From the NCBI GenBank assembly GCA_965372095.1, contig CBDVAW010000003.1, forward strand, positions 1 to 32,101: DNA of 32,101 nucleotides, in the 5' to 3' direction. The translations under genes were made by a program, and so were the position numbers. Below are positions 1 through 32,101 of this stretch, piece after piece (the stretch's first letter is position 1; the number at the start of each line of letters is the position of its first letter). This DNA comes from an uncultured bacterium (GTDB lineage: Bacteria; Patescibacteriota; Minisyncoccia; Minisyncoccales; CBDVAW01). The notes under the pieces are model-generated. The model was not told where the DNA came from, made no database searches, and saw only the letters and a list, made by a program, of their open reading frames with translations.

Positions 1-40
1 ATATGGTTATTAATAACCCCGCGAAAGCAAAAGGATTCAT
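1..40 (-). CDS. 5' end of a probable membrane protein running off the left edge (MNPFAFAGLLITI...)
   Basis: ATG at 40-38, hydrophobic N-terminus, TATAAT (52-47) 6 nt upstream of the ATG. Only 13 codons are visible. Confidence 0.5.
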   Translation of the reverse strand, partial: MNPFAFAGLLITI

Positions 41-94
41 GTATTTATTATACTTTTTAAAATACAATATACAATCGGCTATATTTTTAAAAAC

Positions 95-123
95 TTGACA
101 AAAACAATAAAATATCCTATTAT
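95..123 (+). promoter_or_regulatory. Sigma70-type promoter for ORF 210..569
   Basis: TTGACA (95-100), 17 nt spacer, TATTAT (118-123). Confidence 0.65.
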
Positions 124-209
124 CATAATCATTATACGGATAATGCTTATATTAATTAATAATTAAAAAAGAGTATTATCCTTTGGGTTAAGCTCTTTTA
201 TAAAAAAAT

Positions 210-569
210 ATGGAAAATGCTTCAGAAGTGACATTAAGCGAGATTAAAAAATCTCTAAACATACAAGATGTAAATCTGCCGGATATTGATCACAGAAAGA
301 AATCATTTTCTTTCTTGGAAATAGACGCAAAAGAAAAATATAATTTGATCTATTTGCCTGAAAGCGAAGGCGGGGAGATGGTAATAGAAGCTGAATTCAC
401 TAATTACTTGGATCTGTCACGCTTAAAATGCCAGAAAGTAACTCTTATAGGAAAATTCAACAATATTGACGCTTCGGGAGCAAAAATAGGAATGTTGGAT
501 AGAAGAAAGGCTTTATGCCTGAATATAAAAAGAAATGACACTAAAATAGACAGTGAAAGAGTTGAATAA
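210..569 (+). CDS. Hypothetical protein (119 aa)
   Basis: ORF with a consensus promoter upstream and a terminator hairpin directly downstream. No family recognised. Confidence 0.65.
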   Translation: MENASEVTLSEIKKSLNIQDVNLPDIDHRKKSFSFLEIDAKEKYNLIYLPESEGGEMVIEAEFTNYLDLSRLKCQKVTLIGKFNNIDASGAKIGMLDRRKALCLNIKRNDTKIDSERVE

Positions 570-575
570 AAAAAC

Positions 576-600
576 AAAGGATCCCATTGGGATCCTTTTT
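576..600. terminator. Bidirectional intrinsic terminator
   Basis: AAAGGATCCC-ATT-GGGATCCTTT plus T run, between two convergent ORFs. Confidence 0.7.
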
Positions 601-627
601 AGTTGTCATAATTACTCTCTGCCCGGT

Positions 628-789
628 TTAGTTTTTATTGTAAATTTCTTCCAAATGTTTTTCTTTGAAAACGGTTAAAAGTTGTTTGAGCATCTTCTCT
701 TTCCGGCTTGAGCTTAAAGTAATGCCTGTTATTCTTCTAAGGAGCATTTTAATGCGCCTTCTGCTGATTCTTTTTCCTTGTTTAGGCAT
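628..789 (-). CDS. Small basic hypothetical protein, 53 aa (MPKQGKRISRRRIKMLLRRITGITLSSSRKEKMLKQLLTVFKEKHLEEIYNKN)
   Basis: ATG-to-TAA frame translated by hand (not in the ORF track). It fills the gap between xseB and the terminator. Confidence 0.5.
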   Translation of the reverse strand: MPKQGKRISRRRIKMLLRRITGITLSSSRKEKMLKQLLTVFKEKHLEEIYNKN

Positions 790-906
790 ATTTTTAAATT
801 ATTAAAGGGCAGTAATCCGCTTTAGATACTTGCCCTTTTGATTTATTAATCGCAAAGACCAGTATGCTTTAGTTTTAATACCTGTTTAAACCATCTTTGT
901 CAAGTT

Positions 907-1173
907 TTATTCTCTCTGTTGGGGAAATATGTCTTCCGAATTTCCGCTCTCATCTCCTCCTATTTCTTCTTCTATTTCCTTTTTAATTTCTTCAAATTCA
1001 TTTTCAATCTTTTTGAGTCTTCCTTTGCTTTCTTTAATAATACCTGCGGCCTCTTTTACTTTTTGCAGTCCTTCTTCAACATCTACTTCTTCTTGGCCAT
1101 TGAACCATTGGGCAATCTCGGAAAGACGCTTAAGATTATTATTGAGACTTTTTTTGTCTTTTTTTTCGCTCAT
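907..1173 (-). CDS. xseB: Exodeoxyribonuclease VII small subunit
   Basis: Coiled-coil pattern LKRLSEI...VDVEEGLQKVKEA...LKKIE, directly downstream of xseA. Confidence 0.88.
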   Translation of the reverse strand: MSEKKDKKSLNNNLKRLSEIAQWFNGQEEVDVEEGLQKVKEAAGIIKESKGRLKKIENEFEEIKKEIEEEIGGDESGNSEDIFPQQRE

Positions 1174-1180
1174 ATTATTT

Positions 1181-2461
1181 TTATTTATTTTTACTTTTAA
1201 CCTTTGATTTAATTATCCCGTCGCGTATCTGTAAATCCAGCAGTTCCCCTATCTCAACATCCCGAATACTTCTGACGATTCTGCTATTATGACGGACAAT
1301 ACTGTAGCCAAGGTCTAATTGCCGCCGAGGGTTATTAAACCTCATAATCTCTTCAACAGCCTTGATCTTTTCTTTGACAACACTCAATGAACGAACAAAT
1401 TCTCGGATAATCAAATCAGCGCGAGTGCCTATTGTTTTTCTTTTAATAATCAAAGAATATTTGATCTTAGACAAGCTTGCCCTTAGCGTATTTTCAACAT
1501 CCCCATAACGATCAAAAATCATAATCAATCCCCTGTCAATAATGGCGAATATCCTCTCCAGATTAGACTTGGTCCCGGACAAAGCCGCATTATATTTACC
1601 GATAATAAACCTTTCGTCTTGTCTAACCTTAAAATGAGCTTGCTCCCACGATTTATTTAGAATATTCGCGGTTGCCGTCGGCGTAGACGCCATAGCATCG
1701 GCGGCTAATGCCACCAATGGAATATTTTGATGATGCCCGATCCCGGCAATTACGGGAACCGGAAAATTCGTTATCTCTCTGACCAGTAATTCATTGTCAA
1801 AAGCCATTAAAGATTGACGAGAACCTCCTCCGCGCATAATAACCAAAACATCAATATTTCTTTTGTTGAAAGATTTTATCGCGGACAATAAGTCTTTGAC
1901 CGCTTCCTGCCCCTCAACTCTTGAATCCATTATTTTAACTTTGAAGCCGAACTTTCCAAGATTGTTGGTAAAATCGTGGATAACATCTCCGTGTATTGAA
2001 GTAATTACTCCTATTTTTTGAGGATAGTTTGGTATTTGTCGTTTTCCACTTTCCGCAAAAATTCCCTCTTTGGCTAATTTCTTTTTTAATTCCTCGTAGG
2101 CTTTTTCTAAAGCCCCTTCTCCCACCAACTCAATCGTATCCGTTTTGAAGTTAAAAGCCCCCCATGGCGCATATATTTCAGGAGTCCCCGAAGCGATGAT
2201 CTCCATTCCGTTTTTCAAATCAATACCGGATATTTGATAGTTATACTTCCAAATTACACACTTAATAACGCCTTTATTGTCCGGATCTTTAAGTGAAAAA
2301 TAAATGTGTCCTTTGGCGCTGACTTTTATTTCGCCAACTTCTCCGATAATTTTTGCCTTGAATTGTTTCAATCCTTCATTTAACAAGGCAATATACTCTG
2401 TTATAGGAATGGGACCATCCACACATATTGCTTTAGGTTTTTTAATATTGCTGAATTCCAT
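1181..2461 (-). CDS. xseA: Exodeoxyribonuclease VII large subunit
   Basis: OB fold (GEV...GHIYFSLKD), KIGVITS, RGGGS, GIGH, ASTPTA and C-terminal LGYSIV motifs. Confidence 0.96.
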   Translation of the reverse strand: MEFSNIKKPKAICVDGPIPITEYIALLNEGLKQFKAKIIGEVGEIKVSAKGHIYFSLKDPDNKGVIKCVIWKYNYQISGIDLKNGMEIIASGTPEIYAPWGAFNFKTDTIELVGEGALEKAYEELKKKLAKEGIFAESGKRQIPNYPQKIGVITSIHGDVIHDFTNNLGKFGFKVKIMDSRVEGQEAVKDLLSAIKSFNKRNIDVLVIMRGGGSRQSLMAFDNELLVREITNFPVPVIAGIGHHQNIPLVALAADAMASTPTATANILNKSWEQAHFKVRQDERFIIGKYNAALSGTKSNLERIFAIIDRGLIMIFDRYGDVENTLRASLSKIKYSLIIKRKTIGTRADLIIREFVRSLSVVKEKIKAVEEIMRFNNPRRQLDLGYSIVRHNSRIVRSIRDVEIGELLDLQIRDGIIKSKVKSKNK

Positions 2462-2564
2462 ATTAAAGAATATTATATGCGTGTTTTTAATCCTATTAAA
2501 AAATACTTTGGCTCGGCAACTAATATAACCAAAGTATTATTTAAACCCGGCCAGCTATAAAATA

Positions 2565-3107
2565 TTAATCCCGGCCTAAGCCTTGAGACAAATTAATTGC
2601 ATTGTTGATGGAGCCGTTGGCCGCATAAAGGATTTTTCCTTCTTCATTGCGCAAAACGGTTGAACGTATGGTAATTTTAATTACCTTGCCCTCAAAACTT
2701 CCAATCTGCACTTTATCACCAAGACTATATTGATCTTCAATCAGAATAAACAAACCCGATATGAAATCCTTTACCAAATTCTTGGCTCCAAACCCAACCG
2801 CCAATCCAAGAATCCCGATTCCTGCTAATATTGGCGCCATATCCACCCCAAAAAGATTCAATAACATTAAAATAACAATTACATAAATAACGACATTGCA
2901 AGTAGTAACAATAATGTCTCCTAAAGTTTTTGCTCTTTTTTCCGACATTATTCTGCTCTCTCCTTTTTTGCCGGAAGCCAGTCTGATAGTTCTCTTAACA
3001 ATTTTGCGCAGAATAATTCTACCCAAAAAGAATATAGCCGCAATCTTAATTACTTCTATATAGTGCGCCTCAATAATATTAACAATAAATGGTTGTATGT
3101 TTTCCAT
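2565..3107 (-). CDS. mscS: Small-conductance mechanosensitive channel (MscS family), short form
   Basis: AGIGILGLAVGFGAKNLVKDFISGLFILIEDQYSLGD signature. ATG at 3107 preferred over TTG at 3146. Confidence 0.88.
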   Translation of the reverse strand: MENIQPFIVNIIEAHYIEVIKIAAIFFLGRIILRKIVKRTIRLASGKKGESRIMSEKRAKTLGDIIVTTCNVVIYVIVILMLLNLFGVDMAPILAGIGILGLAVGFGAKNLVKDFISGLFILIEDQYSLGDKVQIGSFEGKVIKITIRSTVLRNEEGKILYAANGSINNAINLSQGLGRD

Positions 3108-3334
3108 AGTGAATATTTGAATAATATCTATTTTATCATAAACCAAAAAAAACTCAATTAACCGGGTTTTAAATAAAGCAAAAATTCAAACAACATTATA
3201 CACAGTTGAAGAAAAAAAATGCAATGATATAATAATATAACAATACAAATAATATTGAAGCTTATTGGTATGCTTCTAAATTAAAAGGTCGGCTATTAAT
3301 AAATTAGATTATAATTGTATAAGAAATTAATATT

Positions 3335-4291
3335 ATGCTTATAGATAAAAAGATTATCATTATCTCTCTGACCGTCGTCGCGATGTGTTCATTGGCAATA
3401 TGCTATTGGGCAATAGACAAAAATATTAGTGAAACACCGGAGCCAATCGTTCTGGAACCTCTTGCGGAAAAGGTGCATTATGTCGGTATCCTGCCTTTGC
3501 AAAAACCTACGACAATGTTGGAAAGGTTTGCCGGCGTTGAACAATATTTGCGCGACGAAACAGGGTTGAACATAAAGCTGCGATTTTATCCAACGGCAGG
3601 AGAAGTTGGAGGATATACGGCAGTTGTTAAGGGTGTGATAAGCGGCGATACAAGCTTTGCCTGGCTTGCTTCCGTTACAACAGTCCAAGCAAACGGAAAC
3701 GGTCCTATAATTCCATTCGCCTGTGCGCAACAAGGCGGCTCCCCAACCTATCAAGGAGGATTAGCGGTTAAAATAGATTCCCCGTATAAAACACTTGCAG
3801 ATCTCAAAGGAAAAAAAGTTTACGGTTCAAGCAAATCTTCAACATCGGGCAACCTGATGCCATCCGCAATGCTTAAACAAGAAGGAATAGACAAAGAAAC
3901 TTATTTTGACGGAGGAATGCAGTTTTCAGGCTCTCACGACAAGGCGGTTGACGCGGTGCTAGCCGGGATGATTGACGGATGCTTTATCAATGACGCGACT
4001 TTTAACAAATATAATACTGAAAAAGAGGTTTTGCGTTATTTATGGAAGCACGATCCGGTTCCCGAATTCCCCTTTGTCGTTAACACTGAAAAAGTTACGC
4101 CCGAAGAGCTTGCGAAAGTCAAAGATGCGTTACTAAGGATGCATAAAACAAGCCTTGGGGGCATCCAATCTATAAATGGAAAGTATGAGAAATGGGTATC
4201 AATTGATTGGGAAGACTATTTGGGGATTAAGGAATCCATTAACGAGGTTTACGGACCGGTGTTTTATGATTTAGAAAAATGGAGCGAATAG
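3335..4291 (+). CDS. PhnD/PtxB-like phosphate/phosphite/phosphonate-family substrate-binding protein with N-terminal membrane anchor
   Basis: LADLKGK, SSTSGNLMP, GSHDKAVDAVLAG motifs. No permease or ATPase gene adjacent. Confidence 0.85.
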   Translation: MLIDKKIIIISLTVVAMCSLAICYWAIDKNISETPEPIVLEPLAEKVHYVGILPLQKPTTMLERFAGVEQYLRDETGLNIKLRFYPTAGEVGGYTAVVKGVISGDTSFAWLASVTTVQANGNGPIIPFACAQQGGSPTYQGGLAVKIDSPYKTLADLKGKKVYGSSKSSTSGNLMPSAMLKQEGIDKETYFDGGMQFSGSHDKAVDAVLAGMIDGCFINDATFNKYNTEKEVLRYLWKHDPVPEFPFVVNTEKVTPEELAKVKDALLRMHKTSLGGIQSINGKYEKWVSIDWEDYLGIKESINEVYGPVFYDLEKWSE

Positions 4292-4345
4292 CTCACAGAT
4301 GAAGAAAAAATGTTAACATTAAAAATGGCACAGATATAATATACA

Positions 4346-5149
4346 ATGGCTCGGAAAAGTCATCTGCAAACTAAATTGACTACTGTTGTGCTTTTAATAG
4401 TGGCTATATGCGTTTTAATTTCCACCACTGTTTCTTTGTATCGGCTGAACATAGTCGCAAGAGAACGCCTGGACGCCGCAGGCGTTTTTTCAGCTCAAAC
4501 CCTTGCCACTTTTAGCGTTGAGAGTATTCTTGCCTGGGATTATCCGGCATTGCAATTATCAATTGACCATACCATTGAATATGACCCCCATATCTTGGCG
4601 ATTGAGATTTTTCACAAGAATATTCTCGTGGCAAGTTATTATCAAAAAACCGAAGAAGAGGGCATTGAATATGAGGCAATGATTGTTGTTGACAAATTGG
4701 GAGAACAACAAGAACTTGGCGCTATAAAAATTATTCTATCTGAAAAAAAATATCACGCTTTTTATATGCAACAGATTTATTCGTTGCTTCTCTTGGGAAT
4801 AGTGCTTGGATTTGGAGACACTTTCTTGATATATCTGACTATGAGCAGAATGGTTTTACGACCGCTTGGACGCATTGAAAAAGGCGCAAGAATTATAGGT
4901 GAAGGCAACCTGGAACATCACATTAATGTTAAAGGAAGAGATGAAATAAGCAGATTGGCGCAAGTGCTTAACGATATGACCAAAAAAATAAAACAATCTC
5001 AAGAAGAGGCCGAAAGCTATAAAAAGCATTTGGAAGAAAGAATTGTTGAGCTGGAAAGATTCCGCAAATTAATCGTTGGAAGAGAATTAAAAATGACGGA
5101 ATTAAAGAAAGAGGTTAAGGCTTTAAAGGAAGAAATTGCTGAACAATAA
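4346..5149 (+). CDS. Two-TM HAMP-domain sensor protein without recognisable output domain
   Basis: TM, extracellular domain, TM, HAMP (RPLGRIEKGARIIGEGNL...DEISRLAQVLNDM), then only a coiled coil ending VGRELKMTELKKE. Confidence 0.85.
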   Translation: MARKSHLQTKLTTVVLLIVAICVLISTTVSLYRLNIVARERLDAAGVFSAQTLATFSVESILAWDYPALQLSIDHTIEYDPHILAIEIFHKNILVASYYQKTEEEGIEYEAMIVVDKLGEQQELGAIKIILSEKKYHAFYMQQIYSLLLLGIVLGFGDTFLIYLTMSRMVLRPLGRIEKGARIIGEGNLEHHINVKGRDEISRLAQVLNDMTKKIKQSQEEAESYKKHLEERIVELERFRKLIVGRELKMTELKKEVKALKEEIAEQ

Positions 5150-5199
5150 AACTCTTGTTTAAACACATTAAAGAAAGGTTCTTCCGGCTTTTGTTTGTT

Positions 5200-5223
5200 G
5201 AAGCGTTTTTACGCTTCTTTTTT
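5200..5223 (+). terminator. Intrinsic terminator after the HAMP gene
   Basis: GAAGCGT-TTTT-ACGCTTC followed by TTTTTT. Confidence 0.6.
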
Positions 5224-5274
5224 AATAGGAATTACGCAAACATAAAAAAATATAGTAGGCAATACAAAGAAAAA

Positions 5275-5323
5275 CCGATTGCTGAAAGAATTTGCGGTTT
5301 TCCGCAAATTCAACAGCAATCGG
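5275..5323. repeat. Long imperfect palindrome
   Basis: CCGATTGCTG-aaa-GAATTTGCGG-tttt-CCGCAAATTC-aa-CAGCAATCGG (two 10-bp stems). Confidence 0.75.
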
Positions 5324-5739
5324 GTATTGGTTGGTTATGAGGTTAAGCGCAATCAGACACTTATATAATATTTATTAATTTTATCCAGAAAAATTCGTAC
5401 TTTCGCTCTTAACAAATTCAATTTTACTGCTTCTTTTTTATATTCTTCCGACGAAACCCCTCCTTTTTGTTTTTCCAGAGCAACTTGTTTTCTTCGCCGC
5501 TCTATTTTTGTTTGAAAACAAAAAAATTCTCTCTTTGGCTTTGGCCCCTTAATACTGATGCATTTAATACATACTATGTCTATTGTCTTAATAACACACC
5601 CCCTTTTCTATTGTGTTAAATTGCTTGTTAACAACACCAACCAATATCACTTTAAATAAAAAATTCCTTTTTAGCAAATTCAATGATGATCAAAATAATC
5701 ACTTAAACCAATAATAGAAAGGAATAAAAACCGTAAATG

Positions 5740-5810
5740 CTGCCGGGCTAGGGGTCGAACCTAGATTAGCGGATTCAGAGTCCGCTGTCCTGCCATTAGA
5801 CGACCCGGCA
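5740..5810 (-). tRNA. tRNA-Gln (CTG)
   Basis: Cloverleaf TGCCGGG...CCCGGCA, anticodon arm GCGGA-CTCTGAA-TCCGC, GTTCGA T loop. CCA not encoded. Confidence 0.96.
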
Positions 5811-5877
5811 AAAATTTAAAAAACTAAACAAACCGATTCTGCCTGTCTTGCTTGAGCGAATAGTTTGGCAAAATAAG

Positions 5878-6786
5878 TTAATTCCCGAGATATTTTCTTA
5901 CGGCGATTAGACTTGAAATTGTCCCCAACCCTATCCCTGTAACTAATTGGATTAAAAGAATAAAATCAAGATTTTCCATAAAATAACTCCACATATCCAG
6001 ACCCGGGAAGAACTGCATAATTTTAATGTTGCAGAAGAAAAGTAGCGTGCCGATTATTAAAGCTGAAATTATAGCCGATACCGTGCCTATAATCATCCCT
6101 TGGACCATAAACGGCCATCTTATAAAACTATTTGAAGCTCCCACAAGTTTCATAACCGAAATTTCATTTTTTGTATTATAAATAGCCAGTCTGATTGTGT
6201 TGAATGTTATTAAAACGGCAACAATCGCCAAAACCAGACTAAATGTCATCCCCGCCCGGTTAATATCCGCGGTCAAAGAAAATAATTTGTCAATAATTGT
6301 TTGGTTTTGGTGATAGTTGACTTTTTCAACCAAGTCTTGAAAAGGCCCAACTTCCAAAAAACTGGCTACCCTCGCATATTGTGCCGCCTGGTTTGCCTTA
6401 ATTGAAAGAGAAGCCAATAACGGATTTGCGCCGACTTCTTCTATGGATTCTATTATTGTCGGATTATTTTGATGCTGTTCGGTAAACTTTTCAAGAGCCA
6501 GTTCGCAAGAAACATATTCTACGTAATTTACGCCCGGAAAATGCATTATCTCATCTTTAATATGTAAAATATCATCTTCCGTCGCACCCTCGTTAAAATA
6601 AACGCTAATATCAACCTTTTCCTGCAAACTGGCAATCACAAAATCGGTTACTCCTTTTAGCAAAAAAAGGCTTGTAACCAATGACACAATCATTACAAGA
6701 ATAAAAATAGTGCTAAAAGACAAAATGCCATGACGATAAAAATTCTGCCATCCAAATTTTATAACTCGGCCGATAACGGTAAACAT
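5878..6786 (-). CDS. ftsX: Cell division ABC permease FtsX
   Basis: NTIRLAIY...EISVMKLVGAS..FIRWPF motif, four TM segments, follows ftsE. Confidence 0.95.
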   Translation of the reverse strand: MFTVIGRVIKFGWQNFYRHGILSFSTIFILVMIVSLVTSLFLLKGVTDFVIASLQEKVDISVYFNEGATEDDILHIKDEIMHFPGVNYVEYVSCELALEKFTEQHQNNPTIIESIEEVGANPLLASLSIKANQAAQYARVASFLEVGPFQDLVEKVNYHQNQTIIDKLFSLTADINRAGMTFSLVLAIVAVLITFNTIRLAIYNTKNEISVMKLVGASNSFIRWPFMVQGMIIGTVSAIISALIIGTLLFFCNIKIMQFFPGLDMWSYFMENLDFILLIQLVTGIGLGTISSLIAVRKYLGN

Positions 6787-6820
6787 ATGTTTTGTTTTTT
6801 AATTATTGCTATTAATTATT

Positions 6821-7501
6821 TTATAACATAAAGCGTCCTCTCTCTTCGTCTCTTATCAACTTGCCGTCCTCTATCGTGAGAACTCTTTCTCTTAGGGAAT
6901 TAATAACTTCTTTATTGTGCGTAGATAAAAGGACAGTGGTTCCCATCTGATTAATCTTGACGAGAAGGCGGATTATTTCTCTGGTATTATAAGGGTCAAG
7001 ATTGCCCGCCGGTTCGTCAGCCGCAATAAGTTTGGGGCGATGGATCAGCGCTCTGGCAATTGCCACTCTTTGTTTTTCTCCGCCTGAGAGCTCTTGTGGA
7101 AAATTTTCTTTCTTATCAAGAAGTCCGACTATATCCAATACCTGCGGCACATCACGCGTAATATCGCTATTGGCAGCTCCCATAACCTCCATTACATAAG
7201 CCACATTCTCATAAACCGTCTTGGATGGGAGAAGTCTGTAGTCTTGAAAAATCGTTCCTATACAGCGGCGATGCCGGTATAGGTGAGAATCTTTGATCTT
7301 ATGAATATTGTAATTTTCAAAAAGAACTTTTCCGCTGGTAGGCCTTTCTTCGGCAATAAGCAGTTTTAAAAGCGTGGTTTTGCCCGCTCCGGATTTCCCA
7401 ATAACGGAAACAAATTCTCCCTTTTTAATATCAAAAGAGACATCTTCCAAAGCCACTGTTTTCGCATTATAGATTTTGGTAACTTTTTGAAACGATATCA
7501 T
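6821..7501 (-). CDS. ftsE: Cell division ATP-binding protein FtsE
   Basis: Walker A GKSGAGKT, FQDYRLL, LSGGEKQRVAIARA, paired with ftsX. Confidence 0.95.
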   Translation of the reverse strand: MISFQKVTKIYNAKTVALEDVSFDIKKGEFVSVIGKSGAGKTTLLKLLIAEERPTSGKVLFENYNIHKIKDSHLYRHRRCIGTIFQDYRLLPSKTVYENVAYVMEVMGAANSDITRDVPQVLDIVGLLDKKENFPQELSGGEKQRVAIARALIHRPKLIAADEPAGNLDPYNTREIIRLLVKINQMGTTVLLSTHNKEVINSLRERVLTIEDGKLIRDEERGRFML

Positions 7502-8599
7502 TGTAATTTTATCTCCGCTTTAATAAATTCCTCTATTCGCCCGTCAAGAACTTCTTTTGTGTTGGAGGTCTGATAATCAGTTCTATGGTCTTTTACAAGC
7601 TGATAAGGATGAAGCACATAAGACCTGATTTGACTTCCCCATTCAATGGAAGCTGATTCTCCCTTAACTTGGGCTATTTCTCTTTTCTTCTCCCTTGTTT
7701 TAAGCGCATACAGCTTGGCGCAGAGCAAGCTCATTGCCTTGGCTTTGTTAAGTCCTTGAAGACGCTCGGCCTGACAGCTGACGGTAATGCCGGAAGGCAT
7801 ATGAGTAATTCTTATCGCAGACTCCCTTTTATTAACATGCTGCCCGCCCGGTCCTGAAGCTCTGAATGTTTCTATTTTTAAATCTCGGGGCAAAACATTT
7901 ATTTCTTTTTCTATTTCTTTCCCAATATCCGGCAAAACCTCCACTAAAGCAAAAGAAGTATGCCGAAGATTTTGAGCTGAAAACGGAGAAATACGAACCA
8001 ACCGATGCACTCCCGTTTCTTTTTTTATGAAACCGTAAACATACTTTCCTTTAATTTCCATAGCTGCCAACTTGGTGCCTATTCTTCCGTCCGGACCTTT
8101 TGATTCGCCAAAAGATTGATGAAGAATCTTTGTTTTGTATCCCTTGTGTTCACAATAACGCTGATACATCCTTAACAGCATAGTGGCCCAATCTTGAGCG
8201 TCAACGCCACCGGCTCCGCTATAAACTGAAAGAATGGCATTGCTTTTATCATACTTACCGGAAAGAAAAATCTTGAATTTTTCTTCTTTAATTTTCTTTT
8301 CTAAATTATCTGTTTTTTCTTCTATTTCTTTTGTCAAAGTTTCATCGCATAAAAGCATTATTTCCTTTATTTCTTGCACTTCTTTGTTTAATATCACCCA
8401 GCTGCCGACCTCTTCTTGCAAGCCTGACAATGCTTGGGTTGTTTGGGCGGCTTTCTCTTTATTTTCCCAAAAATCCGGGCGGCTAAGCTCATTTTCCAGC
8501 CTCTTAATTTCTTTTCTCTTATTAGCCAAGTCAAAGACGGTCCTCCAAAAGAGAAATCTCTTTTTGAAGGCGATTAATTTTTTCAGTAAAATCTATCAT
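7498..8599 (-). CDS. prfB: Peptide chain release factor 2, translated via +1 programmed frameshift (about 366 aa)
   Basis: SPF and GGQ motifs. A 22-codon upstream frame from ATG 8599 ends GGAGGAC-CGT-CTT-TGA-C (8536-8530), and the +1 frame joins ORF 7498..8529. Confidence 0.96.
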
Positions 8600-8608
8600 A
8601 CTTATTTT

Positions 8609-8637
8609 AATTTATCACAGCGGCGGATTAAAGTAAA
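8609..8637 (-). promoter_or_regulatory. prfB promoter (near-leaderless)
   Basis: TTTACT, 17 nt, TGn-extended TAAATT ending 9 nt before the ATG. Confidence 0.55.
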
Positions 8638-8643
8638 TAAAGC

Positions 8644-8669
8644 AAAAAACCTCTGTTACGAGGTTTTTT
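8644..8669 (-). terminator. Terminator downstream of tRNA-Thr
   Basis: AAAAAACCTC-tgttac-GAGGTTTTTT. Confidence 0.65.
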
Positions 8670-8681
8670 ACATATAAATTG

Positions 8682-8753
8682 AGCCGTCCGCCGGAATCGA
8701 ACCGGCACCTTTCGCTTACGAAGCGATTGCTCTACCGTTAAAGCTAGGACGGC
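8682..8753 (-). tRNA. tRNA-Thr (CGT)
   Basis: GCCGTCC...GGACGGC acceptor stem, anticodon loop TTCGTAA, GTTCGATTC T loop. Confidence 0.95.
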
Positions 8754-8852
8754 AAATATACATTAGCTAAAATCGCTCCGCTCATTCGGCTAATGTGTTG
8801 CGAATTTGCTGTATTCCACAATATCAGGAATATACACGACATAAACAACTTG

Positions 8853-8924
8853 AGCGGGTGAGCGGAATTGAACCGCCGTCCTTAGCTTGGGAAGCTAATA
8901 TAATGGCCATTATACGACACCCGC
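8853..8924 (-). tRNA. tRNA-Gly (CCC)
   Basis: GCGGGTG...CACCCGC acceptor stem, anticodon loop TTCCCAA, GTTCAATTC T loop. Confidence 0.95.
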
Positions 8925-8967
8925 AAATTACGGCCCAATCTAAAACAAAGCCGGGAACCAAGTCTTT

Positions 8968-9366
8968 CTATCTCTGAATATTTAATCCGCTAAAAAACCT
9001 GCTCCAAAAACCTTCTTTGACTTTTTCCGTTTGCTCGTCTTTTTTTTGTTCCGGAGGAAGAACGGTAATAACTTCTTCGCCGGGCTTTTTAAGATTAAAT
9101 CTTTCGCGCGCGACTGATTCTATATAATCATGGTGAATGGATTCGGAAATGCCTTCTTCCAGTTGCCAATTGATTTCTTCTAATATCCGTATTTCCTTTT
9201 TCAAGGCTTCAATTTGAGAATAATGATCCGATCTTTTTTGAAAAATTTTAAAATTGGAAATCGTTAGCCAACCTATTAGTAGCAATACCGTCGTTATCCC
9301 AAAAATAAGAGAAATATTATGGTTTGCTTTTTTTTTCTTTCTAATTTTTCTAAATATTGCTACCAT
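8968..9366 (-). CDS. ftsB: Septum formation initiator (FtsB/DivIC family)
   Basis: Single TM, coiled coil, YIESVARERFNLKKPGE motif. Confidence 0.85.
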   Translation of the reverse strand: MVAIFRKIRKKKKANHNISLIFGITTVLLLIGWLTISNFKIFQKRSDHYSQIEALKKEIRILEEINWQLEEGISESIHHDYIESVARERFNLKKPGEEVITVLPPEQKKDEQTEKVKEGFWSRFFSGLNIQR

Positions 9367-9372
9367 TTATAT

Positions 9373-9471
9373 ATGACTAAAATAAAACCTAAAAAGATAA
9401 TAAGAATCCTTTGGATTATTATGATAAGCTTGGTTTTATTGGGAATGATAGTATTCTCAATACCGCTATAA
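9373..9471 (+). CDS. Small single-TM protein, 32 aa (MTKIKPKKIIRILWIIMISLVLLGMIVFSIPL)
   Basis: Translated by hand: basic N-terminus plus one hydrophobic helix. Extended -10 TGC-TACCAT lies 6 nt upstream of the ATG. Confidence 0.6.
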   Translation: MTKIKPKKIIRILWIIMISLVLLGMIVFSIPL

Positions 9472-9573
9472 GGTTCTTGGCCGTTAAATGAACAAGGGAT
9501 TCTATACTGTAGACATTGCCTGAATTGTATTTATCATAATGGACTTTTTACAGTATGGCAATATTTCTGTTTC

Positions 9574-9603
9574 TTAAAACCCGCTTTAATTGGCGGGTTT
9601 TAA
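9574..9603. terminator. Bidirectional terminator after lepA
   Basis: TTAAAACCCGC-tttaattg-GCGGGTTTTAA. Confidence 0.7.
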
Positions 9604-9605
9604 AA

Positions 9606-11405
9606 TTATTTTTTAAACATTTCTAAAAATACTTCATGCGGAATTTTTACTTTCCCTCTGCCCTTCAATTTCTGTTTTCCTTTCTTTTGCTTTTCTAAAA
9701 GTTTTCTTTTTCTCGTATAATCCCCTCCGTACAAAGAGGCAATAACATCTTTCCCCTTAGAGCTGATAGTCTCTCGGGCAACAATTGTGCCGCCGACAAT
9801 CGCCTGTAGCGCAACGGAAAAAAGCTGATTGGGTAAAACCTCCTTAAGTCTTTTTACCAAAGCTCTCCCGTCTTGGCTGATTTTATCCTTTGGGACAATC
9901 TTGGAAAAAGCTTCTTCTTTTTCCCCGGCTATCAATACTTCCATTTTAACTAAATCTCCTTCTCTATATCCTATGTTCTTATAGCTCATAGAAGCATAGC
10001 CTTGTGTCGCTCCTTTCAATCTATCATAAAAGCCGGTGATAATCTCTCTTAATGCCACCTCATAAGACAAAAGGAGCCTGTCGGAACTGATATAGCTTGT
10101 TCCGATATTTTTTCCGGAAAGATTGTTAACCACCTCCATTGTTTTCCCCCAATAGGCAGTCGGGGTAACAATTTCTATCCTTACCCAGGGCTCATAAGCA
10201 GTATTGATCTTGTCCGCGGACGGCCAATCCGTCGCTGAATAAATAAAATTTTCTTTATCTTTCTTGTCAATAATTTTATATACAACAGACGGTGTGGAAA
10301 TGACTAATTCTATGCCAAATTCTCTCCGGATTCTTTCAGTAATGATCTCTGCATGCAACATCCCCAAAAAGCCGCACTTAAACCCCTGCCCAAGAGTTTT
10401 TTTGAAATCCGTTTCAAATGACAGCGCGGCATCATTGAGTTTTAATTGAGAAAGCGCTTTTTTGAGAGTTTCGTAATCTTTCGGATCACGCGGATAAATA
10501 CTGGCGAAAACAACTCTTTGCGGCTCCTTATAGCCGGGAAGAGGATCTTGCGATTCTATTTCCCGGGATGAAGACATAATAGTATCCCCGACTCTAATCT
10601 TATTTATCTCTTTAATCCCCGTGGCTATATAGCCGATTTCCCCCGCGAGTATTTCTTTTTGGGCTGTCAGCGCCGGCTTGAAGTACCCTATCTCCTTAGT
10701 TTCTGTTTCGGCGTTAAACGCAAAAAGCTTTATTTTTTCGCCTTGGCTTATTTTTCCCTCCACTATGCGAACGTAAGCAATTACTCCCTTATATGAATCA
10801 TAGTGAGAATCAAAAATTAAAGCTTTCAGTGGAAGCTCTTTTCCCTCCAAATCCGGAGGAGGAATATTGGCAATAACCGCTTCTAAGACTTTCTCTATAT
10901 TAATCCCGTCTTTAGCCGAAATAGCTATAATCTCTTCGGGAGAAATTTTTAATAATGCCGCTAACTCGCTTTTTGCTTCTTCTACTCTTGCTTGAGGCGA
11001 GTCAATCTTATTGATAACCGGTATAATTGTAAGCTTTTGCTCCTTAGCAAAATCCAGACAAGAAAGAGTTTGGGCTTGAATCCCCTTGGTCGCATCTACC
11101 AATAAAATAGCTCCTTCAACGGCCGCCAACGCCCTGGAAACCTCATATGAAAAATCAGCATGCCCGGGAGTGTCTATTAAATTGAAAATATATATTTGGC
11201 TTTTCCATTGATACGACATTCTAACCGGTTGCATTTTAATGGTAATGCCTTTTTCTTTTTCCAATTCCATAAGATCTAAATATTGGGAACTCATTTTGCT
11301 CTTTTCAACCGTTCCCGTTAATTCCAAAAAACGGTCAGCTAATGTTGACTTGCCGTGATCAATATGACTGATAATGACAAAATTGCGCGTAAGAGATGGG
11401 TTCAT
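9606..11405 (-). CDS. lepA: Translation elongation factor 4 (LepA)
   Basis: HIDHGKSTLADR, DTPGH, NKID, GFLGMLH, YGGDYTRKRKLLEKQKKGK. Confidence 0.98.
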   Translation of the reverse strand: MNPSLTRNFVIISHIDHGKSTLADRFLELTGTVEKSKMSSQYLDLMELEKEKGITIKMQPVRMSYQWKSQIYIFNLIDTPGHADFSYEVSRALAAVEGAILLVDATKGIQAQTLSCLDFAKEQKLTIIPVINKIDSPQARVEEAKSELAALLKISPEEIIAISAKDGINIEKVLEAVIANIPPPDLEGKELPLKALIFDSHYDSYKGVIAYVRIVEGKISQGEKIKLFAFNAETETKEIGYFKPALTAQKEILAGEIGYIATGIKEINKIRVGDTIMSSSREIESQDPLPGYKEPQRVVFASIYPRDPKDYETLKKALSQLKLNDAALSFETDFKKTLGQGFKCGFLGMLHAEIITERIRREFGIELVISTPSVVYKIIDKKDKENFIYSATDWPSADKINTAYEPWVRIEIVTPTAYWGKTMEVVNNLSGKNIGTSYISSDRLLLSYEVALREIITGFYDRLKGATQGYASMSYKNIGYREGDLVKMEVLIAGEKEEAFSKIVPKDKISQDGRALVKRLKEVLPNQLFSVALQAIVGGTIVARETISSKGKDVIASLYGGDYTRKRKLLEKQKKGKQKLKGRGKVKIPHEVFLEMFKK

Positions 11406-13105
11406 TCTATTTTTTCGCCCGCGCCTTCCTTTATTTCCGGCAAAACCTTGGAAGGAGTAACGGTTCTTGTTTTTTTAAAAAAGGATGTTAGACGGGAATA
11501 AAAAATAATGGCTTCAGGTAATTTCATATTTCTTGCCGTAAAAAAATAAATAAAAAATCCTATTAAAGATACTGCCAGAGTTTGGACAAAAAGCCCAAAA
11601 CCCGTATGTGTATTAACTGCTTCCTCTATGGCAAATAGAGAAGGATAAATAAATAAAGCCATTAACACGGTGGCCAGAGAAATTTTAAAAAAGGAGTTGC
11701 TAATTTCTTTAATCCGGAAATCCCCAATCTTTTTATATAAAAAGATTAGCAATAAAATTAATTGAAAAATACCGGACAAAGAAATGGCAAGCGGAAGACC
11801 TATGATTGTTATACTGGAAATTTTTTCCAAATCCAAGAATGCAGATAAAAAATTGCTAAAAGCATTAACTGATTTGAGCAGGCTGACAAGCCAAAAAGAG
11901 AGAAAAATATTCATACTCACGGTAGCAACTCCAATCAAGAGAGGCGTTTTAGTATCATGGAGAGAGAAAAACACACGAGACAAAAAAGGAATAAGGCTGT
12001 AAGCAAAAATTCCGAAGCAAAAAAGACCGAGACAAGCTGTTGTCAGCTGCGTGTCTTCCCACCCGAATTTCCCCGTTCCAAGAATAAGCCTCACTATTTG
12101 CGCTCTCAATAAAAACATTAAAACGCTAATGGGAACTACCAGAAAAAGCGTTTGTCTAAAAGCGGAAGATAAATTGTTAAGAAATTTATCTTTTGCTTTT
12201 TCAGCCCAGCTTTTAGCTAAAAAAGGATAGGCTGCAACGGCAAAAGAAGCTCCAATAACGCCAACCGGGATAGATCCAAGGTGATCTGAAAAATTAAAAA
12301 CAGCAATACTCCCGGCTCCCAAAGTGGAAGCAATTGCCGTAACAACTATTAAATTTATATGAAATATCGCGGCGCTGATACTGCGAGGCACCATTAATTT
12401 AAAAATCTTTTTTAGACCGGGACATTTGAAATCAAAAATAACTTTATAATTCAATCCTGTGTTAAAAACAGCAGGCATTTGGATCAGACAGTGCAGTAAA
12501 GCGCCTAAAACCACTCCGTACGCAAGCCCTTGAAGCTTAAAAGAAGGCTCTAAAAATAGAATGCCGAAGATAATGCCCAAATTATATAAAATAGGAGCCA
12601 TTGCATAGACTAAAAAACGACGAAAGTATTGTAAAATTCCCGCAAAAATATTGGAAATGGCAAAAAAGATAGTGCTTAAAAACATTATCCTTGTTAGAAT
12701 AACCGTTGAATGTTGGGCACTAAGATCAAATCCCGGAGCAATATATTTAATTAAAAAAGGGGTTGCAAAAAACAAGACTCCGCAAACAACCGCCATCATC
12801 ATAAAAAAACTATTAAGGACGATATTCGCCAACCTCCAAGCCTCATCTTTGTCTTTCTCAAAATATTTAGAAAAAACGGGCAAAAAAGCCGCGATAATAC
12901 CCCCTGAAATCAGAAGCCCGAAAACTAAATTAGGTATTCTGAAGGCGGCATAATAAATATCCAAATATTCTCCCGCTCCAAATCGGCCGGCTAAAAGCCT
13001 GTCACGAATAAGCCCGAGAAGAGCGCTAACAAGGCTTGAGGCCGCTAAAATATAGGCAGCCAAAGTAATATTTTTAGCCTGATTATTAAAAAGGCTTTTA
13101 ATCAT
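11402..13105 (-). CDS. murJ: Lipid II flippase MurJ (MviN)
   Basis: LGLIRDRLLA..FGAG..LD.YYAAFRIPN, AAFLPVF, DTKTP, about 14 TM segments. Confidence 0.95.
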   Translation of the reverse strand: MIKSLFNNQAKNITLAAYILAASSLVSALLGLIRDRLLAGRFGAGEYLDIYYAAFRIPNLVFGLLISGGIIAAFLPVFSKYFEKDKDEAWRLANIVLNSFFMMMAVVCGVLFFATPFLIKYIAPGFDLSAQHSTVILTRIMFLSTIFFAISNIFAGILQYFRRFLVYAMAPILYNLGIIFGILFLEPSFKLQGLAYGVVLGALLHCLIQMPAVFNTGLNYKVIFDFKCPGLKKIFKLMVPRSISAAIFHINLIVVTAIASTLGAGSIAVFNFSDHLGSIPVGVIGASFAVAAYPFLAKSWAEKAKDKFLNNLSSAFRQTLFLVVPISVLMFLLRAQIVRLILGTGKFGWEDTQLTTACLGLFCFGIFAYSLIPFLSRVFFSLHDTKTPLLIGVATVSMNIFLSFWLVSLLKSVNAFSNFLSAFLDLEKISSITIIGLPLAISLSGIFQLILLLIFLYKKIGDFRIKEISNSFFKISLATVLMALFIYPSLFAIEEAVNTHTGFGLFVQTLAVSLIGFFIYFFTARNMKLPEAIIFYSRLTSFFKKTRTVTPSKVLPEIKEGAGEKIE

Positions 13106-13120
13106 TTTGAGAGTAAAAAA

Positions 13121-13822
13121 TTATGAAGTCTTCTTTCTTATTATTATGATGGGAGTTTGTTCATTTCCTTGCCCGGCCGGATTATCTTTAAGAATATTCA
13201 AAAGCATAGTGTCTTTTCCTTGGAGATCGGGGCTTTTCCCAATAATATTTCCTCCCAAATCATTAATATCGGCCACTACCGCGGAAAATCCATATTGTTC
13301 TTTCAAATGTTCGCAGAGCCTGTCGGGATTTTCAGATCCTAATATCCCCATTTCTGCGTAAAGAGGAAACGCCTCTCCGTAAAAACCGTCCAGTCGGCTT
13401 ATTTGATTTCCCGCAATCCTATAGAAAACGCCTGAAACGCCGAAAAGTTTGGTTATGCACCCGCAAAAACCGGCTAATAAAATCCTTCCCAATCCTGCCG
13501 TATTAATCGCCACCTGCATCTTTAACGGATTGCCTACGGAAAACCCATATGGAGTTTTTTTAACAAATCTGGAAAGGATCTTGGCGCAACAACCAACGAT
13601 AATATCTTTTTTATAAATAACCCTATTCTGCGCCAAGGAAATTATTTTTTCTCCGAAAACCACGATATCGGATTCTTTAACCAAGGGCAGGATATATTTC
13701 TCAACGACATCCTCTATTTTTTCTCCCGGACCGATAAAACGGGTTTTAACCGGATAGCGAAGCCAATCCGTATTATTAACCGTTATAACAAGTTTTTTCC
13801 CGGGATTAGCATTAAGAGACAT
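13121..13822 (-). CDS. CofE-like (F420-0:gamma-glutamyl ligase family) protein
   Basis: DIVVFGEKIISLAQ, VVADIND, DNPAGQGNEQTPIIIIR motifs. Confidence 0.8.
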   Translation of the reverse strand: MSLNANPGKKLVITVNNTDWLRYPVKTRFIGPGEKIEDVVEKYILPLVKESDIVVFGEKIISLAQNRVIYKKDIIVGCCAKILSRFVKKTPYGFSVGNPLKMQVAINTAGLGRILLAGFCGCITKLFGVSGVFYRIAGNQISRLDGFYGEAFPLYAEMGILGSENPDRLCEHLKEQYGFSAVVADINDLGGNIIGKSPDLQGKDTMLLNILKDNPAGQGNEQTPIIIIRKKTS

Positions 13823-13868
13823 ATTTCAATATCCTTATTCTAATATTTCTTTCGTTGTTTTACAAACT

Positions 13869-13890
13869 AAAATTCCGCTCGGGAGCGGAA
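13869..13890 (-). terminator. Terminator of rnpB
   Basis: TTCCGCT-cccg-AGCGGAA-TTTT on the minus strand just past the rnpB 3' end. Confidence 0.6.
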
Positions 13891-13898
13891 ATAAAAAG

Positions 13899-14552
13899 GC
13901 TCAAGCAGACGATAAGCCGAATTTTGTCCCCAAATTTTGGGGGGTAATCATCTCTCTGTGCGATCTACTTTTTTCTTTACCGTCTTAACGGCAAAGATTT
14001 GATCTTGCACCAGGTAGGGTTTACCACATCAGAACGTTGCCGCCTGATGAGGGGAATTTTATTTCCCCACTTTTCACCTTAGCCTTCTCAACTTTTTAGC
14101 CTTTAGAGTGCGGGATTCAAACCAGAGTCAATTTAGCGGAAAGAATTTGGGCAAGGTTCAAGATGCGAGGAGCGTAATGTATCCATAGGACACATAAGCA
14201 ACGAGCAACAAAGAAGATTACCCGAATTCTTTCCGCCCGAAGGGAAGCGAAATAATGGGTCAATCCCTTCGTCACTTCTCCTCAAGGTATTAATCCTTAA
14301 TACCTTTTCGTCGTCGTTTCTTAAACTTAATCCATTATTTCATTCCTAAACTTGATTCTGGTTTGAATCCCACACTCTTTAGGGCTAAATTGATGCGATT
14401 GGCTGTTTAGTCTCTGTGACACTTTCCCTAGGATCACTCCCGGTCGCCGTTAGCGACTACCTACTTCCCGCCTTAATGACGGGGGTGTTCGGACTTTCCT
14501 CTACTATCCTCGCTTAAAGCAAGTATAGCAGCGATTACCTGTCTACTTGAGC
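13899..14552 (-). ncRNA. rnpB: RNase P RNA, 654 nt because of an insertion in P12
   Basis: P1 GCTCAAGTAGAC/GTCTGCTTGAGC, GAGGAAAGTCC, GGAAAGTGTCACAGA, GGTGAAA, GGTAAACCC..GTGCAA and ACAAAATTCGGCTTAT, all in the expected order. Confidence 0.96.
14106..14377. mobile_element. MITE-like palindromic element (272 bp) inside rnpB P12
   Basis: About 31-bp imperfect terminal inverted repeats (GAGTGYGGGATTCAAACCAGARTCAA...), TTTA on both flanks (14102-14105 and 14378-14381), no transposase ORF. Confidence 0.8.
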
Positions 14553-14558
14553 ATTAAT

Positions 14559-14587
14559 ATTCTAACAGAAAAAAAACGTGTTGTCAA
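14559..14587 (-). promoter_or_regulatory. rnpB promoter
   Basis: TTGACA, 17 nt, TGn-TAGAAT. The predicted +1 coincides with the first base of P1 (14552). Confidence 0.85.
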
Positions 14588-14590
14588 TCA

Positions 14591-15046
14591 CTAAAACATT
14601 TCCCGGTTTCTGTTGATATTGTCTAAAGCTTCATTCACCAAGCTATCCGCTTCTTTATTTTTTTCTCTTGGGATATGCGTGATATTAACGCTTTTAAAAT
14701 CCAGCTTAAGATTCCAGACCGTTAAAAACAAACATTGAATTTTAGAATCCAAAACCTTATATTGTCCGTTTAATTGTTTGGCTATCAGTTCAGAATCTGT
14801 TTTTACTTCAATATTCATTTTCTTAGCTGTTTGTTTCCCAAAAAGAGCTTTGATTTTCTTTAAAGCGAAAATCACGGCCTTATATTCAGCCTCATTGTTA
14901 GTTGCTATCCCCAAACGTTCACAATATTTTCCTAAAACACCTTTATCAGAAGAAATAACCACTCCTATGGCGGCTTGCCCCGGATTGCCTCTTGACCCGC
15001 CATCAGTATAAACAATGATATTAGTTATGGATTTATCGTATTTCAT
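14591..15046 (-). CDS. rnhA: Ribonuclease HI family protein
   Basis: YTDGGSRGNPG, TNNEAEY, TDSEL, REKNKEADSL. Confidence 0.93.
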   Translation of the reverse strand: MKYDKSITNIIVYTDGGSRGNPGQAAIGVVISSDKGVLGKYCERLGIATNNEAEYKAVIFALKKIKALFGKQTAKKMNIEVKTDSELIAKQLNGQYKVLDSKIQCLFLTVWNLKLDFKSVNITHIPREKNKEADSLVNEALDNINRNREMF

Positions 15047-16212
15047 ATTTTTATTCTTTTGTTAAAATATTCAATTAAGCGTTGTTTAAGTTTCCCCAAG
15101 TCATCATTTTTAACGGAAAAGCCGGCCGCTTGAGGGTGGCCCCCAAACACTTGAAGAATATCGCTGCAATAAAGCATAGCATCTATCAGGTTTATCCCCG
15201 ACGGAGCCCTTGCCGAACCACGGCTTTCTTTTTCTCTTTTTTTATATATAAAGGCCGGCTTATTGTTTTTATTACAAAGGACTGATGCTATTATTCCCAA
15301 CGACATCATTGGCCATGAAGATCTTCCTTCAAAAATAACGGGCGACTCGGAAAAATCAAGAGATATTGCCTCTTTTAATATTTCTTTTACCAGACTTTTA
15401 TTATTTTTTCTCCTGTCAATCAAAATATTCGCCAAGACAACGGCTTTCTCCGGAGATTTTTCAACTAAAAGCGAAAAAGCCTCGTTAATATGGTTTTTAG
15501 TTCCGGCGGCATTAAGCGGAGAAATAATTTTATTCCTAATATCCTCTATCCCGTCTTGAAAATCCGTTGCGTCTATTAGCGCCCTAAGGCCTATTCTTTC
15601 AGTATATTTCAAAGCGGCAACCCCTTCTTTAATAAGCGCTTTATTTTCATTTTTTATGGGCATCATATCAGACAAAGTCGCGATAGCCACTAATTCTAAA
15701 AATTTCTCGGGCTGATATATTACGCCTTCTTTCTGAAGAAGCAATTTGACCAATTTATAAACAATAGCCGTATTCGCGAGTTGCTTGAAGGGATATTTAT
15801 CACCTTTTTGACAAGGATTCACTATAATGGAAGCATTGGGCAGTTTCGGAAGAGTTTTATGATGATCAATAATAATCACTTCTATGCCTGTTTTTTGAAC
15901 AGCCGCCACTTCTTTAATATTGGTTATGCCGCAATCCACCATTATTAATAAATCCGGCGGTTCTTTTTCTAAGTATTCAACCGCTTCTTCGTTTAATCCG
16001 TAGCTTTCTTCCTCTCTGTCCGGGAAATAAACCTCAACGCCGGAATGCTCTAAGATATTTAGTGTTTCTTTCAAGAGAATAACGCTGGCCGCCCCGTCAG
16101 GGTCAGAATCTCCGTAAAGAATGATTTTCTCCTTTTTTTGCACAGCCCCGGAAATTCTTTTTACCGCTTTTAGCATTCCTTTCATCAATAAAGGATTGTG
16201 TTGAATTCGCAT
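15043..16212 (-). CDS. recJ: RecJ-like DHH/DHHA1 phosphoesterase (ssDNA exonuclease), short form
   Basis: YGDSDPDG, VDCG, IDHH, IATLSDMMP, GSAR, GGHPQAAG. Confidence 0.85.
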   Translation of the reverse strand: MRIQHNPLLMKGMLKAVKRISGAVQKKEKIILYGDSDPDGAASVILLKETLNILEHSGVEVYFPDREEESYGLNEEAVEYLEKEPPDLLIMVDCGITNIKEVAAVQKTGIEVIIIDHHKTLPKLPNASIIVNPCQKGDKYPFKQLANTAIVYKLVKLLLQKEGVIYQPEKFLELVAIATLSDMMPIKNENKALIKEGVAALKYTERIGLRALIDATDFQDGIEDIRNKIISPLNAAGTKNHINEAFSLLVEKSPEKAVVLANILIDRRKNNKSLVKEILKEAISLDFSESPVIFEGRSSWPMMSLGIIASVLCNKNNKPAFIYKKREKESRGSARAPSGINLIDAMLYCSDILQVFGGHPQAAGFSVKNDDLGKLKQRLIEYFNKRIKI

Positions 16213-16227
16213 ATAATATACTGGGGG

Positions 16228-17388
16228 TTAATGTTTTTTCAAAGCCTCAATGCCGGGCAATTTTTCTCCGCTAAGAAATGCGAGTAAAGCCCCTCCACCT
16301 GTAGAGATATGGCTAATGTCTCCTTTTAGCCCAAGCCCCGATAATAATTCAATTGTTTCGCCGCCGCCAACCATGGAAAAGCCTTCATTCTCGGCAATCT
16401 CTCTGGCAATAGATTCAGAGCCCCCCGCGAATTTTGTATTTTCAATCAATCCAACCGGTCCATTCCAAAAAATAGTTTTCGCTTTCTTTATGTGATTTTT
16501 AAATATTTTTACGGTCTCGGGGCCTATATCAAAAATGGACTCGTCTTTCTTTACGGAGTGAATATCTCTGATTTTAAATATTGCCGTTTTATTGTTTTTC
16601 GCCGTTATAAAATCCACGGGTAAAATTAATTTTTCAGAATTTACCGATAATTTCTTATCTAATCTGAATTCCGCATCTATGACAGATGATCCTATGAAGA
16701 TATCTTTGGCTTTTAAAACAGTGTTCGCCAAGACCCCTCCCAAAAGCAGATAATCACAGCATTGCATCATCTTATTGAGTAGTTTTATTTTTGTTTTAAC
16801 CTTAGATCCTCCCATAATCACAACCATTGGACGACTGGGGTTATCGGTAATTTTTGAAATGGTTTTTATTTCTTTTTCCAGCAGAAAACCCGCCCCGGAA
16901 GGCAAATATTGCGGCACTCCCGACACGGAAGCATGGGCTCTATGGCAAACGGAAAAAGCGTTATTAATATAAATATCGCCTAACATAGATAACGCTTTGG
17001 CAAATTCGGCATCGTTATCTTTCTCTTGCTTACAAAATCTTAGGTTCTCTAAAAATAAAATTTCTTGCTCTTGCATTTTATGCGTCCAATCTTCAATGTC
17101 TTTACCAACACAGCCGGGGGCTTTTACTATTGAAACATCTAATAACTCCATTAACCTGTCTTGGATAGGATCTATTTTGAGGCTTTCAACTTTTTTTCCG
17201 CCGGGCCGGCCCAGGTGTCCCATAAGTATAATCTTGGCGTCTTTTTCCAATAAATATTTAATGGTTGGAAGCGCCGCTTTAATTCTAAAATCGTCTAATA
17301 TCTCTCCTTGTTTGTTCAGAGGAACATTAAAATCAACTCTCACTAAAACTCTTTTACCTTTAAACTTAAAGCTTTTTAATGTTTTCAT
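16228..17388 (-). CDS. pgk: Phosphoglycerate kinase
   Basis: RVDFNVP, HLGRP, LENLRF, WNGPVG, HISTGGGA. Confidence 0.98.
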   Translation of the reverse strand: MKTLKSFKFKGKRVLVRVDFNVPLNKQGEILDDFRIKAALPTIKYLLEKDAKIILMGHLGRPGGKKVESLKIDPIQDRLMELLDVSIVKAPGCVGKDIEDWTHKMQEQEILFLENLRFCKQEKDNDAEFAKALSMLGDIYINNAFSVCHRAHASVSGVPQYLPSGAGFLLEKEIKTISKITDNPSRPMVVIMGGSKVKTKIKLLNKMMQCCDYLLLGGVLANTVLKAKDIFIGSSVIDAEFRLDKKLSVNSEKLILPVDFITAKNNKTAIFKIRDIHSVKKDESIFDIGPETVKIFKNHIKKAKTIFWNGPVGLIENTKFAGGSESIAREIAENEGFSMVGGGETIELLSGLGLKGDISHISTGGGALLAFLSGEKLPGIEALKKH

Positions 17389-19049
17389 TAATCGTTAAAT
17401 TTTATTGTTTCGCCTTGTTTAATTGTTCCTTTTTGAATTTTTTGTTTCAAATCGGGATTTTCCAAAGATTCGTCTATGGCCTTTCTCAATCCCATTAAGT
17501 CAATTTCCTTGCGTTGAGCACTGTCTTTCCGCTTTGTATTGCCTCTTGGAGAAGCAAATGGCAAGGGCTCTTTTTCTATTGCTTTCTCTAACGAAATACC
17601 TTTAATGGAGTTTTCTTTCTCATTCTTGTCTTTCTCTGTTTTTTTACGGCATGATTTGCAATAAACAGGCCTTACTCCGTCAGGTTGGAAAGTTACCTTG
17701 GTCTTTTTCCCGCAAGAAGAACATTCAGCGTCATAAAGCTGAACCGGAGCCACCAAAGAAGCCGCAGAAGATTTGGGGATCTCCGCCCATTGCGATATTT
17801 CTTCTTCCACCGATTGGCGCGAAGCGCTATATTTTTCTCTGGATACTTTAATTATTTTATCTCTGCTTGATTCTTCCAGTGGAGAAATAGGGATAAGGGT
17901 TTCGGCGGAAAATGGCCTTCCCGCTATTCCGTCAATCATAAGCTTCACATAGATATTATATTTGGTTAAATTAACCATATCGGAAGCAAAAAATTCCGGA
18001 TAAAATTCTTGTTCTAAAAATTTGGCGTCCTCCGCCCCAATTCTAAAAGAAATTATAGTCCCCACATTACCAAAAACAGCACTTTTTACCCCATCCTCCA
18101 ATTGAGCGATATATTGATGCCCAAGAATTAAGCATAGCCTATATTTTCTGGCTTCGGATAAAATATTAATAAATGAAGATGTCGCGAAGTTTTGAAATTC
18201 ATCTACATAAAGATAAAAATCTTTTCTTTTTTCCTCGGCGATATCAACTCTTGACATAGCGGCAAGCTGTAATTTGGTAATTAAAAGAGCCCCTAAAAGC
18301 CTTGAACTGTCCTCTCCGATTCTTCCTTTGGATAAATTCAATATTAATATTTTTTCTTTGTCCATCGCTTCGCGCATATTGATTGACGAATGCGTTTGAC
18401 CGACAATATTACGGATTAACGGGGAAGAAATAAACTGTCCTATTTTATTCTGAATGGCGGCAGTAGCTTCTATTGCGTAACTCTGGGCATAACGCGCGAA
18501 TTCATTGATCCAAAAAGATTTAACCACGGGGTCGGTTATTTCTTTTACCACTTTCCCGCGATATTCAGAATCGGCAAGCATCCTATTAACACCCAATAAA
18601 GTTGAATCGGGATATTCTAAAAGAGCTAAAATACAATTATTAAGAATATATTCCATACGAGCCGACCAAACATCCGGCCAAATCTTTTTAAACACTCCCA
18701 TTAAACCGCTAGCCACTAAATGCCTATGTTCAACCGACACTTCTTCCATAATATTAAAAGCGATGGGGTAATCAATATCGGCCGGATTAAAATAGATAAC
18801 ATCCTTGACTCGTCCCGAAGGAATGTGATCAAGCAGTTTTTCCGCGGCTTCGCCATGAGGATCCACAAAGCCTACTCCCCTTCCTTCTCGTATGTCCTGA
18901 ATTGCCATATTCTCCAACATAGCCGTTTTCCCCATACCTGTTTTCCCAACAGTATAAATATGCCTACGCCTATCATCGGTTTTAATGCCGAATTTCCGTC
19001 TTAAATTTCTAAAAGTGGTTTCTCCGAAAAAGATTATGTCTTTATTCAT
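17388..19049 (-). CDS. VirD4/TraD(TraG)-like coupling-type ATPase with C-terminal CxxC-x17-CxxC domain
   Basis: Walker A GKTGMGKT, DPHGE, LYVDEFQNF, SEARKY, HQY..QL, CSSC...CKSC. Alternative start at 19079. Confidence 0.85.
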   Translation of the reverse strand: MNKDIIFFGETTFRNLRRKFGIKTDDRRRHIYTVGKTGMGKTAMLENMAIQDIREGRGVGFVDPHGEAAEKLLDHIPSGRVKDVIYFNPADIDYPIAFNIMEEVSVEHRHLVASGLMGVFKKIWPDVWSARMEYILNNCILALLEYPDSTLLGVNRMLADSEYRGKVVKEITDPVVKSFWINEFARYAQSYAIEATAAIQNKIGQFISSPLIRNIVGQTHSSINMREAMDKEKILILNLSKGRIGEDSSRLLGALLITKLQLAAMSRVDIAEEKRKDFYLYVDEFQNFATSSFINILSEARKYRLCLILGHQYIAQLEDGVKSAVFGNVGTIISFRIGAEDAKFLEQEFYPEFFASDMVNLTKYNIYVKLMIDGIAGRPFSAETLIPISPLEESSRDKIIKVSREKYSASRQSVEEEISQWAEIPKSSAASLVAPVQLYDAECSSCGKKTKVTFQPDGVRPVYCKSCRKKTEKDKNEKENSIKGISLEKAIEKEPLPFASPRGNTKRKDSAQRKEIDLMGLRKAIDESLENPDLKQKIQKGTIKQGETIKFND

Positions 19050-19097
19050 AAAACATACACTAAACTTATTACATACCAAACGCTATGAGTTGAAAAA

Positions 19098-20390
19098 TTA
19101 TTCAATCGGCAAATTAAGGGGAGCTTCCCCTTTTTTAGATTCAACCCTGGACACGGCAGATGAAGGAGCAAGCATTCTGCTGGGGAAATGGAACAGAGAA
19201 GCCAACTCTTCTATGTTCATTATATAAGTAGCTCCGGATATCTGTTCTCTGTCAACATATCTTTTAAACATTTTTCTTTTCCTTGAATAACTCCTTCTCT
19301 TGTCTAAAAACCAAAGAAGTATGGTATTAAAGCTGGTCGCAGTGCCGGAATAAGGTTTAAAAGCATTAAGATTATTTGTATTAAATTGAGTAAAAAAGCT
19401 CATAGGAATAGTCACATTCGGGCCAAAGAAAACATCTTTTTTCGCAAGATAAACATAGCGGATGCCAACGTTAAAAGAACTTTTGCTGATCTTTTCTTCA
19501 ATAGCCGAAATAACGTCACGCTCCCCTTGAGTAAGCTGCGGCGGCCGAGGAAATTCTTCCGACTTGTCCCCGGAAGGACTGTCAGCAACCTTGCCGCTAA
19601 TTAAAACATTTGCCGCATCTTTCACCACTCCTATTGAAAGATCTGTTACCTCTTTAATGGCCGGCTTCGGCTTCGGCTTAACCGACCTTCCGGACAATTC
19701 ATCAATTATATCTTTTCCTCTCCCAATATAATCATTCTCCTTGCCTGTGACAGGCATGGCATTGATTTGAACCCAGAGCTGTTCATCCGGCTTAAGCTTG
19801 GCTACTCCTTCCAGTAGGACTGACAAGGGATCAATTCTTTTTTCTTCTTTAGATATTTCGGCTTTTTCTTCAAAAAATTTAGCGTATGTCTTAATGGGAT
19901 AAACATCATCCTTAACAAACGCATAGTCATGCCCCGTCACATCCCATTCGTCATTTGGAATGTTTTGCGGAATATTTTTGGTGTAATCTTTTGACTCCAT
20001 AATTTCCGCATCGGGATATTGTGAATAAAGAACCGATTCAATGAGATTTCTCGCGTTCACCGGGATTCTGACAAAAAAATGCGTTTTTCCTCCTATTCCG
20101 ACTATTTCAAGAGAAAAAGGAACGGAGAATTTGCCTTTGAACCACTTATCCTTTAATCCCACCGGACTATAAAGTTGCCAAAAACCGGAAAAAACATTTT
20201 CCATCGCCTTAATGGGTTTTAAGACATTTTCCGGAATTTTTATTTCTAAAAGTATAAACTCTTGCTTCCGCGCCCATTCCGTTCTTTTCCAATAAAGCCA
20301 AAAAAAGCCGGCGAGAGAACCAATCACAAAAGGAGTGGGAACCCACCACCAATATTTAAATATTTCCCATAGTATCTGCTGAGGCGTCAT
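19098..20390 (-). CDS. Membrane-anchored protein partnering the VirD4-like ATPase
   Basis: N-terminal TM, FSLEI, YSQYPDAEI, YPIKTY and EELASLFHFP motifs, which I recall from proteins fused or adjacent to such ATPases in CPR genomes. Confidence 0.7.
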   Translation of the reverse strand: MTPQQILWEIFKYWWWVPTPFVIGSLAGFFWLYWKRTEWARKQEFILLEIKIPENVLKPIKAMENVFSGFWQLYSPVGLKDKWFKGKFSVPFSLEIVGIGGKTHFFVRIPVNARNLIESVLYSQYPDAEIMESKDYTKNIPQNIPNDEWDVTGHDYAFVKDDVYPIKTYAKFFEEKAEISKEEKRIDPLSVLLEGVAKLKPDEQLWVQINAMPVTGKENDYIGRGKDIIDELSGRSVKPKPKPAIKEVTDLSIGVVKDAANVLISGKVADSPSGDKSEEFPRPPQLTQGERDVISAIEEKISKSSFNVGIRYVYLAKKDVFFGPNVTIPMSFFTQFNTNNLNAFKPYSGTATSFNTILLWFLDKRRSYSRKRKMFKRYVDREQISGATYIMNIEELASLFHFPSRMLAPSSAVSRVESKKGEAPLNLPIE

Positions 20391-20522
20391 AAATCTCTTT
20401 AGTTTTCAAATTGTAACCCGAAATTGAGAAAAAGACAGTAGTCGCAAATGATAAACCGCGGGTCTTAAGATTAATACATATTGCCGGAATTTTAATCCCT
20501 TGTCTTGTTTAAAAATCCGAAA

Positions 20523-21569
20523 TTACACTTTCAAAATATACTTTCCTTCTTTGTTTTTAGAGAAGTATTTTTTGTTTTGCAAATTTAATAAAACCGTATT
20601 TTTCTTCACCAGGCGTTCATTAAAAACTTTTTTAACAATCTCTTCTCTGCTCAAAGGGATTGATGCTTTTTCCAATACGTCATAAATAATATCTTTCACG
20701 GTTCCGGCCGTATATCCCCATTCTTTCAGAGCATAAATCCCTCTCCCCACCAAAACAAAACGAGGATCTTTGATCAGTTCGTTATGGACAGTTTGAGGAA
20801 GAGTATTTTTTTTCTGTCCACGCGAGGCAATAGACGGAACTATTTGATCAATAGAGGAAGCCACCTTGGTAAAGTGAAGGGGCTTGTTTTTTTCCTTTAT
20901 CACCAAATAAGCCTTGTCCTTGACTCCCCTTGGCCTGATTTCCGCCCAGCTACTTAAACCGATATTGCCTGTGGGACCTTCTTCAATGGATTTGGAAATT
21001 TCCAAAAAGGATTTTAACGGTTTATTTTCCAATGGCTGCCCTAGATCGGGACCAATATCATTTTGATAAATTGTTATAACTTCTTTAAAGCGAAGCGGTT
21101 TTTGGGCTTCTTCAAATTTTTTAATAAAAGCTTTTATTATTTTTTGAGCCAAATCAAATGAACGGGTGTCGCCGGTCCAAAACGAATAAAAATCTTCGGT
21201 TGTATTGTGCCTCACAAAAGGCTTTCCAAGAGTAAGCAGAAATAATATATAATTGCTGTCCTGTTCTTCTTCTCTAAGCTGGCTTATGAGTTGGTCTTCT
21301 CTTCTCAAGTTTCCGTCTATTTGAAGCTTTTTTTGAAAATGACGAAAAACATCTTGGTAATTTTTTATTTTTTGCTCAAGCTGAGCAAGCCCCGTCTTCT
21401 CAATTTGACGGACCCTTTCTCTGGTTATGCCATAACTTTTGCCGATAGTTTCCAGAGTTTCTTTGCCTTGAGGCCTTAAACCAAATCTCCTCTGAATAAT
21501 TTCCTTGGTTTTAGGCGGAACATCTTCAAGTATGCAAGAACAAATTTTAGGGTAGTTAAACTTTCCCAT
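20523..21569 (-). CDS. Sigma70 region-4 HTH plus C-terminal winged-HTH (HARE-HTH / RNAP delta-like) protein
   Basis: RRFGL...TLETIGKSYGITRERVRQIE and QTVHNELIKDPRFVLVGRGIYALKEWGY. No sigma region 2. Confidence 0.8.
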   Translation of the reverse strand: MGKFNYPKICSCILEDVPPKTKEIIQRRFGLRPQGKETLETIGKSYGITRERVRQIEKTGLAQLEQKIKNYQDVFRHFQKKLQIDGNLRREDQLISQLREEEQDSNYILFLLTLGKPFVRHNTTEDFYSFWTGDTRSFDLAQKIIKAFIKKFEEAQKPLRFKEVITIYQNDIGPDLGQPLENKPLKSFLEISKSIEEGPTGNIGLSSWAEIRPRGVKDKAYLVIKEKNKPLHFTKVASSIDQIVPSIASRGQKKNTLPQTVHNELIKDPRFVLVGRGIYALKEWGYTAGTVKDIIYDVLEKASIPLSREEIVKKVFNERLVKKNTVLLNLQNKKYFSKNKEGKYILKV

Positions 21570-21620
21570 GTTGTTTTATTTTATCATTTTTTATAAAAAC
21601 CCGCTATACAAATCTGCTGA

Positions 21621-22526
21621 TTAATATTTTTCAAGTGTTGAAATTCTCTTTTTATCTTTACGCTCAAGCCAATAAACCAAAAGTGGAGCGGCCAGGAAAA
21701 CAGATGAATATGTTCCGGTTATAATCCCTATTATCAAAACCAAAGAGAAGTATTTTAAAGTGGCTCCGCCAAGAAAGAAGATGGCCGAAAGCGCCAATAA
21801 TGTGGTAAAAGAAGTGTTTATGGAGCGAGTTATTACTTGGTTAAGGCTATTATTTACTATTTCTTTAAAGGTAACAGATGTTCTTTTGAGAATATTTTCT
21901 CTAATGCGATCAAATACGACTACCGTATCATTAATGGAATACCCGAGAACCGCAAGAAGAGCCGTAATAATGGGAATCGTAATTTCTACCCCGGAATATT
22001 TCCCGAGAATCACAAAAATTCCCAACGCAATCAGGGCATCGTGAAAAAGAGCCACTAATGAAACTACTCCATATTGCCAAGATTTTAAAGGATAAGAGAT
22101 CTTGCGAAAACTGAAGGCGATATAAAGAACTATTGAAATTAATGCAAGCGTTACGGCAAGCTTGGTTTTCTCCTTTAATTCTTCACCGATTACGGGCCCT
22201 ATTGATTCAAATCGTCTTTCGTCCACTTCCCCCAGTCTTTGTAAAATTTCCGAATGGACAGTTTCATTTATGTCTTTTAATCTTAAAATCACTCCGTTAT
22301 CTCCCGTAGGCTGAATATAGAAAGTTCCCAGTTCAATATCTGCCAATTGTTCTCTTATTTCTTGGTTAGATGGCCTTTCTACGGCATATTCTATTTCCAT
22401 AATGCTTCCCCCCGTAAAATCAATCCCGAGCCTCAAGCCGAAAACCATAAGCAAAATAATACTGCCTAATACCAGAACGCTTGAAAAAACAAAGTATATC
22501 TTATGATAACGAATGAAAGGAATCAT
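21621..22526 (-). CDS. secF: Protein translocase subunit SecF
   Basis: LGIDFTGG, IGPVIGEEL, GYSINDTVVVFDRIREN, GTYSS. Confidence 0.97.
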   Translation of the reverse strand: MIPFIRYHKIYFVFSSVLVLGSIILLMVFGLRLGIDFTGGSIMEIEYAVERPSNQEIREQLADIELGTFYIQPTGDNGVILRLKDINETVHSEILQRLGEVDERRFESIGPVIGEELKEKTKLAVTLALISIVLYIAFSFRKISYPLKSWQYGVVSLVALFHDALIALGIFVILGKYSGVEITIPIITALLAVLGYSINDTVVVFDRIRENILKRTSVTFKEIVNNSLNQVITRSINTSFTTLLALSAIFFLGGATLKYFSLVLIIGIITGTYSSVFLAAPLLVYWLERKDKKRISTLEKY

Positions 22527-22564
22527 ATCCTAATCTTTTATTGTTAATTCTTTGTTTAAAAATA

Positions 22565-23974
22565 CTATTTCCATAGCCATTTATATCTCTCTATTTTGGT
22601 TCCTACGCAGACTCTCAAGAAACTTTTTGTAACAAATATGGCGGAAACCATACTTAATAAAACACCCAAACTTAAAGTTAACGCGAAACCTTTAATAAAG
22701 CTTGTCCCGAAAATAAATAAGATCAAGCCGATTATCAAGGTGGTGATATTCCCATCACGGATAGCCGGCCACGCCCGGCTAAAACCTTCTTCTACGCTAG
22801 CCGCGAAACTATTGCCATTCTCCAGCTCTTCCTTCGTCCGGGAAAAAATTAAAATATTGGCGTCAATGGCCATTCCTATTGATAATAGGAATCCTCCAAT
22901 TCCCGCCAAGGTCAATGTCACGGGTATTATTTTAAATAAAGCTAAAATAAAGCTTATATAAACCATCAAGGCGAGAGAAGCCAGAATGCCCGGCATTCTG
23001 TAAAAAATTATCATAAATAAAATAATCGCCAATAATCCGACAAATCCCGCTCTAAGAGATTTCTGCAAAGAGATGCTTCCCAGTGTCGGGCCTACTGTTT
23101 GCTGAAAAATTAATTCTATCTTAAAAGGCAATGCTCCGGCATTAAGATTCCTTACAAGCGCCCTGGCGGAATCCACTGTAAAATTCCCGCTGATTTGCGC
23201 TTTTCCTCCCGAAATGGCTTCGTTGACATTTGGTATGGAAATAGGAATACCGTCAATATAGATAGCTAACGGCTTGTTGATATTACGGGCTGTCAATTCT
23301 TGAAAAAGGTCAGATCCATCGCCGTTGAATTGAAGGGAAACCATAGGTTGGTAAGTATATTGATCGGTTGCTATCTCCGCTTTTTCCAAATATTGTCCGG
23401 TAAGTCCGGTCGGCTGGAAGCAGGGGTCTCCCTGATAAGTTGTTAGAAAATAAGTCAATAAATCGGCATTTCTGCAAATTATTTCACTATCAACGCCATC
23501 AGCCTCTTCCCCTAAAAGTTCGTCTATATTCTTATTTCTTTCTTCTTCCGGTAAAAGCTCTTTAAATTCTAAAAAAGGGGTCTGTCCTATCATATCAATA
23601 GCTTCCGAGACGTTTAAGACGCCTGCCAGCTCCACTATTAACCTGTGGTTGCCTTGGACATCCTGTGTTTGGACTTTTGGCTCCTGAACGCCAAATATAT
23701 TCACTCTTCTCTCAATCACATCCCGTAACCCCTGCATAGCTTCTTTCTTTTCATCAATATCAGATAAATCGGCTTTATAAACCAAATGAGTCCCTCCCTG
23801 AAGATCCAATCCAAGCTTAAAAGGCACTTGCCAAAAATGAGGCAAAGCCAAACTAAGGCCGGAATTAACAAAATCAACGCCCTTATTAAAATACCGAGGA
23901 TAATTAAATACCCCGGTTAAAATAGCTAAAGCTAAAATGATAATAATGGATAAAACGACTTTTTTTCTTCTCAT
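22565..23974 (-). CDS. secD: Protein translocase subunit SecD
   Basis: LGLDLQGG, ERRVN.FGV.EP, VGPTLG, IGMAIDANILIF. Confidence 0.97.
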   Translation of the reverse strand: MRRKKVVLSIIIILALAILTGVFNYPRYFNKGVDFVNSGLSLALPHFWQVPFKLGLDLQGGTHLVYKADLSDIDEKKEAMQGLRDVIERRVNIFGVQEPKVQTQDVQGNHRLIVELAGVLNVSEAIDMIGQTPFLEFKELLPEEERNKNIDELLGEEADGVDSEIICRNADLLTYFLTTYQGDPCFQPTGLTGQYLEKAEIATDQYTYQPMVSLQFNGDGSDLFQELTARNINKPLAIYIDGIPISIPNVNEAISGGKAQISGNFTVDSARALVRNLNAGALPFKIELIFQQTVGPTLGSISLQKSLRAGFVGLLAIILFMIIFYRMPGILASLALMVYISFILALFKIIPVTLTLAGIGGFLLSIGMAIDANILIFSRTKEELENGNSFAASVEEGFSRAWPAIRDGNITTLIIGLILFIFGTSFIKGFALTLSLGVLLSMVSAIFVTKSFLRVCVGTKIERYKWLWK

Positions 23975-23985
23975 TTGATATAAAT

Positions 23986-24014
23986 AGTATACAGAATTAT
24001 AGGCTAAGTGTCAA
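23986..24014 (-). promoter_or_regulatory. secD promoter (very short leader)
   Basis: TTGACA, 17 nt, TATACT ending 11 nt before the ATG. Confidence 0.75.
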
Positions 24015-24066
24015 TTAAGGGCTAATTAACAACATCAACTCCATATTCAAACCAACTCCTAAGTAA

Positions 24067-24726
24067 TCAAAGACCGGTTAATAGAACCGAGACTATCCCG
24101 ACTAAATATATACCGTCAAGCACTCCGGCGCCTCCGATAACAATAATTTCTCCCCCCAATTCCGCGACCCTCTTTAAATTCAAAATATCCGCCCCTATTA
24201 AGACCCCCAGCGTTCCCATTATAAAAGCCGCCGGAGCCACAAACCCGGGCACAAAAATAAAAGCGAATAATGCGGAAAAAAGAGGGGGGACAAAAACAGG
24301 TATTTTGATCCCGCGGCCGGGCACGACTCTAGCCAATAATTTTGAGATAACAATCATTAACAAGGTGGCCGCCGCTACCGGTCCGATGGGAACCTTGGTT
24401 AGAAGATAAAGGGAAAGCGCCAAAGGGATTATGGCTCCTCCCAGATTAATAGCCAATCCTTCTATTTTTGTTTTTGCTTGGGCTTTCCTAAAAAAAGGCA
24501 GGAGGGTTGAATGCTTTTCGGTATAAATAACTTTTTTTCTGCCCAACGGTATATTAATAGCTGAACCCATTAAAGATAAAAATAAAATTAAAAAAGCCGT
24601 TTCCGCGGAAAGGCCAAGTTTCTCAAGACTGAAGCTGATAATATTTAAAAATCCCAATAAAAAAAGAATGGGCAGAATAAACAAAAGCAAGAAAAAAGAT
24701 GACCATTTTATTGGAAATAAGAACAT
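24067..24726 (-). CDS. DUF1614-family membrane protein
   Basis: GSAINIP, AINLGGAIIP, GTLGVLIGADILNL, IGGAGVLDGI. Confidence 0.85.
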   Translation of the reverse strand: MFLFPIKWSSFFLLLFILPILFLLGFLNIISFSLEKLGLSAETAFLILFLSLMGSAINIPLGRKKVIYTEKHSTLLPFFRKAQAKTKIEGLAINLGGAIIPLALSLYLLTKVPIGPVAAATLLMIVISKLLARVVPGRGIKIPVFVPPLFSALFAFIFVPGFVAPAAFIMGTLGVLIGADILNLKRVAELGGEIIVIGGAGVLDGIYLVGIVSVLLTGL

Positions 24727-24739
24727 ATCTTTTTACAAT

Positions 24740-27478
24740 TTACAAATCACCGGCACCGCAGCATTTTTTATATTTCATCGGCTTTTTTGTTATAGGATTA
24801 ATCTTGCCGCATGGACATGGATCGTTGCGCCCGACTTTATCCACGGCACCGCTGCGAGACCCGGCCTCGTTGGCAATTTTAGGATTGTGGCCCGGAGCAA
24901 ATCTTTGAGCTCCGCCCGGGGGGGCGAAAGAGCGGCGCGACTCTTGGGCAGACCCGAAAATGGGAGCCGGCTTAACCACCCTGACTTTAAAAATGGTGCG
25001 TATAATATTGGAATCAATGGTTGATAATAATATCCGGAACATCTTATGCCCCTCATTTTTATATTCTATTAAAGGGTCCTGCTGACCGTAAGCGCGCAAC
25101 CTGACTGAATCTCTTAAACGCTCCATACCGCTCAAATGCTCTATCCAGATAGAATCCATTGTCTTTAAAAAAACCATTTTTTCAATCTCGCGCATTTGGC
25201 CTTCCCCCACATCTTCTTCTCTCGCTGAATAAGCTTTTTTACCTAACTCCGTTAAAGAATTGACCAATGTTTCTTTATTGACGGCAGACTCTTTAACTTT
25301 AATAAAATCTTCTTCGGAAACTGAGAAAATACTGTTAATTTCTTTTAATATCTGTTTAAAATCGCTTTTCTGATAATTATCTTGAAAACAATTAATATCA
25401 ATGATCTTATTTATATCTTCATTTATGAGAGTTAGAGCTTTTTCTTTTAATTTTGTCCGGCTATCTTCAGCCACACGCAAATACTCTCTTCTTTTTCTGT
25501 AGAACACTTCTCTGTGTTTATTCATCACATCGTCATATTCAAGAATGTGCTTGCGCAAATCAAAGTTATTGCCTTCAATCTTGGTTTGAGCAGACTCAAT
25601 GGCTCCGGAAATAAACCTATTTTCTATGGGCTGATCTTCGGGTAGATTCAATTTTTCCATCACCCCTTTTATACGGTCCCCTCCAAAAATCCGCAAAAGG
25701 TCGTCTTCCAAGGAAATAAAAAACTGGCTGGAACCAGAGTCTCCTTGACGCCCCGCTCTTCCTCTGAGCTGATTATCAATTCTTCTTGCTTCGTGCCTCT
25801 CGGTGCCGACAACACAAAGCCCTCCTGATTTTTTAACGCGCTCCGCTTCTTTTTCATTAGAGGGATTGCCGCCCAAGACTATATCTACTCCCCGACCGGC
25901 CATATTTGTAGCCACTGTCACCGCTCCAAAGCTCCCCGCTTGAGCGATAATTTGTCCTTCTTTTTCATGGTTCTTAGCATTCAAAATTTGGTGGGGCACT
26001 CCTTCTATTTCTAACAGCTTCCCAAGATATTCATTTTTCTCAATGGATACGGTTCCTATCAATACGGGCCTGCCCTCTTTATGATACTCTTTTACCGCCA
26101 TTACTATCGCTTTAAGCTTTCCTTGTTCTGATTTATATATCTTATCCGGAAGGTCTTCTCTTCTCATAGGCTGGTTTGTCGGGATAATCGCCACATCTAC
26201 ATTATAAACTTTATGAAATTCTTCCGCCGAGGTCGCCGCAGTCCCGGTCATCCCCGATAATTTTTTATACATTCTAAAATAGTTCTGGAAAGTAATGGTG
26301 GCCAACGTCAATGATTCCGGCTTGACTTCCACTCCCTCTTTGGCTTCAATGGCCTGATGAAGACCTTGAGAATAACGGCGACCCTGCATAAGTCTGCCCG
26401 TAAATTCGTCCACTATTATAATCTCCCCGTTTTTCACCACATAGTCCCTGTCTTTTTTAAATATGACTTCCGCCTTTAAGGCCTGTTCAAGATGATGGAG
26501 ATATTTCATTCCTTTCTCTTCATATATATTGTCCATCCCTAAAATCTTTTCAATTTTATTCACGCCCTCTTCGGTCAAAGTAACCGCTTTTAATTTTTCA
26601 TCAAGCTCATAATCCTGCTTACCGCTTAATTGCGGAATAATCCTGGCAAATTCAGAATATGTCTTGGTTGCGTCTATATCGGGCGCGGAAATGATCAGAG
26701 GAGTTCGCGCCTCATCAATTAAAATTGAATCCACTTCATCAATAATAGCGTAATTTAACTTTCTTTGAACCTGGTCTTTTAAATTATAAATCATACTGTC
26801 TCTTAAATAATCAAAGCCGAATTCATTGTTGGTCCCGTACACAATATCCGACTCGTAAGCTTCTTTCCTGGACACCGGCCTTAAATAGCTTTCAACAACT
26901 TTGAAACCGCCCACTAAATCCCTTTTTTTATCCCTTTCGTTGTCGTCAAGATTTGATCCATTATTTTCTCCGCTAAAGGCGGGATCATATACATACGCGG
27001 AGTCGTGAATAATACATCCCACGCTTAATCCGAGACAACAATAAATTTGACCCATCCAAACAGCGTCTCTGCGAGCCAAATAATCGTTAACCGTGATAAT
27101 GTGGACACCTTTCCCATCAAGCGTATTTAAATAAGCCGCAAGCGTGGATACCAATGTTTTCCCTTCTCCCGTTTTCATTTCCACAATCTTTCCTTGATGC
27201 AGAGAAATCCCGCCTATTAATTGAACATCAAAATGGCGCTGTGAAAGAGTTTTTTCAGCCGCCTTTCTTACCAACGCAAAAGCTTCCGGTAGAATATCAT
27301 CAAAAGTTTGGTTGTTTTTTAGCCTTTGTTTGAATTCTCCCGTTTTTTTATTGAATTCTTCTCTTGAAAAATTTTTAAACTCCGGCTCAAATTTATTAAC
27401 CTTGTCTATTAAAGGTTGAATGCTTTTTAGGTATTTTTCGTTGGCATCGCCAAAAAATTTGCTAAAAATAGATATCAT
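24740..27478 (-). CDS. secA: Preprotein translocase ATPase SecA
   Basis: EMKTGEGKT, IDEVDSILIDEARTPLIIS, ATNMAGRG, GRQGD, C-terminal GRNDPCPCG. Confidence 0.99.
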   Translation of the reverse strand: MISIFSKFFGDANEKYLKSIQPLIDKVNKFEPEFKNFSREEFNKKTGEFKQRLKNNQTFDDILPEAFALVRKAAEKTLSQRHFDVQLIGGISLHQGKIVEMKTGEGKTLVSTLAAYLNTLDGKGVHIITVNDYLARRDAVWMGQIYCCLGLSVGCIIHDSAYVYDPAFSGENNGSNLDDNERDKKRDLVGGFKVVESYLRPVSRKEAYESDIVYGTNNEFGFDYLRDSMIYNLKDQVQRKLNYAIIDEVDSILIDEARTPLIISAPDIDATKTYSEFARIIPQLSGKQDYELDEKLKAVTLTEEGVNKIEKILGMDNIYEEKGMKYLHHLEQALKAEVIFKKDRDYVVKNGEIIIVDEFTGRLMQGRRYSQGLHQAIEAKEGVEVKPESLTLATITFQNYFRMYKKLSGMTGTAATSAEEFHKVYNVDVAIIPTNQPMRREDLPDKIYKSEQGKLKAIVMAVKEYHKEGRPVLIGTVSIEKNEYLGKLLEIEGVPHQILNAKNHEKEGQIIAQAGSFGAVTVATNMAGRGVDIVLGGNPSNEKEAERVKKSGGLCVVGTERHEARRIDNQLRGRAGRQGDSGSSQFFISLEDDLLRIFGGDRIKGVMEKLNLPEDQPIENRFISGAIESAQTKIEGNNFDLRKHILEYDDVMNKHREVFYRKRREYLRVAEDSRTKLKEKALTLINEDINKIIDINCFQDNYQKSDFKQILKEINSIFSVSEEDFIKVKESAVNKETLVNSLTELGKKAYSAREEDVGEGQMREIEKMVFLKTMDSIWIEHLSGMERLRDSVRLRAYGQQDPLIEYKNEGHKMFRILLSTIDSNIIRTIFKVRVVKPAPIFGSAQESRRSFAPPGGAQRFAPGHNPKIANEAGSRSGAVDKVGRNDPCPCGKINPITKKPMKYKKCCGAGDL
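24855..24931. repeat. Two REP-like palindromes in frame in the secA C-terminal linker
   Basis: CGAGACCCGGCCTCGTTG (24855-24872) matches the repeats at 30220-30367. A second 30-nt hairpin lies at 24902-24931. Confidence 0.65.
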
Positions 27479-27506
27479 ATTCGCTTATATAAATTCTAAC
27501 AATTAG

Positions 27507-27534
27507 ACAGCCGTGAAAACACGGCTGTTTTTTT
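27507..27534. terminator. Terminator-like hairpin between hpf and secA
   Basis: ACAGCCGTG-aaaa-CACGGCTGT. The T run is on the plus strand. Confidence 0.55.
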
Positions 27535-27566
27535 GAGTTTTTTTATTAATATTATTTTTCAGCCGG

Positions 27567-27980
27567 TTATTTCTTCCTAAATCTCGCCATCGGATCAATG
27601 CTAAAAAATTTTTTAATGCTCCGTGACCCTCTTATATATAAAGAATTTTTTCTTTTACAGTGTCTCTTAATACTTCTTTGAAGTTCATCTTTAGCCTCGT
27701 TAATAGCTAAATAAATATCATTTTTTATCGCTTCCGACCTTAAGCTGTTCCCAAAAAACTCTAACTGAACCTCCGCTCTGAAAATATCTCCTTTTCTGCT
27801 GCGACGCGATATTGTCCCCACTTCCACCCTGGCTTCTATAGAAGCTCTGCCTTTATCCGACAAATCACTTTCAATTTCTGTTCTTGTAATGAATCTTTCC
27901 AGGCTTCCAATTTTTTCTTCAACATATTCACGGATAGTCGGAGTTAATTCTAAATTAGTGGCCTTGATATTTATATTCAT
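27567..27980 (-). CDS. hpf: Ribosome hibernation promoting factor (HPF/RaiA)
   Basis: MNINIKATNLELTPTIREYVEEKI...DIYLAINEAKDELQR, upstream of secA as is usual. Confidence 0.92.
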   Translation of the reverse strand: MNINIKATNLELTPTIREYVEEKIGSLERFITRTEIESDLSDKGRASIEARVEVGTISRRSRKGDIFRAEVQLEFFGNSLRSEAIKNDIYLAINEAKDELQRSIKRHCKRKNSLYIRGSRSIKKFFSIDPMARFRKK

Positions 27981-28051
27981 TGATTTTTTTTAATGATACT
28001 TTATTTAAGAATAACAAATCAAGTTTAAAAAACAACCCTCGTTTTTGAGAC

Positions 28052-28115
28052 AAAAAAAGGATCCCCGCAGCTGACTCCGAAACAAAGTCTTAAGTGAGCG
28101 CTATCACGGGGATCC
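28052..28115 (-). ncRNA. Candidate small RNA 1 (about 64 nt)
   Basis: TGC-TACAAT (28130-28122) puts +1 at G28115. Closing stem GGATCCCCGT/GCGGGGATCC, inner hairpin GACTTTG/CGGAGTC, then T7. Confidence 0.6.
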
Positions 28116-28212
28116 ATTTATATTGTAGCAAATACTAAAAATAAGTAAACACTTTTATCTGCTAATCTACTTGAAGGCCAAATCTTTAAAAAGGTTCTAA
28201 AATAAATAAAGC

Positions 28213-28284
28213 AAAAGACCTTACTTTCGCAAGGTCTTCCGCCGACTTAGTATGGAGCCCCGATTGCTCGGGATCACACTCACT
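28213..28284 (-). ncRNA. Candidate small RNA 2 (about 72 nt)
   Basis: Consensus promoter, GCAA-capped hairpin TCCCGA/TCGGGG, and terminator AAGACCTTGC-GAAA-GTAAGGTCTT-TT. No ORF. Confidence 0.65.
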
Positions 28285-28290
28285 GTTACG

Positions 28291-28319
28291 ATAATAGCAA
28301 AATTAAACTATTTTGTCAA
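28291..28319 (-). promoter_or_regulatory. Promoter of candidate sRNA 2
   Basis: TTGACA (28319-28314), 17 nt, TGn-TATTAT (28296-28291). Confidence 0.75.
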
Positions 28320-28330
28320 CATCGGGCGCA

Positions 28331-28705
28331 TTATTTGCCTAAAAGCTCATTCATTTTGGCTCTGGTGGTAATTCCCACATACCCGGTTCCTTCTGTCAAT
28401 CCCCATGGATCCAATATCTCATCAGCATACTTTTCCTGGAAAGTTTTAACCGCGGCTTGAGTTTTAAAGCCGTAATATTCGGTTCCCGACCAAGACTGAT
28501 GATCCGGCACTTCCACGTCCAATATTGCCTTTAAATAAACAACATCTTTTAAATAAGCATTTGTCTTAAAATTAGTTCCAAAAGTAAAATCGCTCGGGAT
28601 TCCTTCATAAACCGGTTCTCCTATAATCTTGGCCAACTCTGATTTCAGAATAACTATTTGAGCTAATAAATCCACGATCTTGGCTTCCATTTCTTCTATG
28701 GTCAT
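28331..28705 (-). CDS. Peptidoglycan-binding-domain ORF, in frame with and probably the C-terminus of 28742..30097
   Basis: YYGFKTQAAVKTFQEKY...GTGYVGITTRAKMN pattern. Separated from the upstream ORF by one TAA plus 12 sense codons. Confidence 0.75.
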   Translation of the reverse strand: MTIEEMEAKIVDLLAQIVILKSELAKIIGEPVYEGIPSDFTFGTNFKTNAYLKDVVYLKAILDVEVPDHQSWSGTEYYGFKTQAAVKTFQEKYADEILDPWGLTEGTGYVGITTRAKMNELLGK

Positions 28706-28741
28706 TTCATTAACCGGGTTTTCTTCTTCCTCTTCTTCTTC

Positions 28742-30097
28742 TTATTGTTCTTCTTGTTCTTCGTTGTCTGAAACTTTAAATGTAACGGCTTCTAATATAA
28801 ATGGATGATCCGGCTCGGAATCGCCGAAATCATTTAATTCTCCGTTGACTGACGGGATAAGGACAAGAGACGAATAATTATTGCCAAAATCAACCACTTT
28901 GATAGTTCCCTGCTGGCTGCTATCTAAAGATAAAAAATTCAGGGAACAGGTATTGGACAAATCGCAAAGAAAATAAGGAATCTTAAAATCCTTTTCATCC
29001 ACTCCGTCAAATTGCAATTCTAAAGTTCCGCTACCTCCCATAAGCTTATACCAATTGCCCGACCAGTCCTTAACAGAGTCTTGAATTGTTAGCGTAGTTC
29101 TATCTGCAAACGGTAAAAAATTCAGAGAAGGGGAAATATGTAAATCTGCAAGATGTTCATTTAAATAACAATATTTGCCGCCTGAAGAGCAATCGTTAGA
29201 TAATACGGCGATTGTCCAATCAATGAATATCTGATAAAAATCTACCGTAAAACCGTTTTTTTGTAAGGCGCTATTAATGGAAGCAATACCTATTTCAGAC
29301 GAATGCAGAGCGTCAACTAAAATTTCTGTCCCATAATGATCAACCAAATATTGGATAAAAAGATTTAGAGCTCCATAATCATAGACTGATCCCTTCCATT
29401 CGGTAATGGAATCGCTCGGTTGTTTAAGAAAGTCGTTTACCCTATGCTCAAGGTTACTCCCCTTATAAACATCATCATATCCAACGGCAGTCGGAGCATA
29501 TTCGCTTAAAGCTTCATGAAACCATATATCCTCATTCAAACCATATTTCCTTTCTTTTTGATTGAAAGTTATCAGATGCTGAAATTCATGGGCTAAATAA
29601 CTTTTAAATAAAGGACTATCAATATGATGAGCATTAAGATAGATCATCTCTCTTTCGTTGGACGACGGCGCCTGGATTGTAGGATATTCATCATTGGTGC
29701 GTACATAGCCGGCGGCATTATTTGTCATTGGATGGATCAAGACAGTTATTCTTTCATCCATATCAATCCCCGGCTTCCATTCAAATCCAAAAAGAGAAGT
29801 CAATATGGGATAGATAGTTGTTTCAAACTCTTGTGACAGTTGATTTAAACTTGTTTTATATTCGTTTTGGCGAATAATACTAAGTGCATCCCACCAATTA
29901 TTATCAATATAGAAATACAATTTCTCGCTCATAATCCTAAGATTGGCGGTAACTTCATCTCTGTTCATAGCATCATATTCTTGAGCAACAAAAAAATCTG
30001 CCTGCTGGCCAATAGAATCAGCGCTGGAAATAAAAGGCAGACTTAATAATGTTATAACAAGAAATAAGAGAGTTTTTAGCTTATAATTCTTTCCCAT
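28742..30097 (-). CDS. Secreted zinc metalloprotease (HExxH, M30/immune-inhibitor-A-like), cut short by an in-frame TAA
   Basis: Signal peptide, LAHEFQHLI and WFHEALSE motifs. The stop falls inside a Glu-rich linker. Confidence 0.8.
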   Translation of the reverse strand: MGKNYKLKTLLFLVITLLSLPFISSADSIGQQADFFVAQEYDAMNRDEVTANLRIMSEKLYFYIDNNWWDALSIIRQNEYKTSLNQLSQEFETTIYPILTSLFGFEWKPGIDMDERITVLIHPMTNNAAGYVRTNDEYPTIQAPSSNEREMIYLNAHHIDSPLFKSYLAHEFQHLITFNQKERKYGLNEDIWFHEALSEYAPTAVGYDDVYKGSNLEHRVNDFLKQPSDSITEWKGSVYDYGALNLFIQYLVDHYGTEILVDALHSSEIGIASINSALQKNGFTVDFYQIFIDWTIAVLSNDCSSGGKYCYLNEHLADLHISPSLNFLPFADRTTLTIQDSVKDWSGNWYKLMGGSGTLELQFDGVDEKDFKIPYFLCDLSNTCSLNFLSLDSSQQGTIKVVDFGNNYSSLVLIPSVNGELNDFGDSEPDHPFILEAVTFKVSDNEEQEEQ

Positions 30098-30185
30098 GAG
30101 CAGTTGATAAAATAAAAGTTCACATTTTTTTGTTGATTGTGATTATTGTAGCATATTTTTTAATATTGTAACCCCTTTGTTTTAC

Positions 30186-30367
30186 GCAAAACTCGGCCTC
30201 ATTGACAAACTAAATCTATCAACGAGAGACCCGACCTCGTTGATATCCTTCGTTGTTTAAGGTTTAGCCTTAAACAACCTTAAATAAGAAAGATAAGGCT
30301 CTGCCTCCGGTTTCGTTGGCAGTCTTATTACGAAACCCGACCTCGTTGAAGAGGCCGGGTCTCGTTG
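30186..30367. repeat. Cluster of REP-like palindromes (consensus about CAACGAGACCCGRCCTCGTTG)
   Basis: Units at about 30186, 30220, 30303, 30330 and 30351 (inverted), plus the palindrome GTTGTTTAAGG-tttag-CCTTAAACAAC at 30252-30278. Confidence 0.8.
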
Positions 30368-30423
30368 GTAAAACTAAAACAGAATGTCCAATCTTTGTTA
30401 ACCCAACTTTATCACTTCCCGAG
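30250..30423 (+). repeat. Direct repeat copy 1 (at least 174 bp)
   Basis: Identical to 31928..32101 by base-by-base comparison. Confidence 0.95.
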
Positions 30424-30516
30424 GAGAGCGTTCAGTTTAGCCCTGGTCGTAGTCCCGACATATCCGGTTCCTTTAGTTAGCCCCCATGAGGCCAATATCT
30501 CACCGGCATATTTTTT
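30412..30516 (-). pseudogene. Orphan 3' fragment of a peptidoglycan-binding-domain gene (KKYAGEILASWGLTKGTGYVGTTTRAKLNALLGK*)
   Basis: 26/34 residues identical to the C-terminus of 28331..28705. No start codon or upstream domain. Confidence 0.85.
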
Positions 30517-30541
30517 CCATACAGTTGCAAAAGATTATAAT

Positions 30542-31783
30542 TTAATTATTTATATCCTTTAACCCCCATGGAAAAATAAAAATTTTTTCTTTCTTTTTCT
30601 CTCCCTTTAAACCAATAAAATAATATTGGCTTGGATTATATTTTTCTAAAAAATAACTCATTGATCTTTTAGAAAAAGAAGTGAAGTTAACTTTTGTTTC
30701 AATGGGAACTATTCTATTCTGAATTTTTAAAATAAAATCAATTTCTTTTTTATCTTTGGTCCGCCAAAAATTAATTGACTGCTTGCCAAAATTCTTTACT
30801 AATTCTGAAAAAATAACTGTTTCAAAAATTTCCCCCAAAATCTCAGGGGAAATTACTTTCAACCATAATAAATGAGCAAGACCGCTATCGTAGAAATAAA
30901 TTTTCGGGGTTTTAAAAAGTTCAGAGCGTAAATTTTTAGAAAATGGTTTAACCAATCTGATCACATAAGTATTCTCAAGAATAAAAAGATAATGCTTAAC
31001 GGTTTGCTTGGCCAAACGGCAAGTATTGGACAATTCCCCAATGTCTAAAAGCTGACCCGTCTGTGAAGCTAAAACTTCTAAAAGTTTATTGAACTTTTCC
31101 GTTTCTTTAACTTCGGCCAAGTCTCTGATATCTTTTTTCAGATAAGTATCAATAATTTGCCATAAATATTTTTCTTTTTTTTCTTTTTCGGCAGTTAAAG
31201 AAATTTTCGGGTAACCTCCATAAAGCGTAAATTCTATAAATAATTCTTTTAATTCTTCCTCTTTGACTTTAGTTAAAACCGGTCCCATTAAGCTTTTATA
31301 TTCCTTAAAGACTAAAAATTCTTCAAAGGAAAGTCCAAAAATTTCAAAGACTAACGCTCTTCCGACTAAAGCTTTCCCGATTTTCTTTCTAATTTCAAAA
31401 GTAGAAGAACCTGAAACCACTAATTTGAAATTTTTATAGTGATCTCTGATTAATTTTAGAAAATTTGTTGGATTTTTTAAATATTGAATTTCATCTATCA
31501 AAACAAAAATTCTTTTTTCAATATTAAATCCTTGCTCTAAAAGAAGTTTTTCCAAATTTTCCGGACCTTGGTTTAAGACTTCTAAATATCTTCTGTCTTC
31601 TAAATCAATATAATAAACTTGCTCTTTTTTCTCCAAAAGAAACCTTTTTAACCAATATAAAATAAAAGTTTTACCAACTTGCCGAGCTCCATAAAGAATA
31701 ATTACTTCTTTCTCATAAAGATATTTCAAGATTTCATCAATTGTTTTTCTTTTATATATTTTTTCTTTTTGCATTCTTGTCAT
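30542..31783 (-). CDS. AAA+ ATPase (AAA_14) with DUF4143 / PD-(D/E)xK-like C-terminus
   Basis: GARQVGKT, IDEIQ, SGSS, YGGYP, PKIYFYDSGL, EIDF...PIETK. Confidence 0.92.
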   Translation of the reverse strand: MTRMQKEKIYKRKTIDEILKYLYEKEVIILYGARQVGKTFILYWLKRFLLEKKEQVYYIDLEDRRYLEVLNQGPENLEKLLLEQGFNIEKRIFVLIDEIQYLKNPTNFLKLIRDHYKNFKLVVSGSSTFEIRKKIGKALVGRALVFEIFGLSFEEFLVFKEYKSLMGPVLTKVKEEELKELFIEFTLYGGYPKISLTAEKEKKEKYLWQIIDTYLKKDIRDLAEVKETEKFNKLLEVLASQTGQLLDIGELSNTCRLAKQTVKHYLFILENTYVIRLVKPFSKNLRSELFKTPKIYFYDSGLAHLLWLKVISPEILGEIFETVIFSELVKNFGKQSINFWRTKDKKEIDFILKIQNRIVPIETKVNFTSFSKRSMSYFLEKYNPSQYYFIGLKGEKKKEKIFIFPWGLKDINN

Positions 31784-31805
31784 ATTTTTGTATTTTTTTA
31801 TTTAA

Positions 31806-31855
31806 ACTTTTAGTTAACCGTACTTTCATTGTAGTTTAACTAAAAGTAAAGTCAA
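31806..31855 (-). promoter_or_regulatory. ATPase promoter with 12-bp inverted repeat (operator-like)
   Basis: TTGACT, 16 nt, TACAAT. ACTTTTAGTTAA (31806-31817) and TTAACTAAAAGT (31836-31847) flank the -10. Confidence 0.65.
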
Positions 31856-31927
31856 ATAGAGCAGATCATAGCGTTTTTGAATTAAGTAAAACTATGAAAA
31901 ACTTAATATTATCAACAAGACCCAGCC

Positions 31928-32101
31928 TCGTTGTTTAAGGTTTAGCCTTAAACAACCTTAAATAAGAAAGATAAGGCTCTGCCTCCGGTTTCGTTGGCAG
32001 TCTTATTACGAAACCCGACCTCGTTGAAGAGGCCGGGTCTCGTTGGTAAAACTAAAACAGAATGTCCAATCTTTGTTAACCCAACTTTATCACTTCCCGA
32101 G
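31928..32101 (+). repeat. Direct repeat copy 2 (truncated by window end), containing the REP-like cluster and ...LGK* codons at 32090-32101 on the minus strand
   Basis: Identical to 30250..30423. Confidence 0.95.

Follow-up and report, generated by a model that had tools for sequence, protein, structure and literature searches.

A probable MITE-like element in the P12 loop of a patescibacterial RNase P RNA gene, and the family of Y-shaped repeats to which it belongs

RNase P RNA is an essential ribozyme. In the window analysed here, a 32,101-nt stretch of DNA, its gene (rnpB) contains a long segment foreign to the bacterial type A model, which raises the question of what this segment is, how it came to lie there and how the ribozyme might carry it. 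A search with cmscan placed rnpB on the minus strand at 13897-14550 (RNaseP_bact_a, RF00010; 143 bits, with a gathering score of 100), with a match over model positions 1-367 of 367 that bears out the length of 654 nt, insert included, given in the initial annotation. The GAGGAAAGUCCG and ACA.AA..CGGCUUA blocks of the conserved core of RNase P RNA align to RF00010, and the alignment is interrupted after model position 136, in the P12 apical loop, by ~280 unaligned bases that precede position 137. A promoter-like site ends 9 nt upstream of the 5′ end of rnpB and a terminator-like hairpin starts 7 nt past its 3′ end; together with the core blocks, these sites agree with the earlier description of an rnpB whose promoter, core and terminator are intact. 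As the entire scanned region holds two promoter-like sites against 2.2 expected from shuffles, the case for the rnpB promoter rests on position and not on count. The gene and its native parts are:

13897..14550, minus strand: rnpB, bacterial type A RNase P RNA (RF00010, 143 bits)
14559..14587, minus strand: sigma-70-like promoter of rnpB, consisting of TTGACA, 17 nt and a TG-extended TAGAAT (consensus match, 11/12)
13873..13890, minus strand: terminator-like hairpin followed by a T run (7-pair stem with 4 GC pairs; tail TTTTAGTTTG)
14383..14398, minus strand: native P12 helix, 5′ strand (pairs with 14086-14101 as inverted repeat I5; cmscan P12 columns; fold)
14086..14101, minus strand: native P12 helix, 3′ strand (pairs with 14383-14398 as I5; cmscan P12 columns; fold)

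The host is a bacterium of the Patescibacteria (CPR) from marine sediment, with a genome of ~0.6 Mb (0.62 Mb). This genome (G000), a metagenome bin of 49 contigs, has a single rnpB (one RF00010 match) and encodes an intact rnpA of 116 aa, placed at C31:5472-5795, as well as rnc (RNase III), placed at C1:17001-17390.

The segment in the P12 loop is very probably a non-autonomous, non-coding MITE-like element that entered the P12 apical loop of the sole rnpB at a TTA and duplicated that TTA. Its boundaries were set by aligning the copies present in the same genome, and the family profile matched the rnpB copy over the same interval, 14106-14377. The element runs GAGTG...CACTC over 272 bp; its plus strand is taken as the orientation of the family consensus, and by this convention the element is antisense to rnpB. 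The features that define it are:

14106..14377, plus strand: putative 272-bp non-coding palindromic mobile element, MITE-like (alignment of the five copies in the genome; family profile match)
14106..14134, no strand: left terminal inverted repeat, 5′ arm of the outer stem (inverted repeat I1; helix 1)
14349..14377, no strand: right terminal inverted repeat, 3′ arm of the outer stem (inverted repeat I1; helix 1)
14103..14105, no strand: probable target-site duplication TTA, left copy (TTA directly before GAGTG in 5/5 copies in the genome)
14379..14381, no strand: probable target-site duplication TTA, right copy (CACTC-T-TTA in 5/5 copies in the genome)

Five copies of the element, the one in rnpB among them, were found in this genome, with 89-96% identity, unrelated flanks and TTA on the flanks of all five, and many more occur in related genomes. 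Its traits are those of a MITE, namely a size of 272 bp, lack of coding capacity, 29-nt inverted ends, a TTA duplication and dispersed copies in unrelated surroundings, and they speak for the earlier claim of a non-autonomous mobile element in the P12 loop. The boundary details needed some revision. The size of 272 bp stands, and TTTA is indeed present on both sides (14102-14105 and 14378-14381); a constant T at 14378 precedes the right TTA, and since only TTA is common to the left flanks of all five copies, a target duplication of 3 bp (TTA) is more likely than the 4 bp first proposed. The terminal inverted repeats, previously put at about 31 bp, are likewise present and measure 29 nt inside the element by copy alignment, while a repeat search that included the flanks returned arms of 35 nt (14100-14134 and 14349-14383) with 86% complementarity. 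Taking out the element and one repeat leaves UUUAGCC-CUAAA-GGCUAAA, a small perfect P12 hairpin, in an rnpB of 654-272-4 = 378 nt (379 nt with a 3-bp duplication), as had been anticipated. In their stems, the copies of this genome differ by no double changes, two to four one-sided pair-keeping changes and six broken pairs per comparison; judged by these differences, they look like neutrally decaying repeats and not like structures under selection.

Folding of P12 together with the insert yielded -126.3 kcal/mol, versus -74.4 ± 4.8 kcal/mol in 100 shuffles (z = -10.8). In the predicted fold, the outer stem formed by the inverted ends stacks on P12 to give one near-continuous helix, in keeping with the original suggestion that the inverted repeats extend P12, and it is completed by two arms, the first of which was matched in the rnpB copy by a covariance model (R1; 14132-14239, 103 bits):

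14136..14236, plus strand: arm 1 of the Y; its basal helix covaries, its tip is a hairpin and its conserved internal loops are rich in purines (inverted repeat I2, helices 2-6)
14242..14347, plus strand: arm 2 of the Y; its basal helix covaries, its apical hairpin lies at 14284-14306 and its conserved internal loops are rich in pyrimidines (I3, I7, helices 7-9)

This fold offers a way in which the insertion could be borne. By pairing with one another, the ends of the element would allow P12 still to close in the RNA made from the interrupted gene, and the element would prolong P12 into a side branch leading away from the catalytic core. With P12 thus kept closed by the paired ends and the insert set aside as a branch, an essential ribozyme could carry the element, and the same logic of end-pairing would explain relatives of the element situated in a 23S rRNA hairpin loop. 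On this model RNase P may tolerate the insert by virtue of ends that extend P12, and the fold may make the element neutral within structured RNAs in general. The appendage could then either be retained as an expansion segment or be trimmed by host RNases. Located at the tip of a native helix, which it prolongs as a long duplex in the predicted fold, the insert shares a feature with intervening sequences that RNases excise; the outer stem would be long enough for a substrate of RNase III, which the genome encodes. Once trimmed, the RNase P RNA would consist of two pieces joined by P12 and the core helices. The locus is therewith a candidate natural two-piece RNase P and a natural test of how far the specificity domain tolerates foreign RNA.

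Hundreds of related copies exist outside this genome. Within the order, 50 of the 401 genomes searched by BLAST carry the family, with ~14 full copies in one genome (G306) and ~11 in another (G400). Confinement of the family to the order, which a phylum-wide BLAST sample had favoured by returning the host's own genome only (1/401), was overturned by the covariance model of arm 1, with which 11 genomes out of 151 from the class proved to carry the family; 10 of these 11 belong to other orders. As judged by these matches, the family is spread patchily through the host's class. Its members share a Y-shaped fold in which the paired ends form a ~29-bp stem bearing two long hairpin arms. Alignment A1 comprised 26 of the 34 copies in hand; it left out two copies of the own genome (C41, with a 14-bp deletion, and C33, with one arm), a composite copy (L053), a copy with a divergent 3′ part (L058), copies with insertions of 43 nt (L060) and 30 nt (L074), and two cut by contig ends (L064 and L072). 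Alignment A2 and model R1 were built from 25 of these 26 copies, the copy C9 of the own genome being left out. The family structure comprises 91 pairs, 74 of which display compensatory double changes versus 48.5 in shuffles, and the fraction of paired cells is 92.6% versus 73.3% in shuffles; none of 500 shuffles reached the observed paired fraction or double-change count, and slid controls were 31-45% paired. In helix 1, the outer stem, 28 of the 29 pairs show compensatory changes. The purine-rich internal loops of arm 1 and the pyrimidine-rich ones of arm 2 are complementary to each other.

Stop-free frames of ~70 aa cross the element on both strands, and blastp groups those frames across loci. 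The ORFs inside the element span only 26-52 aa, and one 36-aa ORF just overlaps its right end. Protein coding was rejected because the three codon positions are about equally variable (0.263/0.258/0.241) and indel lengths are not multiples of three. An Rfam scan of 14050-14450 at E-values up to 10 identified no family for the element, its matches being the truncated rnpB and two chance ones (MIR8562 and ST7-AS2), and ARAGORN found no tRNA in the element.

Where these copies reside bears on the nature of the family. The element lies inside structured-RNA genes at least three times, and most copies are intergenic. In the 23S rRNA genes of two genera, one member each occupies the same hairpin loop, around position 230 of the LSU rRNA model; the two are 75.6% identical and stand 11 compensatory pair changes apart. 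At 12 of the 43 loci scanned with Rfam, a stable-RNA gene harbours the element or an rRNA, tRNA or rnpB gene lies no more than 100 nt away, and three copies lie 3-6 nt from the 5′ end of a tRNA. As no complete tRNA was found in the 100-nt flanks of any of 20 copies from G306 and G400, a count that covers tRNA and not rRNA, no general target preference is claimed.

Such observations lend some weight to a different reading, to which we assign a small chance, whereby the family goes beyond selfish DNA and represents a structured, strand-specific RNA module in the form of a mobile expansion segment or intervening sequence. It would be transcribed in or beside stable-RNA genes and be excised by host RNases or have a processing role of its own, and the copy in rnpB would be functional or semi-domesticated. 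Besides the neighbourhood of stable-RNA genes at 12 of 43 loci, the three copies adjoining tRNA 5′ ends and the 11 compensatory changes between the two same-site 23S copies, it is favoured by compensatory changes in all helices, including internal arms that no transposase must match, and by internal-loop sequences conserved across families and orders. On the plus strand, moreover, G-U exceeds A-C by 80 to 18 in arm 1 and by 51 to 32 in arm 2, and several positions are G-U in the majority of copies; this strand count is, however, biased, since the structure behind it was predicted on the plus strand. The rnpB copy itself is antisense to the favoured strand, and the orientation of copies relative to neighbouring genes is mixed. 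The 20 copies scanned from the two high-copy genomes contribute nothing to the association with flanking tRNAs, and the copies of the own genome decay without compensation. A transposase with which the ends co-evolve could account for the covariation of the outer stem, and the two 23S copies may have inserted independently. A broader proposal, likewise with a small chance of being right, envisages a class-wide strand-specific RNA module of Patescibacteria that colonises the loops and leaders of stable RNAs (rnpB, 23S, 16S and tRNA) and is excised by RNases, giving rise to a two-piece RNase P RNA and a fragmented 23S rRNA, the complementary arm loops serving as a tertiary fold or as a protein-binding site for processing or mobility.

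For the preferred reading of a mobile DNA element, the 3-bp TTA/TAA duplication suggests that a DDE transposase acts in trans, and such an enzyme, supplied from elsewhere, would move the element. In G400, TAA/TTA is found on both sides of five of six copies of the same end type; among the 14 copies in G306 and G400 that belong to two other end types, no consistent duplication is seen. Profile searches, all in draft bins, returned no match to DDE_Tnp_1 (PF01609) or DDE_Tnp_1_2 (PF13586) in the own genome, none to DDE_Tnp_1 or DDE_Tnp_4 (PF13359) in the high-copy genomes G216, G400, G306, G339 and G035, and none to DDE_3 (PF13358) in G000, G306, G400, G339 and G216. PF00665 matched an IS30-like element in contig C28 of the own genome and two places in G400. 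The C28 element, the only IS30-like one in its genome, encodes an ORF with HTH_38 and rve domains between 22-nt inverted ends; it was discarded as the autonomous partner after blastn-short showed its ends to be unlike those of the 272-bp element. Lone matches to the ends of the element correspond to contig ends in G400 and G035 and to intergenic remnants in G306. No autonomous element combining the same ends with a transposase was found in these draft bins, where absence is not proof, so that the search for a matching transposase proposed at the outset came up empty and the initial claim is not refuted by it. No recurrent protein gene neighbours the element copies, and two motif scans of viral contigs for carriage by phages gave zero matches and two chance matches.

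It is most improbable that the additional 272 nt are a lineage-specific P12 expansion grown in place without transposition. Large and idiosyncratic expansions do occur in the order, whose long rnpB genes, of up to 605 nt, have been lengthened by unrelated expansions in P3, P12, P15-17 or P18, and another study reports large helix extensions in CPR RNase P RNAs (PMC8172020). Against such growth stand the four other 272-bp copies at unrelated loci with the same TTA flanks, the hundreds of related copies elsewhere, the sharp boundaries and the perfect small hairpin left upon removal. Nor was a gradual lengthening of P12 seen in relatives: four syntenic rnpB genes located near PGK in metagenome relatives (four of eight loci scanned) measure 328-399 nt and are without the element, and at locus L197 a copy is present outside rnpB. 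The best PGK identity being 52%, there is no genus-level relative among the metagenome contigs, and no close relative with an empty site was found among them via PGK. The longest of the other rnpB genes, that of relative G017 (605 nt), carries a different and unrelated palindromic repeat.

A mis-join of repeats during assembly, with an uninterrupted rnpB in reality, is an equally poor prospect. The bin is a fragmented one, and three other copies lie near contig ends (in C32 at position 158, in C33 ending 98 nt from the end, and in C41 at 1054), a sign that the repeat breaks assemblies. A mis-join would connect unrelated loci, and what flanks the element here are the two complementary halves of one rnpB P12, in register and with a target duplication, which speaks against an artefact. 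A public contig of 223 nt from a separate assembly, with 5 differences, furthermore runs from rnpB through the left junction into the element, and none of the listed contigs joins across the insert. The suspicion of misassembly is in this way eased for the left junction; the right junction is bridged by none of the listed public contigs, and neither stretches lacking cover nor the missing join across the insert count as evidence either way. The 223-nt contig may come from the same sample as the own genome. Among the public runs listed for the rnpB stretch none is an RNA run, and the contigs compared derive from DNA of two runs. Equally hard to credit is a self-splicing intron (group I, group II or a new class) whose ligation would restore RNase P RNA: group I and II introns abound in the rRNA and tRNA genes of CPR bacteria (PMC11270868, PMC8172020), and the element recurs in structured-RNA genes, but no Rfam intron model matched at E-values up to 10, most copies are intergenic, and inverted ends, a target duplication and insertion in either orientation relative to host genes are traits of DNA transposition.

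A literature search found no published discrete transposon-like insertion in RNase P RNA. Bacterial MITEs such as the Correia/NEMIS elements of Neisseria are small and non-coding, with inverted ends, a short A/T-rich duplication and many dispersed copies, and co-transcribed Correia ends form a long hairpin that is a reported target of RNase III. By description, the present element resembles them in being small and non-coding and in its inverted ends, A/T-rich duplication and dispersed copies; it differs in its length of 272 bp, its conserved three-way fold, internal loops common to several orders, a host among the Patescibacteria, insertion in an essential ribozyme gene and the lack of any matching transposase found. 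Rickettsia palindromic elements have been reported in protein-coding genes and in an RNA gene; they are shorter and mostly in frame in proteins. The likeness to them is one of behaviour only, that of a palindromic selfish repeat of a reduced genome that survives in essential genes by self-folding, whereas here rnpB and 23S rRNA are the hosts and the repeat folds into a Y, not a simple hairpin. Closer to the present case in location, STRR repeats reportedly lie within P12 of rnpB in heterocyst-forming cyanobacteria and are said to be tolerated by the enzyme. These, too, are genome-wide repeats inside rnpB P12; they are short tandem heptamers, however, unlike the discrete element described here, with its inverted ends and target duplication.

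In Thermodesulfatator indicus, excision of a P12 expansion in vivo leaves a functional RNase P RNA in two fragments (PMC9945441). Both cases involve extra sequence at the P12 end of a type A RNase P RNA; the T. indicus expansion measures ~70-87 nt and is not described as repeated or mobile in the available part of that report, whereas the present insert is 272 nt long, multi-copy and transposon-like. The tandem repeats of cyanobacterial P12 and this excised expansion are the nearest precedents. Stable-RNA genes of CPR bacteria are described as full of insertions, among them uncharacterised, ORF-less rRNA insertions that are not introns of group I or II and for which intervening sequences of the RNase III type were suggested (PMC11270868). 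Two members of the present family are such uncharacterised 23S rRNA insertions. That report, as far as available, deals with rRNA genes only, without a dispersed repeat family or rnpB, and its supplementary tables may list the 23S site.

New here are the element family, its range, its Y-shaped fold, its members in 23S rRNA and the repeat-bearing rnpB of G017. A mobile repeat in one CPR rnpB and an unrelated repeat in a second suggest that small self-folding mobile elements account for part of the size variation of CPR RNase P RNAs and for part of the uncharacterised rRNA insertions. With its range across the class, its strong covariation and conserved loops, and no transposase known for it in genomes of ~0.6 Mb, the family deserves description as an unexplained mobile element or structured RNA. 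A T-loop-like GGTTCGAATCC in the ends of the element recalls tRNA; because the more distant subfamilies are without it, the likeness is taken as a coincidence.

A bacterial type A RNase P RNA gene (rnpB; RF00010) was detected by cmscan on the minus strand of the window at positions 13897-14550, scoring 143 bits (gathering score, 100) with the whole model covered (positions 1-367); it was the only match found in the genome of origin (G000). The conserved core blocks of the gene aligned to the model, and ~280 bases without model counterpart fell between model positions 136 and 137, in the apical loop of P12. As the initial annotation had proposed, removal of the inserted element together with one repeat brings the gene down to 378-379 nt (378 nt in that annotation), with UUUAGCC-CUAAA-GGCUAAA as the remaining small hairpin. 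The gene is flanked by two consensus matches, although promoter- and terminator-like sites showed no excess across the scanned region as a whole.

Sites flanking rnpB
Ending 9 nt upstream of the 5' end: promoter-like site, TTGACA, 17 nt, TG-TAGAAT (11/12)
Downstream of the 3' end: hairpin followed by a T run

An intact RnpA (116-aa frame) and RNase III (rnc) are encoded in the same genome. Housekeeping genes in the same orientation neighbor rnpB (LepA, MurJ, an RNase H-like protein, a DHH phosphoesterase and PGK); one of them, the RNase H / RVT_3-like gene (151 aa; 14591-15046, minus strand), stops 41 nt before rnpB begins. The closest relatives of LepA (48-61% identity) came from metagenome-assembled genomes titled Patescibacteria, Parcubacteria, Paceibacteria, Azambacteria and, under automated labels, Saccharibacteria; together with the genome sizes of relatives (0.3-0.9 Mb), they place the host in the CPR.

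BLAST searches of all contigs of this genome (49 contigs totaling 622,490 bases; marker-gene completeness, 99.6%) revealed four further copies of the element, bearing out the expectation that others would exist, and a family profile search found no additional copy in this genome beyond the five.

Further copies of the element in G000
C9:18016-18295: 94% identity
C32:154-433: 92% identity
C41:1050-1315: 89% identity, with a 14-bp internal deletion
C33:6547-6715: 96% identity over the parts present, one arm (arm 1) missing

The inverted repeat seen at the insert pairs 14100-14134 with 14349-14383 (35 nt, 86% complementarity), and alignment of the five copies with their unrelated flanks set the limits of the element, GAGTG...CACTC, at 14106-14377 (272 bp). 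TTA lies directly to the left and T followed by TTA to the right in all five copies. Thus, the TTTA reported on both sides does exist at the rnpB copy, but the duplication itself is more probably 3 bp long. The observation is thereby confirmed, and five copies, inverted ends and the TTA duplication support the initial annotation's reading of the P12-loop insert as a MITE-like element. As to structural variants, one-arm forms without arm 1 occur at G000:C33:6547-6715 and in a related genome at G216:C2:69047-69241, and a locus of genome G035 (L053, contig C1) holds a composite form with extra arm copies; the existence of both kinds suggests that the arms behave as modules.

An assembly artifact is very unlikely. 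The sequences flanking the element in rnpB are the complementary strands of one P12 helix, in register and with a duplication, and mis-joining at a repeat would not yield this configuration. A Logan contig of 223 nt from a public marine-sediment run, which may derive from the same sample as the window, passes with 5 differences from 14024 through the left junction to 14246; none of the contigs listed covers the right junction or bridges the element end to end, and sequence of the rnpB stretch was found in no public run on record as RNA. Upstream of rnpB, within the region of the RNase H-like gene, one public contig (run X1) skips 168 bases (14665 to 14834); at 80% likeness, it may belong to another organism.

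The predicted fold of P12 plus insert in the rnpB sense reached -126.3 kcal/mol (shuffles, -74.4 +/- 4.8; z = -10.8), and that of the opposite strand -122.3 kcal/mol. In this predicted structure, P12 leads through a small A-rich internal loop formed by the duplicated TTA into a ~26-bp stem of the element ends, which opens to two long hairpin arms. In an alignment of 26 of 34 copies, RNAalifold placed 91 pairs, 74 of which had at least one sequence changed on both sides with the pair kept. Paired cells amounted to 92.6% versus 73.3 +/- 0.6 in 500 shuffles, pairs with double changes to 74 versus 48.5 +/- 2.8, and no shuffle matched either value; sliding the partners by 1-3 columns left 31-45% paired. 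The same helices were recovered by an independent scan of all column pairs in a MAFFT alignment. The outermost ~10 bp of the end stem differ wholly between subfamilies, complementarity being kept. The helices are separated by strongly conserved unpaired blocks; those of arm 1 are rich in purines, those of arm 2 in pyrimidines, and the two sets are mutually complementary. R1, a covariance model of arm 1 built from 25 copies, matches arm 2 as well, on the opposite strand, which makes the two arms inverted relatives of each other. On the window plus strand, G-U cells outnumber A-C cells in the arms (80 to 18 and 51 to 32, counts biased by prediction of the structure on that strand) and equal them in the end stem (31 to 31). 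The excess in the arms is a hint that, as a single strand, it is the plus strand that matters; the rnpB copy is oriented antisense to it. The full-length copies of G000 in the family alignment (rnpB, C9 and C32) show 0 double, 2-4 one-sided pair-keeping and 6 pair-breaking changes, as would be expected of young, neutrally decaying repeats.

A known RNA family was dismissed, the element having no Rfam match at E up to 10, as was a tRNA, none being contained in it. Stop-free frames are present on both strands of the element; coding was rejected because site variability is flat over codon positions (0.263, 0.258, 0.241) and the copies mostly differ in length by amounts not divisible by three.

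By BLAST, matches at E <= 0.01 occurred in 50 of 401 genomes of the same order, that of origin included (42 of 246 genera), ~25 genomes reaching E <= 1e-8, and many matches spanned the full 272 bp at 68-79% identity. In five carrier genomes searched in full, where one-arm deletion forms resembling that of C33 also occur, full-length copies numbered ~14 (G306), ~11 (G400), ~7 (G339) and ~5 plus fragments (G216). A phylum-wide BLAST sample yielded 1 genome in 401 at E <= 1e-6, the genome of origin itself. Of 151 genomes sampled across the class, R1 detected the family in 11, of which 10 lie outside the order; arm matches reached 19 in a genome. The family is thus class-wide and patchy.

Among 43 loci scanned with Rfam (the window, L002-L005, L047-L075, L281-L283 and L285-L290), 12 have a copy in a stable-RNA gene or near an rRNA or tRNA gene, more than the ~3% that we roughly estimate from gene density. 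One copy is that in rnpB, and two others lie within 23S rRNA genes, in a hairpin loop near LSU rRNA model position 230. Three more neighbor rRNA genes: one precedes a 23S gene by 42 nt, one precedes a 16S gene by 53 nt and one follows a 16S gene at ~50 nt. A further six have a tRNA gene within 100 nt, and in three of these the gap to the tRNA 5' end is 3-6 nt, inside what would be the leader cleaved by RNase P; the C32 copy of G000 lies 25 nt after tRNA-Leu(caa).

Copies in 23S rRNA genes or ending before tRNA genes
L071:1479-1747 (G206): 23S rRNA gene, sense orientation, 272-nt block in a small hairpin's loop
L062:1477-1752 (G080): 23S rRNA gene, sense orientation
L287:1475-1742: ending before tRNA-Glu
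L288:about 1373-1635: ending before tRNA-Leu
L051:172-442: ending before tRNA-Ala

The 100-nt flanks of 20 copies from G306 and G400 contained no complete tRNA, which argues against a general preference. The genes beside the copies include no recurring protein gene. A private end-stem type is common to the two 23S copies, which are 75.6% identical and differ by 11 two-sided pair-keeping, 5 one-sided pair-keeping and 13 pair-breaking changes; should both stem from a single insertion, the fold has been preserved in place within an rRNA gene. L071 carries a further, unrelated 160-nt insertion ~55 model positions downstream.

The TAA/TTA 3-bp duplication was found in 5/5 copies of G000 and 5/6 same-type copies of G400; two other end types showed no consistent duplication among 14 copies. 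In L086-L105, loci of G306 and G400, the end stem comes in at least three subtypes (GAGTG..., CCCGACAGG..., GCCTACGAG...), which share subterminal sequence and core and coexist within single genomes, the duplication being clear in the GAGTG type only. Duplications of 2-3 bp are made by IS5-type (IS1031 group), Harbinger-type and IS30-type enzymes, and the 3-bp TTA/TAA duplication and inverted ends point to a DDE transposase acting in trans. Profile searches gave no match to PF01609 or PF13586 in G000, to PF01609 or PF13359 in the high-copy genomes G216, G400, G306, G339 and G035, or to PF13358 in G000, G306, G400, G339 and G216. One candidate partner was rejected, its ends being unrelated to those of the rnpB element:

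G000:C28:about 1880-2927 (L279:904-1951): IS30-like element, 337-aa ORF with HTH_38 and weak rve, 22-nt inverted ends

Two motif scans of viral contigs for phage carriage were empty or gave chance matches. As the genomes are draft bins, the autonomous partner may simply be unassembled. The family is the less expected result: class-wide, with strong covariation and conserved loops and without a known transposase, it merits its own description.

The ends of the element would zip together, turning the insertion into a prolongation of the peripheral helix P12. Given the fold, the P12-loop position, the parallel 23S cases and the precedent of T. indicus, structural tolerance through paired ends is most likely. 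STRR repeats were reportedly described in cyanobacterial P12 by Vioque in 1997. A near-perfect ~26-bp duplex is a typical RNase III substrate, and this duplex and the presence of rnc tilt otherwise near-even odds slightly towards a two-piece RNA after cleavage over a mature enzyme carrying a 272-nt Y-shaped appendage. In T. indicus, the P12 expansion of RNase P RNA is excised in vivo, and the fragmented RNA that remains complements E. coli (PMC9945441; RNA 2023; 29:376). Extracts of Tsurumaki et al. 2024 (PMC11270868) place insertions in 82% of CPR 23S genes and propose RNase III-type intervening sequences for one class among them whose members are not introns and carry no ORF. Those of Lui et al. 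2021 (PMC8172020) describe CPR RNase P RNAs as diverged, with helices either greatly extended or absent, and do not mention a mobile element. Full-text searches, most subscription journals lying outside their coverage, returned no paper placing a MITE or palindromic mobile element within rnpB, and none on a CPR repeat family of this kind.

In four more distant metagenome relatives, a comparison suggested by the initial annotation, rnpB lies near PGK and has an ordinary length of 328-399 nt. Across 41 genomes of the order, rnpB ranges from 285 to 654 nt, the long genes having expansions in P3 (81 nt), P12, P15-17 and P18 (120-237 nt), and none of those in the other long genes is related to the 272-bp element. 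In G017, a relative from another family, a 605-nt rnpB (L076:101-705; G017:C9:23807-24411) has a 237-nt expansion in place of P15-P17, which holds a ~133-nt repeat (rnpB positions ~283-415) that recurs at 93% on another contig and at 75-81% in at least 8 further places on both strands. The core of this repeat is a ~95-bp palindrome with its own inverted ends. As it is unrelated to the 272-bp element, small palindromic repeats have invaded peripheral rnpB helices at least twice. A second stretch of the G017 gene (443-505) has a 92% match elsewhere in that genome.

What the first reader, a model, noticed from the sequence alone, without database searches (positions are those of the whole stretch)
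28052..28319. Pair of tandem, mutually complementary small RNA genes upstream of hpf/raiA
Seen: two independent minus-strand units, each with an extended -10 promoter and a U-tailed end and no ORF. The predicted 5' end of RNA2 (AGUGAGUGU) pairs over 9 bp, including two G-U pairs, with GCGCUCACU in RNA1, which is mostly an unpaired internal loop. RNA2 ACUAAGUC also pairs 7/8 with the neighbouring RNA1 GACUUUGU, and RNA2 AAGUCGGC mimics RNA1's own partner strand GAGUCAGC. The order of the two contacts implies a pseudoknot-like or strand-exchange complex, not a simple duplex. Inference: an undescribed two-piece ncRNA, or an sRNA/anti-sRNA pair, possibly tied to dormancy given the hpf neighbour. 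I see no match to tRNA, SRP, tmRNA or 6S.
Basis: partly seen in the sequence, partly recalled or inferred. Interest (0 to 1): 0.8.

Follow-up and report, generated by a model that had tools for sequence, protein, structure and literature searches.

The report
Conserved base-paired small RNA duo
Two tiny neighbouring RNA genes make RNAs that have co-evolved to pair with each other across a whole class of small-genome bacteria; this two-RNA module appears undescribed and its job is still unknown.

Summary
On the minus strand there are two transcription units, each with its own promoter and no conserved ORF. RNA2 runs ~28284-28205 and RNA1 28115-28052.

Covariance models find RNA1 in 103/151 and RNA2 in 105/151 genomes of the same order. 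Both are present in 100, neither in 43, and each is almost always single copy. RNA1 also occurs in 49/145 genomes of other orders of the class.

Where both lie in one fetched stretch, 71/86 are tandem and 13/86 convergent, about 30 nt apart.

Intermolecular pairing covaries. Helix A (RNA2 5' end with RNA1) is 97.9% paired, and 6 of its 9 pairs change on both sides. Cognate pairs score -29.5 kcal/mol against -23.3 for non-cognate pairs (0/5000 permutations).

The implied complex is a four-way junction closed by RNA1's own stem. Nothing in Rfam 15 matches.

The hpf link is incidental. In the order, murB follows RNA1 in 80/100 loci, often within 6-25 nt.

My best reading is a dedicated riboregulatory RNA pair at the head of a cell-envelope operon. 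An obligate two-piece ncRNA remains a live rival. The function is untested.

The parts
28291..28319 (-). RNA2 promoter: -35 TTGACA, 17-nt spacer, TG-extended -10 TATTAT
   Evidence: Found by the consensus scan. In relatives, 91/96 loci have a -10 TAnnnT placed 4-10 nt upstream of RNA2, 80/96 have the TG extension, and 86/96 have a -35 matching TTGACA at 5/6 or better. At 1000 random positions the counts were 141, 7 and 8.
28205..28284 (-). RNA2 (~72-80 nt): 5' strand of helix A, variable hairpin, strand of helix B, terminator hairpin, U-tail
   Evidence: Model R2 hits 28202-28284 at 68.6 bits. The fold has z = -5.6.
28276..28284 (-). Helix A strand of RNA2 (AGUGAGUGU), at the predicted 5' end
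   Evidence: It pairs with 28093-28101. Across tandem loci the helix is 97.9% paired and 6 of 9 pairs change on both sides.
28244..28259 (-). Helix B strand of RNA2 (GGCUCC-AUA-CUAAGUC)
   Evidence: RNAduplex with RNA1 28073-28089 gives -14.9 kcal/mol. Cognate pairs average -15.5 against -11.4 for non-cognate pairs, reached by 0/5000 permutations.
28210..28243 (-). RNA2 terminator hairpin (15 bp, GAAA loop), followed by a U-run
   Evidence: Found by the scan. In the 13-pair model stem, 12 pairs change on both sides and 97.8% of cells are paired.
28122..28149 (-). RNA1 promoter: TTTACT, 16-nt spacer, TG-extended -10 TACAAT
   Evidence: Found by the scan. A -10 TAnnnT lies 4-10 nt upstream of RNA1 in 97/97 loci, with a TG extension in 54/97.
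28052..28115 (-). RNA1 (64 nt): closing stem S, a 37-nt interior that carries both binding sites, and a U7 tail
   Evidence: Model R1 hits 28053-28115 at 74 bits.
28106..28115 (-). Stem S, 5' strand (GGAUCCCCGU); pairs with 28059-28068
   Evidence: All 10 pairs change on both sides and 99.4% of cells are paired across 99 distinct sequences.
28093..28101 (-). Helix A strand of RNA1 (GCGCUCACU)
28073..28089 (-). Helix B strand of RNA1 (GACUUUG-UUUC-GGAGUC)
28059..28068 (-). Stem S, 3' strand (GCGGGGAUCC); followed by U7 at 28052-28058
27567..27980 (-). hpf/raiA (Ribosomal_S30AE). Downstream neighbour with its own promoter-like site at 28022..27993; not part of the RNA module
   Evidence: Pfam E = 2.2e-16.

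Best explanation
Shown: RNA2 and RNA1 are two separately promoted small RNAs that have co-evolved to bind each other.

RNA1 is a hairpin. A 10-bp stem S closes a ~37-nt interior.

RNA2 is made of a 5'-terminal 9-nt segment (A), a variable hairpin, a ~16-nt single-stranded segment (B) and a terminator hairpin.

Segment A pairs with the 5' half of RNA1's interior. Segment B pairs with the 3' half. Together they give about 24 intermolecular bp.

Both RNA2 segments meet RNA1 at the base of stem S. The complex is therefore a four-way junction made of S, helix A, the RNA2 hairpin and helix B. The far ends of A and B are tied together by RNA1's AAA linker.

Each free RNA can also hide part of its site in a weak 4-bp internal helix: ACUC:GAGU in RNA1 and GAGU:ACUC in RNA2.

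Inferred pathway: the exposed part of B contacts RNA1's apical loop first, and strand exchange then forms A and the rest of B.

Inferred function: a dedicated riboregulatory pair. RNA1's promoter heads the downstream transcription unit, which is murB in most of the order, hpf here, and other envelope genes elsewhere. In many genomes RNA1 is physically the 5' leader of that mRNA. RNA2 comes from a near-consensus promoter. It would set the fate of the RNA1-led transcript, whether termination at S, processing or translation. Where RNA1 carries a good terminator, as in this window, it acts as a free partner RNA.

The confidence of 0.5 is for the whole statement, including the inferred function. 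For the shown part alone (a real, dedicated, co-evolving RNA pair) I would put it above 0.9.
For: Distribution and co-occurrence (I compared the two genome tables by eye):
- RNA1 is in 103/151 and RNA2 in 105/151 genomes of the order.
- Both are present in 100, only RNA1 in 3, only RNA2 in 5, and neither in 43.
- There is one RNA1 hit per genome except G136, which has two.

Linkage, for 86 loci holding both: 71 tandem (median spacer 32 nt), 13 convergent (median 25 nt), 2 divergent.

Wider spread: RNA1 in 49/145 genomes of other orders of the class. RNA2 lies beside it in 12/16 fetched loci.

Pairing:
- Helix A is 97.9% paired with 6/9 pairs changed on both sides. The helix-c part of B is 84.7% paired with 5/7 changed. 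Slid controls give 35-49% paired.
- Helix A position 1 shows AU 60, UA 9, GC 4, GU 3.
- Alignment-free test on 104 unique pairs: cognate -29.5 against non-cognate -23.3 kcal/mol, reached by 0/5000 permutations.
- Wholesale compensated variants exist, such as AACGAGCG:CGCUCGUU and CUACGUC:GACGUAG.

Intramolecular structure: S has 10/10 covarying pairs. The inner helix is 99% paired, with UA changed to CG nine times.

Energetics: intermolecular helices average -14.0 and -15.5 kcal/mol. The intramolecular alternatives average -4.7 and -5.3.

Promoters are conserved for both RNAs.

Evidence for the regulatory reading:
- murB lies directly downstream on the same strand in 80/100 loci.
- In most of the 76 loci with a recognisable murB start, the ATG lies 6-25 nt after S. 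Only 16/76 have a -10 box placed for a leaderless murB mRNA.
- Only about half of the loci have a T-run of 4 or more after S.
- The pair is missing from about 30% of the order. Two genomes that lack it have a leaderless-type or tightly coupled murB. This suggests an accessory element, not an essential one.
Against: - No expression data exist. No RNA run holds the stretch.
- In 15/100 loci RNA1 points away from murB and has no gene downstream, yet it is intact.
- In this window RNA1 ends in U7 and hpf has its own promoter-like site. In other orders the downstream gene varies: the large secreted protein in 6, hpf in 3 and murB in 1 of 16 loci. Cis control of one particular gene therefore cannot be the conserved function.
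- I found no conserved alternative pairing that would let RNA2 open or close stem S.
- Short distances and shared orientation are expected anyway in compact genomes.
- The strong sequence conservation of CACUCAC and GGAGU, beyond what pairing needs, hints at a further unknown partner.
Confidence: 0.5

Rival explanations
1. Obligate two-piece structural ncRNA. The heterodimer is the functional molecule, for example an RNP scaffold, a protein-titrating RNA or a ribozyme. It acts in trans, and the neighbouring genes merely share its promoter by read-through.
For: - The predicted complex is far more stable than either free fold: -29.5 against about -10 kcal/mol.
- Both promoters are conserved, and RNA2's is near-consensus.
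- The two genes are gained, lost and moved together.
- RNA1 stays intact where it leads no gene: 15/100 inverted loci, and this window with its U7 terminator.
- The junction nucleotides GAUAG, AAA and UYAAC are conserved although unpaired.
- The pairing segments covary freely, as expected if each has only the other as partner.
Against: - The pair was not found in 43/151 genomes of the order, in about two thirds of the rest of the class, or outside the class. It is therefore not essential.
- No conserved protein gene travels with it beyond envelope genes.
- The covariation of the weak intramolecular helices suggests the free states matter too.
Confidence: 0.3
2. RNA2 is a conventional multi-target base-pairing sRNA. 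RNA1 is its sponge or decoy and titrates it away from mRNA targets.
For: - RNA2 has the classic build of seed regions plus a Rho-independent terminator.
- RNA1 offers both seeds a perfect landing site.
- CUCC in RNA2 and GGAG in RNA1 resemble an anti-SD and an SD (read; the resemblance is my own knowledge).
Against: - A search of the whole genome for sites with 10 or more contiguous complementary bases to RNA2's first 44 nt found only scattered 10-11-mers and no extended site. This was a crude test in one genome.
- Seeds bound to many targets should be frozen. Here helices A and B are replaced wholesale with compensation in several lineages.
Confidence: 0.12
3. Not a functional pair. The two hairpins are just the terminator of the upstream gene and an attenuator or terminator before hpf, and the complementarity is chance.
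For: Both units end in terminator-like hairpins. Nine-bp matches between short AT-rich sequences are not rare.
Against: - Conservation with compensatory change holds across about 100 genomes and several orders. Permutation and slid controls were never reached.
- Both RNAs have their own promoters.
- Linkage survives inversion.
Confidence: 0.02
4. A diverged or split member of a known RNA family: SRP RNA, 6S, tmRNA, 5S or the raiA motif.
For: - No SRP RNA is detectable in this genome or in 59/61 relatives.
- No 6S is detectable.
- An ncRNA upstream of raiA recalls the raiA motif (PMC5737381, passages read).
Against: - No Rfam family reaches even E<=10 credibly on the region, nor gathering score on 20 related loci.
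- The SRP proteins are absent too. PMC8080830 notes that this is common in CPR bacteria (passage read).
- tmRNA and 5S are present elsewhere in the genome in normal form.
- The sizes of 64 and about 75 nt, and the topology, fit none of these families.
Confidence: 0.02

Closest known systems
Antisense RNA / target pairs that end in a four-helix junction (CopA-CopT of plasmid R1; RNAI-RNAII) - recalled, not from a call
   Same: Two hairpin RNAs are involved. An exposed loop or single strand would nucleate binding. Intramolecular stems would then be exchanged for intermolecular ones, giving a stable four-way junction.
   Different: The known pairs are cis-encoded, fully complementary and plasmid-borne copy-number controls. 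Here there are two separate chromosomal genes with about 24 bp of partial complementarity in swapped order, conserved across a bacterial class.
Antisense-RNA-driven transcription attenuation (pT181, pIP501, pAMbeta1) - recalled
   Same: A small RNA binds a nascent leader that ends in a terminator-like stem just before the regulated gene.
   Different: No conserved terminator/antiterminator alternative was found here. A U-tract is present in only about half of the loci. RNA1 also occurs with no downstream gene.
sRNA-sponge pairs of enterobacteria (e.g. GcvB-SroC, ChiX-chb spacer) - recalled
   Same: One small RNA has another RNA as a dedicated pairing partner.
   Different: Known sponges are by-products of mRNAs or tRNA spacers and are conserved only narrowly. 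Here both partners are stand-alone genes with their own promoters, co-inherited and covarying over a whole class.
Two-piece tmRNA and crRNA:tracrRNA - recalled
   Same: A functional bacterial RNA assembled from two base-paired chains.
   Different: Two-piece tmRNA comes from one permuted gene. It has a tRNA-like end and a tag frame; ARAGORN finds none here, and a normal tmRNA exists elsewhere. tracrRNA needs a CRISPR array and Cas9, and neither was seen in the flanks examined.
raiA motif RNA (Rfam; PMC5737381)
   Same: An ncRNA that sometimes sits upstream of raiA/hpf (passages read).
   Different: cmscan finds no match. The raiA motif is reported from Firmicutes and Actinobacteria as a single larger RNA. 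Here hpf is the direct neighbour in only 1/100 loci of the order.

Membership tests
Any Rfam 15 family (including raiA motif, 6S, SRP, tmRNA, tRNA) | Covariance-model score at or above the family's gathering score | tested here: not met
   In the window only RNase P and 3 tRNAs reach gathering score, all elsewhere. At E<=10 the region 27900-28450 gives only sub-threshold noise, the best being PyrR at 21.6 bits against 54. Twenty related loci give 0 matches.
Bacterial SRP RNA | Presence of its protein partner Ffh (SRP54 GTPase and M domain) | tested here: not met
   PF02978 and PF00448 have no hit above cut-off in the genome. tblastn with E. coli Ffh gives a best E of 0.13. PF00448 is found in 0/61 relatives and 1/101 of the phylum sample.
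6S RNA | A hairpin of about 180 nt with a large central bubble | tested here: not met
   The RNAs are 64 and about 75 nt. RF00013 has no hit in the genome, although that model rang in only 5 of the 14 control genomes.
Two-piece tmRNA | A tRNA-like acceptor/T-arm and a tag reading frame | tested here: not met
   ARAGORN finds no tmRNA in the window. A one-piece tmRNA lies on contig C18 at 155.9 bits.
Type I toxin-antitoxin (small toxin mRNA plus antisense sRNA) | A conserved short ORF in one partner | tested here: not met
   The only ORF is 30 aa at 28025..28117. Relatives start RNA1 with GGGUC and the like, so there is no ATG.
Cis-encoded antisense control (CopA/CopT type) | The regulator is transcribed from the opposite strand of its target, giving full complementarity | tested here: not met
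   The two are separate genes, in tandem in 71/86 loci, with partial complementarity.
Cis-encoded antisense control (CopA/CopT type) | Binding proceeds from a kissing contact to a four-way junction | not testable with these tools
   The topology is inferred from the order of the covarying helices. It needs probing or a solved structure.
sRNA with sponge | The sRNA has additional mRNA targets | tested here: inconclusive
   No extended complementary site was found in the genome at 10 or more contiguous bases. This is one genome and a crude test.
Cis-regulatory 5' leader (attenuator) | Always upstream of, and co-oriented with, the regulated gene, with a mutually exclusive terminator/antiterminator | tested here: inconclusive
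   A co-oriented gene follows in 81/100 loci of the order and 10/16 elsewhere, but 15/100 are inverted. A T-run of 4 or more is present in about half. No conserved alternative to stem S was found.

The most novel reading that the evidence does not exclude
The two RNAs are subunits of one obligate heterodimeric ncRNA. On this reading it is a four-way-junction RNA assembled from two genes, found only in one class of small-genome bacteria. It would work as a single folded molecule (protein scaffold, titrator or ribozyme), not as regulator and target.
Probability: 0.3. Interest if true: 0.9.

Novelty: new variant of a known kind. Interest (0 to 1): 0.72.

Why it matters
Almost nothing is known about non-coding RNA in these uncultured bacteria with genomes of about 0.6 Mb.

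Here a pair of RNA genes is kept, moved and lost together in roughly 150 sampled genomes. The intermolecular base pairs are supported by the kind of covariation usually seen only inside a single RNA.

The pair gives a clean natural example of RNA-RNA co-evolution. Its predicted topology, a four-way junction closed by a loop, can be tested.

If it controls murB, it would be one of the few regulatory devices known in this group, acting on cell-wall precursor synthesis. If it is a true two-subunit RNA, it would be a new architectural class for bacteria.

Tried and rejected
- Expression: the look-up of sequencing runs listed no RNA holder, only 3 DNA runs holding small shares of the words.
- SRP RNA idea: dropped, because Ffh and FtsY are absent and the literature notes this for CPR bacteria.
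- 5S and tmRNA replacement ideas: dropped, because both are present in normal form.
- Helix b counted on the MAFFT alignment: only 50% paired, because MAFFT misaligns that RNA2 segment. I relied instead on the alignment-free test.
- Other targets of RNA2 or RNA1 in the genome: nothing beyond chance 10-12-mers.
- A murB promoter hidden in RNA1's 3' end (UUAACU as a -35 box): fits a few loci such as L053 but not most. Only 16/76 loci have a suitably placed -10.
- Literature: six searches and passages of three papers turned up no description of this pair. Supplements could not be seen, so the motif lists of PMC5737381 and PMC8632094 may hold something that Rfam does not.
- Taxon names were never given by a tool.

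Full report
**What is in the window**

On the minus strand a near-consensus promoter sits 8 nt after the stop codon of the upstream ORF. It reads TTGACA-17-TATTAT with a TG extension (28319..28291). RNA2 consists of:
- AGUGAGUGU at its 5' end;
- a GC-rich hairpin;
- the stretch GGCUCCAUACUAAGUC;
- a 15-bp terminator hairpin (28243..28210) and a U-run.

About 90 nt further on, a second TG-extended promoter (28149..28122) precedes RNA1 (28115..28052). In RNA1 a 10-bp stem S (GGAUCCCCGU/GCGGGGAUCC) closes a 37-nt interior and is followed by U7.

Both RNAs fold better than shuffles, with z = -5.6 and -3.6. No tRNA or tmRNA lies here. Rfam matches nothing in the region at gathering score or, credibly, at E<=10. 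The single 30-aa ORF is not conserved.

**The pair recurs**

A BLAST of the 291-nt region against 60 relatives, all from other families of the same order, gave partial hits to both units in several genomes. Reading those loci showed the same tandem pair.

I built a covariance model of RNA1 from 8 sequences (R1) and one of RNA2 from 62 (R2).

| Sample | RNA1 | RNA2 |
|---|---|---|
| Order, 151 genomes | 103 (89 of 124 good-quality) | 105 |
| Other orders of the class, 145 genomes | 49, single copy except one genome with a second, weak hit | beside RNA1 in 12 of 16 fetched loci |
| Phylum sample, 147 genomes outside the order, model R3 | 0 | not searched |

- RNA1 is single copy in the order except in G136.
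- Comparing the two order tables by eye gives 100 genomes with both, 3 with RNA1 only, 5 with RNA2 only and 43 with neither.
- Of the three RNA1-only genomes, G128's hit sits at a contig start. G124 has an atypical RNA2 that the model missed. In G028 no RNA2 was seen beside RNA1.
- Of the five RNA2-only genomes, four are weak hits.

These are samples, so 'not found' is not 'absent'.

**Linkage**

In the 86 order loci where both RNAs lie in the stretch I fetched:
- 71 are tandem, with RNA2 upstream on the same strand and a median spacer of 32 nt;
- 13 are convergent, with a median spacer of 25 nt;
- 2 are divergent at more than 1.1 kb.

In one family (G057, G114, G146) the two genes are 50 kb apart or on different contigs. 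So they work in trans, yet are usually kept together even through inversion of RNA1 alone.

**Promoters and intramolecular structure**

- RNA1 has a -10 TAnnnT 4-10 nt upstream in 97 of 97 loci.
- RNA2 has a -10 in 91 of 96 loci, a TG extension in 80 of 96, and a -35 at 5/6 or better in 86 of 96.
- At 1000 random positions the counts were 141, 7 and 8.
- Stem S: all 10 pairs change on both sides, and 99.4% of cells are paired over 99 distinct sequences. No shuffle reached the scores.
- RNA2 terminator: 12 of 13 pairs change on both sides.

**Intermolecular pairing**

I aligned the contiguous RNA2-to-RNA1 stretch of 41 of the 50 tandem loci with spacers of 60 nt or less, plus the window. I left out 9 loci with truncated or atypical RNA2: L106, L124, L127, L128, L132, L133, L138, L140 and L143. 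On this alignment:
- helix A (RNA2 nt 1-9 with RNA1 GCACUCACU) is 97.9% paired, with 6 of 9 pairs changed on both sides;
- the CUAAGUC:GACUUAG helix is 84.7% paired, with 5 of 7 pairs changed;
- sliding the partner by 1-3 columns drops pairing to 35-49%.

Column counts over 96 genomes show, for example, AU 60, UA 9, GC 4 and GU 3 at position 1.

MAFFT misaligns the CUCC segment, which scores only 50% paired. I therefore also ran an alignment-free test with no row selection beyond dropping 3 truncated pairs and 1 duplicate, leaving 104 unique pairs from both order and class. It compares RNAduplex energies of each RNA2 with its own RNA1 against every other RNA1.

| Helix | Cognate (kcal/mol) | Non-cognate (kcal/mol) |
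|---|---|---|
| A | -14.0 | -11.9 |
| B | -15.5 | -11.4 |
| Sum | -29.5 | -23.3 |

None of 5000 permutations reached the cognate mean for any of the three.

They also show lineages with wholesale compensated replacements:
- AACGAGCG:CGCUCGUU
- CUACGUC:GACGUAG
- CCAAGGUC:GACCUUGG
- GCUCCGAUCUAGGUC:GACCUAGAUUCGGAGU

**Topology**

RNA2's 5' segment binds the 5' half of RNA1's interior, and its downstream segment binds the 3' half. With S formed, the chains meet in a four-way junction of S, A, the RNA2 hairpin and B. RNA1's GAUAG and UYAAC act as linkers, and its AAA ties the far ends of A and B together.

In one genome the RNA2 'hairpin' is just AAUAA. The two helices must therefore lie side by side. 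Helix A sits at the very 5' end of RNA2, which would let it wind into RNA1's closed loop. This is inference from the order of the covarying helices. No 3D test was possible.

**Free forms**

CACUCAC changes to CACCCAC in RNA1 together with GGAGU to GGGGU in RNA1. This 4-bp inner helix is 99% paired, with UA changed to CG nine times and no C-A mismatch. RNA2's two segments change with them.

Each RNA can therefore mask part of its site. These intramolecular helices are weak (-5.3 and -4.7 kcal/mol) but co-evolve slightly (34 and 11 of 5000 permutations). That fits a pathway of kissing followed by strand exchange.

**Context**

By tblastn over the RNA1 loci of the order:
- 80 of 100 have murB directly downstream on the same strand;
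- 15 have murB divergently upstream, about 38 nt away, with a leaderless-type promoter in the case I read;
- 1, this window's genome, has hpf directly downstream;
- 1 has hpf 370 nt downstream;
- 3 have none of the three genes in the stretch I fetched.

hpf follows murB in at least some relatives. Here murB has moved to contig C34, where TATAAT lies 4 nt before its ATG.

Upstream genes encode a PG_binding_1 protein or a Wzy_C/TPR protein. In 16 loci of other orders the downstream gene is a homolog of the window's large secreted protein (6), hpf (3) or murB (1).

In the 76 order loci where I could place the murB start, the ATG mostly lies 6-25 nt after S. Only 16 have a -10 box placed for a leaderless mRNA. 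A T-run of 4 or more follows S in about half of the loci. So in many genomes murB must be transcribed through RNA1.

Two of the 43 genomes that lack the pair were read (G033 and G010). murB there has a leaderless-type promoter or abuts the upstream gene.

**Reading**

That the two RNAs are real, dedicated, co-evolving partners is well supported. What they do is not shown.

The patchy distribution argues against an essential housekeeping RNA. The position at the head of an envelope-gene transcription unit makes a riboregulatory module the best guess. Neither the promoter-less short gap to murB nor the covarying free-state helices contradicts that guess.

The 15% inverted loci argue the other way, as do the good terminator in this window and the varying downstream gene. 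They keep the 'one RNA made of two chains' reading alive.

The hpf neighbour is a by-product of murB relocation in this genome.

**Known families**

SRP RNA was attractive because RF00169 finds none here or in 59 of 61 relatives. But Ffh and FtsY are missing too. A passage in PMC8080830 says SRP subunits are absent in many CPR bacteria. tmRNA and 5S are present in normal form, and 6S was not found.

Twenty related loci give no Rfam hit. Six literature searches and three papers read in passages gave no description of this pair. Supplements were closed. Comparisons with CopA-CopT, pT181-type attenuation, sponges, two-piece tmRNA and tracrRNA are from my own knowledge.

Noticed in passing
window 13897-14550 (-): The RNase P RNA (class A, 143 bits) is 654 nt long. 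About 290 nt are inserted in one block between model positions 136 and 137.
   Followed up: no
whole genome G000 and relatives: No SRP54-type GTPase (Ffh/FtsY), no SRP M domain and no SRP RNA were found in this 99.6%-complete genome. PF00448 was found in 0/61 relatives and 1/101 genomes of the phylum sample. One paper passage says SRP subunits are absent in many CPR bacteria, so this is probably a known trait.
   Followed up: partly
window 28742-28744 (-), between ORFs 28742..30097 and 28331..28705: An in-frame TAA inside a poly-Glu linker splits what is one ORF of about 460-490 aa in relatives. There a PG_binding_1 domain sits at the C-terminus (L060). Here the two pieces are 451 aa and 124 aa in the same frame.
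   Followed up: partly
L180 (G000 contig C34), murB start at locus position 850: murB has TATAAT only 4 nt before its ATG and no SD, so it looks like a leaderless mRNA. A similar -10 placement is seen in 16/76 relatives, in G033 and in the inverted locus L043.
   Followed up: partly
RNA2 terminator loop in relatives (alignment A4, columns ~77-86): The loop is nearly always a 6-nt palindrome: CUCGAG, less often CUUAAG, CUAUAG or UGCAG-type. It may be a C-G-closed tetraloop or a self-kissing loop. The window has GCGAAAGU instead.
   Followed up: no
L107, L113, L114 (one family: G020, G093, G135); L116 (G088): These RNA1 copies lack the GACUUAG segment. In the first three, RNA2 has no CUAAGUC and its helix B strand instead extends over GGAGUUAACG up to stem S. 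In L116 RNA2 carries UCUUUG at that place. The interface has been remodelled in these lineages.
   Followed up: partly
G136 contigs C1 and C38 (L138, L141): This is the only sampled genome with two RNA1 hits and two strong RNA2 hits, which may be a duplication or a mixed bin.
   Followed up: no
L014 (G042) about 120 nt upstream of tuf; L008 upstream of RNA2: GC-rich hairpin repeats (of the type ...CCGCCCCTAAGGGCTTCGGCG...) occur in tandem near promoters in relatives.
   Followed up: no
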